64,000 nt of DNA from Eledone cirrhosa (lineage: Eukaryota): contig OZ024742.1 of NCBI GenBank assembly GCA_964016885.1, forward strand, positions 70,122,001 to 70,186,000, given 5' to 3'. Shown here in pieces: positions 1-64,000 of the stretch (the stretch's first letter is position 1; each line of letters opens with the position of its first letter). The notes below the pieces were generated by a model, which made no database searches, was not told where the DNA came from, and worked only from the letters and a program-made list of their open reading frames with translations. Position numbers and translations under genes: made by a program.

Positions 1-49
1 GTGTGCGCGTCTGTGTGCGTGTGTGTGCGTGTGTATGTGCGTGTGGTCT

Positions 50-305
50 ATAAGATCACATGTAAAAATATAGCTCCTCGTACATCTGAAGTATCGTCTG
101 GATGCTGCACATACGGATCAAGAAGCACATGATGACGAGAACGTCTGTTAAAAGACATCTTGACATATGCCAAGACATTGGGGTCATCATAGAAGCGACA
201 AAAGGTAATATAAGCAACTTAAGAATCAAAGAGACCATTATCATCAACCGGAAAAAACACATAAATAATAGATCGGAAATGCACAAGACAGAATGGTTAC
301 TATAA
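50..305 (+). pseudogene. Decayed 3' end of a Penelope-like element (GIY-YIG endonuclease C-terminus)
   Basis: Translation gives YI*SIVWMLHIRIKKH ... LRIKETIIINRKKHINNRSE, matching the PLE GIY-YIG pattern YIGxTxRxLxxRxxEH ... LxxxExxxI...P.lN.r.E. Contains a stop codon. Confidence 0.55.
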
Positions 306-2139
306 CGATTTCGCGCATGCGTATTATAAACACGTACGCCAGTTAAAGAAGAACACATCGATCTTTCATGTTTGTTTCGAACTATTTCCGTTTCACATTT
401 GAAAAGATCGTATAGCCCTGAAATATCATGTTCAAATATATTGGGTGAAACAGTAATTTGTTTTGTTTTATTTGTCATCATTTGCTCTTCGTATTTTGCT
501 ACCGCATTGTACCGGCTTTTTTAATATTATCGCTTTTATTACACACATATATGCATTATAACCTTGGGCTAATCACAGAAGAAGGGCAGAAACCAAGACA
601 TTTTCTGGTCTTCCTCAGACTGGTAAGATGTTGGCCATTTTGAAAATTTGTAGGTCAGCGTCAATAAAAAAGATATGAATGAGGAAGAAATTCCTTCTAA
701 TTGCAGTTCTGGCAAGGTGTTTAACGTATGGTTTGCAAATTGCGACACAGTACTGCTGACAGGTAAAGAAACGGGTTAGTTAGTGGTCTTTTGTGGAAAT
801 ATTATGTAGCTAGGTATTTCAGAAGAGGCAATAACGCGGAGTATAGTGACAATATAAGAACGTGTCTTGAGCTAATGGATATTAGTGAATAATTCTTTGA
901 CAATCAGCTGAATGACATTTCTTTTGGTGATATCTCGTATATTTCTCTGTGAGTAGCAACAACATTGTCTCTTGGGTGTGAGCAGTACCCAGTTTGGGTC
1001 TTAATTGAGAAAGGGTCAAGTAATAAACTGTAGAAATATTTCTTGAGCCAGAAAAAGAAACTTAGAATTTAAGAAGCAGTTTAGACAATATAAATCATGA
1101 GTAGTTGCAATGATTGGCTGTCAGAGATTGTGAGACCTAGCATTCCTAGCAACGCTTATAATTTTACTTGTATGTTGTTCTATACCGCTGCGTGATTTGA
1201 ACTCAGAACGTAACGATACATTTCTTTACATTTTGTGTTCAAAACCCGTTGATGTCACATTTGCCTTCCATCCTTCCGGAGTCGATAAAATAAAAAAACA
1301 TTGAAGTACTGGGATCGATGCAATTGACTTTTCCTCTCCACACAAATTGTGAATTGGAGCAGTTGAAGGAATTTAAGTTGCCATATTCTTTTGAAAAATA
1401 CTTTTAAAGTTGTTGTTCATGTAAGGTTTTGCAGATCTAGCATGAAGTATCTAGACTGTATATGAATGATGTTGTGTACGGAAAATTAAAGAAGAGTAAA
1501 CACACAAAAGTGTATTAAAAATATGCTGATAATGTACAAAAAGAAGCATGTGAGGGATAAATAGTTACTTTAGATACTCTACAGTTGATAGGTAGTTCTA
1601 ACAGTCGGGCCCGTCAATCATCTTGAGAACTGGTAGGGATTTCGGATCATTCTGGGAGGGCACTCTTTTGCAAGGAAAGCATTTCACGACGTTACTTTAT
1701 AAAATATTTTCTAAATTTGGAAGTGCACAATTGAAAAGTAGGGTGACAGTGCCACCCAGTGTCATCCAATGCTATCCATTGCCATTCAGTTCCATCTAGT
1801 GCCTCCCCACACACGCACGCAGACGGCGACGAACCCGCTGTCTGTACACACTGCAATGGAGCGATCTGACTGAAACGTTTCAATCCTAGATATGGGAGAA
1901 CATAGCGATGGTATTTAACTATGAGGTTCTCATGGCTGACACAATTGAAGTATATATTAATAGTAAGGACGTTTTATTCAGTGAAGTTCACAAAAGTGAG
2001 AGATCTCTTGTAACACAGGAAAACAAGTCTCCGGTTGATTTATCCCTGCTGAACCCTCACTGGTAGTTGTTTAGGAAGGAGACAGTTATGAAGTAAATAA
2101 TCTTTAAAGAATATTTCCATCATATGATATTTACGCATA

Positions 2140-3571
<1,432 letters not shown>

Positions 3572-4087
3572 ATATTTGGGGAGGGTCATATTTGCGTAAT
3601 ATTGCCAGAATTAATAACAGAACACACTCACTGTTTGGTTGGTTTTCGCTTCTCGCTGTCTTTTATATACATATATCTGCGATCTAACTTACTCGGTCCT
3701 CAATGTTGCCATTGACTGACCGGCGGTCAAAAATAATACAGATACAATATAGACAAACACATATATATATAGTTTACATAAATCTTTCGTTGCACATCTG
3801 CAACATCGTCAGTGGTGTTATATTCATTGTTCCTCCTGTTGTGTTGTATGTCTACGCCATTTTGTTTTTTGTTCAGTCTGTCTATATATTTATTTATTTA
3901 TTTGCTTGTTTGTTTATCTTATTTTATTTTGTCTTCTTTGCGCATGCGTTTGCGTGTGTGTATAGTGTTATGTGTGATGTGTGACTAGTGTGTATAGTGT
4001 TGTGTCTGCTGGGTGACTAGTGTGTGTTTATGTGCTTGTGTATGTATTTATTTATCTTATTTTATTTAATTTAATTTACTTATTTAT

Positions 4088-6568
4088 TTATACTTCTCTT
4101 AGGTCAGTGTTGTTTGTTTGGGTGTTGTTGTTGTTCCACTCATTCTTTCTGTTTAGCTTTGGTCTTCTAATTTCTATTTCACTGGCCTCTCTGATTTGCC
4201 TATCTGCTGGGTCATTCCTATGTTTAGATATTATTCTAATTTCTATGTTGTCTATGTTACCGTCATGATGTTGTCTAGCATGTTCGTATAGTACTGACCC
4301 GTTTTTTCGTCCTTTTAGTTCCCCCCAGTGTTGGTCTATCCTTTCACCTATGCTACGAGCTGTCTCACCTATGTATGTTGTTGTCGTGTTTCTGCAAGTA
4401 CCCTCTGTACATCTTATGCTATAGACTACGTTTCTAGTTTTACAGTTTATCCGGGGGTTCACCTTACATATGATACATTTCCTATTGGTACAGTGGGTTT
4501 TCTTAAAAGGGTAGGTTTTGCTGATCAGGGATTTTATGGTGGTTCCTGGCTTTTCTACCACCTTTATTTTTAAGTGGGTCTTTCTCAGGGCCTTTCTACA
4601 CTGGTTAGCTAATTTCCCTCCAGGGGTGGCGTCCACAAACATGACACTCTGATATCTCTGGTTGTCGTACCATGATGTGGCCTTCCCTATCTTATGTCTA
4701 GCCCTATCTAAGCTATTCCATGATTTGCTCCTGTATAGTGGGCAAATTCCTTTCATGTCCAGTTCTATGAGGGTCTTATACTTTTCCATGGCTCCTTCGT
4801 ATACTCTGACTCTGTCTCTTTGGTTGTAGCCAGAGAACTGCATGCGGTTGATGAAGTGTTGGATGTGTCCTTCCATTTCTGTTGGGTCGCACATGCTGGA
4901 CACATTCTTCATCACTCGTACCAAATCTGCGATCAGAATATTAAACTTAGCACTACTGGACATTGCTGAGTTTTTGAGTATCAGGTATTTGGAGGCCATG
5001 GGTTTAGCATAGTGTGAGTGGAGAATTTGGGCTCTCTCGTCTATAGTGTTGATCCAGAGTTCTGTGTCTAATACAGGTAGTCTATTGTTAGGGTGTTTGG
5101 AAGGGAAGTCTATAGTTACAGTTATACTCTGGTGTATGGAATTAGCTATCTGCTGGATGCTTTCCATCGTGCTACGTTCTAAATCAAACTTGTTAGTGCT
5201 CTCTAGTGGGGGTGTTCTTATAACTATATTGATATCGTCTACATAACGAGAGTACATGATGAGGTCTATGGAGCTTTCATTAAGGAGATCTTTAAGTCTC
5301 CTTTCCCACCATACCATGAAAAGGTTGGCAACATCGCCAGCTATGCTGACGCCGATGGCTGCTCCCTCATTTTGGGTGTAGATTTTCTCATTGAACTTAA
5401 ATATGTGGCCCTTTAGGGTAGTTTTGATACTAGCCCCTATTGCATGTGCGACCATTTTTCTTACCTGATCAGTGTTTTGGGGGGTCCGTATAGCTTTGGT
5501 CCACCCAATCCACCTTCCTATGGGAGTCTTTTTAGCCATTGAGGTTATGGTGGGGGGTCTACCTCTTATAGGTCTACTAGGGCAGAAACATCTAAGGTCA
5601 TGGCTGTCTAGGTAGTCAGTGTCGTAGGTAAGTCTAAGTAGGAGGCCCAGTTCGTCTGTGTCGACGTCGCAGAACTCCACCTCACTCTCAATGATCATCT
5701 CCACACATCTTTTCACAGCAAAATCAATGTTAATGGATGGGTACAGTGACACCACATCCATGCTGCCTATTATGCAGTTGGATAGGCTCCTGTTTTTGTT
5801 GCACTCACTGATTCTGCTGAGGAGGTCCTCTGTACTTTCACATACATCTGGGGACATCTTGATTATGGGGCGTATAACCATTGAGAGGAAGTAGGAGATC
5901 CTGTAGTTGCTAGCTATATTAGCTCCGCATACAGGTCTTGTTGGTGGTCCTATTGTCGGGTCGTCGACTGTCTTGTGGTCTTTGCGGAGCCCATACAAGG
6001 GTGGTATGCCATTGTTAGACGCCTGGAAGTTGTTGGCAGTGCGTCTGCTTGGCTTTAGGATGTCAGTCCACATCATCATGTGAGCGTTGAGGATTTTTTC
6101 TCTCCCATCGTGTGTTAGTTGTGCAACTTCGCTCGTGTTGGTGATGTGGGGTTGCATTGCCTCGATGTAGTTCGGCATGCTATCTATTGACATCCTACCA
6201 GACTTATCTGTGGGTAGACACACTACCTCACCATCCCTTGTGCGCTGCTTGAGGCTAACCAAGCCTTCTACAGGTTTTATCCCAAGTTGTTGGGCCTCTG
6301 GTCTGCTCTGTCTCATAGTGTACCTGTCTACTACTTGTCTAATCTTATTTCTAGCTATGGTGAACTGTGCCTCCGTCTCGTCATCTATTTGTTGTGGTAT
6401 GCAAACTCTTTTATTAAAGGGTAACCTCGTAGGATAGATATTACCCATCTTATATGTTTTGTCAGCTGGGTTGAAAAATAGTTTCTCTAAGGGGTTGTCG
6501 TTATTTCTATCGTCATAGTTGTGTGTGTTGCTATTATTGTTACCATGATAACAATAATAGCAACACAC
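4088..6568 (-). CDS. PLE reverse transcriptase + GIY-YIG endonuclease ORF, left arm (N-terminus probably truncated at the axis)
   Basis: 826-codon open frame. RT motifs TDKSG, GLRKDHK, PTRPV, SMDVVSLYP, QNEGAAIG, YSRYVDD, LPVLD; CX4CX2C linker; VVY...YIGET..SIGERIDQH...H...H GIY-YIG with CCHH. The GTG start lies in the opposite arm. Confidence 0.92.
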   Translation of the reverse strand: MCCYYCYHGNNNSNTHNYDDRNNDNPLEKLFFNPADKTYKMGNIYPTRLPFNKRVCIPQQIDDETEAQFTIARNKIRQVVDRYTMRQSRPEAQQLGIKPVEGLVSLKQRTRDGEVVCLPTDKSGRMSIDSMPNYIEAMQPHITNTSEVAQLTHDGREKILNAHMMMWTDILKPSRRTANNFQASNNGIPPLYGLRKDHKTVDDPTIGPPTRPVCGANIASNYRISYFLSMVIRPIIKMSPDVCESTEDLLSRISECNKNRSLSNCIIGSMDVVSLYPSINIDFAVKRCVEMIIESEVEFCDVDTDELGLLLRLTYDTDYLDSHDLRCFCPSRPIRGRPPTITSMAKKTPIGRWIGWTKAIRTPQNTDQVRKMVAHAIGASIKTTLKGHIFKFNEKIYTQNEGAAIGVSIAGDVANLFMVWWERRLKDLLNESSIDLIMYSRYVDDINIVIRTPPLESTNKFDLERSTMESIQQIANSIHQSITVTIDFPSKHPNNRLPVLDTELWINTIDERAQILHSHYAKPMASKYLILKNSAMSSSAKFNILIADLVRVMKNVSSMCDPTEMEGHIQHFINRMQFSGYNQRDRVRVYEGAMEKYKTLIELDMKGICPLYRSKSWNSLDRARHKIGKATSWYDNQRYQSVMFVDATPGGKLANQCRKALRKTHLKIKVVEKPGTTIKSLISKTYPFKKTHCTNRKCIICKVNPRINCKTRNVVYSIRCTEGTCRNTTTTYIGETARSIGERIDQHWGELKGRKNGSVLYEHARQHHDGNIDNIEIRIISKHRNDPADRQIREASEIEIRRPKLNRKNEWNNNNTQTNNTDLREV

Positions 6569-9003
6569 ACAACTATGACGATAGAAATAACGACAACCCC
6601 TTAGAGAAACTATTTTTCAACCCAGCTGACAAAACATATAAGATGGGTAATATCTATCCTACGAGGTTACCCTTTAATAAAAGAGTTTGCATACCACAAC
6701 AAATAGATGACGAGACGGAGGCACAGTTCACCATAGCTAGAAATAAGATTAGACAAGTAGTAGACAGGTACACTATGAGACAGAGCAGACCAGAGGCCCA
6801 ACAACTTGGGATAAAACCTGTAGAAGGCTTGGTTAGCCTCAAGCAGCGCACAAGGGATGGTGAGGTAGTGTGTCTACCCACAGATAAGTCTGGTAGGATG
6901 TCAATAGATAGCATGCCGAACTACATCGAGGCAATGCAACCCCACATCACCAACACGAGCGAAGTTGCACAACTAACACACGATGGGAGAGAAAAAATCC
7001 TCAACGCTCACATGATGATGTGGACTGACATCCTAAAGCCAAGCAGACGCACTGCCAACAACTTCCAGGCGTCTAACAATGGCATACCACCCTTGTATGG
7101 GCTCCGCAAAGACCACAAGACAGTCGACGACCCGACAATAGGACCACCAACAAGACCTGTATGCGGAGCTAATATAGCTAGCAACTACAGGATCTCCTAC
7201 TTCCTCTCAATGGTTATACGCCCCATAATCAAGATGTCCCCAGATGTATGTGAAAGTACAGAGGACCTCCTCAGCAGAATCAGTGAGTGCAACAAAAACA
7301 GGAGCCTATCCAACTGCATAATAGGCAGCATGGATGTGGTGTCACTGTACCCATCCATTAACATTGATTTTGCTGTGAAAAGATGTGTGGAGATGATCAT
7401 TGAGAGTGAGGTGGAGTTCTGCGACGTCGACACAGACGAACTGGGCCTCCTACTTAGACTTACCTACGACACTGACTACCTAGACAGCCATGACCTTAGA
7501 TGTTTCTGCCCTAGTAGACCTATAAGAGGTAGACCCCCCACCATAACCTCAATGGCTAAAAAGACTCCCATAGGAAGGTGGATTGGGTGGACCAAAGCTA
7601 TACGGACCCCCCAAAACACTGATCAGGTAAGAAAAATGGTCGCACATGCAATAGGGGCTAGTATCAAAACTACCCTAAAGGGCCACATATTTAAGTTCAA
7701 TGAGAAAATCTACACCCAAAATGAGGGAGCAGCCATCGGCGTCAGCATAGCTGGCGATGTTGCCAACCTTTTCATGGTATGGTGGGAAAGGAGACTTAAA
7801 GATCTCCTTAATGAAAGCTCCATAGACCTCATCATGTACTCTCGTTATGTAGACGATATCAATATAGTTATAAGAACACCCCCACTAGAGAGCACTAACA
7901 AGTTTGATTTAGAACGTAGCACGATGGAAAGCATCCAGCAGATAGCTAATTCCATACACCAGAGTATAACTGTAACTATAGACTTCCCTTCCAAACACCC
8001 TAACAATAGACTACCTGTATTAGACACAGAACTCTGGATCAACACTATAGACGAGAGAGCCCAAATTCTCCACTCACACTATGCTAAACCCATGGCCTCC
8101 AAATACCTGATACTCAAAAACTCAGCAATGTCCAGTAGTGCTAAGTTTAATATTCTGATCGCAGATTTGGTACGAGTGATGAAGAATGTGTCCAGCATGT
8201 GCGACCCAACAGAAATGGAAGGACACATCCAACACTTCATCAACCGCATGCAGTTCTCTGGCTACAACCAAAGAGACAGAGTCAGAGTATACGAAGGAGC
8301 CATGGAAAAGTATAAGACCCTCATAGAACTGGACATGAAAGGAATTTGCCCACTATACAGGAGCAAATCATGGAATAGCTTAGATAGGGCTAGACATAAG
8401 ATAGGGAAGGCCACATCATGGTACGACAACCAGAGATATCAGAGTGTCATGTTTGTGGACGCCACCCCTGGAGGGAAATTAGCTAACCAGTGTAGAAAGG
8501 CCCTGAGAAAGACCCACTTAAAAATAAAGGTGGTAGAAAAGCCAGGAACCACCATAAAATCCCTGATCAGCAAAACCTACCCTTTTAAGAAAACCCACTG
8601 TACCAATAGGAAATGTATCATATGTAAGGTGAACCCCCGGATAAACTGTAAAACTAGAAACGTAGTCTATAGCATAAGATGTACAGAGGGTACTTGCAGA
8701 AACACGACAACAACATACATAGGTGAGACAGCTCGTAGCATAGGTGAAAGGATAGACCAACACTGGGGGGAACTAAAAGGACGAAAAAACGGGTCAGTAC
8801 TATACGAACATGCTAGACAACATCATGACGGTAACATAGACAACATAGAAATTAGAATAATATCTAAACATAGGAATGACCCAGCAGATAGGCAAATCAG
8901 AGAGGCCAGTGAAATAGAAATTAGAAGACCAAAGCTAAACAGAAAGAATGAGTGGAACAACAACAACACCCAAACAAACAACACTGACCTAAGAGAAGTA
9001 TAA
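6523..9003 (+). CDS. PLE reverse transcriptase + GIY-YIG endonuclease ORF, right arm (N-terminus probably truncated at the axis)
   Basis: Identical protein to 4088-6568 except residue 9 (D vs G, the axis mismatch). YVDD at 7846-7857, VVY 8662-8670, YIG 8716-8724. First ATG at 6643. Confidence 0.92.
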   Translation: MCCYYCYHDNNNSNTHNYDDRNNDNPLEKLFFNPADKTYKMGNIYPTRLPFNKRVCIPQQIDDETEAQFTIARNKIRQVVDRYTMRQSRPEAQQLGIKPVEGLVSLKQRTRDGEVVCLPTDKSGRMSIDSMPNYIEAMQPHITNTSEVAQLTHDGREKILNAHMMMWTDILKPSRRTANNFQASNNGIPPLYGLRKDHKTVDDPTIGPPTRPVCGANIASNYRISYFLSMVIRPIIKMSPDVCESTEDLLSRISECNKNRSLSNCIIGSMDVVSLYPSINIDFAVKRCVEMIIESEVEFCDVDTDELGLLLRLTYDTDYLDSHDLRCFCPSRPIRGRPPTITSMAKKTPIGRWIGWTKAIRTPQNTDQVRKMVAHAIGASIKTTLKGHIFKFNEKIYTQNEGAAIGVSIAGDVANLFMVWWERRLKDLLNESSIDLIMYSRYVDDINIVIRTPPLESTNKFDLERSTMESIQQIANSIHQSITVTIDFPSKHPNNRLPVLDTELWINTIDERAQILHSHYAKPMASKYLILKNSAMSSSAKFNILIADLVRVMKNVSSMCDPTEMEGHIQHFINRMQFSGYNQRDRVRVYEGAMEKYKTLIELDMKGICPLYRSKSWNSLDRARHKIGKATSWYDNQRYQSVMFVDATPGGKLANQCRKALRKTHLKIKVVEKPGTTIKSLISKTYPFKKTHCTNRKCIICKVNPRINCKTRNVVYSIRCTEGTCRNTTTTYIGETARSIGERIDQHWGELKGRKNGSVLYEHARQHHDGNIDNIEIRIISKHRNDPADRQIREASEIEIRRPKLNRKNEWNNNNTQTNNTDLREV

Positions 9004-9273
9004 ATAAATAAGTAAATTAAATTAAATAAAATAAGATAAATAAATACATACACAAGCACATAAACACACACTAGTCACCCAGCAGACACAACACTATACA
9101 CACTAGTCACACATCACACATAACACTATACACACACGCAAACGCATGCGCAAAGAAGACAAAATAAAATAAGATAAACAAACAAGCAAATAAATAAATA
9201 AATATATAGACAGACTGAACAAAAAAAAATGGCGTAGACATACAACACAACAGGAGGAACAATGAATATAACA

Positions 9274-9313
9274 CCACTGACGATGTTGCAGATGTGCAAC
9301 GAAAGATTTATGT
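9274..9313 (+). ncRNA. Minimal hammerhead-ribozyme-like motif in the PLE 3' UTR (mirror copy at 3776-3815, minus strand)
   Basis: CUGACGA-U-GUUGCA(GAUG)UGCAAC-GAAA-GAUU-UA. Perfect 6-bp stem II, self-complementary stem III (AGAUUU, with wobbles), weak stem I. PLE terminal repeats are known to carry minimal type-I hammerheads. Confidence 0.6.
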
Positions 9314-9579
9314 AAACTATATATATATGTGTTTGTCTATATTGTATCTGTATTATTTTTGACCGCCGGTCAGTCAATGGCAACATTGAGGACCGAGTAA
9401 GTTAGATCGCAGATATATGTATATAAAAGACAGCGAGAAGCGAAAACCAACCAAACAGTGAGTGTGTTCTGTTATTAATTCTGGCAATATTACGCAAATA
9501 TGACCCTCCCCAAATATAACAATATCTGTTTCGACACACGATTTCATATAAAAAACCTCGCAAAACTAATTCATCGCCG

Positions 9580-9655
<76 letters not shown>

Positions 9656-9665
<10 letters not shown>

Positions 9666-9895
9666 CACAAGTATCAAAGTTATGTTCAAATCATTCAAAG
9701 CGATTAAATGAAATGAAATGATTTGAACATAACTTTGATACTTGTGTATTTTATATTCCTGCTCTGTAAAACACCTGATGTTCTTACATTGAGCTATTTC
9801 TCTTACTGGTAATAAGGTAGTAATAAATTACTGACCTTTCCTGTTTATAATTATTTATAGTATAGTATATAAACTATAAATAGTATCTTTATTAT

Positions 9896-9900
<5 letters not shown>
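9656..9900 (+). mobile_element. Small fold-back element with right-side tail (second copy at 29975-30340)
   Basis: Arms 9656-9695 / 9717-9756. Tail tcctgctctgtaaaacacctga... recurs at ~30208-30340. TA-flanked. Confidence 0.7.
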
Positions 9901-9929
<29 letters not shown>

Positions 9930-9961
9930 AAAATTGCAAACTTGACTGTCACCACGCATTA

Positions 9962-10000
9962 TGAACCTGAAGATTGCGAAAGCATGAAAGTACTTGTTCA
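9962..10000 (+). ncRNA. Minimal hammerhead ribozyme motif
   Basis: UGAAC-CUGAAGA-UUGC(GAAA)GCAU-GAAA-GUAC-UU-GUUCA. Stem I UGAAC/GUUCA is perfect, stem III AGUACU is palindromic, cleavage triplet CUU. The stem II closing pair is U-U (non-canonical). Confidence 0.7.
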
Positions 10001-10112
10001 ATTAACACTTAACATTTAATATTCTATCATATTATTTCATTATAATACCATTATAAATTTTAAAGGATTGTAAATAAAACGAGTAAATCAGACAAAGTTG
10101 GAATTCCTCTTA

Positions 10113-10197
<85 letters not shown>

Positions 10198-10199
<2 letters not shown>

Positions 10200-10406
10200 C
10201 GAAGGAAATGTGGTAAGGAACCAGGTGGACCATAACGCACCAAAGTACTCAATACTTGAGGTAGTAGAGTGGGTAATAGGAACCAGTAAGACCCCGACAG
10301 CTGAGCTCAAGCCGTTTCGACGGCTAATTCTGGACTGGATTAGCCAGTCCAGAATTAGCCGTCGAAACGGCTTGAGCTCAGCTGTCGGGGTCTTACTGGT
10401 TCCTAT
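10198..10406 (-). mobile_element. Small fold-back element with left-side tail (second copy at 27108-27300)
   Basis: Perfect 63-bp arms 10276-10338 / 10344-10406, 5-nt loop attag, ~78-nt tail 10198-10275, (TA)n on both sides. Confidence 0.8.
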
Positions 10407-10735
10407 ATATATATATATATATATTAATTAAAATAACAGATTAAAGTTTAAGCAAAGAATCGCTGCTTTCACCCTTAACGGGATCTTCTGAAACTAACAA
10501 AGTCAATCTGTAAACGCAGAAGTGGATATTTCAAAAAACGTTGCAACCGGAGGAAGACAGGAAGACGATACTTTGGTTCGTGGAAACGTTCTCTGGCAAA
10601 GAACGGGAAAAAACGAATATAATACGTCATAAATAGGAGCGGTGAAAAACAATTACGCGCAAAGACAGAACCACGTTTATGGTTGGTTGGTTGGTTGGTT
10701 GGTTGGTTCCACAACCGGACGGTTGTTCATATATT

Positions 10736-10778
10736 GTCAAAGTTCTTTCGTCACACATTATGTGACATCGTCAGTGAC
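10736..10778 (-). ncRNA. Minimal hammerhead ribozyme motif in a PLE terminal-repeat-like fragment (~10420-10800)
   Basis: Minus strand: GUCA-CUGACGA-U-GUCACA(UAAUG)UGUGAC-GAAA-GAAC-UU-UGAC. Same CUGACGAU core as the large PLE, with a different but still paired stem II. Confidence 0.72.
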
Positions 10779-10819
10779 TGGGGATTCTTTTATTTGTTTT
10801 GTGCCTCTCCTTTGTTTTG

Positions 10820-11170
10820 AAGTTGTCTCTGTGGCCTACGCCATCTTGTTTTGAAGTTGACTCTGCTGCTAGAGACGGTGGAAATCCTGGCCTTGGGTTC
10901 AATCCTGCCCAAGAGGTACATGTAATCTTTTTCAGATTTTATTTTACATCCCATAGAAAAAATGAAAAGGTTTCCCGGGAACCCTACTCCCTACTAGTAC
11001 CGAACTTCAGACTAGGATCACCACCGTCTATGATCCCTCCAACTAGGCCGACGAGATTGCTACAAAAGTACAATGAAAATTAATAATTATAAATCTACTT
11101 TCAAAATCAAAGTTAAAAAGTTGTGGTGTCGTTCATGGCTTTCCTAGAGCTATTAGTCATATTTATGGTC
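10820..11170 (+). repeat. Dispersed repeat with a tRNA B-box-like motif (inverted copy at ~28810-29260)
   Basis: Blocks ctagagacggtgga...ttgggttcaatcctg...caagaggtacatgtaa and tctactttcaaaatcaaagttaaaaag..gtggt.tcgttcatggctttcctagagctattag recur as reverse complement at 28.8-29.1 kb. Confidence 0.6.
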
Positions 11171-11267
11171 GACTTGTCAATCTTCTGGCTCTTTGGTAAC
11201 AATCTTATTATTCCTATGTGTGTTTAACGGTTGAATTAATTTAATTTGATTATTTTAACAAACAAAT

Positions 11268-11317
<50 letters not shown>

Positions 11318-11453
11318 GCCAATCATTGTAAGTGTGTATCTAACTGACATGCAAAAACATATATATATGAATAAAGTAAGCACAAATCATAGTAGATTTA
11401 AATATCACAGGCAGAGAGGGGGAGGATGAGGTGCAACAGAAATGAACCATGGA

Positions 11454-13160
11454 TTACAGGGTAAAATATAGTCTAGATAGAAGTAAAATATAAACCAGAA
11501 AAGGAAAATAAATTTTTGTCATAGGGCTTTGTAATTCCTTTGATATTTTGGAAGTCCCCATAGGGATACTATCTTCCAATGCTGTTATTGTGAAATATGA
11601 CAAAAATACTTGCCACAGCTCCAAAATTCTTTGTACATCTTGTTTCAAAGAAAGCCATCTTGTGCAGCTAATATGAAGAATTTTAGGAAGACTGATATTT
11701 ATAATTTTTTAAATTCCTTATATTTAGCTAGGTGCTTTGGACTGTTGCTTAAGTATTAAAAAACATTTCTTGCTAATTCTTCTAAATAATATGGCAATTC
11801 ATTGTAGGCTTTAGAAGCGTATAGATGCAAGGAATGGCAAACACAGGGGTGCATGAATATATCAGGATTTTTCTTCTTCAACATATGTTGAACTCCTCTT
11901 TGCTTCCCATCATAACATTGGTATTATCACTGGCAAATCCAATTAAGTTTTAAGAGATGTTATTTTCAATAAAGAATGATTGTAGACAATAGCAAATGCC
12001 AAGCGCATTACAGTCTTTAACTTTCAAAAGCGCCAAAGACTCTTCCACAGATTTTTGAATTTCAGAGTTGTAATATCTTACTACTAGAACAAGCTGCTTG
12101 TTGGTACAAATGTTTGTTGTTTCATTTACAATACGGGAAAACTTTGCTGAATTTAGTTTAGACAATAAATCATTAAAAGCATGGGAATCGATCACATTTG
12201 AAAAAGTGCAAGTTCTTTTAATTCTTGCGCACTTGATATCTTTGGCGATTTTTGATCAGAACATACTTTGGCAATAAGGCAGGCAAATGATCCAAAATAG
12301 CAATGGATAGGTTGTGCTCAGCAATAAATCCAGACAGTTTCAGCTCAGCTAATGCTATTTTCGTTAAGTGAGCAGAACATTGAGCAGGCTTTATGAAATC
12401 TGTCACCTTCACTGTTTGTTTTGCTACTTTCGCATTCTTTTGATGTTTTTTCTATCTCTTCATGCCTTACTGTTGCACAATTTACAGTAATCTTTACTTA
12501 TGTTCTTTTTATTCAATTCTAATCACGATGAAAATTTATCATCGCTTAACGATTTTGACGGAACTTTTATTTCATAGAAAGTGGATTTCAGTGTTTTCTC
12601 TGAGGAGTGTCCTTTTCGCAACTATCAGAACGATATACTATATTCACTTTTTTTCCCTACTTGTGATGGGTTAAAATGTTTCTCAAAAAGCAAAACAGCT
12701 AAGATATTGAAAGATGACGCCATCAAAGCACACTGCACGCCGTGTTACAACTGCTTAAACTAAACTGATACGGTTGTCTTCGTAGAATCCGTCTTAATCT
12801 ATCTATATTTAGATGTCCTTGTGTGTTGTCAGCGGAATCTATTCGCGTAAAACGTCCACTGACCGTAAGCGGATAGTACGATATTGGCTACCAGGATAAT
12901 ACAGAAGATGGTTGGCTATCGATTTGAAATACAACGCAAGTAAGGTCTGATGGGCAAATGCATTTAATGGATAGGTTCTCTATGTAAAAGTCATTATAGC
13001 TGATGGTGATTTTAGAATATCAATTAAGCCAAATTCGCGAAACAAGCACAATCTCTTAAACGTACAAAAATATCCGGACGTGGTACCAAACGTAGAGAAA
13101 AGTCAAATTAAGGGCAAATAATTCCAAATTTGTACGAACGTACCAACTTCGGCAGTGTTG
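11454..13160 (-). mobile_element. hAT-type DNA transposon, 5' part (decayed)
   Basis: Frameshifted fragments FIAEHNLSIAILDHL, FSRIVNETTNICTNKQLVLVVRYY, VQRILELWQVFLSYF. Terminal ctgccgaa motif at ~13148-13160 is shared with 17336-17348. Confidence 0.72.
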
Positions 13161-13575
13161 GTACATTAAGGACTTGGATATCATCTAGCATCCAGTCAAG
13201 TAGTCCTAATGTTGATATCATCACATGCACATCAAACACATTTTGGGCCACTGATTTAGTGGGTGCAGGGAGTTCAGAAGACCATATTTGTTTTATTCGG
13301 GTGTTATATTCCCTGGTTTCTCGTTACTTGATACAAATTCGATCATGGGATATATTTTCATTCATCCCTAGTATCTGTAGCAATCCTCGTCAGATACCAC
13401 TGAAACAGTCAGACCACTGATAGAGTTGTTGTTAGATTGGCATCTACTGGGCAGCTGACTTCCACTACTGTGCATTCATTCTTTTCTCTGTCCCATACCA
13501 CTATGTCTGGTCTGTTATGCTTGCATTTTATTGGGGTTTTGACTGGAACATTCCACCAGTACTCATTCTTATTAT
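13161..13575 (-). pseudogene. RLE-type (R4/Dong-like) non-LTR retrotransposon fragments
   Basis: 13409-13575: KHNRPDIVVWDREKNECTVVEVSCP (PD-(D/E)xK RLE). 13161-13330: EYNTRIKQIWSSEL...TLGLLDWMLDDIQVLNV (post-RT region). Confidence 0.75.
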
Positions 13576-13599
13576 GTATGTATATGTCGTGCACATAAT

Positions 13600-13790
13600 A
13601 TATATTCAAGTTTATGCACCAAACAAGGAGTCCGAATGCAGATCCTTCCTTGATGAAGTCACTGCAGCGTTAGATACAGTTAAGACTTCCATATATCCTG
13701 ATGGGAGACTTCTATGCACATGTTGGCACTGACCACCTGGCATGGAAAGGAGTGATTGGAAGAAATGACGACTCCAATCTAAATAATTAT
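13600..13790 (+). pseudogene. APE endonuclease fragment of an RTE-like LINE
   Basis: IQVYAPNKESECRSFLDEV then, after a frameshift, MGDFYAHVGTDHLAWKGVIGRN. Confidence 0.6.
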
Positions 13791-13868
13791 ATGCACATAT
13801 CTAATATGTAGGCATGTAAACATATCAGAAAAGGCGAATTTTACTGTAAATTGAAAAAAAATGATAAA

Positions 13869-13915
13869 CATCTTTAATCAATTTTCGGATCTTATTGGAC
13901 CTTCATCAGAAGACG
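13869..13915 (-). ncRNA. Minimal hammerhead ribozyme motif
   Basis: Minus strand: CGUCUU-CUGAUGA-AGGUCCAAUAAGAUCC-GAAA-AUUGAU-UA-AAGAUG. 6-bp stem I; stem III AAUUGAUU is self-complementary with wobbles. Confidence 0.72.
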
Positions 13916-13949
13916 TGTATATCATTATTCAACCACAAAGAAACATGTA

Positions 13950-14730
<781 letters not shown>

Positions 14731-14765
14731 TAAATATATATCAAATATATAAGAACCGTAGAGCA

Positions 14766-14832
<67 letters not shown>

Positions 14833-14836
<4 letters not shown>

Positions 14837-15224
14837 AATAATGGAGCTGCGGCGTTGCAAATGGGTTACATATGAAAAAGTAAGTCCTTCATCAGTGGCC
14901 TTCCAACCGTCCTAGGCATTTCATCACTTTAAAGGCCATATACCTCAGGTTGGTGCGAACAACGGCTAAAAAACGTCGTTGGGACACGTAAATAAAGGGG
15001 ACGCTGGGATGAACGAACAAAATGGTTTAAGCAACAGAAAGTAATGAAGAAGGAAACAAGTCCCAGATTTCTATGAATATAAACTCGGTGAAATCGTGAA
15101 CGAGAGACTAAAGACCATCAAACCTGGTTGAAATGTGAGCAAGGAAGGAATTTCGCACAGGTCTAACGGGAGGAAGAAGGGGTCTGGTCTGCGAATTCGG
15201 TAAACATAAGTTCTGTGAAGTCGC

Positions 15225-15283
<59 letters not shown>

Positions 15284-15330
15284 TACCGGCTTGGCCAAGA
15301 GGGCGCGAGAAAAGAATTCGGACAGGTCAA
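14833..15330. repeat. Dispersed ~0.5-kb repeat (second copy at 27785-28330)
   Basis: gataataatggagctgcggcg...cggacaggtcaaa is near-identical at both loci, each preceded by TA-rich microsatellite. Confidence 0.8.
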
Positions 15331-15471
15331 ACAGGAAGAAAGAGGAGGAGGAGGAGAGGTAGTGACAGAGAATGAGTGGGTGAAAGTTGAGGAAGAGGCT
15401 AACAGAGAGAGAGAGAGACTGCTAGAAAGGGTAAAGATACAAAGAACGAAACAGACGGGTGGCAGCAGAGG

Positions 15472-15940
<469 letters not shown>

Positions 15941-15962
15941 TTACTGCCCCCGTCTCTCAGGA

Positions 15963-16490
<528 letters not shown>

Positions 16491-17348
16491 GTATCAGTGA
16501 AATAAATGTGAATGATCCTTCTACATACCTTAAAATAGAAGACATCTATCATGGTACTACAGCCGAATGTATTTTGATAGAAAACTCTGCCACCATTCCC
16601 CAAAAGGAGACACAAGATTTTCGAGTAAAAATATTAAGTTTCTATGTGTGCCTCTCAAAACAAATGATGCCATGTTTCTTATCATGTAATGTATTTACAA
16701 ATTTAGAGATACTTGAAGCTTTAGACTCGAGCAATGTTATTGAAAGTAAACCAAAACCAATCTTACCATTGACAATGCAATTTTCCAATCTTGTGCATGA
16801 AGACCAATATCAACAAATAAATAGAGACTGGAGAGAATTGACTCTGTAAGATGCATCTCTAGATGCACAAAATGAGCCTGAGAAATACTGGTTTCTTGTT
16901 TCTCAAGAAAAACATAGTGACATATATTACTACCCGTTGCTATCTAAGTTCATGATACAACTTCTTTCATTGCTACATTCTTCAGCAGCTGCAGAAAGAG
17001 TTTTGTCCCTTCTGAACAACATGAAAACAAAAAATTGCAATACTTTAAAAGCATCAAATGTAAATGCCTTGTTAAAATCAAAGTCTCTGCTGCAAAATGT
17101 TAACTACACTAAGTGGCATCTACAACAACTTTATCTCAAACTACAAGAAAGAAACTGGTACAGCAAGAAAAGTGTTGTAGAAGACATTTCTTTTTAATTA
17201 TTCCAAAATATATAAAGTAAATGTCAAACATTTTCTTTTTTAGCACATAGGCTTTCATATTGATGTGATTGGATTTGGTACGTTTTTGTATATTTTGGTA
17301 CTTTTTAAACAGTTTTTGGTACTATTGAGAAAAAGTTTCGGCAGCCTG
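16491..17348 (+). mobile_element. hAT-type DNA transposon, 3' part (dimerization domain and terminal repeat)
   Basis: YLKIEDIYHG...FYVCLSKQM; YPLLSKFMIQLLSLLHSSAAAERVLSLLNNMKTKNCNTL (hAT C-terminal S-A-x-x-E-R motif). Ends ttcggcagcctg. Confidence 0.78.
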
Positions 17349-18455
17349 GGTTAAAACCCCCAAAGTTCTAAGCGGCACCGAAAATGTTTACATCAACAGT
17401 GACATAGCCCGCCTCTACCTGAAACGTAAACAGGGAGGTAGAGGCTTAACATCAGTTCAAACTGCATTTTAGTGTCGCATCATTTCCCTCCGCCATCTAC
17501 GAACCATCAAGATTAAAATTCCATCATTAGAATAAGTCTGTCTACATGAAGCAGATTACATCATGAAAGTTGGGAAGAAACTCCTTTAGAAATGCACCTT
17601 GCATGATAAACAAAATCTCATACCAAGGGAAATTGCCCAGCAATACTGCAATGAATCTATAGATGAAAAGCTGCATGCTTATCAAAAAAAAAATAGAAAA
17701 ACGTCATGGATGTTGCTAAAAAGCTCCAGTGTGAGAGTAATATAGATAAGTAGTCTATCTTGAACCAACAAATATTAGCTCTTAATTTGAAGGAAATACT
17801 TTTACAATTGAAGGACAGGAAATAGCTGATACAAAATAAAAGAAGAGATAGTAATGTAAGCGAAACACCGAGATATGACAACAGATGCAGACTCTGGAAT
17901 ACACATCCAGGATGTCACATACCATAAACAGCTGTCCAAAGATGTCATCACGACACTATCTAGGCATGATGTAGTGGCCAAAACACTATAGAATACAATC
18001 TGTAGAAAAGATAGTCCTAAAAATAAACATATAAAACGTTCAGTGATGTGGAGAACATATACATACATAATATGATGGAATGTTCCAATCAAAACCTCAA
18101 TAAAATGCAAGCATAACAGACTCGACATAGTAATATGGGACAGAGAAAAGAAGGCATGTACAGTAGTGGAAATTAGCTGCTCAGTAGATATCAATATACT
18201 ACAAAGGACTAGTGAAAAGAAAAACATTTATGCTGAACTAATAAGGTATTTGAAGATGCTCCACCTTGACTATACTTTTAGATTTATATCTGTGATCATT
18301 GGGGCTCTAGAATATGTTACTAACAGTCTCAGTACAAATCTTGAGAATCTGGGTTTCACAGAACCAAAAAGGTCACGGCTAGTTAGGAAATTTCAAGTAC
18401 AGTCCATTAATGGAACTGTAAAATTTGTAGATCATTTCAGAAATTCAGTATGTAA
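17349..18455 (+). pseudogene. RLE-type (R4/Dong-like) non-LTR retrotransposon 3' portion
   Basis: NSDIARLYLKRKQGGRGL, RHDVVAK, KHNRLDIVIWDREKKACTVVEISC, ISVIIGALEYV; many stops. Confidence 0.78.
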
Positions 18456-18866
18456 TGACGTCATATACACAAGTATAGATAGAGAAATATATGCACATGT
18501 AACATAACTAAAGAAATACATGTCCACACATGCAATATTATCCATGCCTGCACGCACACACAAACACACACACACGCGCGTGTTTACCTAGTTGATATTG
18601 TCTAAATTCCAATGAAAGAGTCTTCTTTCTGTTAGAAACCGGCTCTATTTCTATTGGTGAAAATTTATAAAATAATAAAACCAGAAGAAAATACATACAA
18701 ACATACATACATACATACATACATACATACATACATACATACATACATACATACATACATACATACATACATACATACATACATACATACATAAATACAT
18801 ACATACATGATGATGGCTGCCCCCTCGTTATCGAGTATGGCCATTGCACGAGAAGAAAAAAAAAAA

Positions 18867-18898
<32 letters not shown>

Positions 18899-18902
<4 letters not shown>

Positions 18903-19013
18903 TGTTTCTACTTTAGGCACAAGGCCAGCAATTACCCAGTGCAATACTGGTACTTTATTTTATCGACCCCGTAAGGATGAAAGGCAAAGTTAACCTCGGC
19001 GGGATTTGAACTC
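18899..19013 (-). mobile_element. tRNA-derived SINE, partial copy
   Basis: Matches 24959-25131; B box GAGTTCAAATCCC on the minus strand. Confidence 0.75.
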
Positions 19014-19261
19014 AATAATAATAAATAAATAAAAAGAAAAAAAAAAAAAAGAAATATGTATATATATATATATATATATACACATACACATATACACACA
19101 CACACACACACTCACACACATACATTAATAACAATAATAATAATAATAATCATAACAACAACAATAATAACGACAACAACAATAATAATATACATATACA
19201 TATATATATATACACACGCACACACATAAGCATATCTACACACACACACACACGATAGCAA

Positions 19262-21080
19262 CTAACAGCGCTGCGATCGAATGTGGCTTTTTAGCCCAGC
19301 CAATGATCTAAAATGTCTTGCACAGAGTCGGCAACCAAAACATTCACTGGGAATAGTCGGCTGTGGTTGGAGTTCGTGTACTTTTGCATGTCGCTTGAGT
19401 CCTCCTGCTGATTTACATTCTCTACCACATGTTTGGCAAGCATGATGAGTAGCATCTCCAACAGCAGCCTGGTAGTCAACCACTGGTCTTACTTTATGAC
19501 TGCGAAGATGACTTTCGAGTCCAGCTTTGCTTAGGCAGAGTCTCGCACATACGCTGCATGTCAGCACCATAGGAGGACCCTCGCCGTCTGGAAGTGCAAC
19601 AGCAATGCCCTTCCTCACATCCCGCTTTACTTTCTCGTATGCGATTCGAGATGCCTCAAAGGCAACTTTTCCCTCATATACAGTCTTTCTCCATTTATTA
19701 CGATCAGCAGCAATATTTTCCCATGTATCAGCAGAGATGTTAGCGTCTTTCAGAGAGGATTTCAAGGAATCCTTATACCACCTTTTTGGTTTATGTGGCG
19801 GTCGTTTTCCTTTAACCAACTCTCCATAGAAGATTTGTTTTGGTATTCTAGAATCCTTCATCCTGGCAAGGTGACCACTCCAACGGAGTCGTTGCTTAAG
19901 CACAAGAGCTTCTATACTGTCACACATAGAGCTTTCCAAAATCTCGACATCGCTGATGTGGTCCTTCCAGTGAACGCCATGGATCCGTCTGAGACACATC
20001 TGATGGAAACGCTCCAATTGCTTAAGGTGGTGTCGATATGTGACCCAGGTCTCGCAGGCATAAAGAAGACAAGAGAGCACACATGCCCTGTACACCTTTA
20101 CCTTTGTCCTCCTGCATATATCTCGCCGACCCCAGAGTCGCCTTTCTAGCTTTCCGAAAGCATCACTTGCTTTCCTAATCCTAAGTGAGATTTCACTGTC
20201 AAGGTTGCTGTATCGATTGACAGTGCTTCCCAGGTAGACAAACTGATCAACCACTCCAAGTCGTTTGCCATACACATAGATGTTTGGTTCAGTGTACTGC
20301 TTACCAGGGGCAGGTTGGTACATGACGACGGTTTTCTTGAGACTGAAAGTCAGACCTAGGGCAGTGCAAGCGTCAGAAAATGTATTCAAAATGTGCTGCA
20401 TATCACTCTCTGTGTGCGCTACAAGATCGCAATCATCTGCATACAAGAGGTCTCTTATGATTGATGTAAATACCTTTGTCTTCGCAGCAAAGCGCCTGAT
20501 GTTAAATATGCTGCCTGAGGTTCGATATCGGATGTAAACACCATGCTCGCAATTCCTGAATGCAATACAGAAAACCATTGCAAAGTATATGGCAAACAGG
20601 GTCGGTGCTGGAATATCCCCCTGTTTCACTCCATTTTTTACTGAGATAGACTCTGACATGTTACCTCCGACATTAACCCAAGCCTTCATGTCGTCATGGA
20701 AAGACCTAACTAAATCAAGGAACTTATCAGGGCAACCAAGTTTCTGGAGAACCTTCCATAATGCATCTCTGTTAACAGTATCGAAAGCTTTTGTCAGATC
20801 GACAAAAACCTAATACAGATCCAAGCCTTGTTCCATGCACTTGTCCTGGAGCTGTCTAGCTGAGAAGATCATATCAGTAGTGCCGCGTCCAGCACGAAAA
20901 CCAGATTGACTTTCAGGAAGAACACAATCTGCAATGTGTGTCAGCAGACGGTCCAGAAGCACCCTATATAAAACTTTCCCTACGACAGAAAGCAATGATA
21001 TACCTCTGTAGTTCCCACAATCGATCCTGTTACCCTTTCCCTTGTACAAGACCACCATTACTGCATCTCTCCAGTCCTCA
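19262..21080 (-). pseudogene. RTE reverse transcriptase with three C-terminal C2H2-type zinc fingers
   Basis: NYRGISLL, ESQSGFR, *VFVDLTKAFD, GVKQG, LLYADD, YLGS. ORFs 20810-21058 and 19262-20689 are in one frame, separated by a TAG at 20810-20812. Confidence 0.85.
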
Positions 21081-21092
21081 AAAGTAATAATA

Positions 21093-21123
<31 letters not shown>

Positions 21124-21559
21124 TAGTACACTATTAATAATTATTAATGCACTCGTGCAATGCCTGTGCGTGACGAATATTTTTAAAGTGAGGAAAGACT
21201 GTGCACTGAGCCAATCCCACTCTCTGAGCGACAGTAGCTATAACCCGAAAAGAAGAAAAGATCAACATCATCGGTAACTACTGAGCCGCAGGTTTTATGT
21301 CGGAGTTAACCCAGTTTCCTGAGATGCCTTCTCCTAGAAGAATGCCCTGACAAGGGCTAGAGGTTCTTCACTCCCAGTGGTTTAACTGCGCGATCGGGCA
21401 TCCAGCCCGATTATTTCTATGTCCCCGCGCAAAAAAAAAAAAAAAAAAAAAATCACTTATTGACACTTATACGTACGACACACACACGCGCATACATATG
21501 CGCGCACACAGCAACACTCATACATACAAACAAACACACACACGCTACTCTACTCACTT

Positions 21560-21597
<38 letters not shown>

Positions 21598-22694
21598 TAC
21601 CGTCATTACTGATACAAGATTACAAGATTATGTCAACTGTTGACTTTCAAGAGTTTGTATAGTTGAAGCCGATCGTACTACAGTCCAGTATTATTATAAT
21701 TGCTTTACAGCATAGAGTCACGGCCCTCCACGCCCTGAGCTCAAATCCCGCCGAGGTCAACCCTGCCTTTCATCCCCACGGAGTCAACAAAAGAGAGTAC
21801 CAGTGATGCGCTGGACCAGTCGCTGGATCCGTGCCAAAAGCAGAAAAATTATTATTAAAGTTGTTTTCTTAAGGCCCGGTCGCTGGTGATGGTGATGGCG
21901 GCGGCGGTAGTGGTGGTGGTGGCAGTTGATGTTGTTGTTGTGTTGTGTGCGTGTGTGTGTGTGTTTTGTTATTTTGAGTTGTTTTTTTTTTCCTTTTTTT
22001 TTCCCTTTTTTTTTTCCTTTTTTTTTCCTTTTTATTTTCCCTTCCCTTTCTTTTTTTTATCTTTTGATGCCGCTGTTGTTGTTGTTGTAAATGTTCATTT
22101 CAGTTCATTCTGAAGCTGTTGTTGCTGTAAACATTAGTGCCGGTGTTGTTGTTGTAGATGTTGGGGTTGAAATCTGGTCGTTTGACTGAGTGATGTATAT
22201 ACACACATATATACATACATATATATATATATAAAATATTAAAAAAATAATGAATAAAACAATGAAACAGTTCCTTATATTAAACAAAAAAAGTTCATTA
22301 TTTAACGATCGTTTCTAGGACATATATGTGTTAGAATTGGCATGCATATTCAAAAGATCTATGTACAAAATTATACAAACTATCAAAGAGAATATACATA
22401 CCAACACATATATATGCTGTCTTCAGAAATAATGAAGTATATTTATTGATAATAACAACAATTCAAAATTACAGGTCTGTTTGGGAACAGATTTAAAATA
22501 GACCAATGAAATACATAAAAATTCATCAAGAAAATACAGTTAGGTGTGTGTATATATGTAAGTAACTTCGTTCCCAGATATGCATAAAAATGTATGTTCA
22601 CATGCATACGCATGTCGAAAAAAGTGTATGTAAATATAAAAATTCAGGGCTAATGTCTCTGTATGTTTATAATCCACAGACAAAATATACATAC

Positions 22695-22731
<37 letters not shown>

Positions 22732-23108
22732 TACATACATTCATACACACACACGCATATACACATAAACACACACATATCTACGAACACACACGCATAT
22801 ATACACATACACACACACACATACGTATATATTATTATTATAACTATATGGATATTGAGGCGCACACATAAACACGGCCACACACACATCTAGATGCAGA
22901 ATTAAAAGGAGGTAAGGGAGTAAGTAATTAAGGAGGGTGTCAGACTCAGCATATTTATAAAAATGTATCTATAAATTTAGAAATAAAAAGAAATATAATA
23001 AAAGAAATATAATAAAAACATAAAAAAACATAAAAGAGAGACATAAAATATACATGCTTATATACATACGCACATTTACACATCCATACGTTCGATACAC
23101 ACATACAT

Positions 23109-23147
<39 letters not shown>

Positions 23148-23298
23148 TATATACACACATATATATACACACATATATATACACACACACACACACATAC
23201 ATATACGTATATATACATACACACACATACCCATGTATATATACACACAACCACACACTCACACACACTCAGACATACATAAATATAGAGACATACAT

Positions 23299-23401
<103 letters not shown>

Positions 23402-23649
23402 CACAATATATATATATATAAAAATATATATATATATAAAATATATATATATATAAAAAATATATATATATATATATATTTTATATATATATATATAAAT
23501 ATATAAAAAATAAATAAATATATATATATATAAATATATATATATATAAAAAATAAATAAATACACACAGTCAGACAATTATGCACATATATACACATAC
23601 ATACACACATCTCTACAAATACATATACATACACATACATACATACACG

Positions 23650-23696
<47 letters not shown>

Positions 23697-23929
23697 TCAT
23701 ACACACTTATTTACATGCGCACATATGTATTTTTATACTCACATACAAACACACAAACATACATACATACTTACATACACATACATACATCCACGCTTAC
23801 AAATACGAATAATTATGGGGGGGGATTAAAATTATTAGTGGGAAATAGTAAATATAGGTTTGAAGGAACATAGAATATTAATCTGCATTTAAATCATAAT
23901 ATGTGTTTACATAGTAGTGTCAGTATTAG

Positions 23930-24845
23930 GAAATGGTATCTGTAAGAAAGAAGGCTAAATTATGCATTTTAATATAAGTAGACTATTAATTATAGGTTAA
24001 TTAAAGTAAAAATAGTTAATATATTAATTTCTAAGGTGTATACTACTTAGGTTTATAATATTTAAAGCGGAATTATGAAGTTAAACAGTAGTAGAGTATT
24101 AATTATAGCATAACTAAATTAAAAATATTAACATGATGGTATCAATTTTAGGAAATGAATTTTGTAATAGGGAAAGCCAAATCAAGTATTTCATCGGTAG
24201 TAGAATATTAATTATAGGTTAACTAAATTAAAAATTATATATTAATTTCTATAGTATATGTTAATTAGGTTTATAATAATTAAAGCAAAATTTTGTATTT
24301 TATCTATAGTAGAATATAATTATAGGTTAACTAAATTAAAATTAATCTATATATTTATTTGTAAAGAATATATTAATTAGGTATATATTTAAAAGTTTTT
24401 CTCAGTTTATGATTACATGATATTCTGCAATCCATCTGTATTAGAATTTTAATTTTAAGCTAACTAAATTAAAATTATAGGTTAACTAAATTAAAATTAA
24501 TTTATAAATTAATTTCTAAATTGTATATTAATTAGGTTTATAATATTAAAAAGTATTTCTCTGTTATTGATTACACGATATTTTGTTATATTTCATCTGT
24601 AAAGGAATTTTAATAAAAGGTTAAATAAACTAAAATTAATCTATATATTAATCTCCAAAGTATATATTAATTATGTTAATAATATTTAAAAGTTTTTCAC
24701 AGTTTATGATTAACGATATTTTTTAATTTCATCTGTAGTAGAATTTTAATTAAATTAAAATTATAGGTTAACTACATTTAAATTAATTTATATATTAATT
24801 TCTAAAATATATATTATTAATTAGGTTTATAATATTTAAATGTTT
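23930..24845. repeat. Degenerate AT-rich tandem repeat (unit ~110-145 bp)
   Basis: The motif tagtagaatattaattataggttaactaaattaaaatt...attaattaggtttataatatttaaa recurs about 7-8 times. Confidence 0.75.
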
Positions 24846-24958
24846 TTCTGTTGGTATGTATATTCTCTTTGATAGTTTGTATAATTTTGTACATAGATCT
24901 TTTGAATATGCATGCCAATTCTAACACATATATGTCCTAGAAACGATCGTTAAATAAT

Positions 24959-25131
24959 TGTTTCTACTTTAGGCACAAGGCCAGCAATTATCCAGTGCAT
25001 TACTGGTACTTTATTTTATCGACCCCGTAAGGATGAAAGGCAAAGTCAACCTCGGCGGGATTTGAACTCAGATCGTAAAGGGACGTAACTATGCTGGAAA
25101 ACATGGCGTCCGACCCTCTCCCGATACTGCC
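24959..25131 (-). mobile_element. tRNA-derived SINE with an 11-bp TSD
   Basis: TSD cgttaaataat at 24948-24958 and 25132-25142. A-box-like GGCAGTATCGG and B box GAGTTCAAATCCC on the minus strand. Related copies at ~1230-1340, 21734-21850, 29591-29686, 30344-30416, 38240-38350, 41128-41300, 41337-41553, 42307-42490, 57659-57750, 57767-57955. Confidence 0.88.
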
Positions 25132-25777
25132 CGTTAAATAATGAACTTTTTTTGTTTAATATAAGGAACTGTTTCATTGTTTTATTCATTATTTTTTTTA
25201 TATTTTATCTTGACTCTGTATTCCGTTTATCTTTCACCGAAAGTGATTTTTGAATGCATCTCTTCTTTCCATGATATCCAGATTACATTGAGTTCTTCAT
25301 ACAGATTGGACACTAACGTAAACTTTTGGTAGATTTATCTACTATATATATATATATACACATTCAACAGAGAGTAGAGAGTTTGACAACAGGTCGATGA
25401 CTTTAGTCTAGATAGGGTAATGACATGTGATGGTGGGGAGAGAGTGTAGACGTTATTGTGGTGGTGGGGGACAGTGAGATGTATCTAGTTCATTTGTTCG
25501 TTTTCTTCTCTTTGCAAAATTTGAATTTTAGCCATGTTATATTGAGATGTAAGTAAATGTAAAATGTAAAATATAAATAAGGATTGCTCTGCTAAAATAT
25601 ACTAAAATATTTGTGTAACTTCCACAAACTTCTGTCGTGACATTCCCGAGTCCAGTGACCAAAATATTGTTGTATTTTGATGTTTCAGAATACAAAAATT
25701 AATTAAAAACTTACCCCACGAAAAGACAGCGTGTGTTGTCCTATCTATAAGCTCCCTCATACATACATACATACATA

Positions 25778-26180
25778 CATGGTGGCTGCCAACTCGTTTT
25801 CGAGTACGGCCACTACTTTATATCCATGTAAGAGAACCCTTACCGATACGCTGAACGAGTGTGACGTTTTAGTCCAGCCAGCGACTTGAAAACTCTGGTA
25901 CAAACACTACACTTGTGACAATTATTGACACATAGTGCTGGGCTCATGTTACCATATGACGACAAGTGTAGAGAGATCTCCAGATATAAAGCAATACCTG
26001 TGCCGTGAAGCTTTTATAGTGAGCAAACGCACTGCACAAAGCCAGTCCCACTCTCTTAACCAAGATGATATTTAGCAAAAAGAAGAAAAAGTCAACATCA
26101 TTGGATACCATCAGGGTTGCAGGTGTTATATCAGAGTTTTCCTTCTCCTAGAATTCTGCCTTGACAAAAGCTAAGGGGTC
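25778..26180 (-). mobile_element. Short internally deleted RTE derivative (5' UTR + 3' tail)
   Basis: The end catggtggctgcc..ctcgtt.tcgagta.ggcca matches 18805-18845. 26025-26180 matches 21195-21365. Confidence 0.6.
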
Positions 26181-26201
26181 ATCTCTCCCGACATACATAC
26201 A

Positions 26202-26253
<52 letters not shown>

Positions 26254-26367
26254 CATACATATATTTATGTAAGCGGGTAGAAATGTATGTACGTATGGAT
26301 GATCTAATTCATGTCGATATGTACAATGAATGATGTTCATACTCATATAATCAATAGGCAGACAGAC

Positions 26368-26457
<90 letters not shown>

Positions 26458-27036
26458 TTGTGGGGCAAAAAGAAAGAAGTACAAAAAATAAAGAAAAAAA
26501 GAGAGAAGTGGAAATGGTAGAAAGATAGGAAAGAGGAAAGAATGAAAATAGAGAGTAAGATAAAAAAGAAAGAAAGACACAAGAGATAAATACAAGAATG
26601 GGAGATTGGGAGGTTGAGTAGATAAAAGGAGTGGAGCGATTGACACAGTTTCTGGTGACGGTCGGGCGTTTCTTGTAAAACCGAAGAAGCTGGACGGACA
26701 TACACAAAAAGATCGCCCCTGATGGTAAGGGATGTTAGAAGTTGTGTTGTATATTTGGTGAAGTGATGGTAGCGGTAGGTTTATAAGTTAGAATTACTAA
26801 GAAATTACAGTGTAAGTTTTTTGTGAAAGGAATATTACAAGATCGTTAGTAAATAACCCAAAATAAAAAAAAAAAACCATGATGGGCCCCGGATTATTTG
26901 TGCCATTGGAGAGGGAAGGATCACACACATACAGACTCACATACACACACACACTCACGTACACTCGTGTGTGTGTTTATATGTGAATGTGTTTGTTATA
27001 TATATATATATATATATATATATAACAAACTCATTC

Positions 27037-27070
<34 letters not shown>

Positions 27071-27107
27071 ATAAATATGTATGTGCGTATATATATATAT
27101 ATATATA

Positions 27108-27300
27108 ACGAAGGAAGTGTGGTAAGGAACCAGGTGGACCATAACGCACCAGAGTACTCGACACTTTGGGTAGTAGAGTGGGAAATAGGAAAAGAGTCAG
27201 GACCCCGACGGCAGAGCTCAAACCATTTCGACGGCTATTTCTGGAAATAGCCGTTGAAACGGCTTGAGCTCTGCCGTCGGGGTCCTGACTCTTTTCATAT
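27108..27300 (-). mobile_element. Small fold-back element, same family as 10198-10406
   Basis: Same tail start aacgaaggaa.tgtggtaagg. Arms 27185-27241 / 27244-27300 with a 2-nt loop. Confidence 0.8.
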
Positions 27301-27333
27301 ATATATATATATATATATATAATGTATATATAT

Positions 27334-27680
27334 GTAGGAGGTGAGTAATATTGTAGAACAATAAAACAATGCATATATCAGATAAGTAGCACTCAACAGT
27401 TGATAGAACTGGAGTATATATAAAGAAGAAATTAAAAGATGGTTAAAGAAGTTCCGTATATTTTATGATGCGCATTTCGAAAACAACATCATCCTGGGAC
27501 AAAAATTGTGTTCTGTTGACTGCACACTTTCTTGTTCACAAGTGTTTTTAGGCCTCATATCATATTACCTTATTTTATCTGATGAGAACACAATTTTTGT
27601 CCCAGGATTATGTTGTTTTCGAAATGCGCATAATAAAATATGCAGAACTTTTTTAACCAACTTTTAATTTCTTCTTTATA
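27334..27680. mobile_element. Fold-back element with a hammerhead and a left-side tail
   Basis: Arms ~27418-27514 / 27585-27680. Tail ends ...agcactc.aca.gtt...ctggagtata, as in 35181-35225. Related fragment at 3449-3500. Confidence 0.75.
27571..27640 (+). ncRNA. Minimal hammerhead ribozyme
   Basis: UAUUUUAU-CUGAUGA-GAACACAAU...GUUGUUUUC-GAAA-UGCGCA-UA-AUAAAAUA. Perfect 8-bp stem I, perfect palindromic stem III AUGCGCAU, cleavage triplet AUA. Confidence 0.85.
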
Positions 27681-27682
27681 AT

Positions 27683-27779
<97 letters not shown>

Positions 27780-28416
27780 AATATGATAATAATGGAGCTG
27801 CGGCGCTGCAAATGGGTTACATATGAAAAAGTTTGTCCTCATCAGTGGCCATCCAACCGTCGTAGGCATTTCGTCGCATTAGAGGCCATATACCTCAGGT
27901 TGGTGCGAGCAACGGCTAAAAAAAAGTCGTTGGGACACGTAAATAAGGGGGACGCTAGGGTGAACGAACAAAATGGTTTAAGCAGCAGAAAGTAATGAAG
28001 AAGGAAACAAGTCCCAGATTTCTATGAATATAAATTCGGTGAAATCGTGAACGAGAGAATAAAGACCATCAAACCTGGTTGAAATGTGAGCAAGGAAGGA
28101 ATTTCGCACAGGTCTAACGGGAGGAAGAATGGGTCTGGTCTGCGAATTCGGTAAACATAAGTTTTGTGAAGTCGCAGACGAGAGAGAGAAAAAAAAAAAA
28201 AAAAAAAAAATTCATACAGGCTTGGCCAAGTGCCCGCGAGAAAAAGGAATACGGACAGGTCAAATAGGAAAAGAGTCAGGACCCCGACGGCTGAGCCCCG
28301 GCCGTTTCGACAGCTAGATCCGAACGGATATATATATATCATATGTATATAATATATATATAAGTGTGCATGTGTAGGCGTAGTATATATATATAAATAT
28401 CTATCTATCTCTCACT

Positions 28417-28583
<167 letters not shown>

Positions 28584-29384
28584 CAGTGGCGGACTGGGTC
28601 TAAAAGTATTGGTTGCCAGGAAATGAAGGGGGCCCACCTACATATAAAATATTATCATTTCATTTTTATAATGAATAAATAACGTTTTCGAAAAATACAT
28701 AAGTGGAAACAAAACAGTGCAATCAAATTTTTGCGGAAAAATATCTTACTTTTGCCAATAAAAAATATTATGTATTTTGCGAAATCCAGAGACTTTCAAT
28801 AATGACCAAAAGTTGACCCTGAATATTACTAATAGCTCTAGGAAAGCCATGAACGATACCACATCTTTTTAACTTTGATTTTGAAAGTAGATTTATAATT
28901 ATCAATTTTCGTAATACTTTGGTACCTGTCTGGTGGCCTAGTGGGAGGAATCTTAGCCATTGGTGATCATGGTCCGATCATGGTTCGATTATGGTCGGGT
29001 GTAAGATTCCCGCTAAACCTTTTCAGTTTTTTTTTTCTATGGGTTGTAAAATAAAAACTGAAAAATTTACATGTACCTCTTGACCAGGATTGAACCCAAG
29101 GCCAGATTCTCCACCGTCTCTAGTACCTACCGCTAGGTCACAGAGACAACTACGAAAATCTTATGAAAATGCATACTTATAAACCTACTTTCAAAATTTT
29201 CAAAACAAAATGATGTGGTGTCGTTCATGTTGTTGCTCCTACTTAAGGTCAACTTCTAAATCATTTGGGTGCTCCATAAACTACATCCTCCATCTGTTTC
29301 TCATCTATCTAGACTACATTTTAACCTGTAATCCGGTTCATTTCTGTTGCACCTCATTTTTCCCCAGTCCTCTCTCTCTCTCTC

Positions 29385-29445
<61 letters not shown>

Positions 29446-29714
29446 GTGATATTTGAATCTACTATGATTTGGACTTACCTTATTCCTGTATATATGTTTT
29501 TGCATGTCAGTTAGATTCAAACTTACAATGATTGGCATTATATATATTATATATATTATATATATTACAATGATTGGCATTATATATATAGGTTGACTTT
29601 GCCTTTCATCCTTACGGGGTCGATAAAATAAAGTACCAGTAATGCACTGGGTAATTGCTGGCCTTGTGCCTAAAGTAGAAACAATTATATATATATATAT
29701 ATATATATAGAAAC

Positions 29715-29757
<43 letters not shown>

Positions 29758-29798
29758 CGAAACATAAGTCAATTGCATGAACTCATAATCCTTTATTT

Positions 29799-29854
29799 AC
29801 TGCTATATATATTTCGATGATAGCCATTGAATGGCTATGACCTCATCAGGCAGT
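29799..29854 (-). ncRNA. Minimal hammerhead ribozyme
   Basis: Minus strand: ACUGC-CUGAUGA-GGUCAUAGCCAU(UCA)AUGGCUAUCAUC-GAAA-UAUAUA-UA-GCAGU. All three stems form. Confidence 0.85.
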
Positions 29855-29913
29855 TAGTCAGTTCTTAGATATGCCAGCTCTGTGTTTATAGTGTTGATGG
29901 TATCAGAGCCTTG

Positions 29914-29981
<68 letters not shown>

Positions 29982-30412
29982 CACAAATATCAAAGTTATG
30001 TTCAAATCATTTAATTGCCGACAATTGTTTCTTCCAAACTTTCGTTTGGAGTCATCGGAGCAATGTTTGTACATATAATTAACCTCCTATTCAACTGAAC
30101 AATCATATAGATACATATATATTGATGTTGTGAACAACAGTTTAGTATTTACAGGGTGTAATGGATGCGACATATATTATACGAGAATATTTGTGTAATA
30201 TATATATTCCTGCTCTGTAAAACACCTGATATTCTTACATTGAGCTATTTCCCATACTGGTGATAAGGTAGTAATAAATTACTGACCTTTCCTGTTTATA
30301 GTATATACATAACTATAAATAATATCATTATTATTATATATATACGGGGTCGATAAAATAAAGTACCAGTAATGCACTGGGTAATTGTTGGCCTTGTGCC
30401 TAAAGTAGAAAC

Positions 30413-30451
<39 letters not shown>

Positions 30452-30454
<3 letters not shown>

Positions 30455-30794
30455 TGGCGGACTACGTCTAAAAATATTGGTTGCCAGATAAAGGGGTCCC
30501 ACCTACATATAGAATGCTATCATTTAATTTTTATAATGTATAAATAACATTTTCAAAAAATACATAGGTGGAAACAAAACAGTGCGATCAAATTTTTGGG
30601 GGGAAATATCTTACCTTCTCCAATAAAAAATATTATGTATTTTGCGAAATCCAGAGACTTTCAATAATGACCTTTGGTCTTTCACACTCACTCAACATAT
30701 GTGTGTGTGTGTCTGTATGTGTGTGTGTGGGGGGGGGGGGGGTCTGTGTGTGCGTGTGTGTGGTGTATCTCTCTCTCTCTCCCTCTCTCTCTGC

Positions 30795-30832
<38 letters not shown>

Positions 30833-31327
30833 GATTTGTGATATATATGATTTGTGATATTTTGCATTCTCGCAATAATACACAACTGAATCATTCGTTT
30901 AATAGAGGTGTTACCTCCCTTGCTGAATCCCACGAGGGGTCAGTAATAGCCACACTATCTATAGCATCTTGGAGCAAAACCCGTTGATAACACGACTGCC
31001 TTGTTCATCATCTCACCAGAAGCCCAACATTCTTTATGTAGGCGGACAGTACCTGATTTGGAGTCGCAGAAACCAATACTGGATTTTACCATCAGTCCAG
31101 GGTCCGCGAAAGTATCAACACATATATTTTTATTGTTTGACCCGAATTACTTGGTCGTTTTGATTTTGGCTGTGCGGATGATATGTTTAACCATCATCTC
31201 AGTGTGTTTGGCCCTTAACGTATGTTGTAGCTCTGATTCATATGATTCATCGAGCGCTTGCCACACATATCGGACGTTGATTTTCGTTAATTCCTGAGCT
31301 GAAAACGATTCTCGCTAATTTATATGC

Positions 31328-31361
<34 letters not shown>

Positions 31362-31893
31362 CACCTTCACCACAAATTGATTTGACAGATGTCTTTAACC
31401 GATTGATACCAAATGTTATTTGGTCAGTAGTTCGTGTGTAAGTATATAAATAAATAAATAAATATATATATATATATATATATAGTTAAAAGAATAGAGG
31501 TGTAACACACAAGTTATTATATATTGGTAAACGGAATAGAAAATGCTGACAAATTGTTCACAGTTGAAAAATGGTTTAATTAGGAATAAAAGAGTATTAG
31601 TGATTGTATGGGTTAGTATTCAGTGGTGGTTTTAAGTTTTTAAGTTTTACCGGTTGCGCATTTCTAAATGCTTTTCAAAAATAATTTTGAGATAGAGTGT
31701 CCGTGTTCAAACAACACGGACACTCTATCTCAAAATTATTTTTGAAAAGCATTTAGAAATGCGCAACCGGTAAAAACTTAAAAACTTAAAACCACCACTG
31801 AATACTAACCCATACAATCACTAATACTCTTTTATTCCTAATTAAACCATTTTTCAACTGTGAACAATTTGTCAGCATTTTCTATTCCGTTTA

Positions 31894-31990
<97 letters not shown>

Positions 31991-32327
31991 TTGTGTGTCT
32001 GTGTCTCTATATATGTATGTTTGTGTGCATGAATGAATACACTAAGCTTTAGATTTAGTAGAATGTACAACCACTGATTCCAGCTATTCGCACTATCGTA
32101 TATTTTGGTTTCTAGTAATTCCCTGGGAAATTGCTTGACCAAATGCTTTGTTCAATGGTTTTATTTTTTTTAATTATTATTTTATTCTTACTCTTAAATT
32201 TCAGGTATTTTTTGAAAGCAAAGCATTGGCCCCTAAAATACTACAGTGGACTCTTGCAATGCTACCGTGGGGCCTCTGGGGCCCACTTGCCATTGAGCAA
32301 CCTGTCAACCTGGTCAGTCGGCCACTG
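30452..32327. mobile_element. Non-autonomous DNA transposon with cagtggc-type TIRs and nested insertions (a second left end at 28584-28808)
   Basis: Left end ta|cagtggcggact, right end agtcggccactg|ta. The first ~225 bp are duplicated at 28584-28808. Confidence 0.55.
31484..31903. mobile_element. Fold-back element with ~190-bp arms and a 34-nt left tail
   Basis: Arms 31518-31707 / 31713-~31903, loop caaac, one 1-nt indel. Hammerhead-like GAAAUGCGCA in the arms. (TA)n on both sides. Confidence 0.85.
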
Positions 32328-32685
32328 TATATATATATATATATATGATAAACATTAAGAAGAAACAGGGGATGTGTAGTTGGTGGATAAGGTGTATTTA
32401 TAAATAAGAGGAAAGCACGAATGGGGATAATTTTCCTTCATCAGTTGTCTGGTGGGGATCATGGATATTTCTACGCATTAAAAACAAGACATCTAGCCCC
32501 AGTGGGTCAATAACTAAACGAAGTTTTTGGGAATAAAAGGAGAAAGCGAAAAAAATATATAACAGAACGGAAAATATATATATATATATATACGATATAT
32601 TAACAAATGGAAACTATATTTATAAAACCATATTTATTTCATTATACATATTTCAAGGACACCAAGTTAAATTATGGTGTGCTTT

Positions 32686-32786
<101 letters not shown>

Positions 32787-32899
32787 AGTGACGCATAGAG
32801 ATATGTGTTCAATCATAGGGGATCAAAAACCCCCAGTGACGAACATATTAACTATGGAAGGAATGGTGAATACAAATCAATAAAAAGAATATATTAAAG

Positions 32900-33935
32900 T
32901 GTCTTCTTGGTTGTCCATCGTAAACGATGATGACATTTCTTTATTTTAGTTCCCGTCTGCCATGGGCACGAAGGTGGCTGTGGAGGCCGATCCTTGACTG
33001 GCAGGTCTGGGGACAGTGGGGGCAGGGAAGAGACCGGAGTCGCTTAGGGCAGCTGTTGATGCCTTTCTCCTCCTTTCACGGGCCTCAGTGACCTCTGTCC
33101 GTCTCTTCTCTTCAAAGGAGTCTTTGGCGCCGACCGCTTGCAAGGGTAAAACCGTCAGCCGCGGTAGACTGTCCGGCTTTGTGTGGGGTGAGCATTTGGT
33201 TAGGGCTCCTTTTATCGTCCCTCTCCTCGTGCGAGAGTGAGCAGTGCTCCCCTGAAAAGGACTGCTCAGTCGCCCGGTGGAATGCCTGATCTTCTTTGTC
33301 ATCCCAGGGTCAGGAGGAGAACGACTTGCGCATCCAGGCCGCCCACGTGTGGATTTGAGACTGGAAACTCCCAGAGGTTACCTCCGCCTCTCGCCCATCG
33401 CCGCAGGGCTTTGGGAGAGCACGCTAAAGAAGAAACCTGTGCGGGAAAGGTTTATAGTGGGAGAGCCAGTGCACAGTGACGGTCCCACTCACTCGGCCGC
33501 AGAACCCAGAATCCGGTGGTACGGAGGACCGCCCAGACCAGGGACTTCCTTGGCTGCAGTGGATGGCCACAACCTCTATAGTGCCTTGCCGTGCCCTAGC
33601 GCTCCACACCGCTTGCTGTCGCCGCCTTCGTGACTGTTGGGACGATGTTGTCCTCCTCCACTCACTCCGCCGAGTCCAGTTTTCGCATGTAGGGGCAGGC
33701 ATCCCCTATCTAACTCACTGGGGGGTTTCAGACCCGTCCGGCTACTCTCAATCTGGTTCGGCCCTCAGCCAAGGCGGTTTACCAGCGTGTGGCCGCTGTC
33801 GCATGCTACAGTCTTGGGGCCACAAGTGAGAGCTGAGTGTCAGGTGGGACCCAATGCAGGACGAGCTGTCCTGAAAAGGGCATGGCTAGCCCCCCCCCCC
33901 TCCTCTCTACAGCGGTACATGCCCTTCCCTGACAC
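32900..33935 (-). mobile_element. Internally deleted RTE-clade element
   Basis: The minus strand ends FPCPHCPQTCQSRIGLHSHLRAH (RTE C-terminal zinc finger), preceded by SFEEKRRTEVTEARERRRK. A GC-rich block lies upstream; no RT core is seen. Confidence 0.65.
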
Positions 33936-35085
33936 ACCAGGCATATACACACGTATATACATACACATACATATGTACATGTGTATATTCATATTTACAC
34001 ATTTTGGAAGGCCGTTGACTCTTATCAGTTCTTCCGCCCTTTGTCAGGTTTTGTTTTTTTGTCCTGCAGGGTGTGCAAAATCACCCTCCTCACCAAGTAA
34101 ACTTGGTGGGGTTGCCAGTTTAGTCGCCGACGACCCGTCACTCTGGTGGTTTTTGATCTCCTATGATTGAACACATATCTCTATGTGTACTTCTCTCTAT
34201 ATGCTGATTTATAAAGAGTATGGAATATATACCTTGAGCTCATTAAATTATAGGGGAGTAATGTCAGTCTTTAACTGTTTTTTAATTTGATATACATTTT
34301 TTAAAAAAAGCTGCCAACTCTGCCTAATGGAACTATATTATATAGTGCAAGCAACCCAGGACCTCATAAATAGTCGGGCTGAAACTGTCATCAATTGCGA
34401 CCATCGACTGCAACAATCTTTCTATAGATGAACCCCAACAACTACATAACCACCATAACACCTGATGCTCTCAACGCCACACCCTGGCCTAACTTACCGG
34501 CGGTGGACTTACCATTAAACAACTTGGAACAACACCATCATCCACCCTCTGTTTTCCCTCAGGAAGCTGCACTGCATATATTCAGCTGGGCCTACCCCGC
34601 TATATTCTTCCACACGGCAAGACGGATCTTTGGGTAATTTTACAGAACTGCCGCTTATACCCAAGCAACTTCTTAGACAACTGATCATATAAATATACAA
34701 ATTCTATCTAAAGTGACTTTACCTTTCCAGGCCTTCAAATTCACACTGAACCTGCCACTTTGTACTAGTTAAACCTGTGTATAGTCTTTAATGACTTTAC
34801 TAATAATTCATACTCACACCTTAACACCGCCTCACTACATCGAGTTGACTAACCCTACTTACGTTAATTCCCTTTTAATAATAAATAAAATGTCTTACTA
34901 AGCTGGTAGCGGTCATTAGTTTGAGAAGTAACATTACACCAGCACCGGTAATTACCTCCCTTAACATGCTAACATCTTTTCACCATTTTATTATACTTAA
35001 CAACATATATGTAAGATGCATTCTGATGTTAAAGTATTATTTTACCCGAATAGGGTATTTAATTAAAAACCTTACCTTAATATCT

Positions 35086-35125
35086 GCCTCAGACGAGCCC
35101 CATTGGGCGAAACATGTGTAAGAGC
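35086..35125 (+). ncRNA. Hammerhead-like motif with altered core (CAGACGA)
   Basis: GCCU-CAGACGA-GCCC(CAUU)GGGC-GAAA-CAUGUG-UA-AGAGC. Confidence 0.5.
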
Positions 35126-35180
35126 TTTATAAAGATATGTTTTAACGGCTTGTACCTCTTGGTAATTCAACAAATATATA

Positions 35181-35527
35181 TATTTATAACTGATTCGAAG
35201 CACTCGACAAGTTTTCTGGAGTATAATATCAATGATATTAATAAATGGAAATTATATTTATAAAACCATATTTATTCTATTATATATATTTCAAGGGTAC
35301 CAAAACTTTGGTACGCTCTCATCAGATAAAATACAAAGTTTGTTTTATAAATAGTTCCTATCCAGGAAAAACTTGAACCGTTAAGATCTCGTTCCTGGAT
35401 ATGTCAATATTTATAAAACAAACTGTATTTTATCTGATGAGAGCGTACCAAAGTTTTGGTTCTCTTGAAGTATATATAATAGAATAAATGTGGTTTTATA
35501 AATATAGTTTCCATTTATTAATATCAT

Positions 35528-35533
<6 letters not shown>
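35181..35533. mobile_element. Fold-back element carrying a hammerhead in each arm
   Basis: Arms ~35226-35368 / 35392-35533. Hammerhead at 35273-35333 (minus, intact CUGAUGA...GAAA) and at 35426-35486 (plus, GAAG variant). Single-arm copy at 32595-32690. Confidence 0.8.
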
Positions 35534-35567
<34 letters not shown>

Positions 35568-36559
35568 GGGGGGGGGTATTTAATGTCAGGTCAGGTTTCT
35601 GTCTGTTACTGGTACAATCAATGTGCGACTTAACCGGCTCCCCCACCAGACCCTGGTCTGGTGAGGAGGGTAAGTGGAAACGCAGCAGCACAAAATCAAG
35701 AGCTGAAGGATGGGTAAACTCTGTAGTGTCAACCCAGTTATGGGTTAAATAGCCTCACCAACCTGCAATTGGCCAATCGTGGTGAGTACTGAGTACAGCT
35801 ACTTACCCTGGAGAGGTTAAACTCTATGACAATAACACATGCGACCTCGTAACTCTCCTGTTATCTTGCCTTGGACACATAGCTGCGGCCGGTATATAGT
35901 ATTATCAATTGGAAAGACCAATGGAAACATTGTTTCCTCGGTCCGATTTGACGAGCTCTACCCCACTCGATAATCGAATGAGGTCTGGGATCTTGTCGAT
36001 CAACTGTTATATATTGCATAGTGTCGTGAGTAACTGTGATAAAGCAGTAGTGTGGAAACAGTGAAGGTTTGGGAGACACTTTGGAAGTTAGAAAGAAATC
36101 AAGTGTTTTGAGTATATGTGTCGGTAAGGATTATGTGTAAGGCAAGGGTCTCAAACTCAAGGGCTGAAAAGGATGTTACGTCTTGGGGTAGAGGCACAGA
36201 GAGCTAAAAGTGAGATTGGGAGTGTCAGTGATTTCCATCAGTTATAACACTAATCTGCAATACAGATGATAGGCTGCTATATATTTATTTTTCATCAAAA
36301 TAAATACACATGTTAGAGTAATTGGGATATGTGAATTAATACAAAATGTAAGGAAACACATTTTCTGCTTCAAATATGCTTTAATTCCGTTTTTACTTTT
36401 GGCAAATTCACTTTTCTCCTTTTTCACTTTTGATAAATTTTATTGTATTTCATCGATAAAATAAGATATTATTAAAACAGGGACAAATTACCAAGTTTTA
36501 AGCAAATATTAGTCACGAAAGTTGTTCTGCCACAAGCTGTAGAAAGTAGTTTGCCGGTT

Positions 36560-36860
36560 ACACGCGGCCTGTGTGCCGCGTATTTGAGACATCTGGTGTA
36601 AGGGATGTAACTACTTGTAGAGAATTAAATATTGCAAAAGATTTGGTTTCTGCCCTTGCAGTATGAGTGTAGAATGTGTGTAAGAGCCAATAATAGTTGT
36701 GGGTGTTGAATTCAACACCGACGATGACTCTAGAGAGTGGTAGAGCGAGATACATGTCCCCGATGAGGTAAGAGATACGATCAAAGAGTTGGAGGTGAGA
36801 GGGTGACGGAGATAGCAGGTTGTTTATAGGAGTGGGCGAGGGAAATTTGGGACCAGAGTA
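36560..36860 (-). pseudogene. APE endonuclease fragment of a CR1/L2/Jockey-group LINE
   Basis: SPSPSHLQLFDRISYLIGD...PLSRVIVGVEFNTHNYYWL...FAIFNSLQVV resembles the YRSPS...GDFNxH..W...F...L.Q pattern. Confidence 0.55.
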
Positions 36861-37002
36861 ACTAGAAACCCTTGTTGCTGATATCCAGGTGAGAGAGATG
36901 GGTGACGAACAGAGTGGAACAATATATATATATATATATGTATGTATATATATTTGTATATATATATATGTGTGTGTGTATACATATATATATATAAACA
37001 TA

Positions 37003-37037
<35 letters not shown>

Positions 37038-37071
37038 ATAACAGATTTTAGTCTTCAAATTTATTATTATT

Positions 37072-37136
<65 letters not shown>

Positions 37137-38405
37137 CACCACATGCATTAAACAGATATAACCGTCGTTCGTACATATACATACAGCTGTTTAAACATCG
37201 GAACATACATCCACTTCAACACTAATATACACTAGTTTAAAGATAGAAATATACACCTGTTTAAATATCCGAATTCATGTGTTCAAACATACAACCGTTT
37301 AAATATCGTAATATCTCGGAGAGAAATATCATGAGGCTGACGACGACGATGATGATGACGTCGACGATGAGGGAGAAGTGGTAGGGGGGAAATGAGATAA
37401 GTAAGAGTCGGAATAGAAGGAGGGGGGTGTTAGGGGTTGGTGATGATGATAATAACGATGATGGGGAACAACAAGAAAAGGTAAACGAAGAAAGTATCTT
37501 TCAAAATTGATAAAAAATGTCACCTCTTCTTGTGGTTTTCAAAAACATTCTATATACATGCGTGTGTGTGTGTGGTGCGCGTGTATGTGTGTGTGCATGT
37601 ATGTATTTCTGTGTGAATGTATGTGTTTCACTGTGTGTGTGTGTGTGTGTGTTTCTGTGTGTGTATATATGAAATTGTGCCTCTTTGTGTTTCTTTGTGT
37701 GTGTGCGTGTGTATGTGTTTCTCTGCGTGTGTTTTTGTGTCTGTTTCTGTATATGCGCATGTGTTTCTCTGTGTGTGTGTTTATTTTTCAGTATGTGTAT
37801 GTTATGTCAATTCGCTGTATGTTCTACAGGTAAAATGTAATTCAGTGTATCATCTTACATCGTTGGGTCGCCAGTGACAAATACAAGACCTGTCAAAGGG
37901 AGCGGATAAATCAATCCAATATAGGGTCAAAGGCTGTCTAGAAATAGTGCACGGAGGCATAAAAATACATGAGATAGTAAGCCAGCGCTATAAGACCACA
38001 TTAGGTGTGATAGATCCTCTTTTTATCAGATAATCTGCCTGGAAGGATGGTCCTCTACCCTCTCTTCTCGCCACACTGAAGTCATAGGGGCGCCATAGAG
38101 ATATACGGCATGTCTTGGATAGTTAAACCTGACAGAACCAATCACTCTCCAGTTCTGGACATTGTGGGTTTCTTCCACTGAAAGAGAGAGAAAGAGAGTG
38201 CTGTCGATATATACAGTATAGAAATATACAGAGGAAATACTTGAATGGTACTTCATCGACCTCAAAGAGATGAAAGGCAAAATTGGTCTCGGTAGAATTT
38301 CATCTCAAAACACAGGGAGCCGGGACGAATACCGCAAAGCATTCTACCTGTGTGCCTAGAAAGATACTCTAATGTATGCATACATACATAATACATACAT
38401 ACATA

Positions 38406-38526
<121 letters not shown>

Positions 38527-38999
38527 ATGGAACCGTTTTAAGAAACAGCTCAACATTAACTGAGAAATCACTCAATATGTATAAGCAAGGTAAAGATTAT
38601 ATTTTCAGAAGAAAAGGTTGTAGTGACTATGAAATTTCGGCTGTAAAGAGCCTTTTCAGTATGATGGTATGGGATAATTTGAATGACACGATAGGCAGTG
38701 TAACAAGAGAGGAAGTTGGCATATAATCCAGGTTGAGTGTGGCAAGAAATGAAAGAACTATAGTCACATCAGATTGGAGAAGCTAAAAATATTGTAGAGT
38801 GGAGCATTGGAAGTAAATTGAGGGGATTTTAGTTGAGGGGAAAGCGAAGCAGTTTTATGACCGAATTGATATAAGGCATGAGCACTGAGGCGTGAGCAAT
38901 GGTGGATGATTTCATGGGCTGGTTGAGGGTAACCAGATTTTATCCTTGAAATATTTTGGATATCATTACTGTACACTGCTTGTATCCAAGTGACATACT

Positions 39000-39790
39000 A
39001 GTAACCCCATCGGACACTCCTTTTCAGCCATAGCCATCTTGATGCCCTCTCTGCTAGTTCGTTCGGCTCACACTTGTAATACCAAGGATTCAATGGACTT
39101 TCATAAGAGAATGGATTGCAAACGTTAGACTTTCAACCTCTATTGGCGTGCACCTCGTCCTCTCACCGTTCCTGCAGCAGTTCCCCACCCGTTCCTGCAC
39201 CTGGTCCCCCACCCGTTCCTGCACCTGGTCCCCCACCCAGTTCCGACAGCAGTTCTCCACCCGTTCCTTCAGCGGTCCTCCACTAACTCCTACGGTAGTC
39301 CTCCCCCTGTTTCTGCGGCAGTTTTCCTCCAATTCCTGGTGCTTTTCTCACTTCTTTTCCTGTGCCTCCTTCACCCACTCCTCCCAGGCAACAGTAAGCT
39401 CAAGCAGAATGAGCTGCTTTGCTATCTTGGAAACCAAGATAATGTCTGATCTCAATGTGGACTCAGTGATATGTGACGGAACTTTCAGCCACCTTCTCGG
39501 GTCACTTGTTATCATCCAGTCTCCTACTCTGAAAAGCAAACCAACCAAACATTTCTTGGGTCTTCTCTTCCGCCGTCCACCCTTTTTTACAAATACGATC
39601 TTTCAAGCTGTAGCGTGTATGTGTTTGCTTTCTCTGATCCCTTTGATGGTTGATTAAGTGGGTGTTTCGAGGACCTAATCCAGTGCTTTAAAGCAGCCGT
39701 TAAAGACATGCTCAAGGATTCCTTCTGTTGGTGATTTTATTGATCTCCATAAAAGCAGATTGGATACGCTGGATAGAACATCATGGAATA
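39000..39790 (-). pseudogene. HERO/R2-like RLE non-LTR retrotransposon 3' fragment
   Basis: LKVPSHITESTLRSDIILVSKIAKQLILLELTVAWEE..EAQEKK, PIEV, and terminal AERASRWLWLKR (39020-39055). Confidence 0.75.
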
Positions 39791-39890
39791 CTCATTAATA
39801 AATAAATACATCCATGAATTACATTATTTTGATTTGCAAAATACAGGTTAAAATCGCGGGGTGGGGGCACATACACACACAGATATATTG

Positions 39891-39933
<43 letters not shown>

Positions 39934-40178
39934 TCAATCCGTAACGTCAGATCCCTTCTACTCTTTCTATTCAGTGTAAATATTTCTACTGTAAACACAT
40001 TTTTTCATATTTTGTTACATATATTTTACTCGAGTCTTCGTTTTTTTTGTTGTTTTTTTTGTTGTTGTTTTTTTTTTGGGGGGGGGGGGGCACTTTTTGT
40101 TTACTTTGCTTTAATCTCTCACGTTTTAACTGTTGCTTTCTTGTCTTTATATATATATATGAGTGTGTGTGTGTGTAC

Positions 40179-40337
<159 letters not shown>

Positions 40338-42080
40338 CATACATGCACACATACTCATGTGTGTGTGTATTGTGTATTTACTCGGTTTGAATCGTTAAGC
40401 CATGATTTGTACTTTTATAGTGAATACCATCAAGTTAATGGCCTGAACTGAAGGTTCTATCTGTTTGTAGAGGGAGAACTGCTGCATATGTAAACGGAAG
40501 AGTAGGGGGAAATGGAGGGTAGTGAGCAAAAAGAACATGACAATAAAATAAAAACGTTATAAAGAGGAAGAGAAGAGCTGAGAGAAATGATAAAAGCAAG
40601 TAACATGATGAAAGTTTTGGGAGGAAGAGGGAGCAACAAGTAGTGGGGGTCGATGTTGTCGGGAGCATTGGGGTGAAAGTTGTAGGGGCCACACTGAGCA
40701 CCCAGCATTTAGCAGCGTAATGGCGTTTAAATTTTACATTCGTTTGCTATTTTGTTTTATCAGCAGATGCTTATTGTCAAGAAATAGTGCGATAATATAT
40801 TGTTCGTAATGTAAGACCCGCTCCAAACCAACTTCTCTTAGGGAACCAGATACTCCTTCAGCTTCAGCTAAAATATGTATAAAGTGAGATAACGTTCTGT
40901 GTGTACACTGTTTAATAGATATATTATGTTACACATTTTAATGGCAGTGGAGTGGCAGAAACAGCAGTGTTGGATTAGATGCAATTAAACAAGGTTGTTC
41001 TATTGTCCTGATGTTGTAAATTCAAATTAAGTACTCCTCAAATATTAGAGTCGGCTCAATCTACCACACCCTATCCCATATAAAATGCCAATATGAGAAT
41101 TCATTCATTATTTTGGAGAGATTTGTAAGGCGATGGATTGGCAGAATGGTGAGAGACTCGGACAAATTACTTTCTGGTATTTAGACACATTCTGAGTTCA
41201 AATCCCATCATGATCAGTTTTTCCTTTTCATCTTTCTGTGATCGATGTAATCGACTGTCTCCTCCCAACAAATTTTTGGCTTTGTGCCTGAATTAGAAAT
41301 CTTTTTTTGAGAGAAATTCTAAAATGGTAAAGTAATGGTTTCTGATTTAGGCACAAGGCCAGCAATTTTGAGGGAGGAGGAAAGACGATTAAATCGAGCC
41401 CAGTGCGTAACTGGTACTTTATTTTATCGACCCCATAAGGATGGAAGGCAAAGCTAACTTTGGCGAGATTTGAACTCAGAAAGTAAAGGGATGTAACTCT
41501 GTCCCGCCAAGCAGAGTGTCCGACGCTCTACCGATACTGCCAATCCACCGCCCTAAAATTAGTAAAATAATAAAAACAATCGAGTTTCATACAGTTTCAA
41601 ATACAAGTAACAGCTTTGTTTTTCATGCTTCCAAAGCAAGGTTGGATTAGGGGAAACTGCTGCTTTATACACAGCTCAATAATGGTGTCTAGCGACGTTT
41701 CCATTGTTTAACTGATAAGGCAATAGTATATAACAACTGAAAGTGAAATAATACATTAAAAAGTCAGTTAACTTCTAAACCTGAACCTTGTTTAAATTTT
41801 AATTGTCTAAACTCTAAATAGCAGTAAACAATATAAGCAAATTATTTGCATATAACTAGGGAAAGAAGCGGGAAAATGCAAATTTTCATAAGAATTGTTA
41901 TTCATTTTCTTATATGCCACTGGAAAGGACTCTATGGTACAAACCTTCCACTGATACCTTTAGCGTGTGCTTATTTTGTTTCATCGTTATTGTGGTCCTG
42001 CTACAGAGGTTTTTCAATATAATTTCTTATTTTGTTACAAATTCGTAGCCTTGTGCAAATTTGGAACAAAAACATGTATT

Positions 42081-42250
42081 ATTATTTTCAGTAATGCACT
42101 GGTTAATTGCTGGCCTTGTGCCTAAAGTAGAAACAATTATTTTCAGTAATGCACTGGTTAATTGCTGGCCTTGTGCCTAAAGTAGAAACAATTATTTTCA
42201 GTAATGCACTGGTTAATTGCTGGCCTTGTGCCTAAAGTAGAAACAATTAT
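42081..42250 (+). repeat. Three tandem 55-bp copies of the SINE 3' end
   Basis: cagtaatgcactggttaattgctggccttgtgcctaaagtagaaacaattatttt starts at 42089, 42144 and 42199. Confidence 0.9.
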
Positions 42251-43712
42251 TTTTATTACAAATAAACCTGTGCCATCAATAATGATGGGAATAGCGTTGA
42301 ATGTATAATTGTTTCTACTTTTGGCACAAGACCAGCAATTAACCCAGTGTATTACTGGTACTTTATTTTATGGACCCCGTAAGGATAAAAGGTAAAGTTA
42401 ACCTCAGCGGGATTTGAACTCAGTACGTAAAGGGACGTAACTGTGCTGCAAAGCATGGCGTCCGACTCTCTACCGATACTGCCAATCAGCGTTCAGGATT
42501 GGTATGCCATATATACCAGAATTACCGGATTTATTAACAATCATACAAACTGAGAAATTTGTGTTTTGATAAATAGTTTGCATAAGAGAAGCCCTATAGC
42601 TTATGTTGATTAGAGATACGTGCATGTGATTAAAGACGAAAATGATACTTTGATCATTCATTTCTAGGATATAATTACATTGATATTCAGCATGTATGTA
42701 AAAATGACATACAGGATTACATGTATGAGTAACTTTGGAGAAATAATTATTTACAGGAGCAAATGTGGGGTTAGAACCCAGGAATTTGTTATTGGAATGT
42801 AAACTTCTTATTGTAGCAACATGTCTCGTATATGAACTGCATTATGTTCATGTTTGTGCGTAAATAACGACTATAATATACATATATGGACTGTTAAGAA
42901 TCGAACTATGTTGCTCTTGATGGTCGAGAAAACTTGTTAAAATGTTTTGTGTAGCAGGCAGAAATTGTGAGAAAGAAGGTTCTGCGAACTCATTGGTGTG
43001 TACATGCATATCAGTATATTAATATCATTATTGAGGGAGAAGGATTTGACAGACTCGATAATGTGGCATATTTAGTCCGTCAGCTGCTTTCATACTACTG
43101 CTTGGCTCTTAACTACCTTTATCAGAAGAGTTTATTCTACTACAAGTATTCGGGTCATATCGTAGTTCTGGGGATAATAACACCCTCCATTACTATCAAA
43201 GCTGCAACAAAAAAACATTAGCGTACCTTTTCAACCTCTCACTAAACCATAAAAAGTAAAAGAAAATAAATTGAGTCTCTTTACAATCTCGCCCAACTTT
43301 GTTTTCAGCTATTCAGAGTTGATGAAATAAAGAACCAGTCAAGTATTAGTCCTGGTAGACAACATGTTCTCAAAACAACTAGAACTATGCTTAAACTAGA
43401 AAATAATATCAACATTATATTGTTTGCAATAAAAGCGTAAACGTAAAGTGAGTACAGACGCACACAGTACACATACTAATACACTCATACTAGTACATAC
43501 ACTCACACAACACACAACATACACACACACATATATCTTCTTCTTCTTCTTGCTCGACGAGGCTGGGGTCATCCTAAGCCAGCGATCCCAATGCATCGTC
43601 GTGCGTAGAGCCGACCAGGTCCACCAGCTCCCTCCATAGCAGAGCCCTGAGGACCATAAAAAAACATCAGATGGGACTAACATGTTTTTATATATATATT
43701 ATATATATATAT

Positions 43713-44084
43713 GTATTGTTAATTTTGGGGAGGGCCATGTTGCCAATAAAGCACACACTATTTCATTTTCAATTCGGTTTTATTATTAGTTCGTTCTCTT
43801 ACGTAATTATCAAAGTTCTTTCGTCACACATTCTGGGATCTCAACAATAATTATTTGTTTTCTTCTTTGTCTCATCTTCTCTTTTTTCTGGTCTTATTTG
43901 ATGATGTAGCAGAATGTGAGACGAAAGAACTTTGTCAATTACTTAAGATAACGAACTAATAATAAAACAGAAGTGAAATTAATAGTGCATGTGTTTTTAT
44001 TGGCAACATGACCCTACACAAATATAGCAATACTTGTTTCAACTCATGATTTCATATCAAGAATTTTGCAAAACAAATTCACAC
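43713..44084 (+). mobile_element. Non-autonomous fold-back relative of the large PLE
   Basis: Arms 43713-43835 / 43910-44033. Ends and tail are colinear with 3564-3600 and 9495-9575. Degenerate hammerhead at 43898-43937. Confidence 0.8.
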
Positions 44085-44119
44085 ATATATATTTAGAAGT
44101 ATATATATATGTTGTTTTT

Positions 44120-44185
<66 letters not shown>

Positions 44186-44493
44186 AAATAAAAACAGAAG
44201 GCCGGACGGGAAATTTAGTTAACATTTTAATTCAACGAAAGCACTTTACATATTTCGATGGCCCAGCCTTGTCACCCGATCATGATTCAAGACATAGACG
44301 ATTTCATCAGGTGTTAATTGCAGCATTATCTCTGCAAGTCAATAGAATTACGTCGAAACCAAATGTACTTGAAATATCATAGAATTTCAAATATTCACTC
44401 ATTCGAATGAATACTCAACGTAGAATGTAGATTATATTTCCTAAGTTGAATAGTGGCAGTTCCTTCGAAGTTTCAACTTGGTCACTTCAGAGT

Positions 44494-44632
<139 letters not shown>

Positions 44633-46616
44633 CTATATATTTTATACACACGCGCACAGAAATTAAGAGTTCATTCCAATGAGAAATACAAAGCAGTAAA
44701 AAATACTAATTACCTTAGTAGAGTAGAAAACATATATACAATGCTACACATTTTACTAATTCGTTAACAGTGTTTTGTTGTGATGCTATGAAATACTATG
44801 GAATAAATCTATATTTTTTTCACCAACACTGGGTGGGTTGACAGATGAAAACAACTTAAGATCCCAATATATGTTTTCGGTCCTTATATTTGGATCTCAT
44901 CAGCGACTGAATGAGAAACAACCATGTTGTTTTAAACTATTGTAGAATATTTCTTTCTGCTATTAGTTTCATTTCAAGATGTTAAAGAATTATAGTTGGC
45001 TTTCTTAATTTAATATATAGCATGCTAAGTTTATTAAAATTGTTTTGTACTTTAACATATACTTCACCACAGCTTTTTCTCTATCATTTCCTTTCGATAG
45101 CTCTTTTGTCAAGTTATCGCTAATGTGTTGAGTGTGGCATTGAAAAGAGAAACATTGGTGTTTGATAAGGTATAATAAAACAATTTTGAGGGAACAACGC
45201 CAGGGAAGAAATTTGTGAAAAGTAAGAAGCCGGAAAGATTTTTATTTTAGGTTAAATGATAGCAGAGAAAGGGACGAAACTGCAACAGAAGGAAAGAATT
45301 TCAATAAGAATAATACAGTGTTTTGTTGTTTGTGGCATGAGAAGTTGTTTAATGCTTGTCACCAGAAAAAGTTCCCACATTATCAACATACTACCGAAGT
45401 TAATAACAAAAAATGATTGCCGAAAGTGAAAGAAAATACTTAGGGAGTGTATCACTATAGTGGGTAGCTTAAAGACCAAGCAGCATTGGATGTTCTGTTA
45501 TTGTATCAGTCGCATGGCTCCCATCTATGTACAGTCCCACTATCAAACCGACGTTACCAAAAACTAACTCTCCTCTGTTTGCATTCTGTTCCTTTAAAAT
45601 TGTTTCCCACCGACGAAGAGGTTAAAGAATAGATTTCCTTTCTTAAATCAGAGTTGCTTTTCAGGGAGAAAATTCACCAATTGTTGTGACATTGAAAATA
45701 TGAACACATATATAGCTCTCTCCGGGGGCCTCAATACCAATTTGGCACTCCCTGGATTGTTAAAAACCATTTGTTGTGACTATAATAATGGGAACTGCTT
45801 TCCCATAGAACACAGCGGATAGTTCAAATAGAGACAACCAAGCTGCCACGAATTAAACAATAAATAAATAAACTAGACGCCAAAGAACCCTCCATTGTTT
45901 TTTTTTGTTTTTTTTTATTTTGCATTTTGTTATTCTATTTATTTCCGCTGGCAACAAGAGACAAAACCATTCACTTTCCATGTTAATTTAATTCAATTTT
46001 ATTATTTCTTTACCTTCATAATAAAGTCCTTTCTTTTTCTTTTCTCTCAGAAGGCTTAAAAATACATACATGCATAAATGTCCACCCCTTTACGAAACAG
46101 TGGCCCTTGTTGTGAGTGTTACGTCTTATACGGTGTGAAAAAGCTCACTTGAAAAACCTGGCTTCTTAGAACTTTAATTCATTCCGTGTTTTATGATGAA
46201 AATACCATCCAGGAGCGACAGTTGTTTCGGCAACACCAATTTACACACACACACTCACACATACATACATACATACACACATATATGTATGCGTGTGTGT
46301 ATGTATATATATATGTATATATACACACATATATATATACATATATATACACATGTATATATATATGTATATATATATACATATACAGATATATATGCAT
46401 ATATATATACATATATATATATATACACATATGTATATATATACATATATACATATATATGCATATATGTATATATATATATATACATATATGTATATAT
46501 ATATACGTATATACATATATATATATATACATATATATACATACATATACATATATATATACATACATATATATATACATACATATATACATACATATAT
46601 ATACATATATATATAC

Positions 46617-46737
<121 letters not shown>

Positions 46738-47427
46738 CAATTTCTATATCTAACTTTCTCTTTCTCTCTCCCTCTCTCTCCTTTAGTCCGAACTAGCTCT
46801 TCAATACTGACAATCTATGAGTTACGCTAAAGAAGAGGAAATGTCGGCTGTTGCTCCGAGAGAAATAAAAGAAGCTATAGGGGTGGGGTTGGAATAGCAC
46901 GAAAGTAAAATGAAAAAAGGAAAGAAAAAGAAGAAAGAGAAATAATGGGAAAGTGGGCAGATTTCCAGTTGAGAACATATTGTTTTGAAGCAGAATAAAA
47001 AGATTAAAATAAAAGAAAAATCAGACGCAGGAGAACAATCTAAAAATTGCTACTAGAATATCAAGCATTTCTTTTTCTACTCCTTCTTCATCAACATCAT
47101 CATCATCAATATCAACATCGTTATCATCATCCCTCTTCTACAAATAATTTGCATTAATCAATGTGTAAAACTGGATGGAGAACAAATGTCTTCTTCTTCA
47201 TCTCGCTTTTATTCTCTCATCTGTCTTCCTTTTCACCCTAGCACTTTTGAGTATGTAAAAACAAACTCCGAGGGGAAAACGATACAAAGGCGGTAGTCCT
47301 AAAGCTAAGCAAAGAACAATAAAATCAGGAAGTAAAAATAACAATAAAATGGAAAAAGAATAAGGAAAATACCAAGGAAATATGACAAAGATCAGGCAGT
47401 ATAAACATGATGATGATAGATGACTAG

Positions 47428-47471
<44 letters not shown>

Positions 47472-50269
47472 GAGAGAGAAAAAGAGAGAGGGGGAAACAG
47501 AGAGATCTAAAATGGTTTAATACTCGCAGATTTAAGGTTGGTTGAAAAAATAAAGGGTTTCTTTTATTTACGTTTAATTCATAGAGTAGAAAGATTTGTT
47601 AAGATAAAAAGATTTTGAAATTATTTTTTATGGTATTTTTGGTATTACTTTTGTCGACCTGGTAATTGTCTTTTTAAGTGTTTGGACGCGAAGATTTCAG
47701 CTGATTTCTTTCTTTAATAAAATTAAAGTCTATGTCAATAACAAGATGAAAAGCTGTAAACGTAAAGTCCTCAGACACTTATAAATATTATTAAAACAAG
47801 ATTTTTAAAAAAAAACATGCTTGGAAGTTGTTTAATAGCTAAAAAAATAAATCATACACATCATTTGCATCAGAAAGCTTTGAGAAGGTTATAAAGTGTG
47901 TTATGGTTTTAAATGTAATTCGCTTTGAAGAGTTACAATTTTGCTTTCATAAATATTCTTTCAAATAAACGAAAGAAAAATATGTATTTAATAACAAATT
48001 TCCTTAATTTGATTCTCTTCGTCAGCGTTAACTACTAAACAGCAGATGTCTAGAGTAAAAAAATAAATAAATAAATAAAATGGGTGCTTAGAACAATTGT
48101 TTCTTGAATCGTATTACTAATAAAACACTAAACAATAAAGCACAAAGCTAATACATAGCAAAGGTCACGGTACAAAACTTTTGTTAAATTTATGATTTGT
48201 AATATGAACAAGAAGGAAGTGAAATGCCTTGTTTGTCCTTTGACAGGGCTAACAAAATCATTTGATAAACATATCAGATTCGTTAAAATTTACCAGTCAT
48301 TTACATAATCTGTGAGAAAAACTTGAAACTAACTTGTGGTCTTTCTTTTTCTTTATAATTGGAGATCTTTGGAAATTAGCAGAAAAAGAAAAGAATCACA
48401 TTTTTATTAGTTTTTTATTCCTTAAAGAAATTTCGTGTCTTTCTCTGAATTTTGTTTGCGAGCGGATTGTGTTATCTCAATTTTGGCTGGGATTAAATCC
48501 CACTGTTGATCGGTTATGTTTGGAAAGAGGGCAAGGTTAATCGTACAAAAAAAAAAGAGACCCAAGATAGAATACGATTCAATCTATGTCTGTATGTCCC
48601 CAACTCCAGGGGGCTGAGGGACAAGCTTCTCACGCCCCCTCGGTCTCGTGATCGGCAGGTGTCCGCAGCTGGGCCTCTGTGAAGTAGACAGTATACGCCA
48701 GACTTTAGTTTTTTTTTTTATTGAGTCGATCGGTCGGAGTGTGGACTTAGATAGGGTATGGAAGATATTAGTAGTCTATGTGTATTGGACTAATGTGTAA
48801 ACGTTTTGGGATATGAGAGTTTTCCCTTAATATCTAAGTGTATATTTGTGTTTATTTGTTTTTGTAATTTGTTAGTGTATGTTTGTGTGTATAACGAACT
48901 CTTCTCCTGCTCCTACACATGTGAAAGGTGATGGGGTGTATGTATATATGTGGTGAATGTGTGCGTTCTAAAAACGGCAGACGACGCTAACTGCACACTG
49001 CCACCCGCACCGATGCCAACTCGCCTCCGTCGTGACGAACACCCCGCTTTGTTATTTGTCTTAGTTTTCATCTGCTCCTCAAGTAGCAATAAATCATCTG
49101 TTAAGTTTGCATATTACATTTATTTTGTGTGCTCAACTTCAAAATCTTCTCCGGCATCGCCGCTTTGTCCAATCTTTCTCACCTGCGCCACATCTAGGGC
49201 CCACGTCAAACACAGCGTGTTTTGGAGACAATGAAGCTGATGCACACAGCTAAACTAACTTAGTTTTTATCTTTTATGTGGTCATAATTACAGAAAATAA
49301 TCACAAAATTACACGCAAAAAAACTTTTGAGAAATCTCTTCAACAATAGGTGTACAATCACACACCGGGACGATCCATCGCCTTACTTTCATGGACTTTT
49401 GCACAACAGGCAGACAGCTGCAAACTTTGAAAATGTCATGAGGGCAGATTGTACTTTTTCTTCATAACAACAAAACTTATAAAACAGCTTTTGGATAAGA
49501 AAAATACAATAAATAATAATCAATCACGCCTTTAAAGATATAATAGCGCAAAAAATCACCAACTCCAGGTGAAAGGAAATGTATATCCATTAAGTGAGAG
49601 TAGCCAAAATACGAGTTGAGTGTGTATGTTTATATTAATTCCTTTTGTTAACACTGACATAATGTGTAAATACATTTAAAGTTGAGTTTCATAGGAAGCA
49701 TCAACACATGTTTAACACATCTCCTAGTTTCTTGGGCTCCCACCACTCCGTTAAGTCGAAAAAGTCCGTTGGAGTTACCCACCCATCGCTGGCTGCTAAC
49801 TGCTACTGTCGTCGCCTGATGGCGCTTTCACTACTAAACAATGGAGTGAATGCGTCCATTTTGAAGTTTGGTTACCAACTGCGGGAAGGAAGATCGAACA
49901 ACACCAAACTTCAAGGCTCGCCAGAAAGCACTTATAATACATTCTTTCAACTTAATATTCTAATTTATTAATTATATTTCTTTGAAATATTTTTTTCGAA
50001 AAATACTGTTATTGCCGAATACAACATTTCGGCGTCTTTCTCTGTCGCTACACACCTCCGTCCGTACGGAGACTACGTCAACATAAGCTCTCTCGTTTTA
50101 CTTCGTCTATTTCTATATCGCATGTTTTCTTACATTTTATTTAATGCCGCTTATATTTATTAAACCTAGAGAACGTATTTCTTCATTTAAACTACGGTGG
50201 TAATCCTAAACTTTAATAAGAGTCAGTAAACGGAGCTGTAAAACAGCCGCGATGTACAAACTTTCAGCC

Positions 50270-50400
50270 CGTTTCTCCGTAAACCACGTGGATTTGGGTA
50301 TGCGACTGTTGTGCTGTTTTCGCGCCATATGACGTTGTTGAGCGTCAGTTTGGGTCAAAGGTTGAGTAACGGAGGCAATGTCGTCTGCTAGGTAAGATAG
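50270..50400 (+). promoter_or_regulatory. Possible promoter / short first exon
   Basis: Locally CpG-richer sequence with CCACGTGG (50284-50291), CGCCAT (50323), TGACGT (50330) and a consensus donor AG|GTAAGA at 50391/50392. No transcript evidence. Confidence 0.25.
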
Positions 50401-51360
50401 TTTAGTGGTGATTATCTCTCGACCTCAGTTTCCCACTTGGATGAGACATGGCACATATTTGATCTACAACTTCTTATTACAACTCTCAGTTCAGTAGCAA
50501 CCATCGCATATTTCTCTATCAGACGTCCACATATATTTGACCACTTTAAAACTACATATTGTTGGATGTATTTTGCTGACGACAGTTTGGTCAGCAAGCC
50601 CGAGGAGAAAACATTTACGATATTATCTATTAGTTTTATATTTTTCCGCTCGAACAGTGTCTTACTGCTTTCTTTATTACTAACTGATCGTTTATTTCAA
50701 GTAAGTGAACCAAGTCTTTTTTAACCAACAGGTTGTTTTTTCACAGCTGTTCAGTAAAATCTCTGAATCTCTCAATGTGCCAGGCAATGCAAATAGCTGG
50801 GCTTCAGCAGATATGTTTAACCCCATCACATATTAGCTTTCTTATTAACTTTTTTCTCCTCCCTGTATATTTATTATAATGACATATTCATCCGTGATTC
50901 CCTTTTGCATATCTTTCATCGAAATGACATCCACAAAAATCACTGATAATTTTGTATGAGTCGAATATCTTACATGATTAATACAACTTGTGTGACAGGC
51001 GAATTTTTTTTTCTTCTATCTAGCCTCGCCTTAATTTTCTCGTAGAATGTTTGATTTTTTTCTGGGTGCGTAAAATGAATTTAACTGAGAATTCTATTTT
51101 ATCATATTCATTTCTGCTTTCATAATAAATCTCACTCCATCTCGTCTGCTCGCGAGCATGGCGGAAACTTCCATAATATTTGTCTTCTCAGCTATCATCA
51201 TTTGACTTCTAAAATAAAATAGTTTTAATATAGAAAATAATATTTCACTGGAAATTGCAGTTCGATTACTAATAATTAACTTTTAATCTAATTTGAAGCT
51301 GTTCGTAGTATCTATATCTAAATATTTGGCACTCCCAAAGTATAACTCTCTCTCTCCCTC

Positions 51361-51401
<41 letters not shown>

Positions 51402-51458
51402 GAGAGGTATAGAGATTGTTTTAGCAAGAAGCTAACGGCATTCTATAACATATATGCG

Positions 51459-51498
<40 letters not shown>

Positions 51499-51551
51499 AT
51501 ATAACAGCATTTTATTGTATTGTTCTGTGTTAATTTTCCTTGTTGATTTCT

Positions 51552-51609
<58 letters not shown>

Positions 51610-51677
51610 TTTGCATTCATTATATATACATATATATATACTTACCTTTGCATTCATTATATATATACATATATATA

Positions 51678-51749
<72 letters not shown>

Positions 51750-52727
51750 GAATGAATGCAAATAACCAGGATAAAATTTTTTAATTGATTTATGAACTTT
51801 TCTATCAATACAGTAAGAAAATACATTTCCTCTATTGATTTCTTCAGAATCTATTAAACACAAATAACATAATTATTTACCAACTGCTTGTCCGAATGTC
51901 TCCATTCCGAAAACGTAAACAATTTTCTATAAAATCACATAAAATTACAGTTATATTAGTGTAGATGTTTTTATTCATAGTTGCACAAACAACATTATGT
52001 AATGTTGTTTGTTATATTAGTTATATGTTAAAATCTACAGGTTGTTGATGTTGTTTTAACTGATTCGATTTTATATATAAACTGTTGACTGGATGTTCAT
52101 CTTAAATAAAATTGCCGATTACATATTCGTTTTTATCACTTTAACACACTTCATCCCTTTCCACATCGCAATTAGACACACTTGTTGAATCATATTTTGG
52201 AAATATGATCATACATATATGTTTTGTGTGTGCGCGTGTATAAAATAATATAGGGAATTAAAAGCATGAAATTTTTATGGAATGTATACACACACAAGAT
52301 GAAGAAATATTGATGAAATCAGTAGTTCGGTGTTAAGATGAATTTTCAAAAATCTAAAAGTTTTAAAATTTTCAAAAATCACACCCTAACCCCTTTCAAT
52401 AGGAAAGAAAACGCGAGATAATGTAGTCCTAGATAACCGTGAAAATATGAGAGTCATGACTGCAAGGTCAGTTCGATTATATATAAAAAGACAGATATAT
52501 TTATATAGTTCGGTAAACTAATCGTGTTTACTAACTAGAGGAAAAGATACTCTACTTTTCATGCTACAGGAGTATGTTTGCAATGATCAGAATTCATATG
52601 TTTACACACGCATACATATGTAGTTCAAATGTACCCGGAGCTGATCGATATTGAAACAATTGTAATATGCAAATAAAGTTTGTACATATGCTGCAACACT
52701 GACTTCGATTCTTTTAAATCTCTCTCC

Positions 52728-52810
<83 letters not shown>

Positions 52811-52976
52811 TATATATAGATATTTAAATATATATATATATATATTTAAATATAGATATATATATATATTTAAATATATATATATAATATATATATTAAA
52901 ATAACATATATGCCAGCATGGCCTCAGCCGGATGGCTGAAACAGGTAAAAGAGTAAAAGAGTAAATATATTTAAAC

Positions 52977-53011
<35 letters not shown>

Positions 53012-53033
53012 AGTTAGGAACTCAAAATAGTCT

Positions 53034-53110
<77 letters not shown>

Positions 53111-53163
53111 ATATATCAATTTATAAATTTATATATCCCTCTAAATAGAGATTTTGGCTTAAG

Positions 53164-53194
<31 letters not shown>

Positions 53195-56100
53195 CAAATC
53201 TGTCTCCCTAAAAACTTCTTTCTCTTCAAACCTATATAATATATGTCTGTATTAATAAAACACCGATAATGATATATATATGTGTGTGTGTGTGTGTAAA
53301 GCTTTTCCCAAAATTCTTATTATTTGCAGCTGCCGGCACAAAATCGCTGAATATTCTATAACTACAAGCGATGCAATTGATATTTTACTTACTACAAAAA
53401 AATAGTTTCTAGTAAATATATAAAACTGGTGTTGAGAAAAGCATCTTGTTTAACCAGAAAATATAAAATGCATGTATAAATGTTTTGTTAGTTTTATATA
53501 TCCATTCTTTTTTTTGTGTGCGGGGGGTTATGAAGCGCAACTTAAAGCATCTTCAGAAATGTTTTGATGCATCAATTGAGTGAATCAACATTCCTGGACC
53601 AACTAAAGATCGCCATCTTTTTAAAATAATGTATTGGAAATATAGTAGTCATCTTTATATTTATTTCAGGTATTCAATAAGCTCAGTCAACGCTATATAT
53701 ATACAGAGTAAAAGATATAGGGGTAGGACACCTGAGCGTTGGGGAGACTGTCTATAAATTGTCTGGTCTAAGTTTCTATGACCTAATCGAAGTTGCGCAA
53801 AACAGGAAACTTTGAAAGGAATTAAGTCATGTTAGTGCGCAATCTGCTGCAGGCGGAGACACCGAATGATGATGATGCACACACACACATTATATATATA
53901 CATATATATATATGAGTTGAAACCGTCTAAGAAGATATGGAGGGCGCCGTGTGACTTAGAAGTTACGGCTCACGATCATGAGGTCGTGAGTTGGATTCCC
54001 GGCGAAGTGTTGTATCACTTTATTTCATGTTGCTCCAGTCAACTCAGGTAGCAAAACCGAGTTATTGTAATTCATAGAGCCAGCCTTGTCACACCCTGCA
54101 TCACACTGAATCTCCCTGAAAATTACTAATTTCTAATTCATTCTGTTAGCTGTACATAACATGCACACTCACACAGAGATGTCTAGAACCTCTCTTTCTC
54201 TATCTATGTGGAGTTAATAAATCTATCACCACCGCAACCACCACACCTCTAGCACTGCTTGTCGTTGTTTAGTCGTGCCAGTGTTATTGTTCCGGCGGCT
54301 CAGTCTCGCCATCGACCAAGCCGCCTTTCCAATCTATGTTGCCTCTGTTACTGCTGACTACTACCTTTGCTTGCCTCTCAGTCCCTTCCTCCCACTCTCT
54401 CTCTCTCTATTAACAGTAAAACAGAGAGGGAGACGTGCTGCGTTACTATTCTTACCACCCTCTCACTACATGTTGCTCTTTCTCTCTCTCTCCCCCCTTT
54501 TGCCTATGCTTTGTCTTGTTCACTCAAACCTGCTGCTTTTAGGTCATTTTATTAGACATGCTTTTTTAACCCTCCTTCTCTCACTCCCACTTCTTTTTAA
54601 CTGTATCTCTCTTTAAACCCTTACTCTCCTTAACCACTTCTTTACTCTCTCTATATATATATTTCTCCCCCTCTCATTGTAAACCTCTACTCTATTTATC
54701 TCTACACTTATGTTTAATCACTCTTCAACCAGTCTTTCTTTCACGCCTACTCTCTTTTTTTCTTTAATACTTTTACTAACCTTTACCCCTTCTTTTTATC
54801 CCTCCGCTTTCTATATTTCTTATTTTCATCATATTTATCTCCCTGCCTCTCTTCTCTTCATTCTTAGTGTTTCTTTTTCTAATTATTTATCTCTTTCTCT
54901 TTTATTCAGTCCCTCTCTCCATACCCTTTACCTTCCATTCTCCCCACTGCTCCACCATTACTTGTCATATTTGCAGTCGTCTGTCATATCTATATGGTTT
55001 GTCTTATTCTATATTTCTCTTTCACACAGCCAATGAATTACTAACACCAATAAAAATAATTATTATTATCATTGCAAACTGTCCCCCTGTTATTAAATTA
55101 TAACTATTGTACATATAATTTTCCATGTGAATGTTGTTGTTTGATTTAACTGTATGCACGTGTGTTTGTTGTTGAATAGACTTCCCAAATCCCATATTTT
55201 TTAATGTATGAATGACTTTTTTTCATTTCAATAGTTAATTAATATTTTGTAATTCTCTTTTTTAAAATAATGTTTTCGTTTTATCCCTTTTTTTTTTCAA
55301 AATTTCAGTCGAATTTTATTGAAATAGAATTTTTTTTCGCGTTTCTTTAATGATTTATACGTTTGTAAAGGTTTGCTACTCAAAACTATGCCTAAGAAAT
55401 CATATTTTCTATTTTGCATTTCTTCTGCATGCTAAACTTCATTCGAATTATTTTATAAATTATTGAGAAAAGCATGAATATGGTTACCTGTAAATCTGAG
55501 GCTTCAAGCCTATAAATAAAAAGATGCATATCTCTGAAGAAAAAGGTAATATTTCGTCTGATTCGCCGAATTCAGTTCGCATACTCCGCTCATATATGTA
55601 TACACACTTAGGGCCGACGAGTGAACCCTGTATGTATACGCAATAAATCTAGATAATTCAGGCGCGATATTTTTCTATGAAACTCCCCCAAAATTTCGTT
55701 TATAATTTATGCCTGTTCTTGTGAATTATAACATATAACTGAATATTTGTGTCCCACTTTATACTCTTGTGTTGTAAAATGCTGCTTTGTGAAGTTTCAA
55801 CTCTAATATTCGAAAAGCGAGTTCAATTCACGCTGGTGTCAGTTTCATATTCTGGCATAACTAGTTTAGTACAACCCAACTTACCCAAATATATTTCCTC
55901 ATAACTTTCTTAATAATGCATATTTTAAAGGAAATTTTGCAGAGATGCATTTTCGAAGGTATAAATTACGATTATGTTGATAAAATTGAAAGAATAATCG
56001 AAATTCATAGTTGCTGAAATGATATTCCGGTCTTGTAACAAGATAAAATTGAAAGATATGAAAAGATTCCGAGTTCACGAATCGCAATCATCATCATCAT

Positions 56101-58232
56101 TTTACGTCCGCTTTTCCCTGCTTGCAAAGGTGGGACAAGTATTCAGTAAATGAAAACATTAAGAGACAGAACTTTACAATAATAAAAGTATCTTTAAAAG
56201 AAAACTCTCCCTCAAATCACACTCCACCATCACATATGGGGGACTACATCAATGTGCTTTTGGTGATACACTGTCTCAACAAAAGACAAACACCTTTTAT
56301 CATATTTTTAGTGAAATATACTGTCTATAATTTCTAATTAATTTTTAAAAGGATAAAAAAAGAATTGTAGGGATTTTGTAATATAACTAACTTTCATGTT
56401 ATCAAATTGGTGTTTGGTACTTAGCCTAGCAAAGGTTCTTACATAAAATTGTAACATATGCTTTAAATCTAAATATGAAACTTTAAAAAAAATAGTAGAA
56501 CTATGGGTGAGTTGATATCAAAAGAATTAAATTACAATTCTATTCTATTCTATAGATCTGTGAGTGTTCCTTAAGAAATAAGATTTGAAAGTAATTCTAA
56601 GTTCAGTATACGACTGAACCAGTTGCATTAAAATATCTTCATTGACATAGGTTGGTCTTCTCTATAATTGCTCACTTTACATATGTGATAACTGAGAATT
56701 TGTAATGTTCATGATTGTTCTCATTAACATTTGTAAAAAATATTGAAAATACAACCATACTCATACCTTCTGGATTCATAATACCTAGTTCAATACAATA
56801 AAATAGGTTATCCATATTATCAATTGGCTTCAAATCTGGACAACAAATTAAAAATTAAACCAACTCTATTCACAAAATTCAACAAAAACCTTATGCAGTT
56901 TAGAAATTTGTCAACAGTGGAAAACAAGGAATAGCAACAATAATGATTGAGGATGCAGTTCAAGGTTGCCAGCCTTGAATATACTAAAGGGTTTCATACC
57001 ACTAGATCAGTTCATGATCAGTAAAGAATATCTACCATGGCACAATTGCTTGCACTCCAGGTTTTTTTATCTATGCTAAATGACTAATGCTTTTGAATAA
57101 ATCCAGAAATTTTCAGCATAATGTCCAGATTGCAATAGCACTCCATGTGATGTTCCACGTCTTTTACACTCACAGCTAATCCTACAAATCTAACTATTTT
57201 TTATCTTAGAAAGTGACATTGGTTTCAGCTCGAATTGCAATAAAGACAAACATAAAATATAGCTAGGTGTAGGAATGAAGAAATCATTTCAGTCTGCTCT
57301 CCAACCTTTGCTAGCGGGGACAGCAAACATTAAAACAACAATGATGTGTGTATAACAAAAAAAGTCTTTATCTTGTTGATCACATTACTTTCTGCACTTC
57401 TAAAACTACAAACCATCTTTTAAATTTCCCATTATATTTTAACACTGTCCAGTGTCTGTTATATAGAATGAATCATTCTCATAACTAAGTACCTACCATA
57501 AGGATTTATTAGTTCTTTTGATATCAAACTACTTGAATCTGTTCTTGGTTCTATGATATTCAGCTGTTTATTTTAATTATTTATATATATCTAAAAAACT
57601 GCCATTATAGCTGTATGTAAGAACATTCATTAATTTATACACAAAACACTAGCTTAATAATTGTTTCTACTTTAGGCACAAGGCCAGCAATTACCCAGTG
57701 CATTACTGGTACTTTATTTTATCGATCCCGTAAGGATGAAAGGCAAAGTCTAGCTTAATAATAATAATGTTTCTACTTTTGGCACAAGGCCAGAAATTAC
57801 CTCAGTGTATTACTGGTGCCTTATTTTATCGAACTTGTAAGGATGAAAGGCAAAGCTAACCTCAGTGGGATTTGAACTCAGAATGTAAAGTGTCATAACT
57901 CTGTGCTGCAAAGCATGGTGTCTGATGCTCTACTGATACTGCCAAACCAACGCCCTTAATAATAATAATAATAATAATAATAATGATTTCATTTATTGGC
58001 CACAAGGGCCGACATATAGAGGACAATACAAAAGACTGGGACAGGTTTTACAGAAAAATCGAGTAAACAATATGAATCACAATAACAAAGTAACAATAAA
58101 ATTACAAGAAAAAATTCCCCAATAGGAGGGATGACCACCCAGGGTTCGCTCAGGTACCCCACCAATCCTGAACGACCCGACGCTTCGAGAGCACCCTGGA
58201 AAGGCACCCCTCTCCTCCTCAAATTTACCTAC

Positions 58233-61200
58233 CTACAGCCGCATGACCAGAGTAGGCCCACTCACACGGGCCATTCTCGCCACATTCACCCACCTTTCAG
58301 CAAATGTACTGGGGTGGGGGGGGGGGGCAGCACTTCTCTCTCCACCCTCACCTTCCTTTCCAAGTGAAACTTGAATAAGTTGAGGAATTGGCCGAAGAGA
58401 AAAGTGTGTCTTCAGTCCTTTCAACCTCGTCCACCATACAACCTCTTTCGCTACTGCCACCAGACAGGAAAATTGCCTGCCCTTCCTGGCCAAAAGAAGG
58501 CGGCGGGTCAATCTTCACTATGAACTCGACCGATAGCCGGATCCGTTCTACACGCGACAACAGCTGTTCCACATCACTCCACAAGTCAGTTATGCACAGA
58601 CACTGGACGAGTGCGTGCAGAATGGTTTCGTCGCTCTGCGCACATCTCGGGCAGGTCCGTCTGACAGCACTTCTGTGCCTGTAGAATTTATCTTGAACCG
58701 GCAGTGCCCCCCAGTAGCACTGCCAAGCGAGGGATTTTTGGAAATTATCCATCGTCCCCGGCTCGAAAGTTCTCCGGTACAGACTGGTTAGTTCGACTTC
58801 GTTGACTCCCAGAGCCTCTCCGAATGCGTCGTCGCACTTGCCCACCACTAATCCTCTATAGAACTCAAGAGTGGAAGTTCCACTGACCACATTGCCCACT
58901 TGGTAGGGGGCAGTGAGTGCCTGGCAACATTCCAGATCCCACTCTCGATCTCTTCTTGACCCAGGACTGCAGCTCAGTCAAAGAAATGAGCTGCGGAAAG
59001 GCCCATCTGACAAACGGCGACCACACCTGTTCGCCATTTAGGCAGAATATCTGGAGATGCCGCAGCCTCAGCGCGTGCCTGCGCATCATTAACCACGGCA
59101 TGCCCAGCCCTCCACGTAGAGGGTGCTGGCAGCAGATGGACCGCCTCACCAGCGGAACCTGACCCCTCCACAAGAATTTGAAGAGGAGCCGCTCCAAGAT
59201 GGCAAGGCGCAAACGGAGGCAAAGGACGACGGTCAGACGGTAGTAGATGACGGACGCGTTCGCCACCTCCGCCCGACCTTTCAGTGATAGCTTCATCCCA
59301 GCCCATTTCTGGCTGAGACTGGTTACCCTGCCCGTCACCTCGTCCCAATTCTTATCCACCTGGAGGTCTGGCCCGAACCAAAACCTGAGCAACTTTACCG
59401 GTCCTTCCGTCCAGCGCCTAACAACGGTGTTGGACGGCATGGCCTTGCCTCTCCAGGTGCCGAATTGCAAGCCCACCGACTTTTCCAGGTTAAGTTTTGC
59501 TCCCGTCAACCTTTCATATTCCTCCAATAAGTTGCCGACTACCTCGATTTCTGAGGTGTCCGACACCATCACGGTGATGTCGTCCGCATAAGCCGACACA
59601 GCCTTTCCGCGTCCCGGTTCGAGCGGGATGCCCTGCAACAGCTCCAGCTTCCCCAGTCAAGGCTCGAGAGTCGATACGTACAGAAGGGAGGAGAGAGGGC
59701 ACCCTTGATGGACCGATCGGGAGACCTGAAACGGTTCCGAGAGGTGGCCGTTAATTTTGACCATCGAGCAGGTGCCGCTGTGCATTGCAGCAATCCAGCT
59801 TCTGAAGACGGGGCCGAAGACAGCCTCCAGATACCGATGGTCAACCCTATCGAATGCTTTTGATTGATCTAAATTGATCAGAGCCCCACCGAAGCCAGGT
59901 TTACACCCTACCCTCTCTATGATGTATCGCATTAGAGGGAGGTTGTCATGTATGGACCTGGTTGGTATTGCACAAGTTTGCGCCTCCCCAACCAAATCCC
60001 CGACGACAAGCACCAACCTCTTCGCTAACACCCTGGCCAAAATCTTAAACTCTGTGTTGAGCAGAGTTATGGGCCTGAAATTGTCTAATGTGTCCCTCTT
60101 GTTCTCGTCTTTCCTTATCAGCGTCACTACGCCCTGGCTCACAGAACTGGGAATACTCCCGTTTTGCTGCCAGTTGCAGTAGAGGGCTTCGAGGAGATTG
60201 TAGAACAAGTCTGGCATATTTACGTAAAGCTCGTAGGGCAGACCATCCAAACCGGGTGACTTGCGCCTCATGCAGCCAACAAGGGCATCCTGAATCTCGG
60301 CTGAAGTAATTGGCCTTTAGCAGCGCCCAGCGTCAGCCGTCGAGAGTTGCGGCAAGCCGTCGAGGTAGGGACTGAAGTCCACCACCATCTCTGACCCGCA
60401 ACTTCCCCCGAACAACCGAGCAAAATGTTGGCGAAAGGCCTCACACATCCGCTTGGAATCGCTCAGCTCGTGTCTGTCTCAGTCCGTCAAAGACCGAATC
60501 GTGGTTTTATTACCACGCTGCGCCTCTGTCACGCGGGCCCATCGAACAGCTTTGGTTCCCTCATTTCTCAGAGAACGGGCCTTACCTCTGACAATACAAC
60601 CCTTGTGTTTCGCATTGAAGAAATGGTCTAATGCCATTCTCGCTGCTAGCACGTCATCTGCAATGCCACTACCTATAGCCTCGTCTAACTTATCTACCAA
60701 CTCCCCCTCCTTTCTATTTTTCTCTAACGCTACTTCTTTGCTAAACTCTATCGACATTACTCTAATCTCTCTTTTGAGAGCCCCCCACCATCTATTGTTG
60801 ACGACTCCCCTTGTCAACTTTTTCTTAACTAAATTGTTGACCTGGTCCCTGTAAGCCTTACGTGCCGGAAATGACATGTTTAGCTTCCAGTAACCAGGTC
60901 CTAACCTACGCGTCTTATCTAAGTCGACCATACAGATCACAAACTTGTGATCTGAATAGGCGACCGTTTCAAAATGTGGACAGCTTACACTATTTCTGTC
61001 TATTTTCCTAATGAATATCCTGTCTATATACAATCTAGATGACCCTATGCGGTTAGCCCAGGGCCACACTGGAGCATTAGGGAAATCTAGTTGGTACCTG
61101 TCAGACAGTTGGAACTCGCTGATCAGGTTCTTGAGGCTTTTGCACCACCGGCTCCTATTGGATACTCCCACACAGTCCCAGCGTGCGTCTAAGATGCCGT

Positions 61201-61627
61201 TCCAATCCCCCACTAACATTAAAGGGCGAGACATACCCAGAAAGGCTTCCAGGCATCTAAAGAAGTCCGGCCGTCCTGCCCCAGTAGGAGCATAGACGGC
61301 CACCAGTCTAAAGGCACCACCTTCGTTATTGTTCACATCCAGGACCACCAACTTCCCGTCCGGGTCGCGGAAGATCGACCTTATCTCGAGATCCAGGCCT
61401 TTCCTAAACAGCACTGCCACCCCGCCTTCCATTCCCGGCCGGCTAACAGATGCAAAGATCTGATAGTCGTTGAAAATAGGGGCTAGTGCGCGCGTGTCGG
61501 AAATCCTGGTCTCGCTGACGGCAATTACATCCATTTCTAGAGACCTGAGGTCGTTGAGCAGGTGACCCTGCTTCCAGGACGATCCCAGGCCTCAAACATT
61601 TAAACATCCTACTCTTAATACGGCCAT
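58233..61627 (-). pseudogene. Tx1/L1-type ORF2 (APE endonuclease + RT + Cys/His domain), frameshifted
   Basis: MAVLRVGCLNV*GL, VAVYAP, GDWN, IDRIF, SDH, GYWKLN, KSPGLDGLPYE, FRPITLLN, DQSKAFDRV, QGCPLS, AYADD, CPRC...ETILHALVQC. Confidence 0.9.
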
Positions 61628-61638
61628 GCTTACCAGGT

Positions 61639-63579
61639 TTACTTACCTTCCGGGTTTTTGTGAAGGTCGGGTTGTTCGACCTCCATAGTTGGTGGGGTTT
61701 CTTTTGGGAACCCCTTTAAAAGTCTTGAAGTGGGTTTTACGTTCGAGGTTCCCACGTCTCTAGGAAAGCTGTCTCGTATTTTTTTGTATAAATCGAGCGA
61801 CATTCGCACCAGAACCAAATCTTCCGGCACGCGAAATGTGCTCGATTTAGAAATTTCCCCCTCTTTTTGTATATTTTCACTTCGTGCTACGAGGGCCATC
61901 AGTTCCTTGTTGGTCCTCCTGACGAGCACAAAGTTTTGTATGTTTTGTTGGTGTGATTTTATTTGTTTGCGTGGCTGTGGTGGTGATGGTTTTGGTGGTG
62001 TTGTTTCGGTTGTGTCTGTGTTTGTTGTGAGTGCGGTGTCTGTGGTTTCAGATGTGTGTATATTTGTTCTTGCGTCTGTTTAGGTTGTTTGCGTTTGGGG
62101 GATACTAGTGATGGTGATGGTGGTGTTATTAGAGAGATGTTTGCGTGGGTAGTGTCTGCGTTTTTTATTGTGGGTGATTTTGTGCTTTTTTGAGCTTTTT
62201 TTTTCTTTTTGTGTTTCCTTTTTTGTATTTTGGGGTATTTTGGTTTTCCCTCATCTTCACTACTGGTAGATGAGGGGTCTGTGTCTGTAAGTGTGTCTGT
62301 ATGTATGTTTATGGTTTTATTGGTGTGTGTATTTTTTTTGGGGGGGGGGGGGGGGATTTGACAGTTTTCCTCGTTTCCCCCCTGGGTAGTCAATGTTGGT
62401 GGTGGTCTTTCTATTGGTGTTGTTGTTGGTGGTTTTGCCGGGGCTGGTGTTGGTTGTGGTCCTCGCCCCGGCGTCGGCAGCAGTGGAGCCTTTCGACCCC
62501 TTGCCTCTTTCAGCAGTTGAGGGCAGAAGGCTCGCAAATGGGTTTTTTCCCCACAAACAAAACACTGCGGCCTTTTGCATTCGGTCATAATGTGAATGAC
62601 CGTCCCATTCTGAAGGCGGATGTAGTCCGGGATTGTCTTAACATTCTCGGGCCTGATCAGAAGGATCTCCAGTTCAACCCCGGACCAGTCCTCTCTTGCT
62701 GTTCTGGTCACTTCTATAGGGACGGTATCCGTCCCCTCCACAATCACACATCCCAGAAGCCACCACATGTCAAGTCCTGGTGGGATTCTGGGAATGCGGA
62801 GACGGGCCGTTCTTTTTCCCATGTGGGAGGGGTACATTATGACCTTGCTGGTTTTGCAAGGAGTCATAGCGTGTTTCATAGCGAGGGCTTCTGACTTGAA
62901 CAACACCCAAATGGTGCCGTACTGTCTGCCCCTCACTATGTACTGGGTGTCTTCTCTGATGCACCTCAGCGCGACTTCACATCTTGTGGGATTAAAGCTG
63001 CCCTTTTGGTTTGTGCTGAGATGCATCTATAATGCACCTTTCTGCGCTCCACTGCCTCAATAGCTTCTACCGGGACAGTTAAGTTGGCCAGGGTTTGCTT
63101 GATGAGCTTCCATGCCTGGGCCAACTTTTCATCTTTGTTTGAGAGGTCCATGTTGAAGTATGGCCTCTTTTTTACTGCTGCCGCAACGAAAGTGTTCTTC
63201 TTGTTTTCGTTGGGGGTGTTGTTGGTGTTGTTGTTAGCACTGTCACTGTTATCATTGTTGTCTTTGTTGCCACCGTTGTTCTCGGTGCAGTTGGTATTGT
63301 TGCTGTTGGTGTTGTCGCTATTTGTTTTCATGTTAGTGGTGTTGATATTGTTGTTGTATTTGTTTTGTTTTTTTTTGTTATCTGTATTTTCGTTGTCGCT
63401 GTTACTGTCATTTTTTTTTAAATTAGAGTTCTCATTGGTATCATTGGTTACATTGTTTGTGGTGGTGTTTGTGTTATCAATTTGTGTTAATTTCGCTGTA
63501 GCGCTCCTCTCAACTTCTACGTCGTTGTGGCACGACAGCAGACATATCGCTGGGGGGGGGGGGGGCGTGGCTCAGCCAT
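61639..63579 (-). pseudogene. Tx1/L1-type ORF1 (gag-like, CCHC zinc knuckle), frameshifted
   Basis: CFVCGEKTHLRAFC knuckle with low-complexity N/T- and P/K/T-rich flanks. ORF pieces at 62966-63331, 61959-63026 and 61639-61929. Confidence 0.75.
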
Positions 63580-64000
63580 GTTTTTAATTCTGTAGATTTT
63601 TTAAAATGTAAAAAAAGTTCAAATATTTGGGCCAAAAGGCCCAAATATTATACTTTCCCCTTCACAGGGCAAAGTCTAAGGGCTTATATATCCCTTACAC
63701 AACAAGAAATATTTAACAACAAATAATTTTAACAGGCAAATAAAGCAACTTACTAGGAGCGAGCAAAATACGTCCGATTAGACCAATAATAATAATAATA
63801 ATAATGCTTTCTTTATTTTAGGGTATAACAAACAAAATTCTATGGCTTCCTATATTTTAGGATGTTGCTCATTTTTTTTTTAACTGTTAAAATGTACATT
63901 TGTTACAATCGAAGATTATTCAGTGATATAAAATCTGTTGTGTAGGCACTTTTTTGTACCCTTATTTTTCCTTCCACCATACCCAGTACAAGTCAGGAAA

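Follow-up and report, generated by a model that had tools for sequence, protein, structure and literature searches.

Palindromes with a tail on one side only recur in the (TA)n runs of the 64,000-nucleotide stretch of Eledone cirrhosa DNA analysed here (the window). One of them, a short element at 43713-44081, has ends that resemble those of a 6-kb palindrome carrying the open reading frame of a Penelope-like retrotransposon (PLE), and five more one-sided fold-backs lie in (TA)n within the window. A preliminary description took the short element for a miniature of the large one, with a breakpoint that is fixed across diverged relatives. The question raised by this locus is what the short element is, and why its two arms stop where they do. 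We conclude that it is very probably a decayed pair of PLE end fragments (hammerhead motif, spacer and ORF start) lying head to head in a TA run. It is likely to go back to one old, heavily 5'-truncated head-to-head insertion of a Neptune/Nematis-type family that is sister to the family of the large element. The coordinates of all these features are collected in Table 1.

A one-sided palindrome in a TA run

Both ends of the small element are present in the window exactly as the preliminary description wrote them, and the element and its tail are real. Their sizes, given there as 372 bp and 55 nt, are corrected here to 369-370 bp for the span 43713-44081 and to 48-49 nt for the tail; the homologous right end is 44081, and the tail of the large element comes to 56 nt if positions 9575-9581 are counted. 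A similarity search of the window finds the arms, 43713-43835 and 43910-44033, as inverted repeats with 84.1% identity (E 3e-32), and a gapped alignment carries them inward to about 43851 and 43894, with 116 matches and 21 mismatches in 143 columns. Folded as single-stranded DNA the element reaches -91.7 kcal/mol (z -17), which none of 100 shuffles equalled or bettered. The 48-nt tail (44034-44081) lies on the right side only and is unpaired. The end of the bare arm is exact, as both arms have C at that base, and there is no TA overlap. Inwards the bare arm reaches to about 43880-43899, further upstream than the tailed arm does. Both flanks are TA-rich runs, in which no target-site duplication can be read.

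That the small element is an assembly or library artefact, or a chance likeness, is very improbable. Palindromes beside microsatellites are hard to assemble, and no contig listed spans the whole element, but a fold-back artefact would not produce arms that disagree, as these do, at 21 of 137 aligned letters. One contig from run X1 matches 43727-43833 with 0 differences, and the E-values of the matches lie between 1e-15 and 1e-32.

The layout is a familiar one. A standard PLE insertion, as described in the Fig. 2 legend of PMC8557442 and in the available part of PMC8969392, consists of an inverted 5'-truncated copy together with a tail of 30-40 bp at one end only, and in rotifer elements the pLTR holds the first codons, which the tail extends (PMC3846280, text available in part). 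The small element likewise has an inverted, 5'-truncated copy placed head to head, a tail at one end with limits that are fixed among copies (46-49 nt, above the quoted 30-40), and a pLTR that takes in the ORF start, with an ATG frame homologous to that of the large element. An inverted truncated copy with a one-sided tail is the published PLE signature, and the small element is a further example of this known pattern. It is most likely inert now, since its arms have diverged by 15%, its hammerhead helices are broken and its ORF start contains a stop.

Table 1. Coordinates, strand and evidence for the features of the window discussed in the text
Feature	Position	Strand	Basis or detail
Large PLE palindrome, in (TA)n	3564..9581	.	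arms 3564-6545 and 6546-9525, axis 6545/6546, tail 9526-9574 plus 7 letters
5'-truncated PLE ORF: RT (YVDD), CX4CxxC linker, GIY-YIG-type endonuclease with CCHH	6546..9003	+	ORF, homolog alignment
Minimal hammerhead core of large element	9277..9310	+	motif scan, alignment, fold (helix II forms)
ORF start of next tandem unit, containing arm end (+26) and tail	9500..9581	+	translation, homolog comparison
Third pLTR fragment, intact minimal hammerhead of same type	10736..10800	-	85% to small element over 41 nt
Left (TA)n target run	43689..43712	.	sequence
Tail-less (bare) arm, pLTR fragment, ends at +26 of ORF start	43713..43890	-	arm alignments, relatives, purine fraction
First 26 nt of ORF, ATG at 43738, outer end of bare arm	43713..43738	-	translation
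Decayed minimal type I hammerhead core, left arm	43813..43844	-	alignment, fold
Tailed arm, pLTR fragment: just before hammerhead to +26 of ORF	43891..44033	+	arm alignments
Decayed minimal hammerhead core, right arm	43898..43932	+	motif scan, alignment
First 25 codons of PLE ORF, one in-frame stop at codon 14	44008..44082	+	translation
One-sided tail, 48 nt; family ends 44032/33 and 44079	44034..44081	+	alignment, reads
Right flank, interrupted TA/CA run	44082..44110	.	sequence

The large palindrome

The arms of the large element measure 2,982 and 2,980 nt; apart from a 2-nt gap at a T run and a single mismatch, 3 nt from the axis, they are identical. A 5'-truncated ORF is present in each arm. 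It shows YVDD at residue 434, CKTRNVVYSIRC at 701 and YIGET at 724, and H739 and H755 are conserved in 25 aligned homologs. The order of a single ORF with the RT followed, at the C terminus, by a GIY-YIG endonuclease with CCHH is that of a canonical EN+ PLE. Against Pfam the ORF gives RVT_1 weakly, with an E-value of 2e-4 that is below the cut-off, and no GIY-YIG match. The closest of 155 homologs is an Octopus vulgaris protein with 68% identity.

Between RT and endonuclease lies a linker, CTNRKCIIC at 685-693, whose three cysteines are invariant in the homolog alignment. A CX2-5CxxC linker in this place marks the Neptune/Nematis type in the clade definitions of PMC8557442 (available in part), and by these motif definitions the protein sequence classes the large element as a Neptune/Nematis-type PLE. 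The other clades were tried and rejected: Penelope/Poseidon, which is without the linker zinc finger that is present here; Hydra, in which CCHH is absent, the linker is CxCX5C and the motif DKT, where the present protein has CCHH, a CX4CxxC linker and a conserved DKS; and Naiad/Chlamys, with an N-terminal endonuclease and no hammerhead, where the endonuclease is here C-terminal and a hammerhead core is present.

The preliminary description argued that the 6-kb palindrome is biological and not an assembly artefact, and this is probably right on the indirect grounds of its outer ends, the mismatch at its axis and the neighbouring fold-backs. The outer ends are unlike each other and coincide with the two fixed ends of the family, and the flanks differ too; a library or assembly fold-back would run on into the flank. 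Fold-backs with arms that are 78-98% identical are common nearby. Judged from the sequence, the large palindrome is in all likelihood real, with arms whose identity could be partly polished in. At its far end, the 7 letters between the shared tail and the TA run (9575-9581) remain in the ORF frame (His-Arg-Arg), so that the end of this element may lie about 10 nt past the common end of the family.

The shared ends carry the start of the PLE reading frame

In the search of the window, the right end of the small element (44005-44081) matches 9497-9573 of the large one with 80.5% identity over 77 nt (E 7e-15). Within this match the tail is identical at 38 of 48 positions to 9526-9573, ungapped, as counted by eye in the preliminary description, and its statement that the tail-less arm stops at the homologous position in both elements also holds: counted from the ATG, each has a bare arm that reaches +26 (44033/43713 and 9525/3564), the end being defined only within 4 nt in the large element, where ATAT merges with the TA run. 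The similarity starts 3 nt before the ATG (9500 in the large, 44008 in the small element). Upstream of the ATG there is no in-register likeness, with 5-8 of 20 letters identical in each of six 20-nt blocks, the hammerhead core excepted.

The shared 75 nt begin at the ATG and encode the N-terminus of the PLE ORF. The frame reads MTLPKYNNICFDTRFHIKNLAKLIH in the large element, and the small element has a decayed version with one stop. Compared with the first 40 residues of homolog P0038, the large-element peptide scores 40, the best among 120 homologs (shuffle p 0.0005). It matches two further N-termini more weakly (P0009, p 0.002; P0023, p 0.02), and it has no match at p < 0.05 to those of P0017, P0006 and P0056, three of the six tested. 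For the decayed peptide of the small element itself the score summed over homolog N-termini is not significant (p 0.26; P0038 alone p 0.018). A phmmer search of the peptide against 121 proteins returned nothing significant (best E 0.37, P0038). Among metagenome relatives (66 loci fetched, 13 examined), the 3' end continues into the element's own 5' region in three, L001, L003 and L005, and the order in L005 is hammerhead, AT-rich spacer, ATG. Given the match of the ATG frame to P0038 and these three 3' ends repeating the 5' region, the element end is a pseudo-LTR that carries the ORF start of the next tandem unit, an arrangement also reported for rotifer elements (PMC3846280) and for PAc, a lizard element discussed below (PMC11167929). 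The bare arm stops at +26, and the tail extends to between about +72 and +82. No inverted pLTR arms were found in the 13 loci examined of the 66 fetched, and these loci are silent on the arm end. One of them, L001, has long in-frame 21-nt tandem repeats in the N-terminal region (493-1165 and 1890-2406) of an ORF of 1,632 codons, which recall the repeat-rich inserts of rotifer elements.

The small and the large element differ at 15 of the shared positions, and the read majority has the large element's letter at 9 of these 15, so that most of the differences are assigned to decay or subfamily change in the small element. A bias of the differences towards third codon positions is not significant (7 of 15, p 0.20). 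We infer that this sequence stays alike between the families since it serves both as the protein N-terminus and as a cis site for priming. No stable stem-loop was found over the ORF start of the large element (-1.0 kcal/mol, compared with -5.5 in the small one), nor was a counterpart of the AC-rich stem-loop of PAc.

The preliminary view of the small element as a miniature of the large palindrome finds no support if it means a deletion derivative or a mini-family that propagates itself: the two have nothing in common beyond the ORF start and the hammerhead core, and the spacer and centre are near single-copy in contigs. One version of this view, that the small element arose from the 6-kb element by internal deletion, has the same ends and the same general layout on its side. 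The interior of the arms shows no collinear similarity, which refutes it, and we give it almost no credence: the region between hammerhead and ATG is without similarity, and the hammerhead of the small element is nearer to that of the third pLTR fragment than to that of the large element. Between core and ATG the small element has a spacer of about 75 nt and the large one a spacer of about 190 nt, and these two spacers are unrelated, which points to a sister family and away from a deletion product.

Hammerhead motifs

According to PMC4209133 (Cervera and De la Pena 2014; text available in part), metazoan PLEs contain minimal type I hammerheads, and dual motifs can lie 100-700 bp apart on opposite strands. 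The motifs described here are alike in their long helix II and short helix I, the extra nucleotide before helix II, the near-absent helix III and the opposite-strand pairs 100-700 bp apart. The third pLTR fragment has the full set of features (core boxes, extra nucleotide, helix II of 7-8 bp and helix I of 4-5 bp): its core at 10774-10740 on the minus strand folds a helix I of 4 bp and a helix II of 7-8 bp with the extra base. In the large element, where the set is partial, helix II folds. Unlike the motifs of that study, both hammerheads of the small element are damaged. In the left-arm core helix I is still able to pair, with damage to helix II and the first core box, and neither copy folds as a hammerhead. 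Narrow Rfam scans gave no hammerhead family at either of the two hammerhead loci scanned, and among the 150 of 302 matches listed for the whole window there were only hairpin and microsatellite matches below the gathering scores.

The third fragment belongs to a stretch at 10690-10870 (minus strand) that represents a very abundant sister family, with the intact minimal hammerhead followed by an (AACC)n run. This family dominates the reads, with more than 20,000 RAD reads per run at the hammerhead, far above the ORF start, and for this reason it may represent hammerhead elements of a non-autonomous kind. On the minus strand, 44903-44870, 29849-29808 and 13909-13876 each hold a single hammerhead core of another type and are probably further PLE end fragments.

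Two fixed ends among the copies

The preliminary description proposed that scattered inverted-arm endpoints would speak against a fixed breakpoint. We approximated a plot of these endpoints with sequencing reads, and no scattered ends were seen among the loose ends listed. Four of six listed runs were mapped on 43660-44122 at 80% likeness: X1 and X2 are contigs from one sample, perhaps the source of the assembly, and X4 and X5 are RAD reads from two other samples labelled as the same species. Among the loose ends listed, which are the best-supported rows with 616 weaker rows outside them, 41 contigs in X1, 46 in X2, 1,780 reads in X4 and 1,883 in X5 break off behind 44032 into (TA)n, the RAD reads covering the same loci repeatedly and not representing independent insertions. 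This pile makes up 77% (X4) and 85% (X5) of the fall in depth across that place. The alignments stop one base before 44033 since most copies, like the large element, have T there. A second pile lies at 44079, where 1,276 of 1,673 and 1,246 of 1,595 plus-mate reads end, and the flanks beyond it are mixed and AT-rich (agreement 0.36-0.37). Most of the mapped reads come from the abundant sister family with the hammerhead of the third fragment, and not from the subfamily of the small element itself.

A second family in the window agrees. Its members A (10198-10404) and C (27108-27299) are 80% identical, have tails of about 80 nt, and have bare arms that end at the same place. Both are short palindromic fold-backs set in (TA)n, and their one-sided tails are unusually long; they differ in their centres and are accompanied by a third piece at 28262-28316. 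The claim of a breakpoint that is fixed across diverged relatives is thus borne out, with family copies ending at +25/26 and at about +72. The two outer ends of the small element fall on these two fixed family positions, which by analogy with PAc are likely to be the two reverse-transcription start sites of this class.

One insertion or a unit that is copied?

A short palindrome might also be a non-autonomous mini-element, similar to MITEs or retrozymes, that is copied as a 370-bp unit by the enzyme of the large element. It retains exactly the parts that would be required in cis (hammerhead, ORF start and tail); Chlamydomonas has non-autonomous PLEs with a 3' end similar to that of autonomous ones, according to the available text of PMC8557442; and A and C are two palindromes of similar size from one other family. 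Copies of such a unit should share their interior, but the depth of X1 collapses there: the summed word depth, which is no copy number and is read here for a contrast of four orders of magnitude, is 24.5 at 43884-43899, whereas the hammerhead reaches 265,068 and the ATG 57,998. At 80% likeness, depth is high over the hammerhead and ORF start only, with spacer and centre near single-copy, and the centre is covered by single contigs at a depth of 3.5-13.

The inner junction of the small element is likewise not repeated in any of the 15 joints listed among the records that passed a filter. Seven of these link left-arm to right-arm sequence elsewhere (43790/43983 to 43873/43983), with sides of just 21-37 nt and, in most, unknown letters between them, which makes the joints weak evidence. 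The differing centres of A and C also speak against copying as a unit, and a palindrome would be a poor RNA template for it. The likeness to MITEs and to non-autonomous PLEs and retrozymes (PMC8969392 and, on MRC1, PMC8557442, both available in part) lies in a short, non-coding sequence with inverted repeats and a hammerhead. It ends at the termini, where MITE-type elements have inverted repeats on both sides and the small element has its 48-nt unpaired tail on the right, and in the copies, as many of the same structure are expected and there is no sign of unit copying. We regard a mini-element as improbable and retain the reading as a single head-to-head insertion.

Separate priming or fold-back

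How PLE inversions form is still open according to PMC8557442 (available in part). The closest experimental guide is PAc, a Poseidon element of Anolis carolinensis (Frangieh et al. 2024, PMC11167929; text available in part). Its RT-endonuclease, a predicted dimer, cuts AT-rich DNA on both strands in vitro, and its cDNA begins at two internal RNA sites within the ORF start, which are matched by the genomic ends with the tail between them. On this model, the RT-endonuclease would have nicked the (TA)n target of the small element; one target end would have primed cDNA at +72, giving the tailed arm, and the other would have received sequence starting at +26, giving the bare arm. Synthesis would have ended after about 180-190 nt, and the halves would have been joined head to head at a variable inner point. 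The idea of two start sites is carried over from an element of the Poseidon clade; there the tail is located 111-118 nt into the ORF and measures 30-40 nt, compared with 46-56 nt in the present elements.

The same insertion could have formed by fold-back, with cDNA from the tail end snapping back and copying itself until the endonuclease or a TA microhomology halts the second strand 46-49 nt short, and with the asymmetric centre produced by a later deletion. We consider this a serious possibility that falls somewhat short of probable. The loops of the large element and of palindromes A, C and F are 0-5 nt, and the single mismatch of the large element lies 3 nt from its axis. Self-priming has been proposed for such palindromes (PMC3846280, available in part) and endonuclease resolution for the tail (PMC8557442, available in part). 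A TA-like run of 3-7 nt closes the bare arm of five of seven elements, the small element and C having none; over all seven, this overlap is not significant (Fisher p 0.078), and p falls to 0.013 only when the best copy per family is picked. The bare arm of the small element ends on C with no TA overlap, which also counts against fold-back.

The unpaired centre bears on the choice, as fold-back of the tailed strand predicts it in the tailed arm. Collinear alignments of relatives cover 43782-43880 and 43811-43899 and run past the left hammerhead into the centre. Purines make up a fraction of 0.85 of 43852-43892 on the minus strand and 0.15 on the plus, compared with 0.68 upstream of intact hammerheads. 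From these alignments and this composition, the centre of the small element is assigned to the bare arm. A dimer-shuffle test that compared the spacer, in either orientation, with the third fragment and the large element gave no information (p 0.73-0.79 when read as minus); the scores were 21 and 22 in this orientation and 12 and 6 in the plus. Element D (27380-27680) also has its unpaired centre in the bare arm, and its tailed arm is cut inside the hammerhead. Palindromes are prone to central deletion, and a later deletion in the centre could give the same picture as separate priming in both the small element and D. The longer bare arm in these two elements inclines us slightly towards separate priming of the two arms, by a dimer with two starts, and away from the tailed strand having simply folded back.

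Generalizing from this, we put forward as a tentative and rather doubtful proposal that in octopus PLEs which target TA and bear the linker an enzyme dimer primes the two arms separately. Its two start sites would be fixed in diverged families, one at +26 of the ORF and the other at about +72, and a short TA overlap with the target would usually aid the near start. If this is true, stumps with a longer tail-less arm would be genomic proof against simple fold-back, and with thousands of them per genome the question becomes countable.

Relation to known PLEs

The nearest known counterparts of the small element are the insertion units of canonical EN+ PLEs (Craig et al. 2021, PMC8557442; Arkhipova et al. 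2013, PMC3846280; both available in part). They have the same 5' truncation, the same inverted truncated copy placed head to head, a tail at one end, and a pLTR that contains the first ORF codons and a hammerhead; in clades with a linker zinc finger the targets are (TA)n, as here. The small element differs from them in that each side retains no more than the last 180-190 nt, in tails of 46-56 nt in place of 30-40, and in having no upstream direct pLTR and no readable target-site duplication.

PAc, as far as the available text of PMC11167929 describes it, likewise has two fixed ends in the ORF start that bound the tail, AT-rich targets, and a hammerhead upstream of the ends. It belongs to a different clade, the linker zinc finger being present in the octopus elements described here. 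The ends lie at +26 and +72 here and at about +111-118 in PAc, and the hammerhead lies 75-190 nt before the ATG here and over the ATG in PAc. In the octopus elements a few TA letters are often common to the near end and the target, whereas priming by PAc is reported as non-homologous.

In the literature searched, which lay mostly outside subscription papers, we found no report of these octopus elements and no report of twin priming in PLEs, and the search returned no newer papers on PLE mechanism after 2024. The small element itself is most likely ordinary. What it adds is that the signature of two fixed ends, tied to RT starts in one lizard Poseidon element, extends to a linker-bearing PLE clade in octopus, and that the ends remain in register between families with little else in common. 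Being so rich in stumps of this kind, the genome is well suited to counting which arm is the longer and how much TA overlap each end has.

Other features of the window

Several further palindromes accompany those discussed above. D and 35180-35538 are related to each other, with hammerhead cores in the arms and one-sided tails of about 40 nt. The fold-back palindrome at 31484-31880 has a 5-nt loop and a 34-nt one-sided tail, and no hammerhead core was found in it by motif pattern. Palindromes in or beside TA runs also lie at 13998-14357, 9656-9756, 28848-29229 and 42199-42357. Within the first of these, 14132-14221 scores 41.6 bits to Rfam mir-1 (gathering score 45.6), probably just since it forms a hairpin.

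Two LINE remnants lie on the minus strand, one at 19262-20809 with an RT and C2H2 zinc fingers, and one at 58348-61591 with endonuclease, RT and zf-RVT spread across several frames. Finally, at 42081-42253 the end of a short repeat family is present three times in tandem as perfect 55-nt copies; the family is also found at 18897, 24953, 29590, 30343, 41399 and 57656.
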